Translations under genes and position numbers: made by a program | Notes under the pieces: model-generated | Database searches by the model: none | Told to the model about the DNA's origin: nothing | Seen by the model: the letters and a program-made list of their open reading frames with translations, nothing else | In this document: one piece after another, positions 1 through 64,000 of the stretch | How the letters are laid out: each line of letters starts with the position of its first letter | Numbering within the stretch: position 1 is the first letter of the stretch | Assembly (NCBI GenBank): GCA_964410465.1 | Contig: CAYPGJ010000005.1 | Span: forward strand, 17,275 to 81,274 | Source of the DNA: an uncultured Phycisphaeraceae bacterium | GTDB taxonomy: Bacteria > Planctomycetota > Phycisphaerae > Phycisphaerales > UBA1924 | Reading direction: 5' to 3' | Length of the DNA: 64,000 bases

Positions 1-428
1 GCGGCGGGGAAGGAGAGGGAGGAGATGGAGACACCGGCGAAGTGCTCGGCGGAGAGGTCGCGCGCGAGCGGCGAGTCGGTGTCGGGGTCGAGGACTGCGG
101 ATGCGGAGCCGCGTCCTGGGTTGTCGGGGTCTTCTGCGAGGATGGCCCAGCCGTCGGGCATGGAGAAGTCGATCCAGGTGGAGGCGGAGGTGGAGAGGGC
201 CCGTTCGCGCGCGTAGAGGAGGTCGTTGACGAGCGTGTTGGCGGCGATGTTGGCGCGGGTGGAGGAGGCTCTCGAGATGGCGGGGACGGCGAGCGCGGCG
301 AGGACCGCGAGGACGACGGTGACGGCGATGAGCTCGACGAGGGTGTAGGCGCGCGCACGACGACCAGCGCGAGAGTGTCGCGCTGGCGTCGCACGGCGGA
401 TCGCCTGATGTCGGAACGGGACGCGCAT
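1..428 (-). CDS. Minor pseudopilin, GspH/FimT-like (partial, runs off left edge of window)
   Basis: Not in the ORF track because there is no stop in the window. My translation from ATG at 428-426 gives MRVPFRHQ...RARAYTLVELIAVTVVLAVLAALAVPAISRASSTRANIAANTLVNDLLYARERALS. This has a prepilin-type N-terminal methylation motif with Glu at +5 and a hydrophobic helix, followed by a GspH/FimT-like segment. It lies directly downstream of the pilin/gspF/gspE genes. Confidence 0.6.
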   Translation of the reverse strand, partial: MRVPFRHQAIRRATPARHSRAGRRARAYTLVELIAVTVVLAVLAALAVPAISRASSTRANIAANTLVNDLLYARERALSTSASTWIDFSMPDGWAILAEDPDNPGRGSASAVLDPDTDSPLARDLSAEHFAGVSISSLSFPA

Positions 429-451
429 GCACGTCGTCCTCGGTGAGTGGT

Positions 452-928
452 TCAGAGTTCGTTGGCCTTGAGGATGGTTCCGGTGCGGTCCTTGACGGTG
501 GTGTCGACGTTGGAGTTGGCCCAGATGATGGCGATGGGCGGGTTGGCGGCGTTGTCGAAGTAGTAGTTCCAGCCGAAGTTGTTGGCGTTGCGGACGACGC
601 GGGCGTCGGCGTCGGCCTTGGAGTTGATGCGGCGGACGTTGTTCATGTTGTTGAAGGGGTTGTTGGGGACGGCCTCCTGCATGACGCCGCCGAGTGTGTT
701 CCAGTCGTTCATGACGGGGTAGGCGGGCGTTCCGGCGGTGGTGGCGTTGGCGTAGAAGTTGGAGATGGCGGAGCGGAGGCCGCCGAGCGAGCCCTGGAGG
801 GCCGCGGTCTTGGCCTTGTCGGCGTAGTTGAAGTACTTGGGAATGGCGACGCCGGCAAGGACGGCGAGGACGACCATCACGGCCACGAGTTCGACGAGAG
901 TGAATGCGGATCGACGAGTGCGGGTCAT
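452..928 (-). CDS. Type II secretion major pseudopilin / type IV pilin-like protein (GspG-like)
   Basis: Only the C-terminal 158 aa of listed ORF 452..2845 are credible. The sequence MTRTRRSAFTLVELVAVMVVLAVLAGVAIPKY carries the prepilin methylation motif. ATG confirmed at 928-926 and TGA at 454-452. Confidence 0.75.
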   Translation of the reverse strand: MTRTRRSAFTLVELVAVMVVLAVLAGVAIPKYFNYADKAKTAALQGSLGGLRSAISNFYANATTAGTPAYPVMNDWNTLGGVMQEAVPNNPFNNMNNVRRINSKADADARVVRNANNFGWNYYFDNAANPPIAIIWANSNVDTTVKDRTGTILKANEL

Positions 929-987
929 GCTGCGATTCTCCTGGTGAAGTGACTCCCCCGAATGTCGGCGCCGGGGTGGGTGGGCGT

Positions 988-2199
988 TCAGCCCATGAGC
1001 GCGACCATGTCCCACATCGGTAGGAAGATGGCGAGCGCAACGATCATGACGACGGTGGTGAGAACGGCGATGAGGAGCGGTTCGATAACGGTGGCGGAGT
1101 TCTTGATGAGTCGTGAGGCGTCGCGCTCGTACTGGCGCGCGACGATGTCGCACATGCGCGGGAGTTCGGCGCTCTCCTCGCCGGCGGCGAGCATGCGTCG
1201 CGCGAAGGAGGGGATGTAGGGGCACGCGCGCAGAACGTCCGAGAGCCTTCCTCCGTTCCGGACCTGATCGATCATGGAGGCGGCGTCGAGGCGCAGGAGC
1301 GGGCGGGCCGCGGCGCGCGAGGACATGTCGATGGACTCGATGAGCCCGAGGCCTGAGGAGAGGGAGATGCCCAGGACGCGGGCAAAGCGTGAGACGGCGA
1401 GCGCGGTGAGGACTCGGGAGAGGTACGGGACGCGGTGAAGGAAGCGGTCGATGGCGATGGAGGCCTCCTGGGAGCGCTTTGCGCGCCGGAGGGCGAAGAC
1501 CAGCCCCGAGGCGGCGAGCGCATAGGCCCACCAGTAGGAGCGGAGCGAGAGCCCGAAGGCCTGCAGGGCGCGGGTGAGGAAGGGGAGGTCCATCCCTCGG
1601 GCCTCGAACATGGACGCGAACTTGGGCACGACGACGGCGATGAGAAAGAGCGTGGCGGAGGAGAGCGCGATGAGCACGATGACGGGGTAGGTGAGGGCCT
1701 GCTTGACCTGATGGCGCGATTCCTGCTGCTGCTCGAGCATCTCCGCGAGGTGCTCGAGGACCTTGATGATGTTGCCGGATGCCTCGGCGGCGCGGACGGA
1801 CTCGACGACGATGCGGGAGAAGATCGCCGGGTGATGGGAGAGGGCGGCTGTGAAGGTGGCGCCGGCCTGCATGCGGGAGGCGACGTCGAGGAGGGCCGCG
1901 CGGAGGCGTGGGTTGGACTCCTGCTCCGCGATGGAGCGGACGCCCTCGGGCAGCGCGATGCGGGCCTGAAGGAGGACGGAGAGCTGGTGGATGATCTGCG
2001 CGACGTCGCGCGGCGCGACGGACCGGGGCTTGAAGATCGCGAGGGCCTTGCGCTCGCGCACCGGCTTGAGGTTGAGGGGCGTGGCTCCGGTGGCGGCGAG
2101 CTTGCGGAGGGCTTCGGCGCGCGAGGCGGCGCTGAGCACGCCGGTGTGCTTCGCGCCTGCGCGGTCGAGGGTGGTGTACTGGTAGGTGAGGGTGCTCAT
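988..2199 (-). CDS. gspF: Type II secretion / type IV pilus platform protein, GspF/PilC family
   Basis: 403 aa with a duplicated T2SS-F type architecture and three TM segments. The start overlaps the gspE stop by 4 nt. Confidence 0.85.
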   Translation of the reverse strand: MSTLTYQYTTLDRAGAKHTGVLSAASRAEALRKLAATGATPLNLKPVRERKALAIFKPRSVAPRDVAQIIHQLSVLLQARIALPEGVRSIAEQESNPRLRAALLDVASRMQAGATFTAALSHHPAIFSRIVVESVRAAEASGNIIKVLEHLAEMLEQQQESRHQVKQALTYPVIVLIALSSATLFLIAVVVPKFASMFEARGMDLPFLTRALQAFGLSLRSYWWAYALAASGLVFALRRAKRSQEASIAIDRFLHRVPYLSRVLTALAVSRFARVLGISLSSGLGLIESIDMSSRAAARPLLRLDAASMIDQVRNGGRLSDVLRACPYIPSFARRMLAAGEESAELPRMCDIVARQYERDASRLIKNSATVIEPLLIAVLTTVVMIVALAIFLPMWDMVALMG

Positions 2200-3878
2200 G
2201 CCGCGGTTTTCCGAGCGATCTCGTGGTCATGGGCGGCGAAGGAGAGCACCTCGCCGATCTCTTCGAGCGTGGTGAGCCCCTGTCGGGCCTTGTCGACGCC
2301 GTCGTGGGCCATGGGGAGGAATCCACCTGCGCGCGCGGCATCGGCGATGGCGTCGGGCGATGGTGTTTGCGCGATCGCGCGCTGGACGGCCGGAGTGATG
2401 GAGAGGAGTTCGTAGACGCCGACGCGCCCGCGGTACCCGGTGTTGTTGCACTGGGGGCAGCCGGCGCCGCGGACGAAGGACTGTGCCTCGCGCGGGTCGA
2501 TGCCGGCGAGTCGGAGCGTGTCGGGGTTGGGCTTGTCGGGCTGGACGCAGTGGCGACAGACGCGGCGGACGAGTCGCTGCGCGAGCACGGCGAGGAGCGA
2601 GGAGTTGATGGCAAAGGAGGGCACGTTGAAGTCCCGAAGACGTGGCACGGCGCCCGGAGCGTCGTTGGTGTGGAGCGTCGAGAGCACGAGGTGCCCGGTG
2701 AGGGAGGCCTGCACGGCGATCTGCGCGGTCTCCTCGTCGCGGATCTCGCCCAGGAGCACGACGTCGGGGTCCTGCCGGAGGATGGAGCGGAGCGCGGCGG
2801 CGAAGGTGAGTCCGACGCCGGGGTTGACCTGCGTCTGGCGGACAAGTGGCAAGCGGATCTCGACGGGGTCCTCGATGGTCATGATGTTGCGGTCGGGCGT
2901 GTTGATCTCGTTGAGCGCGGTGTAGAGTGTGGTGGTCTTCCCGGAGCCGGTGGGCCCGGTGACGAGGATCATGCCGTGGGGCCGGTGGATGGCGGCCTGG
3001 AGTGCGCGCTGCATGTCGGCGTGCATGCCGAGGTCGTCGAAGCCCTGGATGGCGGCGTGCGGCCGGAGGAGGCGCATCACGACGTTCTCGCCGCAGACGG
3101 TGGGGATCGTGGAGAGGCGGACGTCGATGTGCGACTTTCGGTGCGTGAAGCGGAACTTCCCGTCCTGCGGCTTGCGCGTCTGGGTGAGGTCAAGCGCGGC
3201 GAGCACCTTGAGTCGCTGGACGAGGCCTGCGTGCGCGGCGAGCGGGGGGCCCTGCTTCACGACGAGGGAGCCGTCGATGCGGTATCGGAGATGGAGGGCG
3301 CGCTCGTCGGGGTTGATGTGGATGTCGGAGGCGTTCTCGTCGACGGCGTTGGCGATGATCTGGTTCACGGCGGCGACGATGGGCTCGTCGCCGGTGGTGA
3401 GGTCGGCGGAGATGGCGGCGTCGGAACTCGGGGCGTGTGAGGAGGAGAGGGAGTAGGCGCGGGTGATGAGATCGCGGAGGGGGGCGGGATCGGCCAGGAC
3501 GATCTCGACGTCGGTCTTGAGGGCCTGCCGGACCTGATCGACGGCGCGGAAATCGAGCGGGTCTGCGAGGGCGACGGTGGCGACATTGTCGAGGAAGAAG
3601 ATGGGGAAGGCGGTGAGCGACTCGGAGAGCGCGCGGGGGAGGAGTTCGGCGTTGCGGATGGAGATGTCGAAGGCCTCGAGATCGACGTAGGGGCACTCGG
3701 AGATGGCGGCTCGCGCGATGGAGAGGGAGCGGGGCTGGATGAGGTTCAGCGCCACGAGTGCGTCGGGCAGGGCGAGGGCGTTCTCAGCGGCGTGTGCGCG
3801 GGCCGTCTCGACGCCCTCCTGCGTGAGGAGGCGCTGCTCGATCAGGGCGCGGATGAGAATGGATGTTGCGTCAAGCAT
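2196..3878 (-). CDS. gspE: Type II secretion / type IV pilus assembly ATPase, GspE/PilB family
   Basis: 560 aa with Walker A GPTGSGKTTT, an LRQDPDV-type Asp box, a C-terminal CxxC...CxxC zinc cluster (CRHC...CPQC) and an N-terminal T2SSE_N-like domain. Confidence 0.9.
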   Translation of the reverse strand: MLDATSILIRALIEQRLLTQEGVETARAHAAENALALPDALVALNLIQPRSLSIARAAISECPYVDLEAFDISIRNAELLPRALSESLTAFPIFFLDNVATVALADPLDFRAVDQVRQALKTDVEIVLADPAPLRDLITRAYSLSSSHAPSSDAAISADLTTGDEPIVAAVNQIIANAVDENASDIHINPDERALHLRYRIDGSLVVKQGPPLAAHAGLVQRLKVLAALDLTQTRKPQDGKFRFTHRKSHIDVRLSTIPTVCGENVVMRLLRPHAAIQGFDDLGMHADMQRALQAAIHRPHGMILVTGPTGSGKTTTLYTALNEINTPDRNIMTIEDPVEIRLPLVRQTQVNPGVGLTFAAALRSILRQDPDVVLLGEIRDEETAQIAVQASLTGHLVLSTLHTNDAPGAVPRLRDFNVPSFAINSSLLAVLAQRLVRRVCRHCVQPDKPNPDTLRLAGIDPREAQSFVRGAGCPQCNNTGYRGRVGVYELLSITPAVQRAIAQTPSPDAIADAARAGGFLPMAHDGVDKARQGLTTLEEIGEVLSFAAHDHEIARKTAA

Positions 3879-4398
3879 CGGATTGGGGGCCGTCGGTGAG
3901 CGCGCTCAGAAACCGCTCGAACTCCGCCTGTGCCTCGGGCGAGCGGTCCGTGAAGACGGCGCCGAGGAGGTAGCCGGGGCGGCGGTCGGTCATCGAGACG
4001 CGCTGGAGGAGGAGTGAGGCCTCGAGCAGCGGCGGGGCGTTGGGGTCGATGGGTGAGAGGACTCGGACTTCGAGGCGTGCGCCCTTGGGAAGGAACGTGG
4101 TGGTGATGAATCCCAGTCCGCCAGGCGAGGCGTCGACGAGGTAGGCGTCGAGCGCGCCGTCCCTGAGTGCGGCGCGACCGGTGAATCGGATCTGCTCGGC
4201 GTGGGGCTTGCCGATGGAGATGGAAGCCGGGAGCGCGACGTCGTGTCGCGTGTGCTTGCGGACGATGAGCGATTGCGAATCCTGCACGTCTGGCGCTCCA
4301 TGAATGAGGCCGCGCCGCGTCGGGGCGATGCGCCGTGGGGGAGCATCGGGCGAGCGCACGCGGACGTTCAGGCGCACAGAGGGCGCAGACGGATTCAC
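3871..4398 (-). CDS. PilZ domain protein (putative c-di-GMP receptor)
   Basis: An RxxxR motif (RKHTR) is followed ~40 aa later by D-x-S-x-x-G (DASPGGLG). The stop overlaps the gspE start by 8 nt. Confidence 0.6.
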   Translation of the reverse strand: MNPSAPSVRLNVRVRSPDAPPRRIAPTRRGLIHGAPDVQDSQSLIVRKHTRHDVALPASISIGKPHAEQIRFTGRAALRDGALDAYLVDASPGGLGFITTTFLPKGARLEVRVLSPIDPNAPPLLEASLLLQRVSMTDRRPGYLLGAVFTDRSPEAQAEFERFLSALTDGPQSDA

Positions 4399-4447
4399 CG
4401 CGCGGATATGAGGATCGGGCGGCTGAGGGTCCGAGAAGCGCGCCGGC

Positions 4448-5110
4448 TCAGACGGGCATGGGCACGGGAGCGCGGTCGGTGATGAGCTCGGCCTCGGTGA
4501 CCTTCTTCACGTCATCGACGGAAACGCCGGGCGCGAGCTCGGTGAGTCGGAAGCGGCGCTTCTCGGCGTCGAGCTCGAGGGTGCAAAGATCGGTGATGAT
4601 CATGTGGACGCAGCGCAGTCCGGTGAGGGGGAGGGTGCACTGCCTGAGGATCTTGGGTCGATCGCCCTTGGCGGTGTGCTCCATGGCGACGATGACGCGT
4701 TTGACGCCGGCGACGAGGTCCATGGCGCCGCCCATGCCCTTGACCATCTTGCCGGGGATCATCCAGTTGGCGAGGTCCCCTTCCTGGGAGACCTGCATCG
4801 CGCCGAGGATGGCCATGTCGATGTGTCCGCCGCGGATCATCTCGAAGGATTGAGAGGAGGAGAAGAAGGAGGCGCCCTTGACGGCGGTGATGGTTTGTTT
4901 GCCGGCGTTGATGAGGTCTGCGTCGACGTGCGTTTCGGTGGGGAAGGGGCCGATGCCGAGAAGGCCGTTCTCGGATTGGAGCCAGACCTCCATGCCGTCG
5001 GGAATGTAGTTGGCGATGAGGGTGGGAAGGCCGATGCCGAGGTTGACGACGAAGCCGTCGCGGAGTTCACGAGCGGCGCGCTGGGCGATCTGTTCGCGTG
5101 TGAGGGGCAT
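4448..5110 (-). CDS. scoB: 3-oxoacid CoA-transferase subunit B
   Basis: 220 aa. VNLGIGLP...SENGLLGIG is typical of family I CoA-transferase beta subunits. Confidence 0.9.
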
Positions 5111-5165
5111 GGGAGTGAGTGTAGCGAGGGGTGGTGGCGCGGCGCGTGCGTGACGCTCGGAGGGG

Positions 5166-6344
5166 TCAGCCCGAGTAGGTGATGGCGGTTTTCACGGCGA
5201 TGGCGATGAGCGCGAGGGCGTTGCCCGCCCAGACCGCGAGTTGGCCGACGCCCGTTCGTTTGACGAGCCCGGACATCTGGTGCGTGCGGAGGGCCTCAAC
5301 GGCCCCGTCGAGATCGTCCGGGCTGACGCCGCAGTCGGGTACGGCGCAGCATTGCTCGATCTTTCCCGAGAGATCGGTGACGAGGAGGTGCCAGCGCCAG
5401 ACGGAGGGGCCCAGGACAAAGAAGGTCGCGGCGCAGAGCGTGTAGGCGAAGATGGCCCACATGATGGCGAGGGCAGCGAGCGTTCGGTAGCCGAGAAAAG
5501 ATTCGTAGAAGGCAACGGCGACGATGGCGGAGACGGCGAGCGTCCATCGAGCGATGCTGGGGATGAGGAGCCCGGTGACGCGTCCGGCCTGGCCGGCGAC
5601 CTGGAGGAGTGAGGAGCAGCTCTGCCCGGCGTCCTGGACGTGGCGCGCGAAGTCGGCGCGGACCTGCTCGATCTCCTGCATGGAAGAGCGTGCGGCGTAG
5701 AAGACGACAACGAACATCGGCGGAAAGAGGAGCCCGAAATTTGAGATCGAGTACGGGAGGTAAGCGAGATAGGGCCGCTCGTACATCTGCCAGAACTCGG
5801 CGGCGCCCGGCGTGGTTGAGCGAGCCACGGCGTCGGGGTCAGCGAACATCTGGGCCCAGTGCGCGCCTCCGACGCTCCACCAGGGCTCCAATCCGGAGAG
5901 CGTCTTCCAGTACTTCGGATTGCGCGCAAGCTCCGCCGGGGCGAGTCCGACGTGGTAGTAGATGACGAAGCCAAGGACGAGCGCGGTGAACGCCACGAGG
6001 ATGATTCGGTAGGGCCACGCACGGCGCGCGTCACGCGATCGGAACGAGAGCATTTCGGCGACCCGACCGGGATAGGCGCCTGCGAGGATGAGATAGACGG
6101 CGAAGAGCAGGAGGATCGTGCGCCCGCCCTCGATGAATGCGCCGAGGAACCTGGGGGGCGGCGGCTTTTCGCCCTTCGCGATCGATTCCGGGAGCGTCCC
6201 CGAAAAGCCGCAGCCGAAGTCGGCCCACCACGCGGGGCTGCCGTAGATGTAGTACGCGAGCGCGAGCGAGCCGATCGCTACGGCGGCGACTGCGATGCAA
6301 TATGCCCGGAGGAGAAACACCGCGCGTTCGGATGTCATATTCAT
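5166..6344 (-). CDS. Polytopic membrane protein of unknown function
   Basis: 392 aa with multiple long hydrophobic segments and host-like codon bias. It lies between scoB and scoA. Confidence 0.6.
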
Positions 6345-6418
6345 GTCGCGCCTGAGCTACGAACACATACCGTCCGTTGTTACGCGCCGCGCAGTATACA
6401 GACGGCCGCGTGTGAGGG

Positions 6419-7132
6419 TCAATGCGGACGGACAGTGCGCTGCTCGATGCGCTTCTCGCTCTTGGTGAGGACGATGGCGTCGACGTAGGCGCCGGGGGTG
6501 ACGATGGCCTCGGGGTCGAGGGCGCCGGTGTCGACGATTTCCTCGACCTCTGCGATGGTGATGGTTCCGGCCTGGGCCATCATGGGGTTGAAGTTTCGCG
6601 CGGTTTTTCGGTAGACGAGGTTGCCGAATCGGTCGGCCTTCCACGCCTTGACGAGCGAGACGTCGGCGCGGAGCCAGGTCTCCATGACATAGGCGCGCCC
6701 GTGGAAATCGCGGGTTTCCTTGCCGTCGGCGACGATGGTGCCGACGCCTGCCGGGGTGAAGAAGGCGGGGATGCCGGCGCCGCCGGCGCGGATGCGCTCG
6801 GCGAGGGTGCCCTGCGGGTTGAACTCGATCTCGAGCTCCTTGGCGAGGAACTGGCGCTCGAACTCGGCGTTTTCCCCGACATACGACGAGACCATCTTGC
6901 TGATCTGTCGGGTCTTGAGGAGGAGGCCGAGGCCCCAGTCATCGACGCCGGCGTTGTTGGAGATGGCGGTGATGTTCTTCATGCCGGAATCACGGAGGGC
7001 GATGATGAGCTGCTCGGGGATGCCGCAGAGGCCGAAGCCGCCCGCCATGACGGTGAGGCCGTCTTTGAGGACGCCGCGTTCGCGGAGGAGGTCCATGGCG
7101 GCTTTGGGAGAGGGGAGGACTTTGTTGGCCAT
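6419..7132 (-). CDS. scoA: 3-oxoacid CoA-transferase subunit A
   Basis: 237 aa. [11 protein letters not shown] and YVGEN are typical of the alpha subunit. Confidence 0.9.
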
Positions 7133-7201
7133 GAAGGGAGGATATCGCGCCCCCGGAGGGTGGTGCAGCCCGTTGGGAACGGTGGCCGAGTGGCGCGTCG
7201 A

Positions 7202-8155
7202 TCAGAAGATAAGGCCGCTCGCAGAGCCGGAGGCGGATGAGTCCTTCGCCTGTTCGCCCTTTCGCGACCCGATGACTCGGGCCCATGCGGCCGTGAATTC
7301 GGCGCCGAAGAGGAAGATGAGGGCGGAGTAGTAGACCCAGAGCAGGATGATGATGACGGAGCCCGCGGCGCCGTAGACGGAGGCGACGGTGGATCGGGCC
7401 ATGTAGAGGCCGACGAGGGTCTTGCCCAGGTAGAGGAAGAGGGTCGTGGCGAGCGCGCCGGCGCGGACGTCGCGCCAGGCGATGCTCACTTCGGGGAGGA
7501 ACTTGTAGATGGCGGCGAAGAGGGCGGAGATGACGAGGGTGGAGACGACGAAGTTGGCCAGAGAGATGAGTTCGGGCGGGATGGGGAGCTGATCGCCCAG
7601 CCAGGCCGCGGCGCCCGAAACGATGGCGCTCAGGACGAGCGACACGAAGAGCATGAATGCGATGGTGAGGATCATCGCGAGAGAGACGAGTCGGGTCTTG
7701 AGGAAGCGGAGGACGACGCGCCATGAGAGGGGCGGGGGCTTGGGGGCGTCCCAGATGACGTTGAGGGAGTTTCGGAGCTGGATGAAGACGGCGGTGGCGC
7801 CGAAGAGCAGCGTGGCAAGGCCGATGATGGTCGGGACGAGACCGGACCAGTTGGGGTCGACGCGGTCCATCATGGCCTGGATCTGCTGGGCGCCCTCGGC
7901 GCCGACGAGCTTCTCGAACTGGAGGATGATCTCGTGCCGGACCTGGTCACGTTGGCGGAAGATCTTGTCGGCCACGGCGACAACGATGAGGAGCGTGGGG
8001 GCGAGGGAAAAGATGGTGTAGAACGCGATTGCGGCGGCGAGCTGTGGGACGCGGTGGCGCGCGAATCCTGCGAGGGACTGCTTGAATACGGTGGCGATCT
8101 CGTCGGCGCGCATGCGGGGCCGATTGTAGGGGGCCGGAGAATCGCGTCCGTTCAC
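7202..8155 (-). CDS. YihY/BrkB (virulence factor BrkB) family membrane protein
   Basis: 317 aa with the AAAIAFYTIFSLAPTLL signature and six TM segments. Confidence 0.8.
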   Translation of the reverse strand: MNGRDSPAPYNRPRMRADEIATVFKQSLAGFARHRVPQLAAAIAFYTIFSLAPTLLIVVAVADKIFRQRDQVRHEIILQFEKLVGAEGAQQIQAMMDRVDPNWSGLVPTIIGLATLLFGATAVFIQLRNSLNVIWDAPKPPPLSWRVVLRFLKTRLVSLAMILTIAFMLFVSLVLSAIVSGAAAWLGDQLPIPPELISLANFVVSTLVISALFAAIYKFLPEVSIAWRDVRAGALATTLFLYLGKTLVGLYMARSTVASVYGAAGSVIIILLWVYYSALIFLFGAEFTAAWARVIGSRKGEQAKDSSASGSASGLIF

Positions 8156-8188
8156 CGGTGAGGCCTGCGTGTCTCTAGAATCGCGCCC

Positions 8189-10843
8189 GTGCCGGAGCCG
8201 CGGGCGATCGACGAGGGCGTGCGAGCGGGCGAGACCACGCGTGATGCGCCGTCGCCGCCTGGGGAGCGGCGCGTGCGTGTGTGGCGCGTGGCCCGTGCGA
8301 GCGTCCCGATCGTCGTGCCGGTGATCGTCGTGTGGGCGGTGTGGCGGAGCATCGGCGGGATCGACTTCCGGGAAACACGCCGCATCCTGGAGAACGCGCA
8401 GGGCGCGTGGCTCGGGTGGTCGGTGCTCGCGGCGTTTTGTGCGGTCGTCAGCATGGGGGCCTACGACGCGTTTGCGTTCCCCGACAAGCCCGGGCTGTCA
8501 CGCGGCGCGCGCTGGCGCATCGGGTCCGTCGTCTTTGCCTGGACCAACTTCCTGACGCTCGGGCCGTTCGGCGGGCCGGCCCTGCGGCTGTTCCTGTACC
8601 GGCGGTCCGGGATGTCCACGGAGGACGTGCTTCGCGGGGTCGCGCTCATCCTCGTTTCTTCGGCGTGCGCCCTGGTGGGCTGGGTGACTGCGTCGAGTCT
8701 CCCGCTCGGCGACACTCGCCTGGACGTGGTCGCGCGGATCGTGCTGGCCGCGCTGCTGAGCCCGGCGCTGGCGGAGGTGGCGGGACGTCTGGCCGGGCTG
8801 ATCATGCCGCGACGGTGGACGGCGCCGCCGCGGTGGGTGATGGCGCGCCTGGGTTGCGTGAGCGTGGTGGAGTGGGGGTTTTCGGCGGTGACGTTCGCGC
8901 TTGCCGGGCGCGCGGTGGGCGTGATGGCGCCGCTGGCGGAGAGCGCGCGGGCGATGCTGCTTGGGCAGGCGGTGGGTCTGATCAGCATGACGCCGGGCGG
9001 GCTTGGGAGCGCGGACGCGGTGTGGGTGTCGTTGCTGTCGCACGCGGGGGTCAGCGAGGAGGTTGCGGCGGCGCAAGCCGTGGCGTTCCGGCTGACGTTC
9101 TATCTGGCGCCGTGGGCGGGGTCGTTGCTCGCGCTGTACGCCATGTTCACGCGCGGACGGGGGCGCGCGGCGGAGTGGCAGCGGCGGATCGTCGCGGGCG
9201 CGGTGGGGCTCAACGCGGCGATCCTTCTGCTGAGCGCGGCGACGCCGGCGGTGCGCGGCCGGCTCGAGCGGGTGGCGGACTGGACCCCGGTGGGGGTGAT
9301 CGAGGCGTCACACCTCGCGGCCGCGGGCGCCGCGATGGTGATGCTCTTCCTGGTGCGCGGGCTGCTGCGCGGATATCGCTCGGCGATGCTGATCACGGGG
9401 GTTGCGCTCGGGGCGTCGGCGCTCGCGCACGTGTTCAAGGGTGGCGACTACGAGGAGGCGATCGCATCGGCGGTGTTGCTGGTGCTCGTGTTCGGCGCAC
9501 GGTCGGCGTTCCGCAAGACGGGGCGCGTGCCGGTGGGGTGGGAGCTGACGCTGGCGGTGGGTGTTGGCGCGATCGCGGCCTACCTCATCGTGGGCCTGGC
9601 CTCGCTGCAGCGTCTTCCGACGGATCCGTCACGCTGGCTGCACGTGGCGCCGCTGGCGCAGGGGGCGCGGTTCGTTCGCGCGGCGTTCGTGCTCGCGCTC
9701 GTGTGCGGGCTGTTCGTGCTGCGCCAGAGCCTCCGCTCGGGCGAACCCAAGCGGCACGCGGGCGGCGGCGAGATCGAGCGGGCGAGCCGGTTCATCGCGG
9801 CTCACGCGCCGCGCGCGACGCTGCTGAGCGTCGCCAACGCGGACAAGGCCGTGTGGTGGTGGGAGGGCGGCGGGCTCGCGGTGTATCAGACGCAGGGGGA
9901 TCGGATGATCGTGCTCGGAGACCCCGTCGTGGCGCGCCGGGGGGACGAGGGCGTCGCCCTGGGCGCACTGCACGACTATGCCACGAGCGAGGGCGTCGAC
10001 CTGCTGTTCTACCAGGCGAGCGCGCCCTGGCTGGAGCACCTGCACGAGTTTGGCTACTCGTTCTTCAAGCTGGGCGAAGAGGCGGTCGTGCCGCTGCAGG
10101 GATTCACGCTCGAGGGCGGGGCGTGGAAGAACATGCGCAAGGCGGTGCGGAAGGCGGAGAGCGAGGGCGTGCGCATCGAGATCCACGAGCCGTCGCACAC
10201 GCACGCGCTGCTGCGCGCGCTGGGGGACGTGAGCGACGCGTGGCTCGCGGGCAAGGGCGGGAGGGAGATGCAGTTCTCGGCCGGGTATTTCTCGTTCGTG
10301 TACCTGGATCGCTTCCCGCTGGGCGTGGCGCGCGACGGGCAGGGACGCGCGATCGCGTTCGTGAACCTGATGCCGACACGCCCCGGCGGTCCGGTGACCA
10401 TCGACCTCATGCGACGGCGCCCGGACGCGCCGGAGGGGACGATGGAGGCGTTGCTGACCGAGTCGATGCGATGGGCCGCGGAACGCGGCTACCGCGTGTT
10501 CGAGCTGGGCATGGCGCCGCTGGCGGACGTGGGGCAGCAGAAGTCGGCGCGCCTCACGGAGCGGACGGCGCGCCTGATGTACGCGCACGGCGAGCGGGTG
10601 TACGGGTATCGGGGGCTGCGCCTGTTCAAGGAGAAGTTCCACCCGGTGTGGGAGGCGCGATATCTCGCGTATCCGAGGCCTTGGGACTGGGCCGCGGCCG
10701 TGGCGGCGACGACGACGCTCGTGCGCGCCGGTTCGCGCGCGGATCGTCGTCGGATTGCCCTCGCTCGGTCGGGTGGGAGCGGACTGCTCGGTGACGAGGG
10801 AAGCTCGGAAGGATCGGGCGGACCGGGCGGTCCGGGGGCGTAG
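8189..10843 (+). CDS. mprF: Bifunctional lysyl-phosphatidylglycerol flippase/synthetase (MprF family)
   Basis: 884 aa with an N-terminal polytopic flippase-like domain and a C-terminal aminoacyl-PG synthase (DUF2156) domain. The start is a non-ATG codon and the exact start is uncertain. Confidence 0.8.
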   Translation: MPEPRAIDEGVRAGETTRDAPSPPGERRVRVWRVARASVPIVVPVIVVWAVWRSIGGIDFRETRRILENAQGAWLGWSVLAAFCAVVSMGAYDAFAFPDKPGLSRGARWRIGSVVFAWTNFLTLGPFGGPALRLFLYRRSGMSTEDVLRGVALILVSSACALVGWVTASSLPLGDTRLDVVARIVLAALLSPALAEVAGRLAGLIMPRRWTAPPRWVMARLGCVSVVEWGFSAVTFALAGRAVGVMAPLAESARAMLLGQAVGLISMTPGGLGSADAVWVSLLSHAGVSEEVAAAQAVAFRLTFYLAPWAGSLLALYAMFTRGRGRAAEWQRRIVAGAVGLNAAILLLSAATPAVRGRLERVADWTPVGVIEASHLAAAGAAMVMLFLVRGLLRGYRSAMLITGVALGASALAHVFKGGDYEEAIASAVLLVLVFGARSAFRKTGRVPVGWELTLAVGVGAIAAYLIVGLASLQRLPTDPSRWLHVAPLAQGARFVRAAFVLALVCGLFVLRQSLRSGEPKRHAGGGEIERASRFIAAHAPRATLLSVANADKAVWWWEGGGLAVYQTQGDRMIVLGDPVVARRGDEGVALGALHDYATSEGVDLLFYQASAPWLEHLHEFGYSFFKLGEEAVVPLQGFTLEGGAWKNMRKAVRKAESEGVRIEIHEPSHTHALLRALGDVSDAWLAGKGGREMQFSAGYFSFVYLDRFPLGVARDGQGRAIAFVNLMPTRPGGPVTIDLMRRRPDAPEGTMEALLTESMRWAAERGYRVFELGMAPLADVGQQKSARLTERTARLMYAHGERVYGYRGLRLFKEKFHPVWEARYLAYPRPWDWAAAVAATTTLVRAGSRADRRRIALARSGGSGLLGDEGSSEGSGGPGGPGA

Positions 10844-10927
10844 AATGGGGTTTGAGCGTGAGCCATCACGGCGGCCCTGCGGCAACGACGCCGAGCCTGC
10901 CGTGCCGGCCTAGACGGAGTTTCTCCC

Positions 10928-12136
10928 ATGACGACCTTCGCCCCGGGCAGCAAGCCCTCCACCGCCTCGCAGTCCTCCACCGACCCGCTGCATCTGATCG
11001 ACGTCGATCACGTGCGGTTCCACGTGGGCAACGCCAAGCAGGCCGCGTTCTTTTACGCGAACTGCTTCGGGTTCCAGATCGACCAGGTGGCGGACCTGAC
11101 GACGGGCTCGCGCGACGCGGCCCACTACCTGCTGACGCAGGGGAACATCCGCATCCTGCTGACCACGGGGCTCACCGTCGAGCATCCCGCGTGCATCGAG
11201 TCGGCCCTGTACGGGGACGGGGTCAAGGACGTGGCGTTCACGGTGTTCGATGCGCAGAAGGCGTACGAGCGCGCAATCCGCAACGGCGCGCAGAGCGCGT
11301 ACGAGCCGCGGACCGTGTCGGACGAGACGGGGTCGATCACCACGGCTGGCATCCGGACGTACGGGCGCGTGATCCACTCGTTCGTGTCGCGCTCGGGCGG
11401 CTATGACCTGACGAAGGTGAAGCAGGGCGGGCTGTTCGCGCCGAAGTTCCGGAGCGTCGGCGAGCTGAGCGTGAACGCGTACAACAAGCAGCACCCGTGC
11501 GGGCTCAAGTACGTGGATCACCTCGTGGGCAACGTCGAGCTGGGCAAGATGAACCACTGGGTCCGCTGGTACGAGAACGTGCTCGAGTTCAAGCTCTTCA
11601 AGCACTTCGACGACAAGGACATCTCGACGGAATACTCGGCGCTGATGTCGAAGGTGATGGCGTCGGGCTCGGGGCTCATCAAGATGCCGATCAACGAGCC
11701 GGCCGAGGGCAAGAAGAAGAGCCAGATCGAGGAGTATCTCGACTGGCACCACAACACGCCCGGCGTGCAGCACCTCGCGCTCCGCACCGACGACGAGCTG
11801 CACTCGATCAACGAGCTGCGCCGGCGCGGCGTCGATTTCCTCTCGATCCCCGACGCCTACTACCAGCAGGTCTGGGAGCGCGTGAACAAGATGCTCACCG
11901 AGCACGGCCACTCGCCCGTGAAGGAGGACCACGCCAAGGTCAAGGACCTGGGCATCCTCGTGGACGCGGACGATGAGGGCTATCTGCTCCAGCTGTTCAC
12001 CAAGCCGCTGCAGGACCGCCCGACGCTGTTCTTCGAGATCATCTGCCGCAGGGGCAGCCAGTCCTTCGGCAAGGGCAACTTCAAGGCGCTGTTCGAGTCG
12101 CTGGAGATGGAGCAGGAGAAGCGGGGGAATCTGTAA
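10928..12136 (+). CDS. hppD: 4-hydroxyphenylpyruvate dioxygenase
   Basis: 402 aa with two VOC/glyoxalase-fold halves and the C-terminal GNFKALFESLEMEQ motif typical of HPPD. Confidence 0.9.
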   Translation: MTTFAPGSKPSTASQSSTDPLHLIDVDHVRFHVGNAKQAAFFYANCFGFQIDQVADLTTGSRDAAHYLLTQGNIRILLTTGLTVEHPACIESALYGDGVKDVAFTVFDAQKAYERAIRNGAQSAYEPRTVSDETGSITTAGIRTYGRVIHSFVSRSGGYDLTKVKQGGLFAPKFRSVGELSVNAYNKQHPCGLKYVDHLVGNVELGKMNHWVRWYENVLEFKLFKHFDDKDISTEYSALMSKVMASGSGLIKMPINEPAEGKKKSQIEEYLDWHHNTPGVQHLALRTDDELHSINELRRRGVDFLSIPDAYYQQVWERVNKMLTEHGHSPVKEDHAKVKDLGILVDADDEGYLLQLFTKPLQDRPTLFFEIICRRGSQSFGKGNFKALFESLEMEQEKRGNL

Positions 12137-12150
12137 CGGCGGCTATCGGC

Positions 12151-13062
12151 ATGGCGGGGAATCAGGCTCAATCTTCGGGGCTGTTTGTGCCGACGATTGT
12201 GCCTCGCACCTCCTCGAAACAACAGGCAATCTGGGTTGCAAATCTAATCGCACAGCATCCAGATCTCGATCCGCAGCGATCCCTGAGGTTTTCTGCGATG
12301 AGTCGAGCGATTCTTGAAGGTGACGACGACATCGCCATGCCGGATCACCCTCAGTTTCGAACGATTCTGCAGGCCACGATGGACTTACAGGAACTATGGA
12401 TCATTTGGCATGTGCTTCAGCCGAATCCCACCAACGAGAATCTGTGGAATCGAGTCCGTGCGTTGTTCGGCGGACCGACACTTCTCAAGGACGCTGCAGA
12501 TAAAAGGAAACCGCGAGACACGCAATTCGAGTTGCTGTCACAAGCCATTCTTGAACGCGCAGGCCTCCAGCCAACTCACAATCGCGACAATGTCGATTTT
12601 GTTTGCCAACTCGGAAATCGGCGGTTTGTGGTGGAGGCCAAGCGGCTTACCAAGGCTAGTCGTCTCGATGATCGCGCACGGGATGCGGCATCACAGATAT
12701 CCAACAGCGGCCATCCTGGCTTCATCTTTCTTGATTACAGCGAGCCAGCGAACCCGAGGCATGATCTGCTCGCGTTTGATGTGGCTCCATCAGATGAGCA
12801 GGTGACGGAGGCTCGCAACAATCGATTCAATTACTTTTGGCACCACAACGGCGATTACGTCCGTCGTCGATGCAATGGCAAGGGCGTACTTGGATTCGTC
12901 CTATTTGACCATCTAATTTCCCAAGCTGGTCTGCGACAAGATGACCATTGCGGAATTTGGCAGCTTTGGATCACCAGAGATCACAAGATCCTCGGTGATT
13001 CAAGTCTCGCAGAAGATGTTTTTCAGCTGCTGAAGAACATTGGCCTGCCGCAAGTCATGTAG
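12151..13062 (+). CDS. Hypothetical protein with PD-(D/E)xK nuclease-like motif (lower-G+C single-gene island)
   Basis: 303 aa. NVDFVCQLGNRRFVVEAKRL fits D-x(n)-E-x-K. Codon usage is visibly more A/T-rich than in the neighbours. Confidence 0.5.
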   Translation: MAGNQAQSSGLFVPTIVPRTSSKQQAIWVANLIAQHPDLDPQRSLRFSAMSRAILEGDDDIAMPDHPQFRTILQATMDLQELWIIWHVLQPNPTNENLWNRVRALFGGPTLLKDAADKRKPRDTQFELLSQAILERAGLQPTHNRDNVDFVCQLGNRRFVVEAKRLTKASRLDDRARDAASQISNSGHPGFIFLDYSEPANPRHDLLAFDVAPSDEQVTEARNNRFNYFWHHNGDYVRRRCNGKGVLGFVLFDHLISQAGLRQDDHCGIWQLWITRDHKILGDSSLAEDVFQLLKNIGLPQVM

Positions 13063-13119
13063 TGACTGCAATCCGCATCATTTCTACTTCGGATGGTGAC
13101 CACTCGTACTCCTAACATC

Positions 13120-13731
13120 TCAGCGAGCTTGCTCCAGCGCCAGCAGCCTCTCCTTCCTCCACAACCCTCCCCCGTACCCGCCCAGCGCGCCGCCCTTGCG
13201 GATGACGCGATGGCAGGGAATCACGATCGCGATGCGGTTGCGCCCGTTTGCAAGACCCACGGCCCGCACTGCCCCCCGCACGCTCAACGCCACCGCGATG
13301 TCCTCATACGAACGGGTCTCCCCGTAGGGGATCGCGAGGAGCTGGTCCCAGACCATGCGGTCCCAGGCGGTGCCGCGGATCGCGAGCGGGACGTCGAAGC
13401 GCGTGCGCTTCCCGTCGAAGTACTCGCGGAGTTCCGTCTCGGCCTGCGCAAGGTGCGCACGGGCGCGCTCACATTCCGCGTCGCGCGGCGCGCCCTCTTC
13501 GCCCACTGGCTCGCTGCCGAAGAAGCGCCGCAGGTCAGCGCGCTCACGCGGCAGGTTCGGGCGGTCGTGGAACTCAAGAAGGCAGAGCCCCTCCCCCACC
13601 GCCGCGGCGATCATGGGGCCGAGCGGAGTCTCGAACTCCCGCAGCAGCACGGGGACGGGTGATTGGACGACGACGGGCTTGGGAGTGGCGACAACCATGC
13701 CCGAACGATACCCAAACACAGGCTTCGGCAC
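13120..13731 (-). CDS. ogt: Methylated-DNA--protein-cysteine methyltransferase
   Basis: Has the active-site IPCHRV motif and a C-terminal GGYGGGL...K..LL motif. The start codon is uncertain, and an internal Met is possible. Confidence 0.85.
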   Translation of the reverse strand: MPKPVFGYRSGMVVATPKPVVVQSPVPVLLREFETPLGPMIAAAVGEGLCLLEFHDRPNLPRERADLRRFFGSEPVGEEGAPRDAECERARAHLAQAETELREYFDGKRTRFDVPLAIRGTAWDRMVWDQLLAIPYGETRSYEDIAVALSVRGAVRAVGLANGRNRIAIVIPCHRVIRKGGALGGYGGGLWRKERLLALEQAR

Positions 13732-13824
13732 AAGCGAAAAAAGCTCCCGGATGCCTGCGCCGCCCCCGGGCGGGGCTGGGGCATTCGGGAGCCGAGCGAT
13801 GCCACGCGCCAGGCCCGGGACGGA

Positions 13825-14205
13825 TCACGCGCGCTTGCGTTTGCGCTTCTTGCCGGCGTCCTCGCGTTTCTCGCACGCTCGTTTGCCGAACGCGACTCGC
13901 CCGTACTCCTCCGGCACGCGGACGAGGGAGGCGCGCCGGACGTCGAGCTGACGCTTCATCCCGCAGTCGAACTCGACGAGGACGAACGGCAGGCACACGG
14001 CGAGCACGCGCAGCGGGCCGGTGGCCCACTGCGGGATGCTGACGTACGTAGTGACGCGCGGCGGCGTGAGCGGCGTCTCGCACGAGGTGAGGAACGGGAC
14101 GGACTCGTCGATGTCGTGCAGGATGTTGATGAAGATGCCGGGCGCGAGGTCCTCGGGCGCGATGACGCGCGCGAGCGAGATCTGCTTGGTGGTCGTGGTG
14201 GGCAT
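13825..14205 (-). CDS. Hypothetical protein with basic C-terminal tail
   Basis: 126 aa with strong third-position G/C bias in this frame. No family recognised. Confidence 0.5.
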   Translation of the reverse strand: MPTTTTKQISLARVIAPEDLAPGIFINILHDIDESVPFLTSCETPLTPPRVTTYVSIPQWATGPLRVLAVCLPFVLVEFDCGMKRQLDVRRASLVRVPEEYGRVAFGKRACEKREDAGKKRKRKRA

Positions 14206-14487
14206 GGGACAACTCCTCCCGCGCGGGGGGCGTGCGTGCGCACGGGCCGCGCGATGGAACAGCGTGCGTTCGGACGAACGAGGTCGGATGTGGGATTGAG
14301 GTTGCGGGCGCGGCCCGATCAGGCGTCGCGCATGACGCGTCCGAGCCTTCTCGGCTCAAGGGACGATCGACGGGATGTTCTGCATACGTGGCGCATGGGA
14401 ACGTCCTTGGTGGGGCGGGATTGTGGCGGGAGAACGCGCGATGTCAAGCGTTGATTGCGAAGATTCGCAATGAAGTTTGTGCGCGCG

Positions 14488-15798
14488 TCACTGCCCCAGA
14501 GCACGGAGCACGACGGTGGCGTAGGCGCCGCGGGGCAGATCGAAGGAGAGGGTGCGTTTGAGTTTCTGGGGCGCGCCCTTCCTGGATGGCGGCGCGAGAT
14601 CGTCCGCTTCCATGGGAGAGAGCGTGTAGTTGGTGGCGCGGACGAAGAGCGGGCGGAGCGCTTCGCCGTAGAAGGGGCGGCGGAGGCGCGGGATACGGAG
14701 GCCTTTGAGCGTGAGGCCCTCCTGCGCGAGCACGTCGTCGGCTTCAGCGGCCCAGAGCGGGTCAGGCCTGGTCGAGGGCGCGAGGGTGGCGAGCTCGAGG
14801 CCGCGCCACTGCGGGCTCACCACGGAGGCGGGCGGGAAGAGCATCTGGCCGAAGAGACCTTCGGTGATGAGGAGCGCGGGCTTGGGCGCCGGGACGAGGC
14901 GTGTGGAGCCGTCGCGCGCCTTCTTCTCGACCGGGGGGAGTTCGATGTGCTCGCCCTCGCGGACGATGCGCTCGGCGAGCCGGCGCGCGATCTCGTTCCA
15001 GAGGTGCGACTGGTGCGCCTCGACGCACATCGCCTGCAGGAAGTACGGCAGCTCGCCGAACGCCTCGTCGAATGACGCACCCGCGGCCAGCGCCTCGATC
15101 GGCTTGCGCTCGGGGACCTTCGGCAGCGCGCGTACAAGGTCCGCCCACCTCCCCCACTGCTCCGCGGCCAGACGCGTGAACGCTCGCGTCTTCCCGCCGT
15201 CCTTGCGGCTGGGCGTGGCGATGGCGAGCTTGAGGGCGCCCTCGAAGTCACCGGCGAGGAGCCGGGTGGCGACCCAGCCCTGGCCGTGACGAGCGGAGCC
15301 GAAGCGTTGATCGCCGAAGTAGTTGACGATGAGGAGTTCGGGCGCGCCGCCGTCGGACGCCGGGGTGAGGAGGCGGGAGCGGCGGGTGATCTCGTCGGAT
15401 GCGTGTCGTGTCAGATCGCGGACGATGAGCGTGAAGCGGTTGCCGGTGATGCACTCGGCAGAGAGGGGCGTTGGGGAATAGCCCAGGAACGCGCCGTCGC
15501 CCTGCCAGCCCGAGAGCGTTTTTGGGGGCTCACGCCGCGCGAGCGCATCGTGGGGGAAGGAGACGTGCTGTGTGGTGTGAGCGTGCTTGTCCTTGAGTCC
15601 GGCGTAGTCGACAAGGCCTGTGCGCACGCCGAGGGCGCGGGCGAAGAAGCCGATGGCCTCGGGCGTGGCGAGGGAGGTCTTGGTGAGTTTGTAGACGGCG
15701 TGGGCTCCGTTTCCCGGCGTCGGCGTGAGCGCGCGCAAAAACTCCTCGCTGAGGAGTTCGTCGACAAGGAAGTCGTGCGGCGTGCGCCGGATGGTCAT
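14488..15798 (-). CDS. truD: tRNA pseudouridine(13) synthase TruD
   Basis: 436 aa with an N-terminal PHDFLVDE and the catalytic AGLKDKHA motif. Confidence 0.85.
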   Translation of the reverse strand: MTIRRTPHDFLVDELLSEEFLRALTPTPGNGAHAVYKLTKTSLATPEAIGFFARALGVRTGLVDYAGLKDKHAHTTQHVSFPHDALARREPPKTLSGWQGDGAFLGYSPTPLSAECITGNRFTLIVRDLTRHASDEITRRSRLLTPASDGGAPELLIVNYFGDQRFGSARHGQGWVATRLLAGDFEGALKLAIATPSRKDGGKTRAFTRLAAEQWGRWADLVRALPKVPERKPIEALAAGASFDEAFGELPYFLQAMCVEAHQSHLWNEIARRLAERIVREGEHIELPPVEKKARDGSTRLVPAPKPALLITEGLFGQMLFPPASVVSPQWRGLELATLAPSTRPDPLWAAEADDVLAQEGLTLKGLRIPRLRRPFYGEALRPLFVRATNYTLSPMEADDLAPPSRKGAPQKLKRTLSFDLPRGAYATVVLRALGQ

Positions 15799-15848
15799 CG
15801 CGGGGCGATGCTAGCGGCGCCTGCTCGTGCGGCGGCGGAAGGACGGGT

Positions 15849-16268
15849 TCAGGCCGCGTGGCGAGACTGGGACGCGCCCTTGAGCATGGCGGAGGCGACG
15901 GCGTCGAGCGCGACGGTCCATGCGTCGCGGATCTGCGGGGTGGCCTTGGCGCCGAGGGCGTTCATGATGGTCTCGACCATGGTGTCGCGGACGACGGGGT
16001 AGTGCTCGGGCTTGGCGCCGTAGCCGACGTGGCGTGCACCCATCTCGGCGAGCGGCTTGGCGAGGGAGTCGAGGGCGTCGGCCTTGGTGACGACGAGCCC
16101 GACGGCGGCAGCGAGATGCTGCTTCTGTGCCTTCATGTCGGGCGGGAACATGGAACGGACGGCGGGGGCCTTGGCAAAGAGTCGGGTGTAGAAGTCGCTG
16201 ATCATCGCGTCCTTGTTGGAGATGTCATTGAAGGACTGGCGGATAAGGGCGATCTGCTGAGGCGTCAT
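15849..16268 (-). CDS. Single-domain globin (sensor/protoglobin-like)
   Basis: The credible part begins at MTPQQIALIRQSF (ATG at 16268-16266). FYTRLF...MF...Q...L and HVGYG with a proximal His fit a globin-coupled-sensor type globin. The upstream 50 codons of the listed ORF are Pro/Arg-rich and non-coding-like. Confidence 0.7.
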   Translation of the reverse strand: MTPQQIALIRQSFNDISNKDAMISDFYTRLFAKAPAVRSMFPPDMKAQKQHLAAAVGLVVTKADALDSLAKPLAEMGARHVGYGAKPEHYPVVRDTMVETIMNALGAKATPQIRDAWTVALDAVASAMLKGASQSRHAA

Positions 16269-16526
16269 GGCCGAGGCTCCTATTCTGGGTGCTGTGAATC
16301 CGGAGAGGAGCATCGGCAAAGCGGGGCGTCCGGATGAGTGTGGGTTGGGGGATGGTCGGGAAGGGGGCGGGGCGGCTCGGAACGGGGTCTCCAGCGGCCC
16401 GGAAGGGGTTCCTTGCATCGATTGGGCGGGCGGCTACACTACGCGGCTCTTCGCAGGGTGGCCGTCCGCCGGTGTGGCGGACCAACCCTTCGAGCGCTCG
16501 ACTTTCAATCTGGTGGCTCCCGACCG

Positions 16527-16901
16527 ATGCCGACGATCAACCAGCTGATCCGCAAGCCCCGCACACCGCAGACCGCCAAGTCGAAGGTGCGCGATCTCGA
16601 CGCCTCGCCGCAGCGCAAGGGCGTCTGCCTCCAGGTGCGCACCGTCACCCCGAAGAAGCCGAACTCGGCGCTTCGGAAGGTGGCGCGTGTTCGCCTGTCG
16701 AACGGCAAGGAAGTGACCGCTTACATCGGCGGCGAGGGCCACAACCTGCAGGAGCACTCGATCGTGCTCGTGCGTGGCGGGCGCGTCCGCGACCTTCCCG
16801 GCGTGCGATACCACATCGTGCGCGGCTCGCTGGACTGCCTGGGGGTCGAGGGCCGCAAGCAGGCGCGCTCGAAGTACGGCGCGAAGAAGGGCAAGGGCTA
16901 A
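16527..16901 (+). CDS. rpsL: 30S ribosomal protein S12
   Basis: Reads [12 protein letters not shown]...[13 protein letters not shown] confirmed at 16527. The listed ORF 16338.. is over-extended. Confidence 0.97.
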
Positions 16902-17019
16902 ACCACGCGTTCTCGCGGGCGCGGCGCCGTTTCGCCGCGCGATCACATACAAGGCAAGTAATCGTCGTGGGCAGGCCAGCCCGCGACGGTGAACAGCGAC
17001 CCGCGATCGTCGCGGGAGG

Positions 17020-17535
<516 letters not shown>

Positions 17536-17576
17536 TCCGACTCGACGTTCCGCGCTGACGCGCCCACGACGACGAC

Positions 17577-17604
17577 AAAGCCCCGTACGCACGGGGCTTT
17601 TTTC
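17577..17604 (+). terminator. Rho-independent terminator after rpsG
   Basis: Sequence aaag-CCCCGT-acgc-ACGGGG-cttttttcg: a GC hairpin followed by a T-run, ~45 nt after the rpsG stop. Confidence 0.7.
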
Positions 17605-17636
17605 GTATCGCGACCGAACGCGCGCCGCGCGATCGT

Positions 17637-18185
17637 TCAGGACGACGCCCGGGGCCGAACTCGCGATGGCTTCCTCGCCGCCTCGGAGCATGGTTCGCGC
17701 AAGCGCGCCTCGCGCACGAGGCCCACGTAGATCTCGTGGTCGGCGTCGATGTCGAGGTGCCGGTGCACCTCGCAGTCGATCACCAGCGACGCACGCTTCA
17801 GACAGGGCGCCCCGGTCGCCAGCGTCTCGACCTCCATCGTGTCGAAGATGTTGATCGGGGACTCGTCCTCCGACTCGAACCGTCGCAGCAGCGCGGGGTC
17901 GTCTTCCGGGACGCGGCACAGCGCAAAGCTCCGGCTGTCCCGAATCAGCATCTCGATCGGGTGCCCCTTGCGGAGCGCAACGGAGACCAGGAGCGGCTCC
18001 GACGCGGCTCGCTGCACCCATCGCGCAACCACGCCCGCACGCGCGAGCTCATAGGCGGAGGTCATGATGTACGGGGTGCTGGGCGTGCGATCGAGCGCGC
18101 GGCGCACCTGATCAGGGTCGGCGAACGCTGTGAGCTGGGTGTCGCGTGCCGCGCTTGTCGACATCCCTCCTCCATTCCGATCCAT
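17637..18185 (-). CDS. Flavin reductase-like (FMN-binding split-barrel) domain protein
   Basis: 182 aa with general resemblance to the flavin reductase domain family (..VVARWVQRAS.EPLLVSVAL.....). The start may be the internal MSTSAA Met. Confidence 0.5.
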   Translation of the reverse strand: MDRNGGGMSTSAARDTQLTAFADPDQVRRALDRTPSTPYIMTSAYELARAGVVARWVQRAASEPLLVSVALRKGHPIEMLIRDSRSFALCRVPEDDPALLRRFESEDESPINIFDTMEVETLATGAPCLKRASLVIDCEVHRHLDIDADHEIYVGLVREARLREPCSEAARKPSRVRPRASS

Positions 18186-18409
18186 ACGCGCACGGGAGCG
18201 CGCCGGAAGACCTCTCGAAACCGGGGGGAGTGTACTAGCTGAGGAAGAGAAGGGAACCCAGGAAATGCGAGGGTCCGACGAAAAGCGCCGCGATGCTTCG
18301 CTGCTGGTTCAATAGTCGCAAGTTCTTATCGGAACAAGTGTTACGTATTCGTTTCCGAGACGACTCCGCGTAATCCACAGAGATATCCACCGATGTCGTT
18401 GTGTTGCAT

Positions 18410-18436
18410 CGTGGGGCATAGTGGGGTAGATTCCCA
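18410..18436 (+). promoter_or_regulatory. Possible MraZ operator (GTGGGG direct repeats)
   Basis: Sequence GTGGGGcataGTGGGGtagattCCCAC: two direct GTGGGG boxes with 10-nt periodicity plus an inverted CCCAC, ~40 nt upstream of mraZ. E. coli MraZ binds TGGGN repeats with similar spacing. Confidence 0.35.
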
Positions 18437-18473
18437 CGGTTGAACCGCCTCTGCCCTGATGGGAGTTCGATGA

Positions 18474-18923
18474 GTGCTCTTCACCGGTCAATACGAGCAC
18501 GTGATCGACGCCAAGCAGCGCTTGGCGATTCCAGCGGACATCCGTTCCCGATGGCGTCCCGAGTCCGATGGGCTCGCGTGGTTTGCGGTGCCCTGGCCAG
18601 GCGGCGTCATCCGGCTCTACACCGAGTCGCGCTTCAATGCGCTCGCGGAATCTCGATCCCAGACGCTGACTCCCGACGAGGACGAAGCGGAAATCCAGGC
18701 GTCTCTGTTCGGCCTCTCTCGACGCGTCGAGATGGACTCCGCCGGACGCATCCGGTTGCCGGAGGACATGTTGCAGCTTGCCGGGGTGGGCGGGGAAGTG
18801 GCGTTGATCGGCGCCGGGGATCGGCTGGAAATACGCGATCGGGGCGCTTGGCAGGCTTCGATGGCGCAACGGCTCGCCTCACTTCCCGGGCTGATCGCCC
18901 GCAAGGCGAAGCACGGGGGATGA
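18474..18923 (+). CDS. mraZ: Transcriptional regulator MraZ
   Basis: 149 aa with a GTG start. Two SpoVT/AbrB-like halves carry DxKQR (DAKQRLAIP) and DSAGRIRLP motifs. Confidence 0.9.
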   Translation: MLFTGQYEHVIDAKQRLAIPADIRSRWRPESDGLAWFAVPWPGGVIRLYTESRFNALAESRSQTLTPDEDEAEIQASLFGLSRRVEMDSAGRIRLPEDMLQLAGVGGEVALIGAGDRLEIRDRGAWQASMAQRLASLPGLIARKAKHGG

Positions 18924-19347
18924 ACGACCTGCGACGCCGCGGAGACGCGGTGGAGCGGATTCACGGACGATCGCCCGCGCCTGCGGGCCGCAGCAAGGAC
19001 CGCTGCAATCTGTAACAGGGCGCTCGGCAAGGCACGACGCCGACCCGACGCCCGAGACGTACCCCCCGACGCGACGACGCAAGGAAGCGGGTCGCACCGA
19101 AAAGGCCCTGGACGCTCTTCGGCGCACGGACGCGACGAGAAGCCAAAGCCAGGACCGGCACACGCCAGACCCCGCGCCTGGCGTGGCCCTCGGGATCATC
19201 GGGGTTGACGCCTCCCCCCGTCGCGCCGGCTCTCACCGAGACGGTGCGGCCTTCGATCTCGCGTCGCGATTGCCGCAATCGGAGCGGCGGCATTCGCGTC
19301 GCCGGGATGAGAGAGAGGGAATGAGGGCATTCAACCCCCCACCCCTT

Positions 19348-19382
19348 CGCGGCCGCGGACCCCATCCGCGGCCGCGGCTTTT
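19348..19382 (+). terminator. Possible intrinsic terminator upstream of tpiA
   Basis: An 11-bp GC stem (CGCGGCCGCGG/CCGCGGCCGCG) with a 7-nt loop, followed by gcttttgg. The T-run is short. Confidence 0.35.
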
Positions 19383-19410
19383 GGCCCACGTCTTCCGCTA
19401 GAGTCGGGCC

Positions 19411-20202
19411 ATGCCTCCTCCCCACCACTCGAATGTCTCTCGCCGCCCGGTCGTCGGCGGCAACTGGAAGATGCACCTGCGGCGCGCCGAGGCGGTCGCC
19501 CTCGCGCAAGCGGTGGCCAAGGACGCCCCGGCGCGCAACGAGACGCTCATCTTCCCGCCATTTGTCTATCTCGACGCCGTGTCGCACGCCCTGCGTGCGG
19601 CGCCCTTCACCGTCGCCCTCGGCGCACAGGACGTGAGCCCCGAACCGGACGGCGCCTTCACCGGCGAGATCTCCCTTGGCATGCTGCAAGACCTCGGCGT
19701 GACGGCGTGCCTGGTCGGACATTCCGAGCGCCGACATGTCATCGGTGAGACGCAGGATCTCATCAGGCACAAGACGCACGCCGTGGTCGCGGCTGGTCTC
19801 ACCTGCGTGCTCTGCGTCGGCGAGACGCTCGAGCAGCGCGAGGCCGGACGCACGAACGAGATCAACGAGAGCCAGCTCCGCAGCGCGCTGCACGGCGTCG
19901 ACGCCGCGACCACCGATCGTCTCATCATCGCGTACGAACCTGTCTGGGCCATCGGCACCGGCCGAAACGCGACGCCCGAGGACGCCCAAGCCGCGCACTC
20001 CCACATCCGTGGCATCCTGGCGTCGGTGTTCGACGCGGCGAGCGCGTCGCGCATCCGCATCCAATACGGGGGATCCGTCAAGCCCGCGAACGCGGGCGCC
20101 CTGTTCGCCCAACCAGATGTCGACGGCGGGCTGATCGGCGGCGCGTCCCTGAAGGCAGCGGATTTTCTCGCCATCTGTCAGGCCGCCGCGGCGAGGGCCT
20201 GA
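19411..20202 (+). CDS. tpiA: Triosephosphate isomerase
   Basis: 263 aa with GGNWKMH, GHSERR and AYEPVWAIGTG motifs. Confidence 0.95.
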   Translation: MPPPHHSNVSRRPVVGGNWKMHLRRAEAVALAQAVAKDAPARNETLIFPPFVYLDAVSHALRAAPFTVALGAQDVSPEPDGAFTGEISLGMLQDLGVTACLVGHSERRHVIGETQDLIRHKTHAVVAAGLTCVLCVGETLEQREAGRTNEINESQLRSALHGVDAATTDRLIIAYEPVWAIGTGRNATPEDAQAAHSHIRGILASVFDAASASRIRIQYGGSVKPANAGALFAQPDVDGGLIGGASLKAADFLAICQAAAARA

Positions 20203-20279
20203 GAACGACGAGGCCCGGGCGAGCGGTGTACACTGGTGGTCTTTCGCATCGAGGGCCGCGCGCCCAAGGAGTCGACCGG

Positions 20280-20780
20280 ATGATCGCGTTATTGGGACTG
20301 CACCCGATGGTGACCGCAGGGTTGGTGGTCGCGTTCCTTTTCCTCTCCGTCTGCATGATCCTGGTGATCCTCATCCAGCGGCCCCAGGGCGGCGGTCTGT
20401 CGGGCGCCTTTGGCTCGTCGGCCGGCTCGGGCCAAACGGCCTTCGGCGCGCGGACCGGCGACGCGCTGACCATCGCCACGATCACCGTTTTCGTGCTGTT
20501 CCTGCTGATGGCGTGCGGCCTCAATTTCGCGGTCCGCCCCCCCAAGGGCGGAGTCGCCGTCCCGGCCGCAACGTCCGCCCCGGCTCCCGCTGAGGACGGC
20601 GCGGGCGCGGGGGCAGGCACACCGGTCCAGCCAGCGCCGACGAACGAAGCGACGCCCGCGCCCGCGGCGCAACGGACCCCAGCCGGCGAGGGAGCCGCCC
20701 CGCAGACGCCGCCGGCACAGCCCGAGCCGACGCAGCCAGCGCCCACGCCTGCGGAGGGCAGCGAGCCCAAGCCTCAGTAA
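20280..20780 (+). CDS. secG: Preprotein translocase subunit SecG with Pro/Ala-rich C-terminal extension
   Basis: Starts MIALLG... and has the LIQRPQGGGLSGAFG signature. This is the conserved tpiA-secG pairing. ATG confirmed at 20280. Confidence 0.8.
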   Translation: MIALLGLHPMVTAGLVVAFLFLSVCMILVILIQRPQGGGLSGAFGSSAGSGQTAFGARTGDALTIATITVFVLFLLMACGLNFAVRPPKGGVAVPAATSAPAPAEDGAGAGAGTPVQPAPTNEATPAPAAQRTPAGEGAAPQTPPAQPEPTQPAPTPAEGSEPKPQ

Positions 20781-20829
20781 CACCCCTTCGGTATGCATCG
20801 CCAGAGGGGGTGCAAGAGGAGGCGCTCGA

Positions 20830-21711
20830 GTGATCCGCAGTATGACGGGCTATGGCGAGTCGGCCTCCAACACGGACGGCGTGCGCGCGTTCCTCGAGGT
20901 CCGCTCGCTGAACAGCCGCTATTTCAAGACGACGATCCGGCTGCCGGAAGACCTCCAGGGCCTCGAGGCCGAGATCGAGGCTGTCCTGCGGAAGCGGCTC
21001 GTTCGCGGCACGGTGACGCTGACCGCGCGCTACTCGGACGATGCGAGCGCCGCGGCCCACCGCATCAACACGCAAGCGCTCGCCGGATACATGGATCAGA
21101 TCCGTGAAGCCCTCGGCGCCGCGCCCTCGGGCTTTGACGCGGGGCTGCTTTCTCTGCCGGGGGTGCTCGAACCGCCGGCGGACGAGGAGGCCCGCATCGA
21201 CCGTGCCCGCGCGGTGCTGCTTGCGCTGCTCGACAAGGCGCTCGCGAAGCTCATCGAGATGCGGACGCGCGAGGGCGGGGACATCCGTGCCGATCTGCAG
21301 ACTCACCTCGACGTGATCGAGACCCGTCTCGTGCGACTCACCGATCGCGCTCCCAAGGCGGTCCAGGAGTATGAGGCTCGACTCCGCGCGCGGATCGACG
21401 CCCTTCTGTCCGAGGCCAACCTGCGCGTCGAGCCGGCGGACCTCATCCGCGAGATCGCGGTGTACGCCGAGCGCACCGACGTCGCCGAGGAGCTGGCCCG
21501 TCTCAAGGGCCACCTGGCGCAGTTCGGCGAGCTGATCTCGAGCAAGGACGGCGCCCCCGTGGGCCGGACGCTCGATTTCCTGGCCCAGGAGATGCTGCGC
21601 GAGGCGAACACGATCGCGAGCAAGTGCTCGGACGCGGACATGTCCCGCGACATCGTGGAGGTCAAGGGCGCGATCGACCGAATCAAGGAGCAGGCCCAGA
21701 ACGTGGAGTGA
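20830..21711 (+). CDS. YicC family stress-induced protein
   Basis: 293 aa with MTGYG at the N-terminus and a C-terminal DUF1732-like region (EVKGAIDRIKEQAQNVE). Confidence 0.85.
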   Translation: MIRSMTGYGESASNTDGVRAFLEVRSLNSRYFKTTIRLPEDLQGLEAEIEAVLRKRLVRGTVTLTARYSDDASAAAHRINTQALAGYMDQIREALGAAPSGFDAGLLSLPGVLEPPADEEARIDRARAVLLALLDKALAKLIEMRTREGGDIRADLQTHLDVIETRLVRLTDRAPKAVQEYEARLRARIDALLSEANLRVEPADLIREIAVYAERTDVAEELARLKGHLAQFGELISSKDGAPVGRTLDFLAQEMLREANTIASKCSDADMSRDIVEVKGAIDRIKEQAQNVE

Positions 21712-21721
21712 TGGGAGCCCT

Positions 21722-23014
21722 GTGCCGCCGGGGACGTATAGTGTGCGCTGGCGGAGCCGATTCGCACGCGTGCCGAGGGCGTGCGGGCCGCCGTCCCGCA
21801 GGATGGTCGTTGGGTTGAGCCGAACCCCCGAAAGCGTGACGAGAGCCCAGTCGCCCACAGGCGATGCGCCGTCGAACGCGCCCGATCCTTCCCAGTCCGG
21901 CGCGTGGTCGATCGGGCCCATCGTGTCCGGAACGGGCCTCCGGCTCTCGGCCAGCATCGGGCTCGTCGCGTCGTCGGCGGATCGCGGCGCGGCCGGCGCG
22001 CCTGCGGTGCGCGAGTCGTACGGCGCCGAGGAGCTGGCGATCGTCCTCTCGCACTACGACATCGGAGTGATCCAGGCGTTGCAGGAGTTCCGGCGGGGCT
22101 CGCGTCGCGCGCCCAAGCTCATCATCTCCTCCACGGAAGGCGCGTACCTGCTCAAGCGGCGCGCTCCGGGACGGGACGACCTGGAGCGGGTCGCGATGGC
22201 CCACGGCGTGCAAGAGCACCTGGCCAAGCGCCAGTTCCCGGTCCCCGCCCTTCTGCGTCGGCGCGACACCCACGCAACGTTTGTCCGTCTGGCCGGGCGC
22301 ATCTACGAGATGTTCGAATTCATCCCGGGCACGAAGTACGACGCCTCGCTCCCGGCCACAACCGAGGCCGGACGCGCGCTGGCGCTCTTCCACAAGATCC
22401 TCGCCGACTATCGAACCGACGAGACCCATTTCGCCGCCTCGTACCACGACGCGCGACAGGTTCCCGAACAGCTCGCCGCGATCGGAGAGCGCCTCAACGC
22501 CGGCGAGACCTGCGCCGCCCTGTCCGCGCTCTACGACCGCGCCGCGGCCAAGGCGAACAAGGAAGGCCTCCACGATTGGCCGCGACAGATCGTCCACGGC
22601 GATTGGCACCCCGGGAACACGCTGTTCCGGGGCACGCGCGTGGTTGCGGTGATCGACTTTGACGGCGTCCGCCCCGAGCCGCGCGCCCTCGACGTCGCCA
22701 ACGGCGCCCTCCAGTTCTCCATCCTCATGAACGGGCTCGAGCTGGGCGAGTGGCCCGAGTACCTCGATGAGAGCCGGTTCAAGCGGTTCTGCCGAGGGTA
22801 CGACTCGGTCGAGGGCTGCGTCCTCTCCACCCCCGAGGTCCGGGCCCTCCCATGGCTCATGATCGAGGCGCTGATCGTCGAGGCGGTGGCGCCGATCGCG
22901 GCGGCGGGGCAGTTCGCGGGCTTCGACGGCGCCGCGTTCCTGACCATGGTCCGCAGAAAGACGGAATGGATGGAGCGCGAGGCCGAGAAACTCATCCGCC
23001 TCCTGCTCGAATAG
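21722..23014 (+). CDS. Phosphotransferase (APH/choline-kinase/homoserine-kinase-II-like) family protein
   Basis: Has the catalytic loop IVHGDWHPGNTLF and the metal-binding VIDFDG. The true start is probably internal, because the first ~100 codons look non-coding. Confidence 0.7.
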   Translation: MPPGTYSVRWRSRFARVPRACGPPSRRMVVGLSRTPESVTRAQSPTGDAPSNAPDPSQSGAWSIGPIVSGTGLRLSASIGLVASSADRGAAGAPAVRESYGAEELAIVLSHYDIGVIQALQEFRRGSRRAPKLIISSTEGAYLLKRRAPGRDDLERVAMAHGVQEHLAKRQFPVPALLRRRDTHATFVRLAGRIYEMFEFIPGTKYDASLPATTEAGRALALFHKILADYRTDETHFAASYHDARQVPEQLAAIGERLNAGETCAALSALYDRAAAKANKEGLHDWPRQIVHGDWHPGNTLFRGTRVVAVIDFDGVRPEPRALDVANGALQFSILMNGLELGEWPEYLDESRFKRFCRGYDSVEGCVLSTPEVRALPWLMIEALIVEAVAPIAAAGQFAGFDGAAFLTMVRRKTEWMEREAEKLIRLLLE

Positions 23015-23111
23015 CCCTCCGGGCTCGATCTCACCGGCGGGCCTAAACTCAGCAGCGGCGGACCGGTACACAGCGGCGGGGCTGAGGCCCCACCAGCACG
23101 ATGGAGGCTCC

Positions 23112-24269
23112 ATGATGCGGCGCGGAGCGGTGATTCTGGCAGCGGGGCTCTCGTGGTGCTGGCCGTCGATCTCCCTCGCGTCAGACCCGTCGCCGAAGAA
23201 CGACGCCAAGCCCTCGATCGGCTCTCTGTTGTCCGCCATCGCGCGCACGCCGCAGCCCGCGGAAGCCGACGCCTCGAACGACGCACTCCAAGCGCTGGTG
23301 ACGGAGCTCGACTCTGAGGTGTTCGAGACCCGCGAGCGCGCGACGGACCTGCTCACCACCGACGAATCGATCAGCGCCTCGAGTCTCGAAGCCCTCGCGG
23401 GCCAGGGTGGCCTCTCGCCCGAAGCCCACTCCCGCGTGCTTGAAGCGCTGCGCCGCCGTTTCATCGACATGCCCCGCCCCGCCATCGGGATCTCGATGAA
23501 CCAGCCCGTGGGCCCGGAGGGCGTGGGCATCGCGGGCGTCAGTCCGGCATTCCCGGCCGCGAACGTGCTCCAGACCGACGACGTTGTTGCGATCATCGCG
23601 GGCGTCCCGCTCGAGAACACACTCAGCGGCTCCGAGCTCCTGCGCGACGTCGTGCGGTCCTTCCTGCCGGACGAAGAGATCCCGATGACCGTGGTCCGTG
23701 CGGGAGAGCGTCTCCACCTCCGCGTCCCCCTCGGTCGCTACGAGGACCTCCAGCAGGGCGCCATCGTCAACCCCGACGAACTCTCCCGCGCGTGGGACAT
23801 CCGCATCCGGCGGCGCGGGCTCATCCCCGACGACGGGCGAGTGATCGAGGTCGCCGTGCCGCGCGGCTCGTGGTTCCCCCAGCGTCGCGGCGCCTACGAC
23901 ACCGGGACCGAGGGCGGCCTCGTCGCAGGCGGCCAAGCCTCCGCCCGGCAGGATCAGCCCATCATCATGCAGGCCTCGGGCGTGCGATGGCGCGACGCGA
24001 ACGCGCGAGACCGCGCCGGGTTCCGCGCGGCCGAGAACCCCATCAACGTCAACGCCGTCCCGGTGCAGCAGCCCAGGGCCGGGCTGCGAGAGATGTTCCT
24101 GAAGCGCGTCGAGGACATGCAGCAGCAGATCAAGAACGATTCGGAGCAACTCGCCGATCCTCGCCTCACCGACGCGGAACGGGCCCGCCTTCGCGAGAGC
24201 ATCATCCAGCGCTCACGTGAACTCCAGCAGCTCGCCGACCAGCTGGGCCGCTTCCCGCCGATGCCCTGA
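23112..24269 (+). CDS. Secreted protein with PDZ-like domain
   Basis: Signal peptide MMRRGAVILAAGLSWCWPSISLA. The central segment GIAGVSPAFPAANVLQTDDVVAIIAGVPL...MTVVRAGERLHLRVPL looks like PDZ. Confidence 0.6.
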   Translation: MMRRGAVILAAGLSWCWPSISLASDPSPKNDAKPSIGSLLSAIARTPQPAEADASNDALQALVTELDSEVFETRERATDLLTTDESISASSLEALAGQGGLSPEAHSRVLEALRRRFIDMPRPAIGISMNQPVGPEGVGIAGVSPAFPAANVLQTDDVVAIIAGVPLENTLSGSELLRDVVRSFLPDEEIPMTVVRAGERLHLRVPLGRYEDLQQGAIVNPDELSRAWDIRIRRRGLIPDDGRVIEVAVPRGSWFPQRRGAYDTGTEGGLVAGGQASARQDQPIIMQASGVRWRDANARDRAGFRAAENPINVNAVPVQQPRAGLREMFLKRVEDMQQQIKNDSEQLADPRLTDAERARLRESIIQRSRELQQLADQLGRFPPMP

Positions 24270-24299
24270 GCACTCGTGCGGGCAGCGCCCGCGCAGAGG

Positions 24300-27200
24300 T
24301 CACAGCACGATGTTGATCAGCCGCCCGGGCACCGCGATGACTTTTCGCGGCGTCTTGCCCTGCAGCCACTCGGCTGCGCGTGGGTCGGCGTGGAAAGCCG
24401 CTTCCATGGCCGCGGCGTCCGCCCCGGTGGCGATCTCCATCTTGCCGCGCACCTTCCCGTTGACTTGCACAACGATCTCGACGCGCTCGTCGACGAGCAG
24501 CGCGGGATCAGGGGTCGGCCAGGGCTCGAGCGAGCAGAGGGACGTGTGCCCGAGCCGCGCCCAGATCTCTTCCGCGATGTGCGGCGCGAACGGGCAAAGG
24601 ATGCGCGCGAAACGCCCCAGCTGCGCGCGTGTCGCGCCGGACTTGGTCGCCTCGTTGACGAACTCGATCATGGCCGCGATCGCCGTGTTGAACGACAGCG
24701 CCTCGATGTCGGCCCCCACCTTCTTGTTCACCCGGTGGAGCAGGCGCTCGAGCTTCCCGTCCGCCTGATCGTCCGGCAGCGCCCGAATCGCTCCCGTGCT
24801 CTCGTCCACCACCAGCCGCCACAGCCGCTGGAGGAACCGGAACGGCCCGACGATGTCCCGAGGGTTCCATGGCTTGCTCGCCTCGATGGGGCCCATGTAC
24901 ATCTCGTACAGCCGGAACGTGTCGGCGCCGAACTCCGCGATCACGTCGTCCGGGTTCACCACGTTCTTCAGGCTCTTGCTCATCTTCGCGACGATCTGCG
25001 ACACCGGCTCGCGGTTCGCACGCTCCACGAACTTCCCCTCACTCACCTCCTCGACCTCGTCCGTCGGCACGAGCGTCCCGTTCTTGCGCTGGTACGCGTA
25101 CGAGAGGATGAGCCCCTGGTGGCGCAGCCGCCGGAACGGCTCGGGCGTGCTCACCTCCCCCAGATCGAACAGCATCTTGTGCCAGAAGCGCGCGTACAGC
25201 AGGTGCAGCACCGCGTGCTCCGCGCCGCCCATGTACAGATCGACGCCCCCATTGTCCCCCTCCCCCATCCAATACCGCTCGGCCTCGCGCCCGACGAACC
25301 GCTGCGCGTTCTTCGGATCGACGTAGCGCAGGTAATACCAGCACGACCCCGCCCAGTTCGGCATCGTGTTCGTCTCGCGACGGTAACGCTGCCCGCCGAT
25401 CTCCACGTCTCGCCACGCCCCGGCCCGGCCCAACGGGGGGCTCGGCGTGTCGCTCTTCACCGGCTTGAAGTCCTCGATCTCCGGCAACGCCACCGGCAGC
25501 TCCACCTCCGGCAGCGGGTGCGCACGACCCTCGCCGTCGTACACCATCGGGAACGGCTCGCCCCAATACCGCTGCCGCGAGAACAGCCAGTCGCGCAGCT
25601 TGAAATTCACCATCCGACGACCGTTCCCGGACGACTCGAGCCAGTCGATCATCGCCCGCTTCGCCTGCGGCGTGTGCAGCCCGTTCAACGAAACCTCGGA
25701 GTTGCTCGAGTGCACGCTCACGCCAGGCTCCGGCGCCGCACGCCCCAGCTTCTCCACGAGCCGCGCGTCCGACGCGGCCTCGATGAGCCCGTCGATGCCC
25801 GAGTTCAGCATCGGTTCGAGCGCCTCGCGCCACACGGACGCGATCAGGCCCCGACGCTCGCCCGTCACGCCGCCGATGAGTCCCTCCGCCGTCGCCGCGT
25901 TCACGAGCAGCTCGGGAGAGCCGAACTTCTTGCGCAGCTCTTCCCGCATGCCCGGCTCGCTCCGCACGCGCCCCCCCACCGCGAAACGGAACGCCTCGTC
26001 CTCATTCACCACGCTCCGCGACACGATCACGCCCACGTAGTCCGCGAGCAGGTCCGCCGGATCCACGCCATGCCCCATCCCCGGAGACCACCGCTCGCAG
26101 AACGACGCCACGGCCGCGAGCGGAGGCGTCAGCACCGCGTCGCGGATCGGCAACCCGAACGCGCGCGCAAACTCGAAGTCGCGCTCGTCGTGCGCCGGCA
26201 CGGCCATGATCGCGCCCGTGCCGTACCCCATCAGCACGTAGTCCGCGATCCACACGGGGATCGGCTCCCCCGTGGCCGGGTTCACCGCGTACGCGCCGGT
26301 GAACACCCCCGTCTTCTCCTTTGACTCCTGCCGCTCGATGTCCGAACGGCCCGACACCGACTCGATGTACCGCACCACCTCCGCGCGCTGCGCCGGCGTC
26401 GTCACGTCCGCCACCAGCGGGTGCTCCGGAGCCAGCACCAGGTACGTCGCGCCGAACAGCGTGTCCGGCCTCGTCGTGAACACCCGGATGCTCTCCCCCC
26501 CCCGACCGCCCTCCTCCGTCAGAACAAAGTCAACCTCCGCCCCCTCCGACCGGCCGATCCACTCCTCCTGCTGCGTCCGCGTCGACTCCGGCCAATCCAC
26601 CAGACGCAGGTCTTCCAGCAGGCGCTCGGCGTACGACGTGATCCGGAACACCCACTGCTTCATCGCCACCCGGGTGACCGGGTGACCGCCCCGCTCGCTC
26701 CGGCCGTCGATCACTTCCTCGTTGGCGAGCACCGTGCCCAGCTCGGCGCACCAGTTGACCGTCTGCTCTCCGAGATACGCCAGGCGCTGCGAATCGATCA
26801 CCGCGCGCCGCTCCTCGTCGTCCAGCTCCACCCACGCCCGCAACGACGCCGCGGACCCGCCCGACCCGGGCGAGCCGGCCAGGGCGCCCAGCGAGCCGCT
26901 CCCCGTCGGGGGCGCCGCCAGCGCTCCGCTCGGACCCACCAGCAGCCGCTCGTTCGCGAGGTCATCGATCAGCGTCTGGATCGGGCGCGCTGCGCCCTTC
27001 CCGCCGTTCGCGCGCCGGTCGTACCACGCGTTGTAGCACCGCAGGAAGATCCACTGCGTCCACTTGTAGTACCCGGGGTCGATCGTCGACACCTCGCGCG
27101 ACCAGTCGTACGAGAACCCGAACCGCTTGAGCTGGCGACGGAACGTGTCGATCGCACGCTGCGTCGTCACCCGCGGATGCACGTTCGTCTGCACGGCGTA

Positions 27201-27539
27201 CTGCTCGGCCGGCAGCCCGAACGCGTCCCACCCCATCGGATGCAGCACGTTGTCGCCGCACATCCGACGGTGGCGCGCCACGATGTCCGTCGCCGTGTAC
27301 CCCTCCGGATGCCCCACGTGCAGCCCCGCCCCGCTCGGGTACGGGAACATGTCGAGGATGTACCGCTTCGGCCTCGACGCATCGAACCCCGGGTCGCCCG
27401 GGTTCAACGCGCGGAACGTCGCGCGCTCCTCCCAGACCGCCTGCCACCGGCGCTCGATCGCGTCCGCCAGGGACGCCGTGTACCGGTGCGCCGGCGCATC
27501 CTCGGCGCCGAAAGTATTGGGAGGGCGGGCTTCGCTCAT
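24300..27539 (-). CDS. leuS: Leucine--tRNA ligase
   Basis: Has the HVGH (LHVGHPEGY) and KMSKS motifs. ATG at 27539 (MSEARPP). At ~1079 aa it is longer than typical bacterial LeuS. Confidence 0.95.
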   Translation of the reverse strand: MSEARPPNTFGAEDAPAHRYTASLADAIERRWQAVWEERATFRALNPGDPGFDASRPKRYILDMFPYPSGAGLHVGHPEGYTATDIVARHRRMCGDNVLHPMGWDAFGLPAEQYAVQTNVHPRVTTQRAIDTFRRQLKRFGFSYDWSREVSTIDPGYYKWTQWIFLRCYNAWYDRRANGGKGAARPIQTLIDDLANERLLVGPSGALAAPPTGSGSLGALAGSPGSGGSAASLRAWVELDDEERRAVIDSQRLAYLGEQTVNWCAELGTVLANEEVIDGRSERGGHPVTRVAMKQWVFRITSYAERLLEDLRLVDWPESTRTQQEEWIGRSEGAEVDFVLTEEGGRGGESIRVFTTRPDTLFGATYLVLAPEHPLVADVTTPAQRAEVVRYIESVSGRSDIERQESKEKTGVFTGAYAVNPATGEPIPVWIADYVLMGYGTGAIMAVPAHDERDFEFARAFGLPIRDAVLTPPLAAVASFCERWSPGMGHGVDPADLLADYVGVIVSRSVVNEDEAFRFAVGGRVRSEPGMREELRKKFGSPELLVNAATAEGLIGGVTGERRGLIASVWREALEPMLNSGIDGLIEAASDARLVEKLGRAAPEPGVSVHSSNSEVSLNGLHTPQAKRAMIDWLESSGNGRRMVNFKLRDWLFSRQRYWGEPFPMVYDGEGRAHPLPEVELPVALPEIEDFKPVKSDTPSPPLGRAGAWRDVEIGGQRYRRETNTMPNWAGSCWYYLRYVDPKNAQRFVGREAERYWMGEGDNGGVDLYMGGAEHAVLHLLYARFWHKMLFDLGEVSTPEPFRRLRHQGLILSYAYQRKNGTLVPTDEVEEVSEGKFVERANREPVSQIVAKMSKSLKNVVNPDDVIAEFGADTFRLYEMYMGPIEASKPWNPRDIVGPFRFLQRLWRLVVDESTGAIRALPDDQADGKLERLLHRVNKKVGADIEALSFNTAIAAMIEFVNEATKSGATRAQLGRFARILCPFAPHIAEEIWARLGHTSLCSLEPWPTPDPALLVDERVEIVVQVNGKVRGKMEIATGADAAAMEAAFHADPRAAEWLQGKTPRKVIAVPGRLINIVL

Positions 27540-27582
27540 GGGGCAGAGAGTGTAATCGCCCGCGAACATCCGGTGCGCGGAC

Positions 27583-29091
27583 TCAATCCGCGCCCTCGCC
27601 CCCGGCCCGACGCGCCACCAGGTCCGCCAGGTGCTGTTTCGCCTCGCCGACGATGTAGAAGGAGCCCGTCACGCAGATCAGATCCCCCCTCGACACCGCC
27701 CGCGCCGCCAGGTTCAGCGCGTCCGGCAGCGTCTCCGCCACCTGCGTCATCTTCCCCGACATCGCCACGAATCTGCGCTGCAGCTCCTTCGGGTCCGCCG
27801 CGCGAGGCGAGTTCGTCGCGCGCGTGAAGATCACCTTGTCCGCCCCCAGCGCCACCTTCGCCAGCATCCCATCGAGGTCCTTGTCCGCCGAGCACCCGAA
27901 GATCATCACCATCGAGTCGTACGGAACGTGCCCGCCGATCGCCTTGATCAGCGACGCGATCGAGTCCTCGTTGTGCGCCACGTCCAGCAGGATCCTGGGC
28001 TTGGTCCACGCCAGCTCCATCCGTCCGGGCACTCGCGTCCGCGCCAGCCCGCGCGCCACCGCCGGCTCCGGCGTCTCGAACCCCTTCTCGCGCAGCCGGT
28101 CGAGAATCGCCAGCGCCAACCCGCAGTTGTGAGCCTGGTGCTCGCCCGGCAGGGGCACCGCCAGATGCTCGAACCCCGTGCGCGACGACGCCACGCACAC
28201 CCGCCGATGCGGCCCGAGGTCCGGGCTCGCCTCGAAGCGGAACGAGAACTCGATGTCCTTGCCCAGCACCGCCAGCGGCGCGCCCGCGGCCTCCGCGCTC
28301 TGCCGCAGCGCCTCGAGCACCGGCTTGGGCTGATCCACCGTGATCGCGGGCACGCCCTTCTTGAAGATCCCGGCCTTCTCGCGCGCGATCTCCTCCGTCG
28401 TGTCGCCGAGGATCTGCGTGTGGTCCTTCCCGATGGCCGTGATCGCGCTGATCTCCGGCGTCACCACGTTCGTGCAGTCCAGCCGGCCGCCCAGCCCCAC
28501 CTCGAGCACCGCGATGTCGATGGCCTGCTCGGCAAACCGCAGGAACGCCACCGCCGTCATCAACTCAAAGAACGTGCACGGGCCGTGGCGAGTCTCCACC
28601 TTCTTGGCCGCGTCCGCCACGCGGTCCACCAGCCCAGCGAACTCACCCGTGGACATCATCGCGCCGTTCAGCAGCACGCGCTCGCGCACGTCCACCAGGT
28701 GCGGGCTTGTGTACAGACCGACCGTGTACCCGCACGCCTCCAGGCACGACGCGGTCATCGTCGCCACCGAGCCCTTCCCCTTCGTGCCCGCGATGTGCAC
28801 CGACCGGAATTCCTTGTGCGGATCGCCAAGGGCCTTCATCAGCGCGATCGTCCGGTCCAGCTTGAAGCGGTCGCGCATCTCGCGCGTCAGACGCATCCGC
28901 TCGATGTCCGGACGATCCGTCAGGAACGCCATCGCCTCCCCGAACGTCCTCCCGGAAGACTTCCGCGCGCGAGGCTTCCCCTCGCCCCGCTTCGGCTTGG
29001 TCGGTACCTTCTTCGAACCCGAACTCGATGCGGACTTCTTGCGAGCGGGGGCAGCGCCCCGCCCCGAAGCCGCGGATGTGCTCTTGGCCAT
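27583..29091 (-). CDS. folC: Folylpolyglutamate synthase / dihydrofolate synthase
   Basis: Has the Mur-ligase P-loop HIAGTKGKGS, plus a basic N-terminal extension. Confidence 0.9.
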   Translation of the reverse strand: MAKSTSAASGRGAAPARKKSASSSGSKKVPTKPKRGEGKPRARKSSGRTFGEAMAFLTDRPDIERMRLTREMRDRFKLDRTIALMKALGDPHKEFRSVHIAGTKGKGSVATMTASCLEACGYTVGLYTSPHLVDVRERVLLNGAMMSTGEFAGLVDRVADAAKKVETRHGPCTFFELMTAVAFLRFAEQAIDIAVLEVGLGGRLDCTNVVTPEISAITAIGKDHTQILGDTTEEIAREKAGIFKKGVPAITVDQPKPVLEALRQSAEAAGAPLAVLGKDIEFSFRFEASPDLGPHRRVCVASSRTGFEHLAVPLPGEHQAHNCGLALAILDRLREKGFETPEPAVARGLARTRVPGRMELAWTKPRILLDVAHNEDSIASLIKAIGGHVPYDSMVMIFGCSADKDLDGMLAKVALGADKVIFTRATNSPRAADPKELQRRFVAMSGKMTQVAETLPDALNLAARAVSRGDLICVTGSFYIVGEAKQHLADLVARRAGGEGAD

Positions 29092-29147
29092 AGTCGGCCA
29101 TCATATGCCCCACCCCACGCGAGCTTCACCATTTCTCAAGCATTCAG

Positions 29148-29951
29148 ATGACACACAAAGACCGAACAAACTCCGCACGCGAATCGGCGCCCGACCGGCT
29201 CGGACGCGAGTCATGGCGCGTCTTCAAGATCATGGCCGAGTTCGTTGACGGGCTCGACGCCCTCTCCCACCTCCCGCCTTCCGCCTCCGTCTTCGGCTCC
29301 GCGCGCACGCACGCCTCACACCCCTACTACAAGGCCGCACGACAGTGCGCACGCCGTCTCGCGGAAGAGGGAATCGGCGTCATCACCGGCGGAGGCCCCG
29401 GCATCATGGAGGCCGCGAACCGCGGCGCCTTCGAAGCCGACGGCGTCTCCGTAGGCCTCAACATCTCTCTCCCCCAAGAGCAGGTCCCCAACCCCTTCCA
29501 GACCATCGCGCTCCACTTCGACTACTTCTTCGTCCGCAAGGTCATGTTCGTCAAACACTCCTCCGCCTTCGTCATCTTTCCGGGCGGCTTCGGCACGCTC
29601 GACGAGTTCTTCGAATCGCTCACCCTCATCCAGACCCTGAAGATCCAGGCCTTCCCCGTCATCTGCTACGGCCGCGACTTCTGGCAACGACCCATCGACT
29701 GGGTCCGCGAGGTGCTCGACACGCAGCACCACATGATCTCTCCGCGCGACAACGAACTCTACATGGTCAGCGACGACGTCGAGGAGATCGTCCACATCGT
29801 CAAGTCCCACGTGCACGGCAACGGCGTCGTCTGCAAACTCCCGGAGCCCAGCGGCCCCGAAGGCGAGCTCACCGCCGAGGGCACCCGCGTCGGCAAGTCC
29901 TCCCGCCGATCCGCCACCGCCTACCCGCTCCCCGACGATCCCGCCATCTGA
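29148..29951 (+). CDS. LOG family protein (TIGR00730 Rossmann-fold nucleotide-binding)
   Basis: Has GGGPGIMEAANRGA and PGGFGTLDEFFE motifs. Confidence 0.85.
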   Translation: MTHKDRTNSARESAPDRLGRESWRVFKIMAEFVDGLDALSHLPPSASVFGSARTHASHPYYKAARQCARRLAEEGIGVITGGGPGIMEAANRGAFEADGVSVGLNISLPQEQVPNPFQTIALHFDYFFVRKVMFVKHSSAFVIFPGGFGTLDEFFESLTLIQTLKIQAFPVICYGRDFWQRPIDWVREVLDTQHHMISPRDNELYMVSDDVEEIVHIVKSHVHGNGVVCKLPEPSGPEGELTAEGTRVGKSSRRSATAYPLPDDPAI

Positions 29952-30018
29952 TCGCAACATTGAATGGGAGCGTGCATGGCCGAGCGTCCGCTTGACCATC
30001 GACTGACTCCATCACACA

Positions 30019-30960
30019 TCACACCTGCTCATACGCCACCTCGCGCTTCACGCGCCGCCCAACCTCACTCGCATACCGCTTCCCCAGCTCTTCCCGATTC
30101 TCGCGCGCCCATTCCGTGAGCCGCGTGCTCCCCGTCGGGGGCGCATCGCTCGCCAGGATGCCACGCATCAGGCCGATCGCCTCCTCGCGCGTGATGATCC
30201 GGTCCCCCACGAACGGGTCGATCATCCGCGCTACGCACAGCCCCGCCCACAGCGGCACGCGCACGATCGGCCTCGGCTTCCCGATGATCTCGCCGATAGT
30301 GCGCACCAAATCCGTATATGCGAACCGTTCCGTCCCCTTCGCATCCACCGTGTTGTTCCCGCTCGCGTCGGACTCGCGCACCGCGAGGGCGGCGAAGTCG
30401 TCGACGTGCATCGGCTCCAGCTCGTAGGCGCCGTCCCCGAAGACGCCGAAGAACGGCAGGCGGCGGAGCGTCCAGGCGATGTTGTTGACGAGGATGTCGC
30501 CGCGACCGAACAGCACGCCCGGACGCAGGATCGAATACGCAACGCCCAGCCCCTTCAGGTCGCGTTCCAGCTCGCCCTTGCCCTTGTAGTACCCGAGGTC
30601 GTCGTTCCCCTCGGCGTGGAGGATGCTGACGTGCACGATCCTGCGCACGCCGGCGTCCATCGCGGCCCGGAAGAGGCGTTTCGTGTTGGCGACGGCCTGG
30701 TCGAAGGTGAACAGGCGGTGATTGAAGCGGACCCAGTAGGTATTGATGAGGACCTCGGCGCCCTGGAGGGAGTCGACGAGGGCTGTGTGGTCGTCGAAGG
30801 CGAGAGGGCGGATCTCGAGCTGATCGCCGAAGGGATTGGGGCGTTTGGGCGAGTTTGTGAGTGTTCGGACGCGATCGCCGCGAGCGAAGAGGCGTTCGGC
30901 GATGGCCTTGCCTGAGTAGCCGAGGGCGCCGGTGACGACGAGCTGGCGTGAGTGCGTCAT
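30019..30960 (-). CDS. NAD(P)H-binding NmrA/atypical SDR family protein
   Basis: Begins MTHSRQLVVTGALGYSGKAI with a Rossmann GxxGxxG. ATG at 30960. The listed ORF is over-extended. Confidence 0.75.
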   Translation of the reverse strand: MTHSRQLVVTGALGYSGKAIAERLFARGDRVRTLTNSPKRPNPFGDQLEIRPLAFDDHTALVDSLQGAEVLINTYWVRFNHRLFTFDQAVANTKRLFRAAMDAGVRRIVHVSILHAEGNDDLGYYKGKGELERDLKGLGVAYSILRPGVLFGRGDILVNNIAWTLRRLPFFGVFGDGAYELEPMHVDDFAALAVRESDASGNNTVDAKGTERFAYTDLVRTIGEIIGKPRPIVRVPLWAGLCVARMIDPFVGDRIITREEAIGLMRGILASDAPPTGSTRLTEWARENREELGKRYASEVGRRVKREVAYEQV

Positions 30961-31011
30961 CCGGAGAGGATACTGATGGTCCATCCCCCACCGCCCCACC
31001 CGGAGCCGCCC

Positions 31012-31581
31012 ATGCCCACGCTCACCTCCGACCCCGTCGACGTCATGCTCGCCCACGACGCGTGGGCCACGCGGATGTTGCTAAACACCTGCCGCGGATT
31101 GACCTACGAGCAGTTCCACCGGCCGTTCGACCTGGGGCTGAAGACGGTGCACCTGACCATGACGCACATCGTGAGCGTGATGCGTCGGTGGTCGGACCGG
31201 ATCGGTGAGAGGACGCTGCGGCCCATGCTGGACGCTGTGCCTGGGGCGCCGAGCGCGGTCGGGGCGGAGGCCCGGGAGCGGACGGTGGAGGAGCTGCTGG
31301 CTCTGCTGGATGAGGCGGAAAGGGATGCGCGGGCGGTGATCGCGGGGGTGCGTAAGCAGGGCTTTGACATGCTGTTGCGGCTCGAGTTTCCCGACGAGAC
31401 GGGGCGGAAGAAGCGGCACACGTTCGCCAAGGGGACGGCCTTGGTTCATCTGTGCACCCACTCGATGCACCACCGGGCGCAGGTGATTGCGATGCTGCGG
31501 ATGCTGGGGGTCTCGACGATCCCCGACACGGATCCCATTGCGTGGCAGGAGGTTACGGAGCTGCCGGCGGAGGTCGTGTAA
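31012..31581 (+). CDS. DinB family protein (paralogue 1)
   Basis: Contains SDPVDVMLAHDAWA...EQFH...THSMHHRAQ. This is a four-helix DinB/YfiT-type metal-binding His pattern. Confidence 0.75.
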   Translation: MPTLTSDPVDVMLAHDAWATRMLLNTCRGLTYEQFHRPFDLGLKTVHLTMTHIVSVMRRWSDRIGERTLRPMLDAVPGAPSAVGAEARERTVEELLALLDEAERDARAVIAGVRKQGFDMLLRLEFPDETGRKKRHTFAKGTALVHLCTHSMHHRAQVIAMLRMLGVSTIPDTDPIAWQEVTELPAEVV

Positions 31582-31599
31582 GTGCTACACTGGGGCTGA

Positions 31600-31682
31600 C
31601 AAACGCTCGGGGCGCCCTCCAGAGAGGGCTGAGAAGCACCCGTGGAACCTGATCCGGCTCGTACCGGCGGAGGGAAAGCGAG
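31600..31682 (+). promoter_or_regulatory. TPP (THI-box) riboswitch
   Basis: CGCUCGGGGCGCCCUCCAGAGAGGGCUGAGAAGCACCCGUGGAACCUGAUCCGGCUCGUACCGGCGGAGGGAAAGCG matches the conserved TPP aptamer core. Compare E. coli thiM as recalled: CUCGGGGUGCCC..GGCUGAGA..ACCC..ACCUGAUCUGGAUAAUGCCAGCGUAGGGAAG. It ends 3 nt before the ATG at 31683. Confidence 0.85.
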
Positions 31683-32177
31683 ATGACGTCGGACCCCATC
31701 GAGATCCTTTTGGCGCACCATGACTGGGCGAACCGCACGCTCATCGAGCGGTGTAAGTCGTTGTCGCCAGAGCAGTTTCATCAAAAGCTCGAGCTGGGTC
31801 GGGGGTCATTGCACGACACGATCGTGCACGTGATCTCTGCCGCGAGCGCGTGGACGAACATGCTGATGGAGCGGCCGTTTGAGAAGAGGCTGGAGGGCGA
31901 TCCGGCGCGCACGGCCGAGGAGATCCTGACGCTTCACGGGCAGACACAGGAGGCGCTGGCGATCGCGGCTCGCGCTAAGCCCTTGACGGACATCGCCCAA
32001 GGCGAGCGCGCGGGGCGGAAATATTCTTTTACGAGAGGCGGGGTTTTGTTGCATGTGTTCACGCACGCGATGCACCACCGTGCGCAAGCGTTGAACATGT
32101 TGAGGCAGTTGGGGGACGAGGCGCCGCCGGACGTGTCGGTGCTGGTGTGGATGCTCACGAAGGACACAACCGCCTGA
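31683..32177 (+). CDS. DinB family protein (paralogue 2), immediately downstream of TPP riboswitch
   Basis: Contains [16 protein letters not shown]...EQFH...[18 protein letters not shown]. It is clearly paralogous to 31012..31581. Confidence 0.75.
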
Positions 32178-32199
32178 GGGCGAAGGATTTAGGAACGAG

Positions 32200-34179
32200 A
32201 TGATGACAACGCGACCAACAGAGCGATATGGCGTACCGACGAGGGGCGCGGGGAACCCGGGATTCGCGCAAGTGACGACGCCTGGGTCGTTTGCGAACAA
32301 GCGCGCGCACGGGTGGGACGCGCGGGGGGCGCTGACGTACTCGTCGCCGGACACGCCGGGGATGCCTGCGGCGTCCACGAAGACCGCGTGGGACTTCCTC
32401 CCAAGTGGGTGGAGTGTCGTCGAGCTTGGCGAAAATGCGCACAGAAATGGATCGACATGGACAGGGCGCGTGTTTTCCCAGAACCCCCATGTGTCCGCGT
32501 CCGGTGCGCCGATTTGCGGTGATATCTCGACTTCCGAGGGCGCGTGCCGTAGTGACGAGAAGAAGGGGGAAGGTTGCGCATGTTGCCTTGGCGAGGATCG
32601 GGCGTTCGTCGAGTTTGTGACGGCCGACAACCGGCGCCTGCGGGTCATCTATCCGGCTGACTTCCGGCCGATGACGCAGCTGGAGCATGCGCGTCTGGGG
32701 ATCGTGACGCCGCAGATGAAGCACGTGGCGACGCGCGAGGCGCATCTCACGGCGGAGATGGTGCGCGATGAGATCGCGGCGGGGCGGATGATCCTGCCGG
32801 CGAACATTCACCACCTTGCGCACCGGCTGGAGCCCATGGTGATCGGGCGGGCGTCGAAGACGAAGGTGAATGCGAACATGGGCGCATCGCCTGTTTCGTC
32901 GGGGACGGATGAGGAGGTGGAGAAGCTGAAGTGGGCCGAGCGTTGGGGCGCGGACACGGTGATGGATTTGTCGACGGGTGGGAACCTGGATGAGTGCCGA
33001 GATGCGATTTTGCGGAACTCGACGGTTCCGATCGGAACGGTGCCGATCTACTCGATGATCATCGGGAAGAAGATCGAGGACCTGACCCCGGAACTGATCC
33101 TTGCCACCCTTGAACATCAGGCGCGGCAGGGCGTGGATTACTTCACGATTCACGCGGGCGTGCTGCGCGAGCACCTGCCGTATGTGAAGAACCGGCTGAT
33201 CGGGATCGTGTCGCGCGGCGGGTCGCTGCTCGCGAAGTGGTGCCTTGTGCATGACGATCAGAACCCGATGTACACGCACTTCGAGGCGATCTGCGACGTG
33301 ATGCGCGAGCATGACGTGTCGTTCTCGCTGGGTGACGGGCTGCGGCCGGGCGGTCTCGCGGATGCGTCGGATGATGCGCAGCTGGCTGAGCTGGAGACGC
33401 TGGGGGAGTTGACGGAGCGGGCGTGGCGGAAGGGTTGCCAGGTGATGGTGGAGGGGCCGGGGCACGTGCCGCTGGATCAGATCGAGTTCAACATGAAGCT
33501 GCAGCGGACGCTGTGCCACGGGGCGCCGTTCTACGTGCTGGGGCCGCTGGTGACGGACGTGTTTCCGGGGTATGACCACATCACGTCGTGCATCGGGGCG
33601 ACGAACGCGGCGTATCACGGGGCGTCGATGCTGTGCTACGTGACGCCGAAGGAGCACCTCGGCTTGCCGAAGAAGGACGACGTGAAGCAGGGGTGCATCG
33701 CGTACAAGATCGCGGCGCATGCGGGGGATGTTGCGCTGGGGATTCCGGGGAGTCGCGAGTGGGATGATGATCTGACGAAGGCGCGGGCCGCGCTCAATTG
33801 GGAGAAGCACTTCGAGTTAGCGTTCGACACGGACACGGCGCGTGCGTTCCACGACGAGGACCTGGACGTGGACACGGACTTCTGCGCGATGTGCGGGCAT
33901 GACTGGTGCTCGGTGCGGATCTCGAAGGAGATTCAGGAGTTTGCGTCGGGCAAGGCCGAGGGGTTTGAGCGGGGCAAGCCGGTGAAGTCTGCGGCGTTGA
34001 CGATCGAGCAGAAGGAGATTCTGGAGAAGCGCGGGGTTTTGAGTCCGGAGGAGATTCATCGGTTGGCGGCGAAGACGAGGAAGGCCGTGGGTGCGGAGGA
34101 GGGGAAGAAGGCGGGGTGTCATTCGGATTATGTGGATGACGACGCCGCCCGATCTCAGATCTCGCGGGCGCTCACATAA
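32200..34179 (+). CDS. thiC: Phosphomethylpyrimidine synthase ThiC (start uncertain; conserved core begins at ATG 32671)
   Basis: The conserved ThiC core runs from [20 protein letters not shown] onward, with the radical-SAM-type C-terminal CxxCxxxxC (CAMCGHDWC). The first 157 codons of the ORF are unlike known ThiC N-termini but retain moderately high third-position G/C. Confidence 0.9.
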
Positions 34180-34189
34180 CCACCGCCGC

Positions 34190-35143
34190 TCATCGACGAA
34201 TTGAATCTGCTTGGTTAGCAAACGAGATATGGCCGTTGATCCGCGCCAACTCTACGTCTCCAGGTTTCATCTTCGTGCGCTGATATTTCATGAGTCGTAT
34301 GCGATTGCGGTACGCCTTTGGCAATCGAACCTGATCGCCATGCACAAGCAACCCGAGCACTCGGATCATTTCCGGACGGCTTTCCACAACGGTTTTTTGC
34401 GTAGCAACTTTCCATCCCCCCGCCACTAGAACGCGACTCACTCTTTCCAAAACACCATCGGGGCCACCTCTCCAATTAGTAACAACGATATCGTCCGCAT
34501 ATCGCGTAAGCCGCCACCCATGCTCGTTGGCCACACTCGCCAAACGCTTGTCAGTATCCGCAAAGACCATGTTCGAAAGTACCGGACTAAGTGGCGATCC
34601 CTGCGGCAACACGCCATTCAGCGTAGCTAGATCTGCGATCAGGTTAGATGCCGCACTTGAGTACCCAACGCGCACGACGCTGTCGTATACTTGCGCACGA
34701 CTAATGCTGCCGAAGAAATCCTTGATATCCACGGATACGCACCACTTTGACCTCTTGTGCTCCTCCGCAGCGCTCCAAATACTCCGACCGGGTACAAAGG
34801 CATGGACATGACTTGGCGCCACCAAACCGCGCGCCCAATACTCCGCAAGCCATTTTTGAATCACCTTTAGCGACACACGCGGAGCCTCGATCTTACGCTT
34901 CTTCGTCCCAGATAGCATATAGAACGTCCTGTAATAATGACGAGCGTTTTTTGCCATCGCAATAACAAATCGCGGAGAGAATCCACTCAAGAGCGACAAC
35001 GTATGCACTGAGGTTACTGGCGGCAGTCCATGACTTGCCAACGTCTCCATAGCATCGACCTCGACATGCCATGGGGTATCCTGAAGTGCCCGCTGCACTT
35101 CATCCATTGTGTCAAATGAAAAAAGGAGCGGCGGGGCCTTCAT
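34190..35143 (-). CDS. Retron-type reverse transcriptase
   Basis: 317 aa with RT motifs SVDIKDFFGSI, LPQGSPLSPVLSN, TRYADDIVV and a downstream RVLGLLV (VTG-like) segment. No maturase/endonuclease or other extra domain. A structured ncRNA lies immediately upstream. The alternative start is Met13 (ATG at 35107). Confidence 0.85.
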   Translation of the reverse strand: MKAPPLLFSFDTMDEVQRALQDTPWHVEVDAMETLASHGLPPVTSVHTLSLLSGFSPRFVIAMAKNARHYYRTFYMLSGTKKRKIEAPRVSLKVIQKWLAEYWARGLVAPSHVHAFVPGRSIWSAAEEHKRSKWCVSVDIKDFFGSISRAQVYDSVVRVGYSSAASNLIADLATLNGVLPQGSPLSPVLSNMVFADTDKRLASVANEHGWRLTRYADDIVVTNWRGGPDGVLERVSRVLVAGGWKVATQKTVVESRPEMIRVLGLLVHGDQVRLPKAYRNRIRLMKYQRTKMKPGDVELARINGHISFANQADSIRR

Positions 35144-35309
35144 TTCAAGTACTCACGCGAGCCAAGGTTGCCCTTGCGTTGTGCGTGCGACGCACGAAGG
35201 CGGAGGATTCGAAGAAGCGTCCGCCTTCGTGCGTCGCAACTTCTGTCCGTGACCTTCGCTGAAGGAGGATGATTCACCCTCCGTGCGAAATGATCCCGCC
35301 GCTCCCTTT
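35121..35309 (-). ncRNA. Putative retron msr-msd non-coding RNA
   Basis: A 15-nt inverted repeat brackets the element: 35295-35309 (RNA AAAGGGAGCGGCGGG) pairs with 35121-35135 (RNA CCCGCCGCUCCUUUU) with one G-U. Inside it are small hairpins (GGAGG..CCUCC, CCUUC..GAAGG) and a perfect 18-bp stem (35187-35204 / 35220-35237) with a 15-nt loop. It lies directly 5' of the RT. Confidence 0.7.
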
Positions 35310-35315
35310 CCAAAG

Positions 35316-36071
35316 TTACCATTTGCGTCTCCCAAGAGCAAGAGCCCGGGCTACGTCTGTGTTTTGTCGGTCAGGACGAGCTGGCAGCGACTGCAATCCG
35401 ATCATGGTCAGCGAAGCGGCCCGGTCCTCGTCGACGACAACCAAGCCCTTGTGCCGGAATCGATCGAACGCGGATCGAACAAGGCGATCATCCGCGTAAT
35501 AGCCCGCGCTCTTCAACCCATCAACCACATGCAACACGCGTGCTGGCTGCATTGCCTTTATTCGCTGCATAATGTGCAAGTCCGTGGGCCATTCGAGCCC
35601 ACGCGCCCGAATATACGCTCGCGCAAGCCGCAACTCCGATTTCCTGAGAGCGCGCGATATCGTAGCGGACAATTGACGAAGCACGCCTGTTAGGTCGCCG
35701 GGTGGCACATATTCTCCTACATCTACGTTGCATACGACTGCCTGTCGCGAGACGAAGACAACCGCCACTTCACACTTAGGAATACCCAATTCAAATGCCA
35801 CCATGGATGACAACAACTCTTCAAGACGAGTCATGGCATCTGACGCGTCATATATCAATATTACCGCTCTATGTACTTGAAGCTCGATTCTTTTAACTGC
35901 TTTCTGCAACTTAGTTCGAAGCGCGACGGCGTCATATGGCACTGTGCCGCCTACACTACCAGAGACTCGCACTATTGTTGTCGACTCATCCTCGTTTTCG
36001 ATGCGTGTCGACTGCAACAGGGACTCATCGATTTTCTTAATCGCGTTCAGTATTGTAGCTTCAAGTTCCAT
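35316..36071 (-). CDS. Hypothetical protein, retron-associated (possible C-terminal winged-helix)
   Basis: 251 aa with lower-G+C codon usage. It overlaps the upstream ORF by 11 nt and stops 7 nt before the ncRNA 5' repeat. No family recognised. The SGSVGG motif is only weakly NTase-like. Confidence 0.6.
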   Translation of the reverse strand: MELEATILNAIKKIDESLLQSTRIENEDESTTIVRVSGSVGGTVPYDAVALRTKLQKAVKRIELQVHRAVILIYDASDAMTRLEELLSSMVAFELGIPKCEVAVVFVSRQAVVCNVDVGEYVPPGDLTGVLRQLSATISRALRKSELRLARAYIRARGLEWPTDLHIMQRIKAMQPARVLHVVDGLKSAGYYADDRLVRSAFDRFRHKGLVVVDEDRAASLTMIGLQSLPARPDRQNTDVARALALGRRKW

Positions 36072-36633
36072 AAGTAGTCCACGCCTCTTTTAGGGCGACA
36101 ATGTGCTCATCGCCTTTTGTGCACCAATTCAATGCGTCCTTTGTGGAAATGATCGCGTCATTCGTGGCAGTATTTGACAACACAAAGTCTATGCCATTCC
36201 ACTCCATACGCATGTCTCTCGTATAATCGGCAGCATTTCGAATACTCTTCGCTTCACGAAGCAACTCGGCCAGTCGTTCGCCGGCCCTTGTCACCTTAAG
36301 TTTTTGAGAAGCTGCGGCAAGCTGGTCGACGCTACGGCTTCGCTCGTGTCGACTGATTGCGTCGATAATAGCGCTACATACCATCCGCTGCACTGTTCGC
36401 GGCATGCCCGAATGTGACGGGTCAGGAGTAGACGAACCACAGACTTCGAGCACCATACTGCGCGTTGCCAACAGAAGTGCGTAGTACGATCGATTAACCA
36501 CGCTCTTCGCAAATAGCTCTGCTTCATCGACCGCAAACTGGCGTCGATTGCATGCTTCTGTCAAAAGAAACTGAGCTACAACTAGCATTACAAAACTACC
36601 TTTGGCTAACTGGAGCATCGATTCTCGCCACAA
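36061..36633 (-). CDS. HEPN-like (UPF0332-type) domain protein, retron-associated
   Basis: 190 aa. NRSYYALLLATRSMVL....SHSG and a C-terminal IRNAADY resemble the sR.YYA..ha...H.g and R..aDY signatures of UPF0332/HEPN proteins. Assignment is from memory of the family, not a search. Confidence 0.5.
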   Translation of the reverse strand: MWRESMLQLAKGSFVMLVVAQFLLTEACNRRQFAVDEAELFAKSVVNRSYYALLLATRSMVLEVCGSSTPDPSHSGMPRTVQRMVCSAIIDAISRHERSRSVDQLAAASQKLKVTRAGERLAELLREAKSIRNAADYTRDMRMEWNGIDFVLSNTATNDAIISTKDALNWCTKGDEHIVALKEAWTTYGT

Positions 36634-36711
36634 GTAAGGCGAGACACCACTCTAGTGTCGGGCCATCCACTCAGCAATGTCGCTGTGCCGCGTCCGATCA
36701 GCACGATGCCA

Positions 36712-37290
36712 TAGCCCTCTCCTTTATCCTCTCCCGTTGCCCCCCGGGGGGCCAACGGGAGAGGTGGCCGGGGTCGCGTCTCGTTTGTCAGGTGGAGGGT
36801 GCGCGGGACGGGCTCACACGATGGGGGCAAGAGGCGCGGGCGGTGATGCAAAAAGGCCGATTTGATGAGATCGCCGGGGAGATGGTGGCGTGGGACTCTG
36901 CGAGGCGTGGTAGGTAAAGGAGCGATGCACCCCCGGATGGTTGCCCTCTCCCTCCCCTCTCCCATTCGTCAGAGCTCGAACGGGAGAGGTGGGAGTACCA
37001 CGCTCCCTCACGGTCGCGTCTCGCCCGTCACGCGAAGGGCGCGCAGGACGCGCACACACGATGGGGACGGGGTGCGCGGCCGATGATGCAGAAAGGCCGA
37101 TTCGATGAGATCGCCGGGGAGATGGTGGCGTGGGACTCTGCGAGGCGATGTAGATGAGGGAGCGATGCAGTAGCCCTCTCCTTTATCCTCTCCCGTTGCC
37201 CCCCGGGGGGCCAACGGGAGAGGTGGCCGGGGTCGCGTCTCGTTTGTCAGGCGTGGGGTGCGCGGGACGGGCTCACACGATGGGGGGTTA
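36712..37290. repeat. Tandem repeat, ~2.5 copies of a ~220-240-bp unit containing a palindromic element
   Basis: The ~60-nt block aaaggccgatt(t/c)gatgagatcgccggggagatggtggcgtgggactctgcgaggcg occurs at 36851-36906 and 37091-37146. The block tagccctctcctttatcctctcccgttgccccccggggggccaacgggagaggtggccggggtcgcgtctcgtttgtcagg occurs at 36712 and 37171, with a diverged middle copy. Hairpins CCTCTCCCGTTG..CAACGGGAGAGG lie at 36728-36764, 36956-36989 and 37187-37223. Confidence 0.85.
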
Positions 37291-37832
37291 CTCGTGGCCC
37301 CCAGCTGCGCCGTAGGCCACGGCACACTCAAACCTCAACTGCGCGCTGGACAAGCGGTGTGCGCGATGTAGAGTGTGCGCGGATGATGCTGAAGTCTGCC
37401 ATTGCCTGAACGGCCTTGCTCCGCCGGTCCTGAAGAAGGATGGAGTGAGCGCGACGCGACTGTCGTCGGTCTTCTCAAAGAGGGGGCTGCGCGGCGGGAG
37501 GTGTGTCGTGCGCGGGAGCAGGGCCGAGGGCCCCCACTGCAACTGAATCGACGCGGGTTTTGAGCGGTTTTTCGTGCGCGCTCTCACCCCCCCACCACCA
37601 CCGCCGCCGGGACAGGCGTGATGGGCTTCCTGCCGAACGGCGCGGGGCCCTGAATGCACGTCGTTCGCGTTGCTCTTCGGGCGTGCGCGATGTGCGGCGC
37701 TGGTGTGCGGCGGGTTGAGGTGAGCGCGGGGAGTAGAGGCCGCGCGGACGGCAAGGCGATCGCGGGCGCTCTTTGAGCGGGCGATCTGTCGGCGCGGTCG
37801 GTCTGTCAACTTTGACTGGGAACGAAGATCAC

Positions 37833-38225
37833 ATGGGACATTCGGAACGGTCGCGCGGGAAGCGCGGGTTTGCGGAGGGGGATTGCAGGGCGGGGGAGAC
37901 GTTCGTGTGCATGAAGTGCCGGCACACGGTGGCGATGGCGTCGTGGGGGACGAAGCATCGGAATCATTGCCCGGCGTGCTTGTGGTCGCGGCATCTGGAT
38001 GAGGAGGCGGGGGACAGGAGGTGCGCGTGCCGAGCGTTGATGGCGCCGGTGGCGATTGAGGTGAGGCGGGATGGGGAGTGGGCCGTGGTGCATCGGTGCA
38101 CGGGGTGTCAGGCGCTGAAGGCGAATCGGATCGCGGGGGATGATCATGAGATGGCGCTGTTGGCGCTGGCGCTGCGGCCGATTGCGAATCCGGCGTTTCC
38201 GCTGGGGCCGAGGGGGGTGGATTGA
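37833..38225 (+). CDS. RNHCP domain protein
   Basis: Contains CMKCRH...KHRNHCPACLWSRHLD...CTGC, the zinc-ribbon-like RNHCP signature. ATG at 37833. Confidence 0.75.
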   Translation: MGHSERSRGKRGFAEGDCRAGETFVCMKCRHTVAMASWGTKHRNHCPACLWSRHLDEEAGDRRCACRALMAPVAIEVRRDGEWAVVHRCTGCQALKANRIAGDDHEMALLALALRPIANPAFPLGPRGVD

Positions 38226-38320
38226 GGAGGGAACCGGGAGAGGGAGGGGGGCATCGAAGGGAGGTAATGCAAAGGCATAGAGAAAGAGATGAGCAACAAG
38301 GCATGGAGCCCTCACCCTGC

Positions 38321-38350
38321 CCTCTCCCGTTGCAAAGCCAACGGGAGAGG
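38321..38350. repeat. Solitary copy of the CCTCTCCCGTTG/CAACGGGAGAGG palindromic element
   Basis: Sequence cctctcccgttg-caaagc-caacgggagagg, upstream of msrA. The arms are the same as the hairpins in the 36712-37290 array. Confidence 0.7.
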
Positions 38351-38391
38351 CGGCCGAGGCGCCATACGCTTATGCGAGCACGTGAAGGAGA

Positions 38392-39039
38392 TTGCGCATG
38401 CGGGTGATGATGGTGTTGGCGGGGTTGGTTGTGGCGGGTTGTGTGGCGATGTTGGCGCGTGGGGAGGATGTGGTGAAGGAGGAGCCGGCGGTGAAGGAGT
38501 GCGTGTTGGCGGGCGGGTGCTATTGGTGTGTGGAGGCGGTGTTTGAGGAGCTCAAGGGGGTGAAGGAGGCCGTGTCGGGGTTTGCGGGGAGCGGTGAGGG
38601 GAAGGCGCGCGACGCGGAGGAGGCGCACGCGAAGGGGTATGCGGAGGCGGTGCGGATTACGTATGACCCGTCGGTGATCGATTACGTGGCGTTGCTGGAG
38701 GTTTTCTTTGCGACGCACGACCCGACGAGTTTGAATCGGCAGGGTGCGGACGTGGGTGTGGAGTATCGGAGCGCGGTGTTTTGGAAGGACGCGGCGGAGA
38801 AGGAGGCCGCGGAGGGGATGATCCGTGCGTTGGAGGAGGGCGGGGCGTACGGTGGGAAGCGCGTGGTGACGACGATTGAGGAGTTGAAGGACTTTGTGGA
38901 GGCGCGTGCGGGGCACCAGAACTACGTGTGCAACAACCGGGGTCAGCCGTACGTGGAGCAGGTGGCGATGGAGAAGGTGAAGAAGGTGCGGGAGAAGTTC
39001 GAGGAGCGGTTGAAGGCGGAGTCGCCGCTGAAGCGGTGA
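38392..39039 (+). CDS. msrA: Peptide-methionine (S)-S-oxide reductase MsrA (with signal peptide)
   Basis: Has the GGCYWCVEAVF active-site motif and an N-terminal hydrophobic signal. Confidence 0.9.
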   Translation: MRMRVMMVLAGLVVAGCVAMLARGEDVVKEEPAVKECVLAGGCYWCVEAVFEELKGVKEAVSGFAGSGEGKARDAEEAHAKGYAEAVRITYDPSVIDYVALLEVFFATHDPTSLNRQGADVGVEYRSAVFWKDAAEKEAAEGMIRALEEGGAYGGKRVVTTIEELKDFVEARAGHQNYVCNNRGQPYVEQVAMEKVKKVREKFEERLKAESPLKR

Positions 39040-39041
39040 GA

Positions 39042-39644
39042 TCAGCGGAGGAAGTAGGCGAGGAAGGCGGTTTCTTCGGCTTCGGTGACGACGGGGGTCC
39101 AGGTGGTGGAGGACTCGTTGTAGGAGTCGGAGCGGACGCGCCCTTGTCGGTCTCGACGGGGGTAGTAGGAGCCGGTGGTCCAGGTGGTGACGGGGACGTA
39201 GTCGAGTCGGTCGGTCGTCCCGAGGGAGTAGGAGGACCAGACGACGAGGGTGGCGTTGTGTTTGGCGGCGAGGGATTGGAGTTGTGCGGTGTCGGGGGAG
39301 GTGAAGTCGGTGGTGCGGAACTCGGAGACGGCGAGGACGCGGGTGACGCCTGATTGGGGGGTGACCTGGAGCGCGGTGAGTAGTTGCTTGTCGGCGGCGA
39401 GTTTGCGATCTGGCGGCCACTCGTTCACGGGGGCGTCGGAGGCGGCGACCAGGCGTCGGAGATCGTCGAGCACGGGGGAGAGTCGCTCCCAGGGGACGTT
39501 GCGTACGAGGACGTCTCGCGCGGAAATGCGCGGGGCGTGGGGCGCGGGTTCGAGGAGGACGAATCGTCGCTCCCAGTGGGAGGGCGCGCAGGCGGCGAGG
39601 AACGTTGCGAGGGTGGAGAGCGCGATGATGGTGCGCGCGATCAT
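39042..39644 (-). CDS. Lipoprotein of unknown function
   Basis: Only the last 200 aa of listed ORF 39042..40727 are credible. MIARTIIALSTLATFLAAC is a signal with lipobox. ATG confirmed at 39644-39642. Confidence 0.6.
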   Translation of the reverse strand: MIARTIIALSTLATFLAACAPSHWERRFVLLEPAPHAPRISARDVLVRNVPWERLSPVLDDLRRLVAASDAPVNEWPPDRKLAADKQLLTALQVTPQSGVTRVLAVSEFRTTDFTSPDTAQLQSLAAKHNATLVVWSSYSLGTTDRLDYVPVTTWTTGSYYPRRDRQGRVRSDSYNESSTTWTPVVTEAEETAFLAYFLR

Positions 39645-39734
39645 GGGAGGGATGGTAGTGTCGGCGCGGAGGATGGGCGTCGGCGCGGTATGCTGGGCGC
39701 GTTGGCGGCGAGCGGTGTGTATGGAGGTGAACGG

Positions 39735-40649
39735 ATGAAACTCGCACGCAGGCTGGGGTTGTTCGCGGGGCTCGGGCTCTTCGGCGTGGTGATCGTGCTG
39801 ATCGTGGTGGTGGTGTCGATCAACGGGATCGCGCGCACGGCGATCGAGAAGGGCGGGACGTACGCGCTGGGCGTGCCGACGCACCTCGACGGGGCGAATG
39901 TGGGGATCGTGTCGGGGACGTTCGGGATGAGCGGGCTGCGGGTGGAGAATCCGGAGGGGTACTCGTCGGAGAGCTTTCTGACGCTGGGGAACGGCGGGGT
40001 TGCGGTGTCGCTGGGGACGTTGCGTCGGGACGTGGTGGAGCTGCCGTCGTTGCGGCTGGAGCGCATCACGGCGTCGCTGGAGCGCAAGGGGGGGACGTCG
40101 AATTACCAGACGATTCTGGATCACGTGAAGGGCGTGACGGGCGGCGGGGGTGAGACGAAGCCGACGACGAAGCCGAGCGAGGGGGGGAAGAAGTTTGTCG
40201 TTCGCGAGCTGGTGATCGAGGACGTGCGGGTGCGTCTGGACGTGTTCGGCGCGCCGGACGGCGGCCTCAAGAAGTTGACGACGGTGGACATTCCGATCGA
40301 CGAGATTCGGTTGAAGAATGTCGGCCAGACGGGGACGGGCGTCGGGGGGACGGGCGTGACGATGGGTGAGCTGGCGTCGATCGTGGTGCGTGCGGTGCTT
40401 GGGGCGGCGGTGGAGAAGGGGGGCGGGTTGATCCCGGGCGACATTCTGGGTGAGCTTCGGGGGTCGCTTGCGTCGCTGGGCGACTTGAGCGGGTTGGGGA
40501 TCGAGGTGGTGGCGAATGCGAAGGGTGTGGTGGAGGACGTGGCGGGCGGCGTGGTGAAGGAGGGGGAAAAGGTCGTGGAGGAGGGGAAGAAGAAGATCGA
40601 GGAGCTTGGCGAGGGTTTGAAGGGGCTGGTTCCCAAGAAGCCCAGCTAA
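39735..40649 (+). CDS. Membrane-anchored protein (AsmA-N-like)
   Basis: Begins MKLARRLGLFAGLGLFGVVIVLIVVVV, a TM anchor, followed by a beta-rich region. ATG at 39735. The upstream part of the listed ORF overlaps the lipoprotein gene. Confidence 0.6.
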   Translation: MKLARRLGLFAGLGLFGVVIVLIVVVVSINGIARTAIEKGGTYALGVPTHLDGANVGIVSGTFGMSGLRVENPEGYSSESFLTLGNGGVAVSLGTLRRDVVELPSLRLERITASLERKGGTSNYQTILDHVKGVTGGGGETKPTTKPSEGGKKFVVRELVIEDVRVRLDVFGAPDGGLKKLTTVDIPIDEIRLKNVGQTGTGVGGTGVTMGELASIVVRAVLGAAVEKGGGLIPGDILGELRGSLASLGDLSGLGIEVVANAKGVVEDVAGGVVKEGEKVVEEGKKKIEELGEGLKGLVPKKPS

Positions 40650-40698
40650 GCGTTTTTTGTCGGGATGTGATGTGATTCGGTTTGCACGTTGAGCGAGT

Positions 40699-41142
40699 TT
40701 GTTCCGGAGCGCTTCCGAGGCCCCCATGGTTTCTTCCGGTTCTGACGCCCATCATGGCTCCGACGCTGTCACGCAGGGGATCCGCGTGCGCGTGCGGCCG
40801 CGCTTTGCGCCGGATCACTCCGATCCGAGCGCGCGTCGGTGGGTGTTCACGTATCACGTGCGGATCACGAATGAGAGCGAGAGTGCGGCGACGCTGCTGG
40901 CGCGACACTGGCGGATCGTGGACGCGGAGGGGCGCACGCGCGAGGTATCGGGTGAGGGTGTGATCGGGCAGCAGCCGAGGCTGGAGCCGGGGCAATCGCA
41001 CTCGTACTCGTCGTTCTGCCCGCTGGAGACGGCGTGGGGGTCGATGGAAGGCTCGTACTTGATGCAGCGAGACGACGGGGTTCGGTTCCGCGCGGCTGTT
41101 GCGCGTTTTTTGCTGGTTTCGCCGCCGGAATCGCGATCGTAA
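40699..41142 (+). CDS. apaG: ApaG (DUF525) protein
   Basis: Contains YHVRITNESE....LLARHWRIVDAEGRTREVSGEGVIGQQPRLEPG, which closely parallels E. coli ApaG. The start may be the Met at 40726. Confidence 0.85.
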   Translation: MFRSASEAPMVSSGSDAHHGSDAVTQGIRVRVRPRFAPDHSDPSARRWVFTYHVRITNESESAATLLARHWRIVDAEGRTREVSGEGVIGQQPRLEPGQSHSYSSFCPLETAWGSMEGSYLMQRDDGVRFRAAVARFLLVSPPESRS

Positions 41143-41226
41143 ATGAGTTAGGGATTGCCCTTGCAATCCCCCCGGGACGAGGGTAGGTTGCGGTTGTCGT
41201 TTTCGTTTTCGTCGATTGGTTTGCGT

Positions 41227-42837
41227 ATGCGCCGAGTGGGGATCAGCCAGTTTGGGGTCGTTGTCGCGCTTGGCGCGGGGGTGATCGTTGCCCTCTCGTT
41301 CGTGGTTGTTTTGTTGTTGCTTGGACGCGGGACGGGCGCGGCGTCCTCCGGACCGAGTTCCGGCCCGCTGGCGGTGGCGGCGACGCCGGCGGCTCAGCCG
41401 GCGTTTCCGAGCGCATCTGCGGGCACGACGGGGTCGGACGCTCCGTCCGCCGCGGTGTATTCGTGCGCGCAGTGCCACGCGATGCCTCCGCCGGACGCGC
41501 TTGCGCGCGAGGACTGGCCTCGGGCGCTGGATCGGATGAATGCGATCATTGCGGAGTACGAGCTTGGCGAGGCGTTGCCGGAGCGCGCCCTCGACGAGGT
41601 GAAGCGCTATTACGCGTCGCAGGCTCCGGAGCGTCTTGCGACGATCCCGGCGCCGGCCGGGCCTTCGAGCGTGCGTTTCGTTGCGGGCGCGATCGGTCGT
41701 GCGCCGACGCCTCCGCCGGAGGGTCGCGCGCCGATCCTGGGCGTGTTGTCCGTCGCGAGCATCGCGACGCCGACATCGCGCGACATCCTTGTCCCGGACA
41801 TCGGTGAGAACCGGGTGTCGCTGCTGACGCGGACGGGGAACAGGTACACGGAGATCACGCTCGCGGACATCGCGGCGCCTTGCGTGGCGACGAGCGCGGA
41901 CATGGACAACGACGGCGACAACGACGTGATCGTGGCGTCGCTTGGTCAGATGATTCCCACGGAGAGCCTGGCGGGGAGCATTCATCTGTTGGAGAACGAG
42001 GGACGCGCGGAGTTTTCATCGCGTGTATTGCTGGATCGGCTCGCGCGCGTCGCGGACGTGCAGCCGGCGGACCTGGACGGGGACGGGGACCTTGACGTTC
42101 TGTTCGCGGCGTTCGGGCTGTACAAGAGCGGGGAGATCGGGTGGCTGGAGCAGACGTCGTCGGGGGTGTACGAGTATCGGTCGGTGCTCGGGACGAACGG
42201 CGCGACGCACGTTCGTCCGGCTGACTTTGACGGGGACGGGCTGATGGATTTCGTCGCGCTGCTCTCTCAGCAGCACGAGGCCGTGATGCTGTTCCAGAAT
42301 CTCGGCGGGGGCCGGTTCGCGGCGAGCGATCTGTATCGCGGTCCGCACCCGTTGTGGGGCATGTCTTCGATCACGCTTTCGGATCTGGACGGGGACGGGG
42401 ATCCGGACGTGGTGGTGACGAACGGCGATGCGCTCGATCAGGTCCCGACCCCGAAGCCGTATCACGGGGTGTCGTGGCTTGAGAACCTCGGCGGACTTGA
42501 GTTTGCGCACCATCGCCTCGGCGCGGTTCCGGGGGCGTACTGCGCGGCGGTTGCGGACTACGACCTCGACGGGGACATGGACATCGTCGTGTCGTCGATG
42601 ATGAACGACTGGTCGGATCTCGCGAACCAGTCGCTCACGCTGCTGATCAACGATGGATCGCAGGGGTTCACGGCGCAGCCGCTGAGCCACTCGCCGGCGT
42701 GGCAGGTGTCGTGTCTTGCGATCGACCTGAACGGGGACGCTCGTCCGGACGTGGTGTCGGCCGGGATGTACGTGATGCCGCCGTTTGCGCGCGTGGGCAG
42801 GCTGAGCGCGTTTTTGAATTCGCCGCCTGAGCCTTGA
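41227..42837 (+). CDS. Cytochrome c motif (CxxCH) plus FG-GAP/VCBS repeat protein
   Basis: Has an N-terminal TM anchor, a CAQCH heme-binding motif, then at least five D-x-D-G-D-G-x-x-D repeats (DLDGDGDLDV, DFDGDGLMDF, DLDGDGDPDV, DYDLDGDMDI, DLNGDARPDV). Confidence 0.7.
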   Translation: MRRVGISQFGVVVALGAGVIVALSFVVVLLLLGRGTGAASSGPSSGPLAVAATPAAQPAFPSASAGTTGSDAPSAAVYSCAQCHAMPPPDALAREDWPRALDRMNAIIAEYELGEALPERALDEVKRYYASQAPERLATIPAPAGPSSVRFVAGAIGRAPTPPPEGRAPILGVLSVASIATPTSRDILVPDIGENRVSLLTRTGNRYTEITLADIAAPCVATSADMDNDGDNDVIVASLGQMIPTESLAGSIHLLENEGRAEFSSRVLLDRLARVADVQPADLDGDGDLDVLFAAFGLYKSGEIGWLEQTSSGVYEYRSVLGTNGATHVRPADFDGDGLMDFVALLSQQHEAVMLFQNLGGGRFAASDLYRGPHPLWGMSSITLSDLDGDGDPDVVVTNGDALDQVPTPKPYHGVSWLENLGGLEFAHHRLGAVPGAYCAAVADYDLDGDMDIVVSSMMNDWSDLANQSLTLLINDGSQGFTAQPLSHSPAWQVSCLAIDLNGDARPDVVSAGMYVMPPFARVGRLSAFLNSPPEP

Positions 42838-42861
42838 GGCGCGGTGTTGATGGGCGTTTGG

Positions 42862-43146
42862 TCAGGGGGTCCGAGCGTCGACTCGGATGAGGTGGTAGCC
42901 GAATCGGGTCTTGACGGGTTCGGAGACTTTGCCGACGGCGATGTCTCCGAAGACGACGCTGTCGAACTCGGCGACCATGTCTCCGGGGCCGAATTCGCCG
43001 AGCGTTCCGCCGCTCTTGCCGGAGGGGCACGTGGAGTGTTTTTTGGCCATTGCGGCGAAGTCCTGCCCGCTCTCGATCTGCGCTTTGATCTCGTTGGCCT
43101 TGGCTTCGGTGGGGACGAGGATGTGACTTGCGACGGCTCGTGCCAT
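42862..43146 (-). CDS. ppiC: Parvulin-type peptidyl-prolyl cis-trans isomerase
   Basis: 94 aa with ASHILV....A......G.DF...AK..S.CPS...GG.LG.F..G.MV..F, the PpiC signature. Confidence 0.9.
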   Translation of the reverse strand: MARAVASHILVPTEAKANEIKAQIESGQDFAAMAKKHSTCPSGKSGGTLGEFGPGDMVAEFDSVVFGDIAVGKVSEPVKTRFGYHLIRVDARTP

Positions 43147-43464
43147 TGGAGTGATTCCTTGCTTTCGTGTTGCGTGTTTGGCGCGTGTGTTCGGAAGTGG
43201 TTGTCAGCATAGGGAGTTGCGCGGCGCGTGCCGAATCGTTGACTCGGCAGTGTCGATGTGTTAGCATGTGGATTAGAGAGCAGCGGAACGTTATTTCGTC
43301 CGCATGGCGCGTGCGAGCACTGCACGCGTCGGTTGGGAGGAATAGTCCGAATCTCATTTACCCTTCGTGGGATGGTTCGTCTCAGCCATGACGCTGCCTC
43401 CGCGGTCCTTGACGGGTCGCCCGGACGAGACGAGATCGGCCCGCGTTCGCAGCAGGAACAACTC

Positions 43465-45090
43465 ATGAAAAGCCTCCGTTCACTCCCGTTGTCCACGGGG
43501 ATCGCCCTCGCATCGACGCTTTTGGCGCTTGGTTGCGCGACGAGCGCGCCACCGGAGACGCGTTCGTACGGCGCCCGGTATCCGGGCGGCGCGGTGGAGC
43601 CTGTTCGCACGACGGCACCGGCACAGAAGGCGACGCCCGCGGTTGCGCGGAGCGAGCCGAAGGGGTCGGCGGCGACGCTGTCGGGCGATGGTTGGGTGCG
43701 TGAATCGATGGCGTTTCCGACGGGGAACGTTGGGACGTCGGTGCTTCTGGTGGAGCGGGTGTTCCCGGCGGAGATCTACGCGGGGCGTCCGTTCGACTAC
43801 GACATCACGGTGTCGAATCTGACGGACATGAACCTTCGCGAGGTGGTGCTGTCGGACTACTGCGCGTCGAACTTCAAGATGACCTCGTCGTCGCCGGAGG
43901 CCTCGGCGGCGACGCCTCCGAACTTCACGTGGCGTCTTGGCGATCTTGAGCCGAAGGCGTCGAAGACGGTGAAGATCAAGGGTGAGGCGACGGGGGCTGG
44001 TGCGATCACGTCGTGCGCGACGGTGTCGTACAACTCGCTCTTGTGCGCGACGGCGAGCGTGGTGGAGCCGGCGTTGCGGGTGGCGTTGTCGGCGCCGAGC
44101 GAGGTGACGGCGTGCGACCCGATCCCGGTGAAGCTGACGGTGACGAACACGGGCACGGGGACGGTTCGGAACGCGCGGGTGGTCGGTACGCTGCCGGAGG
44201 GGCTTCGGGCGCAGGGCCAGCGGGCGTTCTCGTTCGACGCGGGCGCGCTGGGCGCGGGACAGACGCGCGAGTTCCTGCTGAGCGCGCAGGCGTTGGAGAC
44301 GGGCTCGTACACGATGAACGCGACGGCGAGCGCTGAGCCGTCGCTGAAGGCCGAGGCCGCCGCGGCGACGACGGTGGTGACGAAGCCGGCGCTGTCGCTC
44401 ACGATGGAGGGTCAGTCGAAGCGGTACTTCGGGGCGCCGGTGTGCTTCGATCTGACGCTGAAGAACACGGGCGACGCGTCGGCGAAGGGGACGACGGTGG
44501 AGGTTCCGATCCCGGCCGGGTCGCAGTTCGTGAGCGCTTCGAATGGCGGGCGCGCTTCGGCGACGTCGGTGGTGTGGACGTTCGGGTCGCTGGACCCGAA
44601 GGCGAACAAGACGTTCAGCGTGTGCTTCAATCCGTCCGGCATCGGGAGCGTCGCGGCGACGGCGTCGGCGAAGGCGACGTGCGCGGACGCGACGGCGGCG
44701 CGTGCGGCGACGGACGTCGAGGGCATCCCGGCGGTGCTGCTGGAGGTGATCGACGTGAACGACCCGGTGCTCGTGGGTGAGACGACGGAGTATCTCATCA
44801 CGGTGACGAACCAGGGATCGAAGACGGACACGAACATCAAGATCGTGTGTGCGCTTGGTGATGAATCGACGTACGTCCGGGCGTCGGGCGCGACGAGCGG
44901 GAGCCTGAACGGGAAGACGATCACGTTCGCGCCGCTGGCGTCGCTGGCGCCGAAGGCGAAGGCCGAGTGGCGCGTGGTGGTGAAGGCCGCGAAGTCGGGC
45001 GACGTCCGTTTCGGCGTGGAGATGGACACGGACTTCCTGACGAAGAACGTGACGGAGACGGAGGCGACGCGGTTCTACGAGTTCCGCTGA
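43465..45090 (+). CDS. DUF11 (conserved repeat) surface lipoprotein, OmcB-like
   Basis: Begins MKSLRSLPLSTGIALASTLLALGC with a lipobox. This is followed by repeated ~110-aa beta-sandwich modules (..Y.ITV.N.G...) typical of DUF11 repeats. Confidence 0.7.
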   Translation: MKSLRSLPLSTGIALASTLLALGCATSAPPETRSYGARYPGGAVEPVRTTAPAQKATPAVARSEPKGSAATLSGDGWVRESMAFPTGNVGTSVLLVERVFPAEIYAGRPFDYDITVSNLTDMNLREVVLSDYCASNFKMTSSSPEASAATPPNFTWRLGDLEPKASKTVKIKGEATGAGAITSCATVSYNSLLCATASVVEPALRVALSAPSEVTACDPIPVKLTVTNTGTGTVRNARVVGTLPEGLRAQGQRAFSFDAGALGAGQTREFLLSAQALETGSYTMNATASAEPSLKAEAAAATTVVTKPALSLTMEGQSKRYFGAPVCFDLTLKNTGDASAKGTTVEVPIPAGSQFVSASNGGRASATSVVWTFGSLDPKANKTFSVCFNPSGIGSVAATASAKATCADATAARAATDVEGIPAVLLEVIDVNDPVLVGETTEYLITVTNQGSKTDTNIKIVCALGDESTYVRASGATSGSLNGKTITFAPLASLAPKAKAEWRVVVKAAKSGDVRFGVEMDTDFLTKNVTETEATRFYEFR

Positions 45091-45136
45091 GTCTTGGGGA
45101 GATGACGCGTTCGGAGTTCGACAGGTTGAGTTGAAC

Positions 45137-45176
45137 GGCGCCCGTTCTCGGTTCGCGGGGACGGGCGCCATTTTTC
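45137..45176 (+). terminator. Rho-independent terminator after DUF11 gene
   Basis: GGCGCCCGT-(15 nt loop)-ACGGGCGCC followed by atttttct. Confidence 0.6.
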
Positions 45177-45235
45177 TATCATGTCGCGGGCACGTCGGCG
45201 AGTTTCGCGGGACGGCACGCTTGAAGGAGAAGCCA

Positions 45236-45592
45236 GTGGGAATCGTTCAGGAGTTCAAGGAGTTCGCGGTCAAGGGGAATGCGCTCGACATGGCGGTGGG
45301 GATCATTCTGGGGGCGTCGTTCAACAAGGTGGTGACGTCGGTGGTGAACGACCTGCTGATGCCGCCGATCGGGCTGATGCTGGGGGGGGTGGATTTCAAG
45401 AATCTGGCGTGGGTGCTGAAGGACGGGAGCGTGGGCCCGGACGGGAAGGAGGTCGGGGAGGTGGCGGTGCGGTACGGGCAGTTCATCAACACGACGATCG
45501 ATTTTTTGATCGTGGCGTTCACGGTGTTCATGATCGTGAAGGTGATGAACCGGGTCATCCAGAAGCGTGAGGCGGAGACGAAGGCGGCGTGA
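45236..45592 (+). CDS. mscL: Large-conductance mechanosensitive channel MscL
   Basis: GTG start at 45236, preceded by GAAGGAG. Contains EFKEFAVKGNALDMAVGIILGASF and NDLLMPPIG. Confidence 0.9.
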   Translation: MGIVQEFKEFAVKGNALDMAVGIILGASFNKVVTSVVNDLLMPPIGLMLGGVDFKNLAWVLKDGSVGPDGKEVGEVAVRYGQFINTTIDFLIVAFTVFMIVKVMNRVIQKREAETKAA

Positions 45593-45621
45593 GGCGTGTG
45601 AGCGTCTGGAGTGATTGCACG

Positions 45622-45650
45622 GGGCCCCGGCACGGCGGGGCCCTTTTTCT
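45622..45650 (+). terminator. Rho-independent terminator after mscL
   Basis: GGGCCCCG-gcacgg-CGGGGCCC followed by tttttctttg. Confidence 0.7.
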
Positions 45651-45691
45651 TTGTCGCGTGGAGGCCGCGGTTCGGGCATAATGTCCGCCCC

Positions 45692-46528
45692 ATGAACGAC
45701 GCCACGATTCAGGACGCGAAGGAGCTGCTCGAGAAGGCCACGCCGGTGCTGACGGAGTACGGGCTGCGCGCGGTGGCGGCGATCGTGTTCCTCGTCGTCG
45801 CGTTGTACGCGGCGCGGTTTGCGCGGAAGGCGTCGTTGCGCGGGCTGGAGCGGGCGCGGATCGAGCCGACGCTTGCGCGGTTTCTCGCGGCGATTGTTCG
45901 TTGGGGCGTGATCATCCTGGCGCTGGTGGCGTGTCTTGGGATGTTCGGGGTGGAGACGACGTCGTTCGCGGCGGTGCTGGCGTCGGCGGGGTTGGCGATC
46001 GGGCTGGCGTTGCAGGGTTCGCTGTCGAACATCGCGGCGGGCGCGATGCTGGCGATCTTTCGTCCGTTCCGGGTGGGGGACACGGTGCAGGTTGCCGGTC
46101 AGACGGGGAAGGTGTACGAGATCGAGCTGTTCAACACTCGTCTGGACACGTTCGACAACCGGCGGATCATCATCCCGAACTCGCAGGTGTTCAACGGGGT
46201 GATCGAGAATCTGACGTTCAACCCGGTGCGTCGCGTCGATATCGACGTGGGCGTGGAGTATCACACGGACCTGGCGCGGGCGCGCGAGGTGCTGATCGCG
46301 GCGGCGCGGACGCTGCCGAACCCGGTGCCGGATCGCGAGCCGGACGCGGTGGTGACGGCGTTCGCGGACTCCGCGATCACGTTCCAGCTGCGGGTGTGGA
46401 CGCCGTCGGACAAGTGGCTGGAGACACGGCAGGCCGGGTTTCGTGCGATCAAGAAGGCGTTGGACGAGGCGGGGATCGGGATTCCGTTCCCGCAGCGCGT
46501 GGTGCACGTTCGTCAGCAGGAGTCCTGA
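45692..46528 (+). CDS. Small-conductance mechanosensitive channel (MscS family)
   Basis: Has three TM segments followed by VGDTVQVAGQTGKVYEIELFNTRL...IIIPNS, the beta-domain signature. ATG at 45692. Confidence 0.85.
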   Translation: MNDATIQDAKELLEKATPVLTEYGLRAVAAIVFLVVALYAARFARKASLRGLERARIEPTLARFLAAIVRWGVIILALVACLGMFGVETTSFAAVLASAGLAIGLALQGSLSNIAAGAMLAIFRPFRVGDTVQVAGQTGKVYEIELFNTRLDTFDNRRIIIPNSQVFNGVIENLTFNPVRRVDIDVGVEYHTDLARAREVLIAAARTLPNPVPDREPDAVVTAFADSAITFQLRVWTPSDKWLETRQAGFRAIKKALDEAGIGIPFPQRVVHVRQQES

Positions 46529-47520
46529 GCTGGGGGGCTCCAGCGTCCGCCGACGCGGTGCATGACGTGGAACGCGGCGTTGAGGGCGAGCATCGCTGCG
46601 AGCACCCAGACGAGCGTGAGCCCTGAGACGCGTTCGTGTGCGAGCGTCCAGACGAACTGGACGAGGCAGAGGATGGAGACGAAGACGAGCGTTTTGCCGC
46701 GCGGGATGATGGTGAGCATCCAGGCGCCGAGGGGCGCGCCGAGGGCGACGACGGGCGCCGCGGCGAGCCAGTTGAGCACGGCTTCGTGGTCGATGCGTCC
46801 GAGGGCGGCGCTGGTGGCGGCGCCGACGATGGAGTTGAAGGCCATGAGGATGACGCTGGTGGAGACGGCGCGGCGGACTTCGCATCGGTAGAGGAGGACG
46901 AGCGCGGTGTAGATGACCATGTCGACACCGACGCCGGTGAGGGCTGCGGAGAGGCAGCCGGCGATCGCGACGGCGAGTCCGACGCACATGTCGCGTCGCG
47001 GCGCGAGGCTGCCGGGGCCGTCGGCGCTGGTGATCTCCCGGAGCTTGACGAGGGACATGAGTCCGAACGCGGCCCAGACGCAGGCGAAGACGAGTTTGAC
47101 GGCGACGTCGCTGGCGTGTGGGGTGAGGAAGACGGAGTAGAGGGGGAGGAGGAAGAGCGAGGCGAGCATCGCCCATCGGAGCACGCCCCACGCGACGGGC
47201 GCGCGTCGGCAGATGATGAAGATGGAGGCGGAGGTCATGCCGATGGATTGGACGAGGAAGGAGAAGTTGCGGCCGAGGGAGGCGGGCTGGTCGAAGAGGA
47301 GGACGAGGATGGGGAAGCCGACGGTTCCGCCGCCCATGGGCGTGGAGCCTGCGACGTAGGAGCCAGCGGCCATGGCTGCGGCGATGGGCCAGTGGTGGAG
47401 GAGTTGCGACCAGGCGTCGAGGAGCGTGTTGGCGAGTGCCCAGGCGAAGTAGAAGAGGGCGAGCCAGATCAGCCATGGGCGGAGCAAGCGGGCCGCGCCG
47501 TGTTGTTCCGGTGCACGCAT
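46513..47520 (-). CDS. TauE/SafE (TSUP) family anion exporter
   Basis: 335 aa from MRAPEQ (ATG at 47520). Polytopic, with the GGGTVGFPILVLL-type signature. Confidence 0.7.
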   Translation of the reverse strand: MRAPEQHGAARLLRPWLIWLALFYFAWALANTLLDAWSQLLHHWPIAAAMAAGSYVAGSTPMGGGTVGFPILVLLFDQPASLGRNFSFLVQSIGMTSASIFIICRRAPVAWGVLRWAMLASLFLLPLYSVFLTPHASDVAVKLVFACVWAAFGLMSLVKLREITSADGPGSLAPRRDMCVGLAVAIAGCLSAALTGVGVDMVIYTALVLLYRCEVRRAVSTSVILMAFNSIVGAATSAALGRIDHEAVLNWLAAAPVVALGAPLGAWMLTIIPRGKTLVFVSILCLVQFVWTLAHERVSGLTLVWVLAAMLALNAAFHVMHRVGGRWSPPAQDSC

Positions 47521-47605
47521 GAGGGTCGGGAGGATACATCGGCATGGCGGAGGATCGGGTGAACGGCCCGCATCCGACGGCGCCATCCGGACGAACGACT
47601 CCGGC

Positions 47606-48163
47606 ATGCGAGGGTCACGGGAAGCGGGCGTGGATGGGGCGGCGATCTCGCTTGCGATTGCGCGGGAGGGTCGGGATCGGGCGCTGGTGGCGAAGCAGAC
47701 GCTGCGGGCGCCGATCGACGAGGTGTTTCGATTCTTTGCGGACGCGGGGAACCTGGAGCGGATCACGCCGGGGTGGTTGCGGTTTCGGATCGTGACGCCC
47801 CTGCCGGTGGAGATGCGTGTGGGAGCGCTGATCGATTATCGGTTGCGGATGCGGGGGGCGCCGATCCGGTGGAGGACGCGGATCAGCGTGTGGGAGCCCC
47901 CCCACCGCTTCGAAGACGAGCAGGTGCGCGGTCCGTATCGGCTGTGGGCGCATGAGCACACATTCACGCCTGTGCGGGAGGGGACACTGTGTGTGGACCG
48001 CGTGCGGTTTCGTGCGCCGCTGGGCGCGCTCGTGCACGACGCGTTCGTCGTGCCGGAGGTGCGGCGGATCTTCCGCTCTCGGGGCGAGACGCTGGCGCGG
48101 TTGTTCGGCGCGGAGCGCGGGGCGGGGGTCACTTCGCGAAGTTCTTCGAGCGGAAGTGGTTGA
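47606..48163 (+). CDS. SRPBCC (START/polyketide-cyclase-like) ligand-binding protein
   Basis: Contains PIDEVFRFFADAGNLERITP...YRLWAHEHTF, typical of COG4276-type SRPBCC proteins. The start is uncertain. Confidence 0.7.
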   Translation: MRGSREAGVDGAAISLAIAREGRDRALVAKQTLRAPIDEVFRFFADAGNLERITPGWLRFRIVTPLPVEMRVGALIDYRLRMRGAPIRWRTRISVWEPPHRFEDEQVRGPYRLWAHEHTFTPVREGTLCVDRVRFRAPLGALVHDAFVVPEVRRIFRSRGETLARLFGAERGAGVTSRSSSSGSG

Positions 48164-49778
48164 GGATCTCGTTGTAGATCTGGCGGAGTGATTCGTCGCT
48201 CATGGGGCCGCCGTGGTCTTCGTTGGGACGGATCTCGATGTATCCGCCGGGCTGGCCCGGGGCGCGGCGGGCGTTGATCTTGTCGAGTTCGGAAGCGAGC
48301 GCTTCGACGGCGCGGTTGAGATAGAAGTTGTCCCTGGCGCCGGCCATGATGCGGATGCGGTCGCGGAAGACGGGTCCGAACTTGTCGGGGTTCTCGCGGA
48401 CGAGTGCGGCGATGTCGTATCGGGCCCAAGACTTGGCGACGGCGGGGTCGACGTCGCCGGACTTGAGGTCGAAGAGGGGCTTGAAGCGGCCGTCTGCGCC
48501 CTTGGGGCCGAAGACTGCCATCCAGGAGCACCACTGCTGTGCGCCTTCGCCCTTGGGACCGAGGACGCGCTCCATGGCGGCCTCGTCGTGGACGGTGAGG
48601 CGTACGGAATCTCCGACGCGGTAGGAGGGGACGGGCTGCCCGTCGGCGCCATTGAACATGTTGGAGGAGTTGTAGACGCTGCCGGCCTGGAAGTAGCGGA
48701 AGTCAACGGGGTCGGGCGAGCCGGCCCAGGCCTCGCCGAAGACGTCGGGGTGATGCATGGTCAGCCAGACGGCGGACCAGCCGCCGGAGGAGTGGCCTCG
48801 GAGGACGCGAGCTTCGGGGTCGGCGATGAGCTTGTACTTCTTCTCGAGTGCTGGGATGAACTCTTCGACGAGGGCCTTGGCCATGGGGCCGTTGTTGTCG
48901 GAGTCGGCGAAGAGCGTGTGGCCGTTGGGGCCGTTGGCGTCGAGGCAGATAAGGAAGGCGTCCTTCCAGAGTTCGTGCGTTTCGCGGTAGCGTGTGTCCT
49001 GGGGGAACTTGGCGCGTCGGACGCGGTGATGGCCTTCGATCCAGGCGTCGCCGTGATCACCGCCCCATTCGGCGGTGGTGGGGAAGCCGTGGACCCAGTA
49101 GACGGCGGGGTATTGGCGGTTGGGGTCGTAGTTGACGGGGAAGACGACGCCGGCGCGGAGCGTGGTCTCCGTGCCTCGGAAGGAGGAGAGGAGATCGGAG
49201 CGGACTTCGAAGAGCTCGACGCCTTCGATGGGGGGCATAGGTCGAGGGCCGACGTCGACCATTTCGAAGCGGACGAAGGGCTTGGGTCGGTCGGGACGGA
49301 TTTCGAAGTTGACGTACGGGGAGGAGGAGTTGGTGGGCTCCTTTTGCCAGGAGGAGTGTTCTGCGTTGCGGTCGATGACGGCCTGCGCGCGGTAGCGGCC
49401 GGCGGGCAGGTCCTTGAGGGGCGCGGGGAAGAAGAGCTCGTCCTTGAACTTGATCTGGTCGCCGACTTTGAGGTTGTCGACCCACATGGAGAACATGGGT
49501 TGTGGGGCGTCGAAGAAGGGGCCGTCGCCGGGGCCGAGTTCGGGCGGGAGGCCGCTCTTTTCGCTCAAGAGATAGATGGTGAGTCGGCCGGTGTACGGGC
49601 CGTTCGTGGCGAGCGGGGTGACGAGGATCTGAAAGTAGGGCGCGTCGTCCTTGCCGGCGTCGGCGGGGATCGGCTTCTTCTCCTCCGGGCGGCTGGGCAC
49701 GAGGGGCTGTGCGAGCGCGCACCAGGCGGTGAGTGAACCGATGAGCGCCGACAGGAAGACCGTGTTCAGTTTCTTCAT
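48129..49778 (-). CDS. Secreted alpha/beta hydrolase (esterase D / enterochelin-esterase-like)
   Basis: Signal peptide MKKLNTVFLSALIGSLTAWCALA (ATG at 49778) and the nucleophile elbow GHSSGG. Confidence 0.7.
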   Translation of the reverse strand: MKKLNTVFLSALIGSLTAWCALAQPLVPSRPEEKKPIPADAGKDDAPYFQILVTPLATNGPYTGRLTIYLLSEKSGLPPELGPGDGPFFDAPQPMFSMWVDNLKVGDQIKFKDELFFPAPLKDLPAGRYRAQAVIDRNAEHSSWQKEPTNSSSPYVNFEIRPDRPKPFVRFEMVDVGPRPMPPIEGVELFEVRSDLLSSFRGTETTLRAGVVFPVNYDPNRQYPAVYWVHGFPTTAEWGGDHGDAWIEGHHRVRRAKFPQDTRYRETHELWKDAFLICLDANGPNGHTLFADSDNNGPMAKALVEEFIPALEKKYKLIADPEARVLRGHSSGGWSAVWLTMHHPDVFGEAWAGSPDPVDFRYFQAGSVYNSSNMFNGADGQPVPSYRVGDSVRLTVHDEAAMERVLGPKGEGAQQWCSWMAVFGPKGADGRFKPLFDLKSGDVDPAVAKSWARYDIAALVRENPDKFGPVFRDRIRIMAGARDNFYLNRAVEALASELDKINARRAPGQPGGYIEIRPNEDHGGPMSDESLRQIYNEILNHFRSKNFAK

Positions 49779-50010
49779 GGCTCGATCCTGCACTCCCTCG
49801 CCGGCTTCCGCAACCCACCCCCCCGGGGTGGTCGACCGGGGGAAGGGTGGGCGCCAGCGGGCCTCAACGTCGGCCGTTGGCCGGCGCCGCTGCACCCCAA
49901 GACGCCTCACGCGGGGGGAGGTTCCGCGTGAAATCGAGCGTGAGCCCTGCTTTCCGTTCGTGTGGGCGTGTCGTTCTTGCCCGGAGTCGACGCGGGGTTA
50001 GGATTCCGTC

Positions 50011-50946
50011 ATGCATGGCTCGCGTTCCCGGACCTGTCGGCCAGCAGATCGGTGGGCGTTCTCGCTGGTGGAGCTGTTGGTGACTGTCGGGGTGATCGCG
50101 GTCGTCGCGGCGATTGTGGTCCCGTCGCTGGGTCGCGCCCGGGCCACGGCACAGAACACGGTGTGCTACGCGAATCTTCGGGCGCTTGGAACGGCGTGGC
50201 ACGCGTACGTGGCGGACAAGGGACACTTCCCGCGGACGCAGCGGTCGATCGCGAACGCGCACATCCCGGAGCTGCCGCCGAGCGCGGCGAGCTGGGGGGG
50301 CGCGCAGGCGGCGGGGAACCCCAACGACCCAAACTACGCGGCGCTGACGAAGGCGAGGCCGATCAACGCGTATGTGAGCGCGGAGCGCTTGGCCAAGACG
50401 CTGTTCGAGATCTTTCACTGCCCGCTGGACGAGGGAGGAAAGACGTGGAGCGCGTACGAGCGGAGGTATCGCACGATCGGCGAGAACTTCGAGATCGAGT
50501 TCTACCGGTTTCCGGAGCTGCGAGAAACGTGCTACGGGAACTACGGCAATTCGTACTACGCGAACGACTGGGTGTGGGCCAAGGTCGGCTCACCGGACGG
50601 GGGCGGGCCCAGCGGGGCGCCTCACTGGAAGTTCGACAACACGACTGACGCGATCATCAATCCGTCGAAGACGGTGATGCTGGGGGACATGGGCGGTCTG
50701 TACCCGGGCGTGTTCACGGATCAGCAGCAGCGCGACCTATCGATCATGATCGGGTGGTGGCACGGCCATCGCACGAGCAACATCGTGCTTTGGGACGGGA
50801 GCGTGAAGCGGGTCACGATGAAGCCAGGGGGCTCCACGGACGAGTACTGGATGTGGCTCAATCCGAGCGAGCACGAGGACTGGCACACGCCGCTGGCGGG
50901 GGTGCCGTCCGCGACACGGTGGCCGGGGTCTTCCGGCGGGCGGTGA
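50011..50946 (+). CDS. Prepilin-type N-terminal cleavage/methylation protein (DUF1559 / H-X9-DG-like)
   Basis: Contains AFSLVELLVTVGVIAVVAAIVVPSL, plus HGHRTSNIVLWDGSV near the C-terminus. Confidence 0.75.
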   Translation: MHGSRSRTCRPADRWAFSLVELLVTVGVIAVVAAIVVPSLGRARATAQNTVCYANLRALGTAWHAYVADKGHFPRTQRSIANAHIPELPPSAASWGGAQAAGNPNDPNYAALTKARPINAYVSAERLAKTLFEIFHCPLDEGGKTWSAYERRYRTIGENFEIEFYRFPELRETCYGNYGNSYYANDWVWAKVGSPDGGGPSGAPHWKFDNTTDAIINPSKTVMLGDMGGLYPGVFTDQQQRDLSIMIGWWHGHRTSNIVLWDGSVKRVTMKPGGSTDEYWMWLNPSEHEDWHTPLAGVPSATRWPGSSGGR

Positions 50947-50955
50947 TTCGGAGCG

Positions 50956-51828
50956 TCATCGCGCTGCGGCGACGGCGCGTGCGTTGCTGAGTGCGCGGAG
51001 TCGGACCCATTGCGTGGCCGAGGTTGCATCTTCGCGGTGGGCGAGAAGGTCGATCGTTCCGGTGATCGTGGGCGCGGATTCGGAGGCGGGGATGAGGGCG
51101 AGCCGCGCGGCGTGGAAATCGCCGTTGTAGCGGGCACCGGCGAGTTCAAGGCCGGTGCGGTCTTTGTCCCACGTGAGCGGGAGCGTCGGGGCATCTTTGG
51201 GCAGCACTGGCGCGTCGGCGGCGCGTGCGGGCCACGTGGCTTCGTCGGCGGACTCGGGCGTGACGTTGGGCCAGTCGGCGCGGGGCACGCTGATGCGGAA
51301 GGCGCCGAAGACGCCCTTGACGCCGTCGCCTCGGGCTTCGAGGACACCTTCGAGCACGACGTGCTCGCCGTCGACGTGGGAAGCGGCGTTGACGACGCCC
51401 CAGACGCGGCCTGCGACCGTGAGGATGCCGGTGTCGCCGAGTCGTGCGTTGCGGTTGATGACCGGCTCCTCGGGATCGTCTGCGGCGCCGAGCGAGGGGT
51501 CGTAGGGCACGATGGCGGGATTGCCGCTGCCCCCGCCCCCGCCCCCGGAGCCGCCCCCAGCACTCCCTGCCCCTCCCCCACTGCCGGCAGCGCCGACGGC
51601 GGGGCCGCCGGTGGAGATGCCGACGCCGATGCCTCCGCCCGGGTTCACGAGAGTGTTGCCGGAGATGTAGGAGGCGAGCTTTTTGGTGATGGATTCGGTG
51701 AGGCCGATGCCGTTGGTTTCGAAGGACCATTCCCAGCCGTCACAGCCCGCGGAGGCGAGGGTGAGCGTGGCGAGAGTGAGGATTCCGAGTCCTCGCGTTG
51801 CGCGACCGGTTCGAATCGTTCGTCCCAT
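50956..51828 (-). CDS. Lipoprotein with Gly-rich linker, unknown function
   Basis: Begins MGRTIRTGRATRGLGILTLATLTLASAGC with a lipobox. Contains a poly-Gly/Ser/Ala stretch. Confidence 0.55.
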   Translation of the reverse strand: MGRTIRTGRATRGLGILTLATLTLASAGCDGWEWSFETNGIGLTESITKKLASYISGNTLVNPGGGIGVGISTGGPAVGAAGSGGGAGSAGGGSGGGGGGSGNPAIVPYDPSLGAADDPEEPVINRNARLGDTGILTVAGRVWGVVNAASHVDGEHVVLEGVLEARGDGVKGVFGAFRISVPRADWPNVTPESADEATWPARAADAPVLPKDAPTLPLTWDKDRTGLELAGARYNGDFHAARLALIPASESAPTITGTIDLLAHREDATSATQWVRLRALSNARAVAAAR

Positions 51829-51962
51829 AGCACCACGATACGCGGCCCGGCCCTCGTCGGCTCCGTGGATCCTTGCTCAACCGATGTGCTGGCGAGCCGA
51901 TATCGTGTCCGCTGCTCCGCCCCGATTGGGGGCAACCAGACCAGACATCAGGGAGACATCGC

Positions 51963-52733
51963 ATGCCCCGTGTTCTCGCATCTCTTGTTCTCGGCTCGCT
52001 GGCGCTGCTGCTCCCGGCCTGCGCGAAGCATCTCGACTCGAATAGCCTCGTCGTGAGCGCGCCTGCGGATGCGCCGGAGGGGGGCCCGGCCGTGGACGTG
52101 AGCAACTTCCGCGGGTCGGTGGACATCCGGGTGAAGCCCTGGGTGAAGGACATCGGCGTGTCGTATGACGTGCTGGGCGATGCCGGGGTGAAGGACGCGG
52201 ACGGCGAGGCGGCTCGGGCGGCGGTGACGGTGCATGCGGAGATGGACAGGACGGGCGAGCTGCCGGTGTTGGTTGTTCGGACGGGGTCGGCGCGCGAGGT
52301 TGGGGATCACTCGGTGCGTCTTCGGATCGAGATGCCGGCGTGCTCTGGTGTGCGTGTGATCAATCACGGGGGCGAGGTGAGGGTGTGGAACACGTCGGGG
52401 GCCGTGCAGGTGGAGAACGACGGCGGCGCGGTGGAGGTGAAGACGGCGCACGCGATCTCCGCGCCGTACGCGTTGAGCACGACGGGGGCGTCGATTTATC
52501 TGCGTGCGGCACGGGACTCGAGCGCGTCGGTGGACGCGCTGAGCGAGGGTGGTCGGGTGGTATGGGATGCGGCGGACTCGTCGACGAGGGTGACGGCGTT
52601 TCGTGCGGCGGCCGGGAAGCTGACGGTGGGCGTGAACGAGGGCGCGCACGCCGTGCTGCTGCGGACGAGCGGCGGGGACATTCACGTGTCGTTCCTTGAA
52701 GACCCGGTGGGGCGTGTGGTTTACTTCAAGTAA
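51963..52733 (+). CDS. Lipoprotein, DUF4097-like (putative adhesin beta-helix)
   Basis: Begins MPRVLASLVLGSLALLLPAC. Has repeated G-G-x-V/I-x-V segments (GGEVRVWNTSGAVQVENDGGAVEVKT...SGGDIHVSF). Confidence 0.55.
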   Translation: MPRVLASLVLGSLALLLPACAKHLDSNSLVVSAPADAPEGGPAVDVSNFRGSVDIRVKPWVKDIGVSYDVLGDAGVKDADGEAARAAVTVHAEMDRTGELPVLVVRTGSAREVGDHSVRLRIEMPACSGVRVINHGGEVRVWNTSGAVQVENDGGAVEVKTAHAISAPYALSTTGASIYLRAARDSSASVDALSEGGRVVWDAADSSTRVTAFRAAAGKLTVGVNEGAHAVLLRTSGGDIHVSFLEDPVGRVVYFK

Positions 52734-53416
52734 GCGGGCGCTGGGGGGAGTGTTGGCGGCGCGGAGTTGAGACGTGTGTTGTCGCGAGGATCGACGGGGT
52801 AGTGCTGGCTGATGCCGTAGCTCGCCCACTGCTCGCGGTCGATCTCGTTGCCGGGGGAGAGGTCTACGCCGGGGAATTCGCCCCATATGCCGGCGCCGAG
52901 CGTGATATGCGCGGGGAAGTCGAGCCCGGCGGCGCGGAAGGCGGCGCGGAGTCCTGAGGTGCTATTGGGGCCGAGGAGGTAATAGCGCTCTTCGAAGACT
53001 CGTTCGTCGGCGATCGCTTTGGCGCGCGAGAGGGGCAGTGTCCAGTCGGCTTCGTGTCGGTCGGTGGCGGCTTGCTCTGCGTACGCGGGGCGGACGATGA
53101 TGCCTCGGGGCATTTTGGCGATGCGTTCGCGTCGTGCCTCGTCGGGAGGTGGTTGGTAGTTGCGCCAGCGGGCGGTGCTCCAGTACTCGACGGTTTCGGG
53201 AGCGTCCTGGTCGGGCCAGTGGATGAGGGCGTAGAGGTGGCGGCCGCGGCCGTAGACGACCCAGGAGCGGAGTTCGACGCGGACGGCGGGTTCAGTGGCG
53301 GCGGGCGGGCCGGCGTGGGCCGAGGGCGAGGGGCGCCAGAGGCCGGTGAGGGGGAGTGCTGCGAGGAGGGCGAGTGGGAGGAGAAGGAGGAGGAGGTGGC
53401 GCGGACGGGGGTGCAT
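52721..53416 (-). CDS. Secreted hypothetical protein
   Basis: Begins MHPRPRHLLLLLLPLALLAALPL, a signal peptide. ATG at 53416. Confidence 0.5.
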   Translation of the reverse strand: MHPRPRHLLLLLLPLALLAALPLTGLWRPSPSAHAGPPAATEPAVRVELRSWVVYGRGRHLYALIHWPDQDAPETVEYWSTARWRNYQPPPDEARRERIAKMPRGIIVRPAYAEQAATDRHEADWTLPLSRAKAIADERVFEERYYLLGPNSTSGLRAAFRAAGLDFPAHITLGAGIWGEFPGVDLSPGNEIDREQWASYGISQHYPVDPRDNTRLNSAPPTLPPAPAYLK

Positions 53417-53676
53417 GCGGGAAGTGTACGGTGGGAGGCAGAACACGAGATGGCACTCGAACAGTTGTAGGCAGCGAGACTGACGCGGCCGAGTCACAGA
53501 GACGCGAGGGCATCACGGCCGCCTCTCGCTGAGGTACCGGCCGTGCGCTTCACTGCGATTCCTTCTGCGCGATTTGCTCACGGATCGCCTCTTTTTGACA
53601 ATACGACTGATATCTGTTGACGCGGCGTCGCTGAATGATATTTTTTACGTGATTTCATACTCTCGGGGCGACTTCC

Positions 53677-54147
53677 GTGCGGACATTTACAACGCTGATA
53701 CAGGTTTCTCGGCACGTGTTTCGATTTGCCGTCGCTGCATTCCTGCTCTACGGCGGGATCGGCAAGCTCGTGGACCCGTCGCCGACGAGAGCCTTCGTAG
53801 CGGGGCTGATCCACTGGAGACCTTCCGCAGCGACGGTGTATTCCCTGGCGCTCGCCGAGTGCGGCCTCGCGCTCTGGATGATCGTCATTGTGTCGAGTCG
53901 ACCGCTCATCGTCGCATCGGGCGTCTTTACGGCGTTCGCCGTGATCCATGTTCTTTCGCTGGTCGTGCCTGACAGCCCGTCGTGCGGGTGCCTGGGCGTC
54001 GGAAGCGAGTCCCTGTCACCGTCTGAGATGGCAGGGCTCTGCACGGCTGCAGCGATCGGCTGTGCGCTGGCGTCGATCGGCCGCTCGCGCGACCGGTCGT
54101 GCGGCGATGAGGTCGAGTCGCTTCCTCAATCGGAGCCTCTGCCGTGA
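53677..54147 (+). CDS. MauE/DoxX-like membrane protein
   Basis: Four TM segments with the GKL..P motif (YGGIGKLVDP) and a CGCLG motif typical of the MauE family. Non-ATG start and lower-G+C context. Confidence 0.6.
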   Translation: MRTFTTLIQVSRHVFRFAVAAFLLYGGIGKLVDPSPTRAFVAGLIHWRPSAATVYSLALAECGLALWMIVIVSSRPLIVASGVFTAFAVIHVLSLVVPDSPSCGCLGVGSESLSPSEMAGLCTAAAIGCALASIGRSRDRSCGDEVESLPQSEPLP

Positions 54148-54899
54148 GACGCACTGGACTATCGCTCATTGAGATCGTGATCACGATCGGCGTGATCGCG
54201 CTGCTTACCGCCGTGGTCGTTACATCGCTGCGGCACACGAGAGCGAACACGCGCGAACTGAAAGACACGATTTCGCTTGGGCTGACGATTCGTGACTTTC
54301 ATGCGTACGCGAACGATCGGTCCGGCAACTATCCGAACGCCGGGCTGGCCCACTCGCCGGAATCGCAGTGGTTCTTCACGCCACATCTGCCGATGCACCT
54401 CCAGACCGGCGCGTACTTCTCGCAGATGACGGCGTGGCCTCGCGTGATGCATCACTGGTCGGGCCGATTCGAGGCGCACTGGCACAGCGTCGACGGGTAC
54501 AACGACCTGGGCGGGACCTACCCGCCAGCGATGGGCTGGACGCCTGAGATCACACTCGACCAGAACGCGCCGACGCATTTTCTGTATTCGCTGAGCATGC
54601 TGACGTATCCGGATCTCTGGGCTCGCCCCGGTGTCGGTCCGCTGAGCATGGAGCAGATCTCGACACGGTGTCGTCTCGTGCAGACTTCGGAAGTCGCGTT
54701 CCCGTCCCTGAAGGGCGTGCTGCTCTTCAGGCATCGTGAGGCGTCGGGACATTGGTTGGTCGCTTTCGCAGACGGGTCCGCCAGCTCGCGTCTCGTTGCT
54801 GACGCGTCTGCACCAGCGGCGCCGCCGTCGGGAGCGCCTGATCGTGAGGGCGTTGCGGTTCTCAATACGGTGGATGGCTACCGAGGTCGTGATTATTGA
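54144..54899 (+). CDS. Prepilin-type N-terminal cleavage/methylation protein
   Basis: Begins RRTGLSLIEIVITIGVIALLTAVVVTSL. The start overlaps the MauE-like stop by 4 nt. Confidence 0.7.
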   Translation: MRRTGLSLIEIVITIGVIALLTAVVVTSLRHTRANTRELKDTISLGLTIRDFHAYANDRSGNYPNAGLAHSPESQWFFTPHLPMHLQTGAYFSQMTAWPRVMHHWSGRFEAHWHSVDGYNDLGGTYPPAMGWTPEITLDQNAPTHFLYSLSMLTYPDLWARPGVGPLSMEQISTRCRLVQTSEVAFPSLKGVLLFRHREASGHWLVAFADGSASSRLVADASAPAAPPSGAPDREGVAVLNTVDGYRGRDY

Positions 54900-54940
54900 T
54901 CGGCGTTTCGATACTTCGAACTCATACGGAGGAGCGTGTT

Positions 54941-55378
54941 GTGAAACTGAGGATGCGGATCGCAAGTGCGGTTGTGCTGACGCTCGTCGCAGGGCTGTCT
55001 CACATCGCGCCGGGAGACCCGGACGGCGGCGGATTCTGCACGTGCTCAGGCCCTGAAGCGCATATGGGCGTGCCGATCGGCGTGTGCACGCTCGTCAATC
55101 AATTGGGCGAAAACGATCAGGGGTTCCTCTGGCGGCAAGACACCGCCTGCCCGGACTGTCGCATCGGAAATCATCCGTGCCCGTTGATGACCCGTTGCTG
55201 CCCGAAGGGAAAGCAGGGCTACTTCGTCTGCGCTGACATGATCGACCAATACTGTGATGTCATCCCGGTGTGCCAGTCGATGTGCTGCTACGGCATGCCA
55301 ACGCCACAGGTGGTTCTGGTGACATGCGGCGGGACCCTCGTTTCCGCGACGATCTGGAACTGCAGCATCCCGGTCTAA
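54941..55378 (+). CDS. Small secreted cysteine-rich protein (16 Cys)
   Basis: GTG at 54941 is preceded by GGAGGAG; an alternative ATG is at 54953. Signal peptide (V)KLRMRIASAVVLTLVAGLSHIA. I counted 16 Cys, including two CC pairs, in the ~125-aa mature part. Confidence 0.55.
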   Translation: MKLRMRIASAVVLTLVAGLSHIAPGDPDGGGFCTCSGPEAHMGVPIGVCTLVNQLGENDQGFLWRQDTACPDCRIGNHPCPLMTRCCPKGKQGYFVCADMIDQYCDVIPVCQSMCCYGMPTPQVVLVTCGGTLVSATIWNCSIPV

Positions 55379-55555
55379 GGGCGGCGTGCCGGCCCGCACC
55401 GGGGCGCAAGTCTCAGCACATCGTGTCCGTGTCTGCGATCTCAGTCCGCGCGTGGTTGGATGCGCGCTGTCAAAGCGTGATTCGCCCTGACATTTTCGGC
55501 GCATGGGCCTCGTCTGTTGTTGAAGATGTATCGCGGGCTGCACGCATCGACCGTG

Positions 55556-56626
55556 TCACGCCACCGTGACGGACTTGTCGAGATAGACGTCCTGGATGGC
55601 GTGGAGCATGGCGACGCCGTCCTTGAGGGGGCGTTGGAACGCCTTGCGTCCGGAGATGAGGCCGATGCCGCCGGCGCGTTTGTTGATGACGGCGGTGCGC
55701 ACGGCGTCGGCGAGGTCGCTTTCGCCCTTGCTTTCGCCGCCGGAGTTGATGAGGGGTGAGCGGCCCATGTAGCAGTTGGCGAGCTGATACCGGCACAGCT
55801 CGATGGGGTGGTCGCCGGGAGAAAGCTCGCTGTACATGCGCTTGTCGAGCTTGCCGTAGGAGGAGCCGCCCATGTTGAGGGCTTCGTAGCCGTGATTGTT
55901 GGTGGCGAGTTTCTGCTTGATGATGTCGGCTTGAATGGTGACGCCGAGGTGATTGGCCTGACCGGTGAGGTCGGCGGCGGTGTGGTAGTCGACGCCGTCC
56001 TTTTTGAAGGCGTCGTTTCGGATGTAGCACCAGAGGACGGTGACGAGGCCGAGGGCGTGGGCTTCTTCGAACCAGGCGGAGACCTCGTCGATTTGGCGGG
56101 TGCTCTGGTCGGAGCCGAAGTAGATGGTGGCGCCGACGGCGACGGCGCCCATCTCGAAGGCCTGGCGGACGCTGGAGTATCTGGTTTGGTCGAACTTGTT
56201 GGGGTACGTGAGGAGTTCGTTGTGATTGAGCTTGACGAGGAATGGGATCTTGTGGGCGTACTTGCGGGAGACGGCGCCGAGGACGCCGAGGGTGGAGGCG
56301 ACGGCGTTGCAGCCGCCCTCGACGGCGAGCTTGACGATGCCTTCGGGGTCGAAGCAGGCGGGGTTTTTGGCGAAGGAGGCGCCGCCGGAGTGCTCGATGC
56401 CCTGGTCGACGGGGAGTATGGACATGTAGCCGGAGCCGGCGAGGCGTCCGGTATTCATCAAGAGTTGAAAGTTTCGGAGGACGGAGACGGGTCGGTCAGA
56501 GTCTTTCAACACTCTGTCCACGAAGTCCGGGCCGGGGAGATGGATCGAGGAGCGTTGGAAGCCCTTGCACTCGTACCCGAGAAGCGTCTTCGCGTCGGAA
56601 CCCAGCAGATCGGCAATCTTCGACAT
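55556..56626 (-). CDS. fbaB: Class I fructose-bisphosphate aldolase (DhnA/FbaB type)
   Basis: 356 aa from MSKIADLLG (ATG at 56626). Collinear with E. coli FbaB as recalled ([62 protein letters not shown]). Confidence 0.92.
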
Positions 56627-56705
56627 CGCCCGCGTCCTCCAAAGGGGTGAGAACGGGGCATCATACCACTCGCGCGGGGGAGTTCGGGGTGGCGCGGGGT
56701 CGGGC

Positions 56706-57041
56706 TCAGGCCCGTCGCTGCAACCGACCGTTGGGCACAACGACGACCTCCGGGGCGTCCTCGTCGAGGGATCGTTGCATGAGGCGTCCGACCTTGAACT
56801 TGACGACCCTGCGCGCCGGGACTTTGACGCGTTCGAGGGTTCGAGGGTTCTGCGCCACCCGCTCGGCGCGCAACTTGATCTCGAACACGCCGAAGTCGCG
56901 CAGCTCGAGACGGTTGCCCTTTCCCAGCTCCTCGATGACTTGATCGAGGAATGACTGGATCGTTCGCTTGACTTCGACCCGGCTCTGGTTGGTGGATTCT
57001 GCGATCCTCTCAACCAGCTCGCGCTTCGTAACGGTCGCCAT
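56706..57041 (-). CDS. HU/IHF family DNA-binding protein
   Basis: Contains [14 protein letters not shown]....V...I..FLD.I.E.L..G..LELRDFG.F......R.A.NPRT...V.VP....V.FK.G. Confidence 0.85.
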
Positions 57042-57265
57042 CGGCGCACCCTTCCGTGTCACGACTGCTCACCCGCGTCCCAGCGACCGTACTTGCCGCG
57101 GCAAACACACGCGCTCGCTTTGACGCTCTCGCTTCGCGGACTTCCGTGTCCCGCACTACATACAACCAGTATCCGACTCGGCGCGACTCAGGTCAACGCC
57201 GAACGCGCGCACACGCGCGCAGATTCCGTGTTGGCGCGCAGCGCGCACACGGAGGACATTTCGGT

Positions 57266-57592
57266 TCAGTAGGACCGACCCCAGCGCGACCAGATGGCTG
57301 GCAGACGCCAATACTCCGGGTCTCGCGCGTAAGTTGGCCACGTTACGCCAACGAGTCGTGAATCTCCGCCGGCTGAAACCTGCTCGTCGTTGCGCGCGTA
57401 TTCCCACGCTTCCCAAAGCGGACGTCGCGCATCGTCCGTGACGAGCGCGGGCGAAAAAATCAGCGAGCTGCCTGCGCTGGCGCGCGTGGGGGTGTCGTGG
57501 AGCGTGACGCGGTCGGACGCGCACGCCGCGAGCGCGATGGGCGCGACTGCGCAAAGCACGCACGTTTTGAATCGTCTCCCGCTCTCTCGCAT
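57266..57592 (-). CDS. Small lipoprotein, unknown function
   Basis: Begins MRESGRRFKTCVLCAVAPIALAAC with a lipobox. ATG at 57592. Confidence 0.4.
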   Translation of the reverse strand: MRESGRRFKTCVLCAVAPIALAACASDRVTLHDTPTRASAGSSLIFSPALVTDDARRPLWEAWEYARNDEQVSAGGDSRLVGVTWPTYARDPEYWRLPAIWSRWGRSY

Positions 57593-57750
57593 GTCTCTCA
57601 CCGCGTACACGCCGAAACAAAGCCCGTGCCGAGGGCTGTTCCGTGCCCGTACGCCCGGAGAGGCGGTCCCTCGCCTGTCCGTGTGTTGCGCGTGGTCAAC
57701 ACGAGTGTGTCGCGAACGCAACATGTTCGCGTTCCAGACCGACTGTCGAA

Positions 57751-58164
57751 TGCGCCCGAGAGGACTCGAACCTCTGACCTGCGGTTTCAGCCACCCGCCG
57801 ATTCCTCGACGGACCGGACCATCTCTTCGTCCGTGCCGCAGACGCTGACGCGTCGTTGTGCAGGACGCCGGGCGCTTCGGAGGACGCGTCGCTCTGGACG
57901 CGGGGCCTCCTACGCGGGGGTATCGCCGGGGCGGCTCACCCGCTGGTCTCTACACCTTCCGACGGCAGTGGGATTGGGACCCACGCCCCGCCGTCGGCTC
58001 GGCTCGGGATCGCCCCGCACGCGTTGATGGCGTGCGTCGGGGTTCCCCGAATTCACCCGGTTCGCCACGACCCGTCACCGGGCCGGGCCCCTCTTCTTCT
58101 CGCCGGCTCGCGCCGGCGGGGATCCAAAGGAAACCGCCGCTCTATCCAGCTGAGCTACGAGCGC
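57751..58164 (-). tRNA. tRNA-Arg(CCU) gene interrupted by an intron in the anticodon loop
   Basis: Exon 1 (58164-58128) is GCGCUCGUAGCUCAGCUGGAUAGAGCGGCGGUUUCCU. Exon 2 (57787-57751) is AAACCGCAGGUCAGAGGUUCGAGUCCUCUCGGGCGCA. Joined, they give a canonical 74-nt cloverleaf with a 7-bp acceptor, GCUC/GAGC D-stem, GCGGU/ACCGC anticodon stem, AGAGG/CCUCU T-stem and UUCGAGU T-loop. Acceptor and D-arm are almost identical to E. coli tRNA-Arg(CCG) as recalled. No CCA is encoded. Confidence 0.85.
57788..58127 (-). other. Group I (IC3-like) intron within tRNA-Arg(CCU)
   Basis: 340 nt with no ORF. The 5' exon ends in U and the intron ends in G. It contains GAAUUCGGGGAACCCC and GGAAGGUGUAGAGACCAGCGGG, closely resembling the AAAUUCGGCGAAACC and GAAGGUGUAGAGACUAGACGG core of the Azoarcus tRNA-Ile IC3 intron as I recall it. 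Confidence 0.7.
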
Positions 58165-58275
58165 TCGAACCGTGGGCATCCTATCCGCTCCGTACGCGGC
58201 ACGTTCCTCGGCGAGTCGTCGCGTGGTGTTCTCCCCACCGCGGTCTCCCCCCTACTACAGTCTCCCCCGACCCTC

Positions 58276-61200
58276 ATGCCTCGCCCCGCACGACGAGCCT
58301 CGCGACCCTTCTCCCACAAGCGGCTGCGCCTGGCCATTCTTTCGCTTGCTCTTCTGGCGTCCCTGATCCTGTTCCTCCAGCTCACGCTGCTTCCGACGCT
58401 GCTGCGCGGGCCGCTCGAGCACGCGCTGGGGGGCTCGGTGCGCATCACGCGGGTCTCGTTCTCGCCGGCGCCGGCGGTGATCGTCCACAACCCGCGGGTC
58501 ATCGCGCCCGGCATCCCCAGTGACGCGTCGCGCATTCTTCGCGCGGACGCGGTGCGCATCGAGCTTGACGGGTCCGATCTCCTTCACGGGCGGCTGACGC
58601 CGACGCGCATCGTGCTGGAGGCGCCGATCCTGCGGATTTCGCAGCACGCCCAGACGGGCGCGATCAATCTCGCCTCGCTCTCGCCGCATGCCCCCGCGCC
58701 CGCGGCGGCGTCCGGGACGTCGGCGCGGATCCCCGCGATCGAGATTCATGGCGGGGCGATCGAGCTCGCGGAGCACTCGGATCAGCCCCACTACGAGCCG
58801 TTCCTGACGCTTCCGATCGAGGGGGTCGCCACGCCGGACCCGAACAACCCTGCCCGGTGCGCGTTCACGCTGCGCTCTCGTCCCCGGCACGCCCCGCCGT
58901 CGGCGGCGGCGGCGACGATCGCGGGGTTTTTCGATGCGTCCTCGCTTTCGGCGGAGCTTGCGCTGTCCGACCTGACCTTTGACGACTTCGCCGACCTGTG
59001 GACCGCGGAGCGAACGTCCGCGCTGTGGTCGCAGCTGGACATCGCGGGGCGGATTCCGACGGCGACGCTCTCCTATGCGCCCGAAACGGGCCCTGTGGCC
59101 ACCTTCGTCCTCGAGCGCGTGGGAATCAATCTTCCGGTTCCCGAGCAGACGCAGGGCGTCTCCACGCCCGCGGATCTGGGATCGATCACGGCGGACACGT
59201 CGGTCGCGACGGCGCCGGCGCGGCTGCTTCGGATGAACAACGTTTCGGGGCAGATCTCGGTGGTCGGCGAGTCGCTGCGGGCCGACCTGGTGGGCTCGAT
59301 CGAGGACGTGCGGTGTCGCGCGCTGCTTTCGACCAAGGCGCTGTCGTTCAACGCGCCGTTCCGGCTCGACCTGTCGACGGCGGAGCCGTTCTCGCTGCGT
59401 CAGCGCGCGGCGATCCTGCCGTTTGCGCCGCCGATCGTGCGCGAGCGGCTCCGGACGTTTTCCGGCCCGACCGCCGTGGTCGATGCGCAGGTGCTGATCA
59501 CGCGCGGCGAGCCGCCGGCGGGCGTCGCTGCGGCGCCGCTGGCGTATTCGGGGCTGCTGACGTTCCGGGACGGGCGCGCCGCGTTCGAGGACTTCCCGTA
59601 CCCGTTCTCGAAGCTGTCCGGGGTGGTTCGGTTCAACGACGCGGAGATCCGGATCGAGAAGATCACGGGCGTGCATCCGTCCGGCGCCAAGCTGCTGGCC
59701 GAGGGGCGGATCGCTCCGCCGACGGATGACGCGGAGGTTGATCTGCGGATCACGGCCGTGGACGTCCCGCTCGACGCGGAGTTCGCGTCGTGCCTGCCGA
59801 TCTACGCGCAGCCGCTGATCGACACGGTGTTCGACACGGAGGCGCTCGATCAGCTGCGGGCGTTGAACCTGCTCCCGTCGGGCTCGGGGTTTGCGCTCGC
59901 AGGCCGGGCCGATCTCGACATTCACGTGATCCGTCCGCTGGGCGTCGACACGGAGTGGACGTCGGACATCCTTCTGCGGACCGAGCGCGCCGGGGTGCTT
60001 GTGCGGGCGTTTCCGCTGCCGGCGATCGCGGAGGACGTCTCGTTGTCGATCCGTGACAACCGCGCGACGCTCTCGGCGCCGGTGATGCGTCCGCTGGCGG
60101 GCGGGACGGCGGCGCTCAACGCGTCGATTCTCTTTTCGTCGGATCCTTCGCAGCCTCCCGTGCAGCCCACCATCACGATCGCGGCTCGCGAGGTTCCGCT
60201 GGACGGCTTGCTCCTGCACGCCGTGGACGCCTCTTCCGGCGGCGCGCCCGGCGCGAGCTCGCCGACGGCCATACTTCGCCGCCTCAACCTCGAGGGTCTC
60301 CTCGACGCGGACGCGTCCATCACTCCGGATCAGACGGCTCCCGAGGGCGTTCAGTACGACATCGCGCTTGAGTTTCGCGCACTCGCCTCACGCCCCGCGG
60401 CGTTCGCCGGGGCGGGCGCGTGCACGCTGGCGGATATCGCGGGCTCGGCGCGGCTCACGCCGCTCCGGTTCTCCGTTCCGCGTCTCGAGGGACGGATCCT
60501 GGCGCCGGACGCGCGTGACGCGGGCCGGTTCTCGGTTTCGCTGACGTCCGAGCGCGCTCGGCACACGGACACAGAGCGGGAGTTCTTGGCGGAGATCATC
60601 GCGACGAACGTCGAGCTCGGCGCCCCGCTCGAATCGGTCCTCGCCGCGGTGGCGCCCGAGGAAGCGTCGAGAGCGCTGGACCTCCGCGCAGCTCGCGATC
60701 CGAGGGGTCGCGTCGATGCGTCGATCTCGCTCCGGTCCGCCCCGGACAAGCAGGGCGTGGCCGTCTCGGCGCGTCTTTCGGCCGCGCGAGAGCTGTCGTT
60801 TCTCACGCCGGTGGGACGGATCGCGGCGACGTCAGCGAAGGGCGGCGCGGTGATTGACGACGCGGCGGTGCGGTTCGACGGGCTGGGCGGGACGCTCGCG
60901 CTGGACAGCGCGCCGCTCGGTGACATCACGCTGCACGGAGCCCTTTCGATTCAGCCGTCGGAGCCCTCGGATCTTGCCCTGTCGTTCTCTTCGCAAGCCC
61001 TGCCGCCCGCCACGTTGCACAGGCTGATCGATGCGTTTGCGGAGGAGCCGGTTGAGCTCGCGGGGCTGCGGCTCGGCGCGTCGTTCGACCTGAACGCGTC
61101 GGTGACGAGGGCGACGCGATCCGGCTCCTTCAGCGCGGACGTCGTGGTGAAGCCTCGGTCGATCACCGTCGAGACGGCCGACCATTCGACGATCCACTTC

Positions 61201-62469
61201 CCGGCCGCGTCTGGCGCGCTCACCTCGCGCGCCGGCGCGCTCGCGTTCGACCAGCTCTCCGTCCGATCGCCGGAGCTGTCCGTGACGGTGCAGGGCGTCG
61301 TCGACCCGGTGTCCGGCCCGGACCTCCGGTTCACGGCGAGCGCGCCGAACCTCTCGGCGCCGCTGCTCGCGCTCCTTCCCCCGAACGTTCGGACCGCGCT
61401 CGCGGGCATCGAGCTTTCGATCAGCGGGCCCATCACGGTCACGGAGGCGCGCCTGACGGGGTCGTTGCCCTCGCCGGATTCGCCGCTGGTCTTCACGGCC
61501 GACGCGGAGTTTGCGGACGCATCGGCCGAGGTCGGCCTGACGCTGTCCGAGGCTCATGGGGTCCTGCACCTCGACGCCGCGCCCCCGCTCGCCGACATCC
61601 GAGTGGACGTGCGCACGATGTCCGTTTCGGGTCTGTCGCTCGAGAACGCGACGGCCGTGCTTCACATCGATTCGACGTCCCACAGCGTGCTCGTCGATCA
61701 GGCGCGCGCCGATTGCCATGCCGGGCAGATCGCCGCGGAGGTGAGCATCTACCCTTCGGCCGCCGGGGAGCCGGAGTCGCCGGTGCGATATGACGCGGGC
61801 ATCTCGTTGTACGGCGTCGCGTTCGGTCCGGCGCTGGCGGAGATCCGACAGCGATGGAACGCCCCGGACGCCCCGGACGCCCCGGACGCCCCGGGCACGG
61901 CGCCGACAGGAACGACCACGACGGAGGCGCGGGCCGTGTCGAGCGCCAACGCTGCGGGTGACCGGGGTCTTCTCGACGCGCAGCTCTCGCTGAGCGGGAG
62001 TCTCGCGGACCCATCGTCGCGCGTGGGCCGCGGTTCGATCCGAGTCTCACAAGGGCGCATCGTTTCGCTTCCGCTTCTGAACCGGCTGATCGAGCTCTCG
62101 AACCTTTCGCTGCCGTTCAACTCACCGCTCGACAGCGCGTACGCCCGGTTCTTCCTGCGAGGGCGGCGGGTCACGTTCGAGCGCCTGAGCCTGTCCTCGG
62201 ACGCTGTGACGCTCGTGGGGCAGGGCAACCTGACCTATCCGGACATGAACCTCGACCTGCGGTTTACGTCGCGCGGCAATCTCCGCATCCCCCTGATCTC
62301 CGACCTTCTCGAGGCCATCCGCAACGAGATCATCACCACGACGGTCACCGGTCCGCTCGCGTCCCCGGACGTGTCTCCGGCCGCGTTCACGGGCACGCGG
62401 GACCTGCTCGACGACCTCTTCTCTGAGCCGTCCCCGCCCGAAGCGCCTACCCTCCGCCCCGACCGATGA
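58276..62469 (+). CDS. Large AsmA/TamB/YhdP-like membrane-anchored protein
   Basis: ~1397 aa from MPRPARRASRPFSHKRLRLAILSLALLASLILFL (ATG at 58276, N-terminal TM). It is long and beta-rich, with an AsmA-like C-terminal region (FFLRGRRVTFERLSLSSDAVTLVGQGNL). The listed start at 57856 would run through the tRNA gene. Confidence 0.75.
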   Translation: MPRPARRASRPFSHKRLRLAILSLALLASLILFLQLTLLPTLLRGPLEHALGGSVRITRVSFSPAPAVIVHNPRVIAPGIPSDASRILRADAVRIELDGSDLLHGRLTPTRIVLEAPILRISQHAQTGAINLASLSPHAPAPAAASGTSARIPAIEIHGGAIELAEHSDQPHYEPFLTLPIEGVATPDPNNPARCAFTLRSRPRHAPPSAAAATIAGFFDASSLSAELALSDLTFDDFADLWTAERTSALWSQLDIAGRIPTATLSYAPETGPVATFVLERVGINLPVPEQTQGVSTPADLGSITADTSVATAPARLLRMNNVSGQISVVGESLRADLVGSIEDVRCRALLSTKALSFNAPFRLDLSTAEPFSLRQRAAILPFAPPIVRERLRTFSGPTAVVDAQVLITRGEPPAGVAAAPLAYSGLLTFRDGRAAFEDFPYPFSKLSGVVRFNDAEIRIEKITGVHPSGAKLLAEGRIAPPTDDAEVDLRITAVDVPLDAEFASCLPIYAQPLIDTVFDTEALDQLRALNLLPSGSGFALAGRADLDIHVIRPLGVDTEWTSDILLRTERAGVLVRAFPLPAIAEDVSLSIRDNRATLSAPVMRPLAGGTAALNASILFSSDPSQPPVQPTITIAAREVPLDGLLLHAVDASSGGAPGASSPTAILRRLNLEGLLDADASITPDQTAPEGVQYDIALEFRALASRPAAFAGAGACTLADIAGSARLTPLRFSVPRLEGRILAPDARDAGRFSVSLTSERARHTDTEREFLAEIIATNVELGAPLESVLAAVAPEEASRALDLRAARDPRGRVDASISLRSAPDKQGVAVSARLSAARELSFLTPVGRIAATSAKGGAVIDDAAVRFDGLGGTLALDSAPLGDITLHGALSIQPSEPSDLALSFSSQALPPATLHRLIDAFAEEPVELAGLRLGASFDLNASVTRATRSGSFSADVVVKPRSITVETADHSTIHFPAASGALTSRAGALAFDQLSVRSPELSVTVQGVVDPVSGPDLRFTASAPNLSAPLLALLPPNVRTALAGIELSISGPITVTEARLTGSLPSPDSPLVFTADAEFADASAEVGLTLSEAHGVLHLDAAPPLADIRVDVRTMSVSGLSLENATAVLHIDSTSHSVLVDQARADCHAGQIAAEVSIYPSAAGEPESPVRYDAGISLYGVAFGPALAEIRQRWNAPDAPDAPDAPGTAPTGTTTTEARAVSSANAAGDRGLLDAQLSLSGSLADPSSRVGRGSIRVSQGRIVSLPLLNRLIELSNLSLPFNSPLDSAYARFFLRGRRVTFERLSLSSDAVTLVGQGNLTYPDMNLDLRFTSRGNLRIPLISDLLEAIRNEIITTTVTGPLASPDVSPAAFTGTRDLLDDLFSEPSPPEAPTLRPDR

Positions 62470-63554
62470 CCGATAGATCCCCTGGAGGCAGCGTCACACG
62501 CATGCACGATCGTCCCGCCAACCCCGCGCCCTTTCCGGAAGAGTCGATTCTTGCGCGCCTCGACGATCTCGTCGAGTATGCCGGCGCCGACCCGGCTTCC
62601 ACGAACGGGCGGCTCGTGCGCGACCTCCTCGTGACCGCGCTCAAGCTCGTGCGGGACGGGAGGGACACCGGCGAGTTGAAGCTCCTCACCTCCTCGCTCA
62701 AAGAGCTTCGCCACGCGTACCGGGTGTTCGCGCCGTACGCGCAGGTGCGGAAGATCTCGATCTTCGGCTCGGCGCGCACGCCGAGGGACCACCCTGACTA
62801 CGTCGCGGCGGTGGAGTTCTCGCGGATGATGGCCGCGCTGAAGTGGTTGGTGATCACGGGCGCCGGCGGTGGCATCATGCAGGCGGGGCACGAGGGGCCG
62901 GGGCGTGAGGCGTCGTTCGGGCTGGCGATCCATCTGCCGTTCGAGACGTCGGCGAACGAGGTCATCAAGGGGGACAGCAAGCTGATCAACTTCCGCTACT
63001 TCTTCACGCGGAAGGTGATGTTCATGGCGCACGCGGACGCGGTGGCCGTGTTCCCCGGCGGGTTCGGGACGATGGACGAGGCGTTCGAGGTGCTGACGCT
63101 CGTGCAGACGGGGAAGGCGACGCCGAAGCCCGTGGTGTTCATCGAGGGGCACGGCGGGGACTACTGGCGCCACTGGGAGAACAGCATCCGTCGGCTGCTG
63201 ATGGATCGGGGGCTGATCTCTCCGGAGGACCGGAATCTGTTCTACATCGCGGACGACGCGGCGGACGCCGCGAATCACGTGAAGCACTTCTATCGGAATT
63301 ACAACTCGTCGCGCTACGTGCGGGATGACCTGGTGATCCGGCTGAATCACCCGCTGCGCGACGAGGACGTGGCGCATCTGAATGAGGAATTCGGGTCGCT
63401 GATCAAAGCGGGAGCGATCGTGCAGCGCGGGGCGCTGGAGATGGAGACGGAGCGTCTGGAGCTGCCCAGGCTGGTGTTCCACCACGCGCGGGCGAAGTAC
63501 GGGCTGCTGAGGCTGATGATCGACCGGATCAACTCGTTTGAGCCGGTGGGGTAA
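62466..63554 (+). CDS. LOG family protein (PpnN/YgdH-like long form)
   Basis: Contains GAGGGIMQAGHEG and PGGFGTMDEAFE. The ATG overlaps the upstream stop (ATGA). Confidence 0.8.
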   Translation: MTDRSPGGSVTRMHDRPANPAPFPEESILARLDDLVEYAGADPASTNGRLVRDLLVTALKLVRDGRDTGELKLLTSSLKELRHAYRVFAPYAQVRKISIFGSARTPRDHPDYVAAVEFSRMMAALKWLVITGAGGGIMQAGHEGPGREASFGLAIHLPFETSANEVIKGDSKLINFRYFFTRKVMFMAHADAVAVFPGGFGTMDEAFEVLTLVQTGKATPKPVVFIEGHGGDYWRHWENSIRRLLMDRGLISPEDRNLFYIADDAADAANHVKHFYRNYNSSRYVRDDLVIRLNHPLRDEDVAHLNEEFGSLIKAGAIVQRGALEMETERLELPRLVFHHARAKYGLLRLMIDRINSFEPVG

Positions 63555-63671
63555 ACGGCGCTCGGACAAACCCGCCCTCTGGCTCGGCGCGCGGGGCAAC
63601 CCGGCCCTGGCGATCCATTTCTGAGGTCCCGTGGAACACCCCCCGCTGTGCCGGGGGTATCTTCATCCGGC

Positions 63672-64000
63672 TTGCGCCTCTCCCCGACCATCCTGCTGGT
63701 GGCTCTGTTCATGCTCCCGAGCGCGTGCCGGGGCCCGGAGACGATTGCGCCGATGGACCCCGACGCGGTGTATCGCGCGGAGCCCATCATCCGCCCCGCG
63801 GACTTCGTCTCACCCTCCATTCGGGGCGGGCAGGACGGTCTGGAGGTCATCACGCTCGTCCTGCGTGACACTCAGCCGGAATTGCTCGATGTGCTGGCGC
63901 CGTACCTCGACCTTCCGCTTCCGATCTCGCCGGATGTTGCTCAGCGGTTGCAGACGCAGGGGCTGCGGATGGTCCGTGTCCCGCTGTCGGATCTAGCCGG
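63672..64000 (+). CDS. Putative lipoprotein (partial, runs off right edge; start uncertain, TTG 63672 or GTG 63648)
   Basis: Not in the ORF track. My translation of the frame containing ATG 63711 gives (L)RLSPTILLVALFMLPSACRGPETIAPMDPDAVYRAEPIIRPADFVSPSIRGGQDGLEVITLVLRDTQPELLDVLAPYLDLPLPISPDVAQRLQTQGLRMVRVPLSDLA. This has a lipobox, high third-position G/C and no stop before the window end. Confidence 0.45.
   Translation, partial: MRLSPTILLVALFMLPSACRGPETIAPMDPDAVYRAEPIIRPADFVSPSIRGGQDGLEVITLVLRDTQPELLDVLAPYLDLPLPISPDVAQRLQTQGLRMVRVPLSDLA

Follow-up and report, generated by a model that had tools for sequence, protein, structure and literature searches.

A divergent, very probably complete type IX retron in a variable hotspot of a Phycisphaerales genome

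The window analysed here is a stretch of 64,000 nucleotides from an uncultured Phycisphaeraceae bacterium (GCA_964410465.1, CAYPGJ010000005.1:17275-81274). It contains a block of about 2.5 kb made up of three minus-strand open reading frames (ORFs) and a structured RNA gene of about 190 nt (Table 1). All lie on one strand in the order HEPN gene, overlapping winged-helix (WH) gene, non-coding RNA (ncRNA) and reverse transcriptase (RT). An initial annotation had read this anatomy correctly: it recognised the retron RT and the msr/msd ncRNA, and upstream of both it placed two accessory genes, coding for a HEPN-like protein and for a protein whose C-terminal part resembles a winged helix. Its positions and lengths for the RT, 251-aa and 190-aa ORFs are confirmed, as are the 11-nt overlap of the HEPN and WH genes (36061-36071), the 10-nt spacing between the RT end of the block and the convergent thiC stop (34179), and the motifs it quoted (NRSYYA, SHSG, IRNAADY, SVDIKDFFGSI, LPQGSPLSPVLSN, YADD and RVLGLLV). 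None of the three ORFs is disrupted, and their lengths are typical of the family. The low-G+C island that had been remarked upon is a strong one: G+C is 0.526 in the block versus 0.673 in the remaining window, and GC3 of the block genes is 0.50-0.55 versus 0.83 in thiC. This difference in composition argues for a foreign origin.

Table 1. Features of the retron locus, with positions counted from the first letter of the window.
Feature	Position	Strand	Remarks
RT	34190..35143	(-)	317 aa
msr-msd ncRNA gene	35119..35311	(-)	about 193 nt, from a1 to a2; fold and covariation
a2 arm CCCGCCGCUCCUUUUUU	35119..35135	(-)	within RT codons 3-8
Stem-loop 3, G[CAAGG]GCAA[CCUUG]G	35162..35177	(-)	opposing G 35177; predicted branching (priming) G 35162
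Predicted msd template	35178..35253	(-)	76 nt; borders by homology to Kva2
msd hairpin, loop CGCUUCUUCGAAUCC	35186-35238	(-)	19 bp, within predicted msd template
ACAGAAG box	35240-35246	(-)	conserved, inside predicted msd template
msr lower stem (UUCGC/GCGAA) and SL1	35255..35289	(-)	SL1 at 35264-35282
a1 arm GGAAAGGGAGCGGCGGG	35295..35311	(-)	pairs with a2
WH ORF: predicted winged-helix (WH / KH-HTH) adaptor/antitoxin	35316..36071	(-)	251 aa; basis HTH_IX and 36ht_B
Predicted HEPN RNase effector (toxin)	36061..36588	(-)	175 aa from Met16; basis HEPN_IX and 36ht_I
HEPN ORF, longest form	36061..36633	(-)	190 aa, TTG start
Strain-variable segment, thiC to RNHCP gene	34137..37344	.	retron and repeat elements
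Repeat unit of 220-240 nt	36704..37286	.	about 2.5 imperfect copies; borders retron

The surroundings of the block vary between strains. Sequences clustering with the neighbouring DinB protein supplied an empty-site comparison. As far as position 34136, two related Phycisphaerales genomes align with the window at 86%, and from 37345 onwards at 78-79%, with different cargo between these points. The cargo found at the same site in related genomes includes an FRG-domain protein matching the PADLOC candidate defence family PDC-S15. Upstream, the retron is bordered by a repeat whose copies each carry a 37-nt G+C-rich palindrome (36728-36764 and 37187-37223). For the neighbouring 'tandem-repeat array' of the initial annotation, Tandem Repeats Finder makes no call; another repeat search recovered the imperfect copies. 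Related copies of this repeat occur at the same hotspot in L101 and L102. When metagenomes were scanned with a degenerate pattern representing the C-terminal tail of ThiC, the thiC genes recovered were all distant (70-79% nucleotide identity) and shared no downstream synteny. No tRNA was found near the island. No sigma-70 promoter is recognisable upstream of the HEPN gene, though this consensus may not suit Planctomycetota promoters.

The RT matches the PADLOC profile RT_IX over residues 1-315 of 317 (2.3e-105, 350 bits), followed by RT_II-A (199.5 bits) and RT_X (193.7 bits). The top solved-structure match for all three proteins is PDB entry 36ht, that of Retron-Kva2. For the RT, chain 36ht_A aligns with residues 2-315 (1.8e-57, versus 2.5e-21 for Ec86), and the pairwise score against the Kva2 RT is 198 bits. 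Judged by its profile scores and best PDB match, the enzyme appears to fall in the type IX clade (clade 7). YADD lies at residues 215-218, and Y215, A216, D217 and D218 are invariant among 25 relatives. An N-terminal extension of ~45 aa is present, in which residues 2-45 align with residues 2-45 of Kva2 and the profile match begins at residue 1; this domain seems to be specific to type IX and is predicted to contact the WH protein. The 317 aa hold no extra domain, in line with the earlier view of an RT free of maturase or endonuclease domains. The highest identity of the RT to any other sequence is 46%, to an NCBI metagenome-assembled genome that is also found in a Logan assembly (L082 and L083).

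The HEPN protein matches PADLOC HEPN_IX essentially end to end (6.7e-22, 76.3 bits), and its best PDB match is 36ht_I, the Retron-Kva2 HEPN (1.1e-4, 25 bits). Homology favours Met16 (36588) as the start over the TTG codon (36633); another alternative ATG lies at 36618. No HEPN, UPF0332 or other Pfam family is matched at E values up to 1, and membership is therefore assigned from HEPN_IX and the Kva2 structure entry. The earlier HEPN-like call stands on these two matches; the UPF0332-like signatures are not matched by any Pfam model. The catalytic Kva2 residues H64 and R122 align to H74 and R132 here (H59 and R117 counted from Met16). N32, R33, Y35, Y36, H59, D121 and Y122 are kept in all 21 type IX loci compared, and R117 in 20 of them. 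The canonical Rx4-6H motif is absent: Arg is followed by NAADY, with no His within 4-6 residues. The protein thus appears to carry the non-canonical catalytic His/Arg pair of the type IX family. It reads SYY where the substrate-positioning triad is YYY, the first Tyr being replaced by Ser, and relative to Kva2 it has a 7-residue insertion near the C-terminus. Single-sequence structure models of the HEPN and WH proteins have pLDDT values of 39.4 and 36.8, respectively, too low for claims about the fold.

The WH protein aligns with PADLOC HTH_IX from residues 1-250 to profile positions 1-240 of 240 (8.7e-24, 82.5 bits). Its best PDB match, 36ht_B, pairs residues 160-249, the C-terminal domain, with Kva2 153-243 (23 bits), supporting the winged helix that had been proposed for the C-terminal third of the 251-aa protein. 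The C-terminal tail, DVARALALGRRKW, is conserved and follows the pattern S/T-x-D-V-x-R-x-L. These features suggest a winged-helix adaptor of the ~245-aa class and of three-domain length, with a C-terminal winged-helix domain and a terminal helix of the kind that type IX needs for contact with RT-msDNA. In an exhaustive search the best non-self match scored 57 bits at 23-28% identity, and the HEPN and WH proteins show at most about 31% identity to anything else.

The RNA gene extends beyond the intergenic gap, its 5' arm beginning 4 nt after the WH stop and its last 25 nt overlapping the first RT codons. The initial annotation was right about a structured element of ~190 nt and wrong in confining it to the gap from 7 nt after the WH stop. 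The intergenic fold reaches -80.5 kcal/mol (z = -3.4), and none of 200 shuffles is equally stable. Over 12 loci, 93% of helix cells are paired; sliding the partners lowers this to 34-45%. For covariation the score is 0.706, versus at most 0.164. Both sides have changed in 26 of 34 helix pairs, and the observed values are attained in 0 of 500 shuffles. Pairing in msr helices 1 and 2 is complete (100%), and five of their ten pairs differ on both sides; the msd hairpin has compensatory changes in all 19 pairs. The a1 and a2 arms form a 17-bp duplex including 3 G-U pairs, and an equivalent duplex of different sequence is present in all 12 loci and in the extra loci that were folded. Of the 12 loci, 11 contain the stem-loop 3 motif, which lies 82-89 nt past SL1 and shows compensatory stem changes. 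In Retron-Kva2, SL1 (G18-C34) is bound by the RT thumb, the 76-nt template runs from G45 to C120, and G121 and G139 are assigned as the opposing and branching G, respectively (bioRxiv 10.64898/2026.07.14.738597; 10.64898/2026.07.11.737809). This numbering was transferred by spacing and motifs only. SL1, the msd hairpin, stem-loop 3 and the a1/a2 duplex point to homology with type IX ncRNAs. Rfam searches, permissive over 33500-37800 and at the gathering threshold over the whole window, returned no retron RNA, the only hit being a TPP riboswitch.

Type IX retrons were defined in 2020 by RT clade 7, HEPN cluster 1740_1 and wHTH cluster 1093_1 (Mestre et al., PMC7736814). The same paper describes a HEPN protein devoid of the His of the motif, two upstream genes that overlap by ~8 bp, and a winged helix at the C-terminus. 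The copy in the window fits every definitional feature of the Mestre/PADLOC type, but sits on a long branch. All 11 full-length genome relatives (L002-L012) share the HEPN-WH-gap-RT synteny, as do nine of ten further loci; in the one exception (L098), a distinct HEPN ORF was not detected by the ORF script. Overlaps of the HEPN and WH genes in relatives are mostly 8-32 nt. The three-gene cassette is thus conserved in at least 20 loci, a co-occurrence that the initial annotation had proposed as a check. Because gene order, HEPN motif, RT extension and YADD, WH helix and ncRNA all fit, the block is assigned to type IX. It is very probably a complete, divergent type IX retron that was horizontally acquired into a variable Phycisphaerales hotspot, and its sequence would place it as a deep-branching member of the type. 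Type IX has been described as most prevalent in Pseudomonadota. A tblastn search of plasmids with the Kva2 RT gave only distant matches, in Photobacterium and Leisingera.

WH residues involved in reading the msDNA tip appear to vary together with its sequence, an observation that may be new. In 22 loci, canonical readers meet a canonical tip in 10 cases and deviant readers a deviant tip in 11; in one locus the readers are deviant and the tip is canonical, and none shows the reverse. Two of the four residues that read the tip in Yin1 and Kva2 are substituted in the window (K to H and R to V). The WH-tip interface joins neighbouring units in Yin1 and is targeted by phage HTH mimics in Kva2, according to preprints. 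The window retron and its nearest relatives (L083 and L092) have the tip TCGAAGA for TCGAAGG, a His or Gln in place of the G-contacting Lys, and a replacement of the downstream Arg as well. A type IX sub-lineage with a re-tuned WH-tip interface, readers and tip co-evolving across the type, is a tentative and somewhat doubtful reading of this pattern. If true, co-evolution would give mutually orthogonal assemblies, possibly with different trigger specificities.

The assignment to type IX has to be weighed against three other readings. The initial annotation favoured an undescribed retron or defence variant, taking the HEPN and 251-aa module to be uncatalogued. Such a view would explain why neither accessory protein has a family in Pfam or NCBIfam, why each matched only itself in a word-indexed search of 5.8 billion proteins, and why the gene caller of the source metagenome left the HEPN gene uncalled. 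It proved wrong: RT_IX, HTH_IX and HEPN_IX are all matched end to end in PADLOC, the Kva2 chains are the best matches in the PDB, the gene order, overlap, missing motif His and ncRNA fit the 2020 definition, and all ten WH relatives sampled from the exhaustive search belong to HTH_IX. A new type is thus highly improbable. By the initial annotation's own criterion, a match of the accessory proteins to a catalogued type makes this a genuine system that is not novel. It is scarcely credible that a non-retron RT (group II intron, DGR, Abi or UG/DRT) lies by chance beside an unrelated HEPN toxin-antitoxin pair, even though stand-alone modules of a HEPN toxin and a small partner are common and the RT has weak matches to Drt2, Drt3a and a group II RT model. 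Those matches score 40.7 bits (cut-off 390), 35.3 bits (cut-off 200) and, for TIGR04416, 60.6 bits (cut-off 300), whereas the best 25 PADLOC matches listed are all retron RT models with RT_IX first, which bears out the earlier classification of the RT. Moreover, maturase and endonuclease domains are lacking, no Rfam intron RNA family is found at the locus, and a covarying msr-msd lies between genes whose synteny is conserved. Group II intron, DGR, Abi/UG/DRT and stand-alone HEPN toxin-antitoxin candidates were ruled out on profile scores.

A closer competitor, although still quite unlikely, is a decaying, non-functional type IX remnant that persists only through recent acquisition. The accessory proteins are extremely divergent, the WH tip readers (H207, V213) and the first Tyr of the HEPN triad are substituted, the promoter consensus was not found, and identical copies of the retron are known only from contigs of the same organism. 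Decay would nevertheless sit poorly with intact ORFs of family-typical length, with the retention of all invariant HEPN residues, YADD and the WH C-terminal helix, and with an ncRNA that has kept all its helices, their pairing perfect or compensated, including the full msd stem and a1/a2 duplex. The WH substitutions themselves look like co-adaptation rather than decay, because the tip changes too and the nearest relatives share both changes.

As a complete type IX retron, the locus is predicted, by homology to Kva2 and Sen3, to produce msDNA with a 2'-5' branch and to act against phages by abortive infection. For these two systems, preprints show that HEPN is toxic, that it is neutralised by WH with RT-msDNA, and that phage attack ends in abortive infection. 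Three preprints of July 2026 describe msDNA as the scaffold of an assembly that cages the HEPN RNase, which phage factors free by cutting or binding the msDNA. Experimental work on the homologues Kva2, Sen3 and Yin1 suggests the following course. The RT would bind the msr hairpin, prime from the 2'-OH of the G closing stem-loop 3 (predicted G35162) and reverse-transcribe about 76 nt of the msd, yielding a hairpin msDNA and stalling at the GUCACGG/ACAGAAG region. RT-msDNA, WH and HEPN may then build a higher-order sheet or ring in which WH and msDNA occlude the active site of the HEPN dimer, so that WH with RT-msDNA would act as the antitoxin and HEPN as the toxin. A phage protein that cuts msDNA (an exonuclease or PD-(D/E)XK nuclease) or binds it (an HTH mimic) would dismantle the assembly, and the freed HEPN could cleave tRNAs and rRNAs, arresting growth and blocking phage production. 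The priming G and the trigger are the least certain steps because published groups disagree on both. The B14T PD-(D/E)XK nuclease, a trigger from coliphages for Sen3/Yin1, is unlikely to play this role in Phycisphaerales phages.

The locus adds no new defence system, as type IX was already catalogued and is now structurally explained; it extends the type to a very divergent Phycisphaerales copy. The catalytic and structural hallmarks all survive at about 25% identity, which marks the residues that are truly constrained. The hotspot near thiC carries several alternative cargos, the retron among them, and may be mined for other defence genes. The apparent reader/tip co-variation could help in designing orthogonal retron assemblies or synthetic triggers. 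The locus also calls for caution in annotation, given that the HEPN gene is often missed by gene callers and that Pfam and NCBIfam are blind to both accessory proteins.

Among named systems, Retron-Kva2 (Klebsiella variicola, type IX) has the same four components in the same order. It shares with the window the RT N-terminal domain and YADD, the HEPN His/Arg pair, the WH C-terminal HTH with its terminal helix, and the ncRNA layout, SL1 and stem-loop 3 being 86 nt apart in Kva2 and the predicted msd having the same 76 nt here. Identity is nonetheless low: the HEPN and WH proteins are barely detectable pairwise, and phmmer gives no alignment for the N-terminal HEPN-binding domains of WH. The msDNA tip is TCGAAGA here and TCGAAGG in Kva2, the reader K201 of Kva2 corresponds to His, and the Arg six residues past that Lys (Yin1 R209, Sen3 R207) to Val. 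The hosts differ as well, a high-G+C planctomycete in one case and an enterobacterium in the other. Retron-Sen3 and Retron-Yin1 (type IX; bioRxiv 10.64898/2026.07.14.737667) have the same operon definition of RT, ncRNA, KH-HTH and HEPN. Equivalents of their catalytic RT residues D223/D224 and HEPN H64 are conserved here, as are HTH D199 and R202 (D203 and R206), whereas the equivalents of K203 and R209 are H207 and V213. In HEPN-MNT and other HEPN toxin-antitoxin modules, a HEPN RNase toxin is likewise held inactive by a partner, and the HEPN dimer forms a composite active site as in type IX. Unlike HEPN-MNT, the window retron has neither an Rx4-6H motif nor a nucleotidyltransferase antitoxin, and its inhibitor would instead be WH together with the msDNA made by the RT.

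The minus-strand block adjoining the convergent thiC gene is a genuine and complete retron, and it belongs to type IX, a catalogued type whose mechanism has now been solved. This type was defined by a clade 7 reverse transcriptase (RT) and, upstream of the retron module, a pair of linked genes. A HEPN-domain protein (cluster 1740_1) without the Rx4-6H histidine, but with another conserved histidine, is the product of the first, and the second, overlapping it by ~8 bp, encodes a protein with a C-terminal winged helix (WH; cluster 1093_1) (Mestre et al., 2020; PMC7736814). Its mechanism is the subject of three July 2026 preprints (Hayashi et al., 10.64898/2026.07.14.738597; Carabias et al., 10.64898/2026.07.14.737667; Hibshman et al., PMC13405049). 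Against PADLOC-DB, the RT matches RT_IX over residues 1-315 of 317 (E 2.3e-105, 350 bits; runner-up RT_II-A, 199 bits), the WH protein matches HTH_IX (8.7e-24, 82.5 bits; residues 1-250 on profile 1-240 of 240) and the HEPN protein matches HEPN_IX (6.7e-22, 76.3 bits; residues 16-186 on profile 1-157 of 161). This comparison, proposed in the initial annotation, bears out the anatomy described there (an RT, an msr/msd-like ncRNA, and HEPN-like and winged-helix proteins) and overturns its main novelty claim, that of an uncatalogued retron type. Among the sequences of all PDB chains, the Retron-Kva2 counterpart (36ht) is likewise the top match for each of RT (1.8e-57 over residues 2-315), HEPN (1.1e-4) and WH (4.7e-4, C-terminal domain).

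RVT_1 in the RT is the only family that Pfam recognizes, with no credible match for the HEPN or WH protein; NCBIfam gives only sub-threshold retron RT matches to the RT and no credible family for the other two. The HEPN gene in type IX retrons is often missing from source-record gene calls despite an intact ORF (L001, L082, L092-L095, L098), and the window's own source contig is among these records; routine annotation therefore shows a lone RT beside a hypothetical protein.

Features of the retron block and its surroundings, in window coordinates
Feature	Position	Strand	Remarks
TPP riboswitch	31598-31693	+	68.8 bits
DinB-family ORF	31683-32177		
thiC	32200-34179		
thiC N-terminal extension	32200-32660		~150 aa
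Conserved stretch in thiC extension	32330-32403		74 nt
thiC-RNHCP interval	34137-37344		
RT ORF	34190-35143	-	317 aa
a2	35135-35119		17-bp duplex with a1, including 3 G-U pairs
Stem-loop 3	35177-35162		G[CAAGG]GCAA[CCUUG]G
Branching G (predicted)	35162		
Opposing G (predicted)	35177		
Template (predicted)	35178 back to 35253		76 nt
msd loop	within 35186-35238		
a1	35311-35295		17-bp duplex with a2, including 3 G-U pairs
WH ORF	35316-36071	-	251 aa
HEPN ORF	36061-36633	-	190 aa, TTG start
Imperfect repeats	36704-37286		~2.5 copies, 220-240-nt unit
Palindromes in repeats	36728-36764, 37187-37223		37 nt
'tRNA-???'	57751-57845	-	95 nt; ARAGORN; four-base anticodon ccgt

All three ORFs lie exactly where first placed; the HEPN and WH ORFs overlap by 11 nt, and 10 nt separate the RT end from the thiC stop. 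The low-G+C, structured block noticed by eye is real and far from chance. In a sliding window, G+C runs at 0.46-0.58 along the block vs 0.62-0.70 in the flanks; overall it is 0.526 in the block and 0.673 elsewhere in the window. GC3 is 0.50-0.55 in the three retron genes vs 0.83 in thiC. The intergenic element is as highly structured as claimed, folding at -80.5 kcal/mol (z = -3.4) with 0/200 shuffles equally stable.

The consensus of a 12-locus alignment (A4) comprises an msr lower stem, the msr hairpin SL1 and a long msd hairpin, with compensatory changes in 24 of 29 predicted pairs. Stem-loop 3 was put into A4 by hand and pairs were then counted with controls: 93.0% of all cells are paired, vs 34-45% once partners are slid by 1-3 columns; covariation scores 0.706, vs at most 0.164 for the slid versions, and none of 500 shuffles matches any observed pairing or covariation measure. 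Because the a1/a2 register differs between lineages, this duplex was tested locus by locus; a core of ~7-17 bp, mostly 10-17 bp, is present in every locus tested, and its 3' arm always reaches into the first RT codons. In every type IX locus examined (window 35119-35143; L002-L012, the genome-collection loci with full-length RT relatives), a2 covers the RT start codon or the first 5-8 codons, so that the protein sequence and the RNA pairing both constrain the conserved 'PPLL' codons at the RT N-terminus.

A motif G-[4-5 bp]-loop-[4-5 bp]-G-CU lies 3' of the msd hairpin in 11 of the 12 loci, 82-89 nt after SL1, compared with 86 nt in Kva2. The window's stem-loop 3 departs from the commonest AAAGN/NCUUU at two stem positions, where the changes compensate each other. 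Homology to G121 and G139 of Kva2 points to the opposing and branching G, respectively, and to a template equal in length to that of Kva2 (G45-C120, 76 nt); within these predicted boundaries the msdDNA would read 5'-GTTGTGCGTGCGACGCACGAAGGCGGAGGATTCGAAGAAGCGTCCGCCTTCGTGCGTCGCAACTTCTGTCCGTGAC-3'. Two of the three preprints put priming in canonical terms, which leaves the priming site as the least certain part of this reading.

A genome-collection scan with an RT alignment found full-length RT matches (37-41% identity) at 11 loci, in hosts that include Shewanella, Paraburkholderia, Chromobacterium, Aporhodopirellula and Ruficoccus. In all 11, a 162-183 aa ORF overlaps a 242-275 aa ORF, followed by a gap of ~145-170 nt and the RT; both upstream ORFs show homology to the HEPN and WH ORFs of the window. 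The layout recurs in nine of ten further loci carrying the closest relatives of the window RT, the ORF script having given no separate HEPN ORF in the tenth (L098); the three-gene cassette thus displays the conserved synteny for which the initial annotation had proposed a search. Apart from an identical copy of itself (identical contig JGI 3300028830 Ga0310361_1598349), the RT has a best relative at 46% identity. For the HEPN and WH proteins, a word-indexed search of 5.8 billion proteins gave self matches only. With WH as query, HMMER run exhaustively on 1.84 billion representatives gave 78 non-self matches at E up to 1e-3, nearly all ~245-255 aa, the best at 57 bits and 23-28% identity; all ten sampled are HTH_IX. 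HEPN and WH are only 25-31% identical to the window's even where the RT relatives are nearest; on this evidence the window copy is a long branch within the type IX family and does not fall outside it. It is of modest interest that a planctomycete member branching this deeply retains every hallmark at ~25% identity.

Also of modest interest is that the retron lies in a chromosomal hotspot of variable content. Housekeeping genes surround it (LeuRS, TruD, FolC, ThiC, an MprF-like protein and a T2SS-type ATPase), and the window DinB and TruD fall in clusters of at least 90% identity with proteins named 'MAG: ... [Phycisphaerales bacterium]', which makes the host a planctomycete of the Phycisphaerales. 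Two related Phycisphaerales genomes, L101 (GCA_050251115.1) and L102 (GCA_964652035.1), can be aligned with the window on both sides, at 86% as far as 34136 and again at 78-79% from 37345 onwards. The stretch between holds cargo unlike the window's (L101:12454-15561; L102:12454-13910), in both genomes with a lower G+C than the flanks (0.59 vs 0.675). That of L101 consists of four ORFs, none with a credible family match, and that of L102 of an FRG-domain protein matching the PADLOC candidate defence family PDC-S15 (5e-20) and a 291-aa ORF of unknown kind. These differences mark the thiC-RNHCP interval as a strain-variable hotspot, with the retron as one of several alternative cargos; no integrase, transposase or tRNA adjoins it.

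Within the window, palindrome-bearing repeats occur only beside the retron, each unit holding the palindrome CCTCTCCCGTTGCCCCCCGGGGGGCCAACGGGAGAGG, and both L101 (about 15510) and L102 (about 13747) have related copies at this hotspot. REP- or MITE-like elements are one possible identity for the repeats, and sites of recombination for exchanging cargo another. Upstream of thiC, the TPP riboswitch ends within the start of the DinB-family ORF, which separates it from thiC, and the DinB-ThiC order is kept in both genomes. The thiC extension may be leader and not coding sequence; the 74-nt stretch within it is 82% conserved in distant marine thiC loci. Elsewhere, the ARAGORN 'tRNA-???' just upstream of a 1537-aa ORF with DUF748, without Rfam support at gathering threshold, is probably either spurious or an unusual tRNA-like element.

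In the Kva2 system, HEPN is a toxin neutralized by WH and RT-msDNA, with H64 and R122 essential; its active site is ringed by WH and msDNA in a sheet-like assembly, and cutting of the msDNA by a phage exonuclease switches on rRNA and tRNA cleavage (Hayashi et al.). In Sen3 and Yin1, msDNA scaffolds a ring, and each unit's loop tip is read by HTH residues D199, R202, K203 and R209 of its neighbour (Carabias et al.). The T5 protein D5 activates Kva2 through WH mimicry and msDNA binding, and the same WH pocket and the YYY triad were pinpointed (Hibshman et al.). The Yin1 contacts dT26, dG28, dA29, dG31 and dG32 are consistent with a tip TCGAAGG, the complement of the conserved msd loop CCUUCGA.

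The four reader residues were mapped on the WH alignment and the msd loop was read in 22 loci (window, L002-L012, and the additional type IX loci L083 and L092-L100). D-R-K-R readers accompany TCGAAGG in 10 loci and an altered tip in none, whereas deviant readers accompany an altered tip in 11 and TCGAAGG in one (L096, D-R-K-S); Fisher's exact p is 3.4e-5 with kinship ignored, several loci being close relatives. The window has D203, R206, H207 and V213 (D-R-H-V) with tip TCGAAGA, so that A replaces the Lys-contacted G and His replaces Lys. Its nearest relatives, L083 and L092, share this tip and have Gln for Lys, and in L098 Lys -> Arg goes along with dT26 -> dC. Conservation of the tip-reading pocket is stressed in the type IX preprints; when the text of Carabias et al. 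was searched, co-variation did not come up. This apparent co-variation of reader residues with the msDNA tip supports the mechanism and may be new; it hints, again as a point of modest interest, that the WH-msDNA tip interface may co-evolve.

YADD is invariant among the RT relatives, and the RT N-terminal domain can be aligned with that of Kva2. The conserved WH C-terminal tail reads DVARALALGRRKW in the window; in Kva2 WH the last 14 residues are essential. HEPN homologue N-termini line up with Met16 (MLVVAQ...), not with the TTG; counted from Met16, N32, R33, Y35, Y36, H59, D121 and Y122 are present in 21/21 loci and R117 in 20/21. Relative to 11 homologues, seven inserted residues, NTATNDA, precede the last helices of the window HEPN (36064-36588). 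The essential Kva2 residues H64 and R122 correspond to window H74 and R132 (H59 and R117 from Met16), and where Kva2 has the YYY substrate-positioning triad, the window HEPN has SYY.

Follow-up and report, generated by a model that had tools for sequence, protein, structure and literature searches.

The region 35311-35119 on the minus strand of the window (the whole stretch of DNA analysed here, 64,000 nucleotides in length) is very probably the msr-msd non-coding RNA (ncRNA) of a type IX retron. Such retrons are anti-phage systems of four parts, arranged as a HEPN/winged-helix (WH)/ncRNA/reverse transcriptase (RT) operon. All four parts are members of this family, and the ncRNA overlaps the RT coding sequence through an outer helix that covaries across related loci. 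By homology to the retrons of this type that have been studied, the operon would produce msDNA and defend its host against phage.

The four parts of the operon

Retrons of type IX are defined through their gene set and gene order, HEPN, WH, ncRNA and RT (Mestre et al. 2020, PMC7736814), and have been dissected structurally in three 2026 preprints. On the minus strand of the window we find, in this order, a HEPN gene (36588-36061), a WH gene (36071-35316), the ncRNA (35311-35119) and an RT gene (35143-34190), an arrangement kept in 16 of 18 related loci. The RT clade, a HEPN protein with His and Arg, a WH/helix-turn-helix (HTH) protein, the gene order, a family-like ncRNA and a YADD motif all point to type IX. 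The RT gene (34190-35143) encodes a protein of 317 aa that matches Pfam RVT_1 (2.5e-19) and the PADLOC model RT_IX (2.3e-105), with residues 1-315 aligned to model positions 1-315 of 317; the second-best PADLOC model is RT_II-A (2e-59). Its catalytic YADD lies in the motif TRYADDIVV, and residues Y215, A216, D217 and D218 are invariant in our alignment. A search of genomes with the single RT returned no relatives; the same search with an alignment of 30 RT homologues recovered them, and this alignment was used to fetch loci from genomes and metagenomes. The best non-identical relative is 46% identical to the RT of the window, and the family members found range from 38% to 46%.

The gene for the HEPN-like ribonuclease effector (36061-36588, minus strand) matches the PADLOC model HEPN_IX (E = 6.7e-22), with residues 16-186 of the protein on model positions 1-157 of 161; its longest open reading frame (ORF) begins at TTG 36633, and ATG 36588 is the probable start. 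Aligned with 15 syntenic homologues, the protein retains NRxYY together with the H in H..P and the R in R...DY, such that the YY in NRSYY, the H in PSHSGMP and the R in IRNAADY fall on invariant columns. These conserved positions correspond to Y41, Y42, H64 and R122 described in the HEPN protein of Retron-Kva2, a type IX retron of Klebsiella variicola (bioRxiv 10.64898/2026.07.14.738597; PMC13405049). The WH/HTH gene (35316-36071, minus strand; 251 aa) matches the PADLOC model HTH_IX at full length (residues 1-250, E = 8.7e-24) and is of like position and size (235-275 aa) in 18 related loci. It overlaps the 3' end of the HEPN gene by 11 nt, and its stop codon stands 4 nt upstream of the 5' arm of the ncRNA.

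Sequence conservation places the start of the RT at ATG 35143 (Met1), because the N-terminus MxxPPLL is conserved (M-x-x-P-P-L-L-V-S-F in the 30 homologues), in-frame stops lie closely upstream of Met1 in many of these homologues, and the N-terminal domain is needed in Retron-Kva2, where RT residues 1-45 form the domain that binds the WH protein and removal of the 39 N-terminal residues abolishes defence (bioRxiv 10.64898/2026.07.14.738597; PMC13405049). It follows from this start that the ncRNA and the RT coding sequence overlap, which was one of two alternatives offered by an earlier, first-pass annotation of this DNA. The other, a start at the second Met (Met13, ATG 35107), is rejected on the conservation of the N-terminus, the upstream stops in the homologues and the alignment of RT_IX from residue 1. 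A start at Met32 (35050), as deposited, was rejected on the same conservation and stops; the deposited protein is 286 aa long and thus shorter by 31 residues, and the public annotation calls neither a HEPN gene nor an ncRNA.

The cassette (34.2-36.6 kb) looks like a small, horizontally acquired islet, since its GC content is 0.49-0.57 against 0.63-0.69 in the flanks. The flanking genes are housekeeping genes, namely thiC, which converges on the RT gene, and genes for a DinB-family protein, MsrA and an FG-GAP protein. No tRNA that might serve as an integration site occurs between the 28-kb and 42-kb positions of the window, and Tandem Repeats Finder returned no repeats in 36500-37800. GC-rich palindromic repeats lie at 36704-37290, 1.4 kb from the ncRNA. 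An ORF of 819 aa at 37288-39747 on the minus strand was dismissed as a neighbouring gene, being antisense nonsense.

An operon whose RT is deposited from Met32 and whose HEPN gene is not called could be a decayed, inactive remnant in which the RNA structure has been kept and msDNA and defence have been lost. The window HEPN also has K in the conserved ‘RS’ motif where the 15 homologues have R, and a promoter and terminator scan, which is uninformative for this organism, gave signals at shuffle level and no usable promoter. We nevertheless judge decay to be very unlikely: the three ORFs are intact and of full length against the family models, YADD, the H, R and YY of HEPN and the N-terminus of the RT are retained, the msd stem is perfect at 18 bp and the outer helix runs to 17 bp.

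Fold and covariation of the ncRNA

The ncRNA is 193 nt long and bounded by the outer helix. RNA from 35315 to 35115 on the minus strand (201 nt) has a minimum free energy (MFE) of -104.5 kcal/mol, compared with -67.8 +/- 4.5 in 200 shuffles (z = -8.2). The first-pass annotation had described a 15-nt inverted repeat, AAAGGGAGCGGCGGG at 35309-35295 and CCCGCCGCTCCTTTT at 35135-35121, with 14 Watson-Crick pairs and one G-U, and this description is accurate; an independent repeat search reports the same pair (15 nt, 93%). With G-U pairs allowed the outer helix extends to 17 bp, between the 5' arm GGAAAGGGAGCGGCGGG (35311-35295, called a2 in that annotation) and the 3' arm CCCGCCGCTCCTTTTTT (35135-35119, called a1). 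When the same 380 nt were shuffled 30 times, the top-scoring inverted repeat averaged 8.8 and reached 10.5 at most.

For the comparative analysis, the ncRNA region of 22 other loci was aligned with plain MAFFT, the window being left out and the structure taken from one of those loci. In this alignment the paired cells amount to 82%, whereas shuffles give 65% (none of the 500 comes up to the observed value), and sliding the 3' partners by 1-3 columns leaves 36-47% paired. All 18 pairs of the msd stem show compensatory changes on both sides, with 86% of cells paired. RNAalifold on plain MAFFT alignments recovered two helices of the msr (SL1 and P1b, below) and missed the msd stem and the outer helix because the positions of their arms differ between two subfamilies.

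A covariance model (R1) built from the 22 other loci, without the window, has a single match in the 64 kb, at 35147-35298 on the minus strand (75.1 bits, E = 6e-21). Of the 89 fetched loci it matches 28; these are all type-IX-like, and the match falls on the 5' edge of the RT gene in every one. About 60 loci with RTs of other retron types gave no match. A search of Rfam 15 (E <= 10, 33000-37500) returned chance-level matches and no retron family, the best overlapping one being sbcD RNA, whose 16 bits fall short of its gathering score of 40. The empty Rfam search, together with the palindromic repeats 1.4 kb away at 36704-37290, would suit an unrelated intergenic palindrome (a terminator, an attenuator or a REP-like element) that stands beside an RT gene by chance. 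Such an origin is almost inconceivable, refuted as it is by compensatory changes in every helix, by the single covariance-model match in the window and by the constant position of the element relative to the RT in 28 loci of unrelated bacteria; the element moreover has no T-tract terminator.

Within the msr, the first-pass annotation had read two hairpins. The first, GGAGG/CCUCC, exists and is better read as an 8-bp stem, GGAGGGUG/CAUCCUCC, closed by the 3-nt loop AAU (35282-35264, minus strand). In this stem-loop, SL1, 100% of cells are paired across 22 homologues and four of seven pairs have changes on both sides. SL1 corresponds to the 17-nt stem-loop G18-C34 of Retron-Kva2, which is recognised by the RT thumb (bioRxiv 10.64898/2026.07.14.738597; PMC13405049), and we predict that it is bound in the same way. 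The second hairpin, CCUUC-AGC-GAAGG (35265-35253), does not stand up to comparison: it forms five of five pairs in the window alone and 0-3 of five in 23 homologues, and the two hairpins cannot both form as written because they share two nucleotides. Its conserved alternative is P1b (35255-35289, minus strand), a stem of TTCGC (35289-35285) with GCGAA (35259-35255) that encloses SL1. RNAalifold on the MAFFT alignment finds three P1b pairs, one of them with six compensatory changes, and 94% of P1b cells are paired in the 22 loci.

RT codons 3-9 contain the 3' arm of the outer helix, which encodes A-P-P-L-L-F there, in agreement with the overlap with codons 3-8 that the first-pass annotation had claimed. 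The same placement recurs across the family: of 27 related loci, 25 have the 3' arm of their best inverted repeat within -320 to +60 at RT nt +1 to +24 (codons 1-8), with an outer helix of 9-17 bp. The sequences of the arms vary from locus to locus, and third positions of the Pro codons covary with the 5' arm. The outer helix was tested free of alignment, as the distance from arm to core differs between the subfamilies, whose N-termini read MxxPPLL and MRLPH; in the MRLPH subfamily the 3' arm starts at the U of AUG. In an alignment-free pairing test anchored on the start codon alone, RT codons 1-9 score 12.2 on average against their own upstream region, compared with 7.2 against the upstream regions of other loci and 6.6 for codons 10-18. 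The start codon itself is held in GAAAUGA (35140-35146, minus strand), which in the MFE structure pairs with UCAUUUC (35293-35287) and so prolongs the outer helix inwards. The MFE fold of the window favours this extension over the conserved P1b, and the two pairings compete.

The msd template and the priming site

The perfect 18-bp stem pointed out in the first-pass annotation, GCGACGCACGAAGGCGGA (35237-35220) with TCCGCCTTCGTGCGTCGC (35204-35187) around a 15-nt loop (35219-35205), is also found by the repeat search. By positional homology to Retron-Kva2, the predicted msd template is the 76 nt at 35178-35253 on the minus strand, the msDNA being the plus strand of the same interval; besides the stem and loop it holds ACAGAA (35246-35241), which would template the DNA linker TTCTGT. 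We infer that the msDNA ends at 35178 and at about 35253. The predicted 76-nt product, GTTGTGCGTGCGACGCACGAAGGCGGAGGATTCGAAGAAGCGTCCGCCTTCGTGCGTCGCAACTTCTGTCCGTGAC, folds into a hairpin at nt 9-61, with TTCTGT at nt 64-69 and G68 within it, and the loop of the window msd keeps the family motif CUUCGAAUC (DNA GATTCGAAG). Among the 24 loci in which a third stem-loop, SL3, was found, the predicted msd length is 71-79 nt in most.

SL3 (35162-35177, minus strand) consists of the opposing G35177, a CAAGG/CCUUG stem with the loop GCAA and the predicted branching G35162, so that the type IX priming signature reads C35178-G35177-CAAGG-GCAA-CCUUG-G35162 in the window. Its cells are 94% paired, with covariation from AAAG/CUUU through GAAG/CUUC to CAAGG/CCUUG; the branching-G column (the G in CUUUG-CU) does not vary across 22 loci, and the opposing G is nearly invariant. 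In Retron-Kva2 it is a small 3' hairpin, ‘stem loop 3’, that carries the opposing G121 and the branching G139 at its two ends, ‘unlike typical retron systems’, and G45-C120 is copied into a 76-nt DNA that is then trimmed by 5 nt by ExoVII (bioRxiv 10.64898/2026.07.14.738597). The branching G of Retron-Kva2 was assigned in this one preprint by inference from sequencing of the msDNA 5' end, and a second Kva2 preprint draws the usual inverted-repeat priming. On the first Kva2 preprint and the conservation of the sequence, G35162 at the base of SL3 is most likely the branching G.

Classical retrons as a rule prime at the outer repeat (Mestre et al. 2020, PMC7736814), and the strong conservation of the outer helix would agree with such priming: the same ncRNA would then have its branching G set by the outer repeat at the 5' arm, and reverse transcription would begin just 5' of the 3' arm. 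We consider this improbable. A35294 is opposite C35136 where the outer helix ends on its inner side, and G35286 is opposite U35147 where the extended helix ends, so that the opposed G-G of the canonical layout is absent there, and the conserved G-G flanks SL3 instead. The msDNA 5' end of Retron-Kva2 maps just 5' of the opposing G of SL3 (bioRxiv 10.64898/2026.07.14.738597), and canonical priming would yield a DNA of about 118 nt, compared with the 70-76 nt measured in Retron-Kva2, Retron-Yin1 and Retron-Sen3. The first-pass annotation had seen the canonical retron layout in this RNA; of that description, a retron ncRNA upstream of the RT, an msr hairpin for RT binding and a long hairpin as the msd template survive, whereas the branching G beside the inverted repeat and the second msr hairpin do not.

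Mechanism, relatives and significance

If the operon works as its homologues Retron-Kva2, Retron-Yin1 and Retron-Sen3 do, with priming at SL3, the whole operon would be transcribed as a single RNA, and its intergenic part would fold such that the outer helix joins both ends, the 3' arm being RT codons 3-9. The RT would bind SL1 (35282-35264) and prime from the 2'-OH of G35162 at the base of SL3. Copying of the template would run from C35178 as far as about G35253 and yield 76 nt of single-stranded DNA, with a hairpin of 19 bp and, towards the 3' end, the TTCTGT linker. The RT, the msDNA and the WH protein would together keep the HEPN nuclease inactive, with the HEPN dimer sequestered in large assemblies. 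Cutting of the msDNA by a phage nuclease would release HEPN, and the freed HEPN would cleave host tRNA or rRNA and bring about growth arrest.

The window was mapped onto Retron-Kva2, Retron-Yin1 and Retron-Sen3 by published coordinates; a tblastn search of plasmids for the three retrons gave three distant matches, none of them enterobacterial. Retron-Kva2 and the window share the HEPN-WH-ncRNA-RT order, an extra N-terminal domain of the RT, the R and F contact residues of the RT (R72 and F74 in the window) and YADD. Their RNAs share an msr stem-loop of 17-19 nt followed by a 10-nt linker and a 76-nt msd, as well as a small 3' stem-loop between two guanosines, and the Kva2 linker dT64-dT69 with dG68 is matched by TTCTGT at nt 64-69 with G68. 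The Kva2 ncRNA is 173 nt long whereas that of the window has 193 nt, with an outer helix that is longer and lies further out, and the host of the window, unlike that of Retron-Kva2, has 63-69% GC and is known from metagenome assemblies only. Retron-Yin1 and Retron-Sen3, also of type IX, have the same four parts as the window, and their msDNA measures 70-71 nt after trimming, against a prediction for the window of 76 nt, or of 71 nt if 5 nt are trimmed off (bioRxiv 10.64898/2026.07.14.737667). In Retron-Yin1 the HTH domain of a neighbouring unit contacts the tip of the msDNA loop, and it is in this loop that the window keeps CUUCGAAUC (bioRxiv 10.64898/2026.07.14.737667).

With classical retrons such as Ec86 (Retron-Eco1, type II-A) the window has in common a terminal inverted repeat, an msr hairpin, a long msd hairpin and an RT directly downstream. 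In classical retrons, however, the branching and the opposing G face each other at the end of the terminal repeat, whereas in the window the G-G flanks an internal 3' hairpin, and the effectors differ. An overlap of ncRNA and RT is not unprecedented, as Retron-Eco11 (type III-A3) has an ncRNA that overlaps the 5' end of its RT and abuts or overlaps the 3' end of its effector, and a long, two-part terminal helix that holds the RT start codon as in the window; it differs in its RT clade, its PRTase effector and its canonical placement of the branching G (PMC12746101).

The locus enlarges the type IX family by a divergent member, found in an organism of high GC that is known from metagenome assemblies only, with an RT at most 46% identical to the other proteins found, and corrects a public annotation in which the RT is short by 31 residues, the HEPN gene is missed and the ncRNA is absent. 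It offers a ready design for an msDNA-producing cassette with a predicted 76-nt msDNA, and the 3' arm within the RT coding sequence (25 of 27 loci), the conserved SL3 guanosines and the msd loop motif may be of use to work on type IX retrons. The only mildly new points are that the 3' arm lies within RT codons 1-8 across the family and that the public record contains annotation errors; knowledge of the system itself is unchanged.

We put forward, tentatively and as a possibility that may well prove wrong, that the outer helix serves a double purpose and is conserved as such throughout type IX retrons; the RT start-codon region and codons 1-8 (MxxPPLL) would form its 3' arm, and folding of the ncRNA and translation of the RT may exclude each other. 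The same proposal would make the ncRNA a circular permutation of the classical retron RNA, in which SL3, with its flanking G-G, would serve as the a1/a2 stem and the outer helix would tie the 3' tail of the branching G to the msr hairpin. Were this true, the regulatory coupling between folding and translation would set the ratio of RT to ncRNA, and the outer helix would take the place of the covalent link that joins the branching G to the msr hairpin.

Setting of the retron cassette

The retron cassette (34200-36600) forms a low-GC islet within the window, with a GC content of 0.49-0.57 versus 0.63-0.69 in the background. It is flanked by thiC on one side and by a repeat region on the other, and neither an integrase nor a tRNA was found near it. 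The repeats lie between the retron and msrA, at 36704-37290, and consist of ~2.5 diverged tandem copies of a ~230-bp unit, each of which opens with a GC-rich palindrome. The palindrome reads CCTCTCCCGTTGCCCCCC/GGGGGCCAACGGGAGAGG in two places, 36728-36764 and 37187-37223, and a variant of it lies around 36958-36992; the core AACGGGAGAGGTGG is found again directly upstream of msrA (38340-38353). These repeats were not called by TRF in a scan of 36500-37800.

Beyond the repeats, the real genes are on the plus strand and encode MsrA (38392-39039), a DUF748-like protein and an FG-GAP protein. An 819-aa open reading frame on the minus strand (37288-39747) was rejected as a gene, its Arg/Pro/His-rich product being nonsense and the frame an antisense artefact of high GC. 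GC skew is unusually strong and positive across 37600-41000, reaching +0.51.

Gene calls at the locus and in the closest relative

In the public record of the contig (locus L081) the reverse transcriptase (RT) begins at Met32, giving 286 aa rather than 317 (window 35050-35143), no gene is called at the position of the HEPN effector (36061-36633) and the ncRNA is unannotated. Two contigs, L082 and L083, encode P0002, which at 46% identity is the closest relative of the RT: the Logan contig carries HEPN and winged-helix (WH) open reading frames upstream; the gene calls of the NCBI MAG contig include neither HEPN nor WH, only a HicB-like gene further upstream.

The msd loop motif

As in most type IX loci, the msd loop (35205-35219) contains the conserved motif CUCCUUCGAAUC, which as DNA reads GATTCGAAGGAG and has the palindromic core TTCGAA; the observation covers the same loop in L002, L003, L007-L011 and L084-L100. 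For alignment A2, RNAalifold predicts that CUUCG of the loop pairs with AGAAG, a conserved part of ACAGAAG (columns 72-76 / 101-105; window 35240-35244 with 35211-35215). Because the sequence of both motifs is conserved, this predicted pairing offers no covariation to test; it may represent a pseudoknot, or else the two may simply be protein-binding motifs. By comparison with Retron-Yin1, a studied type IX retron (bioRxiv 10.64898/2026.07.14.737667), CUCCUUCGAAUC probably corresponds to the msDNA loop tip that is contacted there by a neighbouring HTH domain.

Follow-up and report, generated by a model that had tools for sequence, protein, structure and literature searches.

A tRNA-Arg(CCU) gene of a Phycisphaeraceae bacterium probably interrupted by a group I intron with a P7.1/P7.2 domain

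The window, that is, the whole 64-kb stretch of DNA analysed here, carries on its minus strand a tRNA-Arg(CCU) gene in two halves, 58164-58128 and 57787-57751, with 340 nt between them. The 5' exon (58128-58164, minus strand; GCGCUCGUAGCUCAGCUGGAUAGAGCGGCGGUUUCCU) comprises the 5' strand of the acceptor stem, the D arm, the 5' strand of the anticodon stem and the loop up to U36, while the 3' exon (57751-57787, minus strand; AAACCGCAGGUCAGAGGUUCGAGUCCUCUCGGGCGCA) extends from A37 to the discriminator A73, and no CCA is encoded. The joined exons make up 74 nt with a perfect cloverleaf, which ARAGORN calls tRNA-Arg(cct). The intervening sequence (57788-58127, minus strand) is 340 nt long, has a G+C content of 72% and no ORF, starts with UUGGAUCC and ends with GGCUG. 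The insertion point thus lies between U36 and A37, the 5' exon ending in U36 and the intron in G, and the gene shows all the features by which Williams 2020 defines the Arg.5Ug type (a tRNA-Arg interrupted at position 36/37, U at -1 and G at omega).

In the 13 distinct relatives available for comparison, 98.9% of the cloverleaf positions of the two exon halves are paired and compensatory changes occur in seven pairs, including those of the acceptor and anticodon stems, which join one exon to the other. Since the halves co-vary as one tRNA, the split gene is more than a chance arrangement. The sequence-only reading, which had proposed both a tRNA-Arg(CCU) split in the anticodon loop and boundaries obeying the group I rules, was right on the two counts. 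No intron-less allele of this tRNA was present among all the relative and scan loci retrieved; the sole regex match, locus L052, was rejected as such an allele because the gene contains the intron.

On the plus strand, an ORF at 57856-62469 overlaps the 5' exon and most of the intron. It had been suggested that both tRNA halves lie under this ORF and that the ORF is spurious. The former holds for the 5' exon only, since the 3' exon is upstream of the first start codon, the open frame beginning only at 57778. The latter is not wholly correct either, because the ORF represents a 5'-extended reading of a DUF748-family gene, for which the JGI gene call on an identical contig starts at 58276; therefore, the tRNA occupies an intergenic gap at 57042-58275. 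In the spacer 57042-57750, neither conservation nor a coding gene was found. No promoter-like site with the sigma-70 consensus was detected, other promoter types being outside the coverage of the tool, and a terminator-like hairpin with a T-run, recognised by consensus match only, is located about 115 nt downstream of the tRNA (57612-57637, minus strand).

All core helices of a group I intron, from P1 with its U·G wobble through P2-P9 to P9.0 and omegaG, could be placed by helix-by-helix mapping, and the homology to curated bacterial tRNA group I introns can be regarded as established at the level of sequence, together with the exon/intron boundaries. An nhmmer profile of the 26-sequence curated bacterial tRNA/tmRNA seed of Williams 2020, from which the window intron family is absent, gave a match at 58066-57810 (E = 6.1e-13), the sole one in the window (128 kb searched), and its alignment places P3, P4, P5, P6, P7, an insert of about 66 nt, P3', P8 and J8/7-P7'. 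An HMM of the 20 seeds without P7.1/P7.2 matched P3-P7 (E = 9.6e-8), its alignment breaking at the insert, and an HMM of the four tRNA seeds with P7.1/P7.2 produced one contiguous match at 58063-57816 (E = 2e-9). The motifs GAAUUCGGGGAACCCC and GGAAGGUGUAGAGACCAGCGGG of the intron match AAAUUCGGCGAAACC and GAAGGUGUAGAGACUAGACGG of the published Azoarcus olearius tRNA-Ile intron, which bears out the resemblance to the Azoarcus IC3 core noticed earlier by eye.

The sequence-only reading had counted the lack of a significant group I hit in cmsearch as a refutation, which formally applies to the Rfam model RF00028 (Intron_gpI). This model gave no hit, either at the gathering score in the window or at E <= 10 in a 901-nt slice; however, in a control with ten loci judged by eye, from their core sequence, to be tRNA group I introns, this model detected one and missed nine, and its seed contains no bacterial sequences. 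The negative is uninformative for these reasons, and after the control we dropped it as evidence against a group I intron. Standard tRNA finders had been suspected of missing or miscalling the gene, and ARAGORN does so in both modes: by default it miscalls 57751-57845 as tRNA-???, and in intron mode it delimits c[57751,58164] exactly but sets the junctions wrongly, yielding tRNA-Ser(cga) with a 321-nt intron. With the Rfam model silent and the ORF overlapping, the genome would therefore seem to have no tRNA-Arg(CCU), and the practical value of the finding is that it recovers a gene missed by standard annotation.

The core topology P3-P4-P5-P6-P7-P3'-P8-P7', with the P3/P7 pseudoknot, J4/5, J6/7 and J8/7, was found by homology mapping to the Williams 2020 seed with its SS_cons, coordinates and pair counts; a minimum free energy fold of the intron alone (z = -1.97) did not recover the group I fold and was uninformative. 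An early hand model, with P3' as CGGGUG directly after P7 or P3 as two 3-bp helices, was rejected because the relatives and the published alignment put P3' at 57868-57874, past a two-hairpin insert. All the elements described below are on the minus strand. The internal guide sequence GAGGGG (58088-58093; intron positions 35-40) forms P1 with the exon UUCCU and intron U1U2 through the pairs U-1·G37, C-2-G38, C-3-G39, U-4·G40, U+1-A36 and U+2·G35. Across 20 sequences the pairing of P1 is complete (100%) and the U36·G37 splice-site wobble is invariant, the -4/40 pair being U·G or U-A and the +2/35 pair covarying as C-G, G-C or U·G. The junction, which had been called provisional as long as the P1/IGS pairing was not located, is thereby confirmed. 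An extra hairpin in the P1 loop (58102-58117; GCCGGC-GCGA-GCCGGC) has, in the alignment, a counterpart only in relative L125. P2 (58065-58087) shows compensatory changes in five of nine pairs and is capped by the tetraloop L2 (GUGA, 58075-58078), which conforms to GNRA in the 17 members of the family whose P2 is a simple hairpin, whereas an extra branch of P2 stands there in L123, L131 and L133.

The 5' strand of P3 (CCGGGUG, 58054-58060), followed by J3/4 AAU, pairs with the 3' strand CGCCCGG (57868-57874), which is inside the motif AGCGCCCGG. This helix is invariant within the family and covaries across the subclass seeds (UCGGGUG/CGCCCGA, CUGGGUG/CGCCCAG and CUGGAUG/CGUCCAG). P4 (UCGGGG/UCCCGA), J4/5 AAC, the P5 hairpin and J5/4 CGA (58004-58050) were placed by the nhmmer alignment and the family pairing; P6/P6a/P6b (57954-58003) contains a conserved internal loop, GGGGC (57985-57989), and three P6a pairs with compensatory changes. 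The P7 5' strand GAGACCA (57944-57950) pairs with UGGUCC (57816-57821) so that G178[A179]G180ACCA is opposite UGGUCC with A179 bulged, in alignment with AGAGACUA/AUAGUCC of the seeds. G180, next to the bulged A179, probably belongs to the guanosine-binding G-C pair. P8 (57829-57866) is a hairpin in 20 of 20 members with compensatory changes in three of the four basal pairs, and J8/7 (GAAGAGA) with the P7 3' strand (UGGUCC; together 57816-57828) matches the seed elements AUGAGAUAGUCC/AAGGGAUAGUCC. The 3' end (57788-57815) consists of P9.0 (GG at 57814-57815 with CU at 57789-57790), P9, with a GNRA loop GGAA at 57802-57805 and compensatory changes in five of seven pairs, and omegaG at 57788. All 21 sequences form the 2-bp P9.0, in the combinations GG/CC, GG/CU, GA/UC and AG/CU, and all likewise end in omegaG.

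Between P7 and P3' a 69-nt insert forms two hairpins, P7.1 and P7.2. P7.1 (57915-57942; CGGG-UGAG-GCC[GCCCC]GGC-GAUAC-CCCG) has the position and the UGAG...AAUAA motif seen in the seeds Mba55.Phe.2Ug, Pam37.Asn.4Ug and Dba165.Lys.2Ug, and its inner stem GCC/GGC is swapped to GGC/GCC in L126 and L147. P7.2 (57879-57910) varies in sequence, and each of the P7.2 and P8 segments folds into one hairpin in every one of the 20 members although the sequences are unrelated. The window intron consequently departs from the strict IC3 definition (a compact core with short J7/3 and no P7.1/P7.2), while the rest of its core reads as IC3-like. All four signatures of the P7.1/P7.2 subclass are present, namely P3 CNGGRUG with AAU, P7.1 with GAG...AAUAA, P3' within AGCGYCCRG and J8/7 A(U/A)GAGAU.

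The family alignment includes the window, one Phycisphaeraceae MAG and 18 metagenome contigs, and all 20 introns follow U36 of tRNA-Arg(CCU). Three Logan contigs (read sets SRR10823750, SRR10823751 and SRR10823761) stop at the 5' splice site. Of the cells in the 76 pairs proposed, 98.8% are paired, a share that falls to 36-52% with the partner slid; 20 pairs have compensatory changes, against 2-7 with the partner slid; and none of 500 shuffles reached the observed values of pairing or compensation. The predicted secondary structure is thus firmly supported by covariation. Within the family, covariation is silent on P3, P4, P7 and the outer P7.1 stem because these are invariant, and support for them comes from homology and from cross-family comparison with published seeds. 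Relatives with a DeoC of only 72-82% identity have preserved the order tRNA-HU-DeoC, and the intron is therefore old and maintained; at the level of sequence comparison, its vertical conservation at an orthologous locus in related Phycisphaerae-like genomes is clear.

Taken together, these data make it very probable that a group I intron of 340 nt, devoid of any ORF, splits a functional tRNA-Arg(CCU) gene between U36 and A37. The profile search, the helix mapping, the covariation and the Arg.5Ug site all agree with the earlier proposal of a group I intron of about 340 nt. We infer the transcription of the gene, the catalytic activity of the intron and its independence from protein cofactors. 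Following the general chemistry of group I introns, the pre-tRNA would be transcribed from the minus strand, and the intron would fold so that P1 presents the U36·G37 wobble and the P4-P6 and P3-P7-P8 stacks make up a core braced by the GNRA loops L2 and L9 and by the extra P7.1/P7.2 domain. A free guanosine bound at the P7 G-C pair would attack the 5' splice site, after which the terminal G340, positioned by P9.0, would take the guanosine site and the 3' OH of U36 would attack the 3' splice site, joining the exons into a 74-nt tRNA that would still need the addition of CCA. Were this the sole tRNA-Arg(CCU) gene of the genome, cognate decoding of AGG would depend on splicing.

An alternative is that the intron is derived from group I but lacks autonomous catalysis, so that its splicing would require a host protein cofactor or be too inefficient to count, and AGG codons would be read instead by wobble of tRNA-Arg(UCU). 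In favour of this, proteins are required in vivo by many group I introns, folding might depend on a chaperone because of the 69-nt peripheral domain and the long helices rich in G+C, and in relative L125 P3 contains a U x C mismatch and GGAAGG is replaced by GGGAGG. However, all core elements and both GNRA loops are conserved and the exons still make a perfect tRNA. Moreover, P9.0 and P1 covary, which would be expected only if splice-site selection were itself under selection. We consider such a loss of autonomy unlikely.

Considerably less probable is a decaying relic, i.e., a tRNA pseudogene with a dead intron. One decayed copy is known elsewhere, L143, in which the acceptor and D arm are broken, P7.1 has suffered a deletion and P3' is altered, but in the window copy the cloverleaf is perfect and the core intact, and compensatory changes keep 98.8% of the pairs, in exons and intron alike, among 20 sequences whose DeoC is 72-82% identical. 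That the insert is something other than a group I intron (a mobile element, a protein-spliced intron of the bulge-helix-bulge type, or a gap between two unrelated tRNA-like halves) could be argued from the silent Rfam model and from the ghost calls of intron-mode ARAGORN elsewhere in the window, yet it is effectively refuted by the covariation and by profile matches of E = 6e-13, 1e-7 and 2e-9 exactly inside the insert, with nothing else significant in the window, as well as by the full P1-P9 architecture with U-1·G and omegaG and no ORFs or terminal repeats.

Accepting a group I intron, we also considered a tertiary contact within it. The P6 internal loop GGGGC (57985-57989) and the P7.1 loop GCCCC (57928-57932) are candidate partners, and a P6 x L7.1 loop-loop pairing may exist in the window intron. 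In the four published subclass seeds a complementarity noticed by eye does not exceed chance, as 179, 284 and 471 of 500 shuffles equal it, and Mga42 has a GNRA-capped stem in its place. No description of such a contact was found in a limited, untargeted coverage of the literature. It is possible, though on balance doubtful, that the Phycisphaerae-type intron represents a lineage structurally separate from the classical Arg.5Ug, with its P7.1/P7.2 tied to an IC3-like core by a 5-bp P6 x L7.1 pairing; in that event, two intron lineages of distinct structure would share one anticodon-loop site.

Beside the weakly supported P6 x L7.1 pairing, the extra two-hairpin domain is the sole unusual trait of the window intron. 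The findings document a group I intron that is conserved and vertically inherited in a Phycisphaerae-like lineage, and they show that an intron with a P7.1/P7.2 peripheral domain can occupy the classical Arg.5 site; the understanding of how group I introns work is changed by neither. Since the intron is small, G+C-rich and ORF-less and has about 20 natural variants, it could be a convenient model of folding and structure.

The argument from rarity in the sequence-only reading, to which bacterial tRNA group I introns were known mainly from cyanobacteria and a few proteobacteria, is outdated: the Williams 2020 survey comprises 5,292 of them across many bacterial phyla, and Arg.5Ug is one of its four classical bacterial tRNA intron types. 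Therefore, the window intron belongs to an already catalogued kind. Our own genome scan revealed, among the matches listed, tRNA group I introns in MAGs labelled Planctomycetota, Acidobacteriota, Saccharibacteria, Nitrospirae and others; the 14-mers used in it are unspecific, 50 of 120 loci among the matches listed being without a profile match, and the scan is no guide to how frequent such introns are. Open-literature searches returned no report of group I introns in the tRNAs of Planctomycetes/Phycisphaerae.

The classical Arg.5Ug type, which we take to be that of Agrobacterium tumefaciens, shares with the window intron the host tRNA, the U36/A37 site, the U-1·G wobble, the exon CCU paired to GGG, omegaG, the GNRA loops on P2 and P9 and the lack of an ORF. 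It was represented here by the seeds Rur1 and Bbo3 (Williams 2020) and by loci from Phyllobacterium (L019) and Bartonella (L002). Its P4-P6 and J6/7-P7 are nearly identical to those of the window intron (AAxUCGGGGAA, AUCCCGAGCC.AG and GGAAGGUGUAGAGAC). However, it has a 3-nt J7/3 and no P7.1/P7.2, whereas both hairpins occur in the window intron; its P3 is CUGCUC/GGGCAG against CCGGGUG/CGCCCGG; its J8/7 reads GAAGGGACAGUCC; and its P9 region is branched, a feature absent from the window intron. The identity between the two over the profile match columns is 0.53-0.58, no higher than with introns of other tRNAs, and overall seed identity, tried as a test of classical Arg.5Ug against the subclass, was set aside as not discriminating, being probably dominated by G+C content.

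The P7.1/P7.2-bearing tRNA introns are present in the Williams 2020 seed alignment, where they are unnamed as a subclass, as Dba165.Lys.2Ug, Pam37.Asn.4Ug, Mba55.Phe.2Ug and Mga42.Leu.1Ug. In common with the window intron, they possess P3 CNGGRUG followed by AAUUC, a P7.1 with the (U)GAG...AAUAA-type motif directly after P7, P3' in AGCGYCCRG and a simple P9 hairpin. Their J8/7 reads AUGAGAU(A/G)GUCC, and the window family has both GAUGAGAUGGUCC and GAAGAGAUGGUCC. Unlike the window intron, they are inserted in other tRNAs, at position 1, 2 or 4 of the anticodon loop, and in three of the four P7.2 is not as developed.

The IC3 intron of Azoarcus tRNA-Ile(CAU) (Aol6.Ile2.5Ug) resembles the window intron in its insertion after the third anticodon base, its core motifs, its GNRA loops on P2 and P9 and its small size class, and differs in having no P7.1/P7.2 and a 3-bp IGS, GUG. 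Its P5 and P8 read CCUAAG...UAUGG, presumably the 11-nt tetraloop-receptor motif, a sequence not seen in the window intron. Subgroup IA (phage Twort orf142-I2, T4 td and the IStrons) also has P7.1 and P7.2 between P7 and P3', described in the Twort structure as encircling the guanosine-binding pocket, whereas the window intron is IC3-like in its P3-P8 core sequence, in the arrangement of its P2/P9 tetraloops and in its tRNA host, and lacks P9.1/P9.2. In structure, the window intron is a member of the P7.1/P7.2 subclass rather than of the classical proteobacterial form of Arg.5Ug.

The tRNA-Arg(CCU) gene on the minus strand (57751–58164) is real, and the sequence-only reading interpreted it correctly as being split by a group I intron. 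As proposed there, the 5′ exon (GCGCUCGUAGCUCAGCUGGAUAGAGCGGCGGUUUCCU, 58164–58128) ends in U36 and the 340-nt intervening sequence (58127–57788) ends in G, followed by the 3′ exon (AAACCGCAGGUCAGAGGUUCGAGUCCUCUCGGGCGCA, 57787–57751), which does not encode the terminal CCA. After in silico joining of the exons, ARAGORN recognised the 74-nt RNA as tRNA-Arg(cct) with a flawless cloverleaf. The suspected failure of standard tRNA finders was observed as well: for the split gene default ARAGORN returned only a nonsense “tRNA-???” at 57751–57845, while the intron mode gave the exact ends, c[57751,58164], with a call of tRNA-Ser(cga) and a 321-nt intron because the wrong anticodon-stem partner was picked. 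This type of failure on intron-split tRNAs is described in Williams 2020. The intron mode also proposed four more intron-containing tRNAs (8669–9512, 9668–10748, 18571–18991, and 27567–28067), which are probably ghost calls since none of the four coincides with a group I profile match on either strand of the 64-kb window.

The Rfam model RF00028, suggested earlier as a check, gave no match in the whole window at the gathering score, nor in a 901-nt slice at E ≤ 10. This result has little weight because the same model detected one (L014) of ten control loci judged from the core sequence to be tRNA group I introns. The controls were taken from a genome scan with the core 14-mer GAAGGTGTAGAGAC (one genome per species; at least 120 loci), where in most loci the 14-mer is followed by the typical ...CUAGACGGGCAGCACCUAAGG between tRNA halves. 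Our control agrees with Williams 2020, in which the Rfam group I seed is stated to have no bacterial sequences and matches had to be accepted far below threshold. The preprint provides a curated Stockholm alignment, with consensus structure, of 26 group I introns from bacterial tRNA and tmRNA, in which the family described here is not represented. A profile HMM based on it produced exactly one match in the 64-kb window (both strands), at 58066–57810 on the minus strand with E = 6.1e-13. The alignment covers P3, J3/4, P4, P5, P6, J6/7, and the P7 5′ strand and, after an insertion of about 66 nt, P3′, P8, J8/7, and the P7 3′ strand. Together with the full anatomy and the covariation, this match establishes the 340-nt insert as a group I intron.

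All elements of the intron, numbered so that the window coordinate equals 58128 − i, are located on the minus strand. The P1/IGS pairing, which had not been found by eye, is formed by exon U-4 C-3 C-2 U-1 and intron U1 U2 with G35–G40 (GAGGGG), placing a U36·G37 wobble at the cleavage site; its loop contains an extra GNRA-capped hairpin (11–26). P2 (41–63, L2 GUGA) is followed by P3 (68–74, CCGGGUG, with 254–260, CGCCCGG; J3/4 AAU), P4 (78–83 with 119–124; J4/5 AAC), P5 (87–115), P6/6a/6b (125–174), and P7 (G178[A179]GACCA184 with U307GGUCC312). Between P7 and P3′, P7.1 (186–213) and P7.2 (218–249) are inserted, and the 3′ part comprises P8 (262–299; J8/7 GAAGAGA), P9.0 (G313 G314 with C338 U339), P9 (316–333, L9 GGAA), and ωG at 340. 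No ORF is present within the 340 nt, and the G+C content (72%) is near that of the flanks.

Among the genome-scan loci listed (at least 120), one was a close homologue: L015, from a MAG labelled “uncultured Phycisphaeraceae”, with a 353-nt intron at the same site of the same tRNA. A metagenome scan with GGTGTAGAGACCAGCGGG yielded 37 loci, about 27 of them with the extended motif of the family, and for 21 the whole tRNA-Arg(CCU) gene could be delimited, each time with a 292–356-nt intron after U36. The 76 proposed pairs, among them those of the P7 pseudoknot, were counted over 20 distinct sequences (MAFFT alignment). Standard pairs occupy 98.8% of cells versus 36–52% when the 3′ partner is slid by 1–3 columns, and compensatory changes occur at 20 pairs versus 2–7; none of 500 shuffles equalled any observed pairing measure. 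The compensatory pairs include five each in P2 and P9, three each in P6a and P8, and one each in the P1 extension and the tRNA anticodon stem. P3, P4, P7, and the P7.1 outer stem are invariant in the 20 sequences, so within-family covariation is silent on them; P3 covaries across the published subclass seeds (CCGGGUG/CGCCCGG, UCGGGUG/CGCCCGA, CUGGGUG/CGCCCAG, and CUGGAUG/CGUCCAG). P9.0 can form in all 21 sequences (GG/CC, GG/CU, GA/UC, or AG/CU), which fixes the 3′ splice site, and the P7.2 and P8 segments form one hairpin each in every family member despite unrelated sequences.

Cloverleaf pairs are kept at 98.9% in 13 distinct spliced tRNAs, and seven are compensatory, including the inter-exon pairs 3-70, 6-67, and 27-43; the halves thus evolve as one tRNA. 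The window copy is unlike L143 (JACADM010000164.1, minus, ~4500–5050), a decayed copy of the same gene and intron with a disrupted acceptor/D arm, a P7.1 deletion, and P3′ altered to CUGCCUGG, which could be a pseudogene or reflect poor assembly. Apart from the window copy, the extra P1-loop hairpin occurs only in the closest relative, L125 (JADMIO010796684.1, 1–340; DeoC 82% identical). In L125, P3 contains a U×C mismatch (P3′ CCCCCGG) and GGAAGG before P7 is replaced by GGGAGG, reflecting either real drift or sequencing errors.

A further contact is possible from base complementarity: the conserved P6 internal loop GGGGC (139–143) may pair with the P7.1 loop GCCCC (196–200). In L015 both loops are changed (GGGAU and AUCCC), giving two compensatory substitutions in what is a single independent event. 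Elsewhere, U·G appears at one position in five sequences, the P7.1 loop of L126 is GCCCU, and L122 has one mismatch; in the published seeds, analogous complementarity seen by eye is not above chance.

The intron is vertically inherited at an orthologous locus, since the order tRNA, HU, DeoC is kept in L125, L122/L152, and L015 (DeoC 72–82% identical); the DUF748 gene upstream is also found in L132, L144, and L152. On the basis of one labelled MAG, L015, the source of the window is probably a planctomycete of Phycisphaerae-like type. The earlier claim that an ORF overlies both tRNA halves holds in part. The plus-strand ORF (57856–62469) exists; it is a 5′-extended version of a DUF748-family gene, for which JGI calls the start at window 58276 in an identical 109-kb metagenome contig (3300028830, Ga0310361_1598349), and the split tRNA is therefore intergenic, within a 1.2-kb gap with the HU-family gene (56706–57041, minus) on the other side. 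The opposite open frame begins only at 57778, so the 3′ exon is barely covered.

The only local transcription signal is a hairpin plus T-run resembling a terminator (57637–57612, minus), and a consensus search found no sigma-70-like promoter near the gene; both transcription and catalysis are putative. By homology, the intron is expected to splice through the usual two transesterification steps started by guanosine: exogenous guanosine would attack after U36, G340 would then occupy the same binding site with ligation of the exons, and CCA would be added to the 74-nt tRNA. The stretch of ~700 nt that separates the tRNA from the HU gene (57042–57750) has no gene call, Rfam match, or detectable similarity to the equivalent spacer of relatives. 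The sole gathering-level Rfam match in the window is a TPP riboswitch (RF00059) at 31598–31693 on the plus strand (68.8 bits, gathering score 54.3, E = 2e-11). Three independent Logan assemblies (SRR10823761, SRR10823750, and SRR10823751; L159, L160, and L163) contain the DUF748/LOG region in identical form, and their contigs end at window 58130, 58130, and 58128, which correspond to C34 or U36 of the tRNA at the 5′ splice site. These ends suggest that the assembly graph branches at the exon–intron junction, possibly because of coexisting strains with differing P1-loop sequences or an intron-less allele.

A 2020 survey counted 5,292 tRNA group I introns across many bacterial phyla. In our scan, a profile match at E < 1e-3 was obtained in 70 of the 120 genome-scan loci listed, from MAGs and genomes with the labels Planctomycetota, Pirellula, Acidobacteriota, Saccharibacteria, Nitrospirae, Chloroflexota-like, and many Proteobacteria. 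The premise that such introns are largely limited to cyanobacteria and a few proteobacteria is therefore out of date. In loci L007, L025, and L060, from Pirellula/Planctomycetia MAGs, another kind of group I intron interrupts a tRNA whose anticodon is CAU, so several tRNA intron types occur in Planctomycetota; as we read the exons, it would lie after U33, position “2Ug”, a type listed in Williams 2020. In the searched text of the open literature we found no mention of a group I intron in Phycisphaerae; an earlier detection is possible. The window intron belongs to a known kind and departs from it modestly in structure, and the split gene is useful for annotation.

The site is the classical “Arg.5Ug” (tRNA-Arg, after position 36). 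The group I intron database lists four types of bacterial tRNA intron, this one among them, and assigns them all to IC3. However, the classical form (seeds Rur1 and Bbo3, L019 from Phyllobacterium, L002 from Bartonella) has a 3-nt J7/3, P3 CUGCUC/GGGCAG, and a branched P9 region, whereas the window intron has P3 CCGGGUG/CGCCCGG, P7.1/P7.2 between P7 and P3′, and a simple P9. Its signature traits are common to the seeds Dba165.Lys.2Ug, Pam37.Asn.4Ug, Mba55.Phe.2Ug, and Mga42.Leu.1Ug: P3 CNGGRUG followed by AAU, P3′ within AGCGYCCRG, P7.1 with a (U)GAG...AAUAA-type motif, J8/7 A(U/A)GAGAU, and a simple P9. When an HMM was made from the 20 seeds lacking the extra domain, it matched P3–P7 only (58063–57944, E = 9.6e-8) and broke at the insert; an HMM restricted to the four P7.1/P7.2-type seeds gave a single contiguous match (58063–57816, E = 2e-9). 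Overall identity to the seeds does not separate descent from classical Arg.5Ug from independent site capture. In four loci from MAGs of Saccharibacteria and other candidate-phyla-radiation bacteria (L034, L066, L103, and L107), a short GNRA-capped hairpin directly after P7, e.g., AUCCC-GCAA-GGGAG, appears to represent a P7.1-like insertion of minimal size in a different lineage. A core with P7.1/P7.2 was already present, undiscussed and at other sites, in the published alignment (Williams 2020). Since P7.1/P7.2 are otherwise a hallmark of subgroup IA (Twort, IStrons), the window intron combines an IC3-like core and a peripheral domain of IA-like type.
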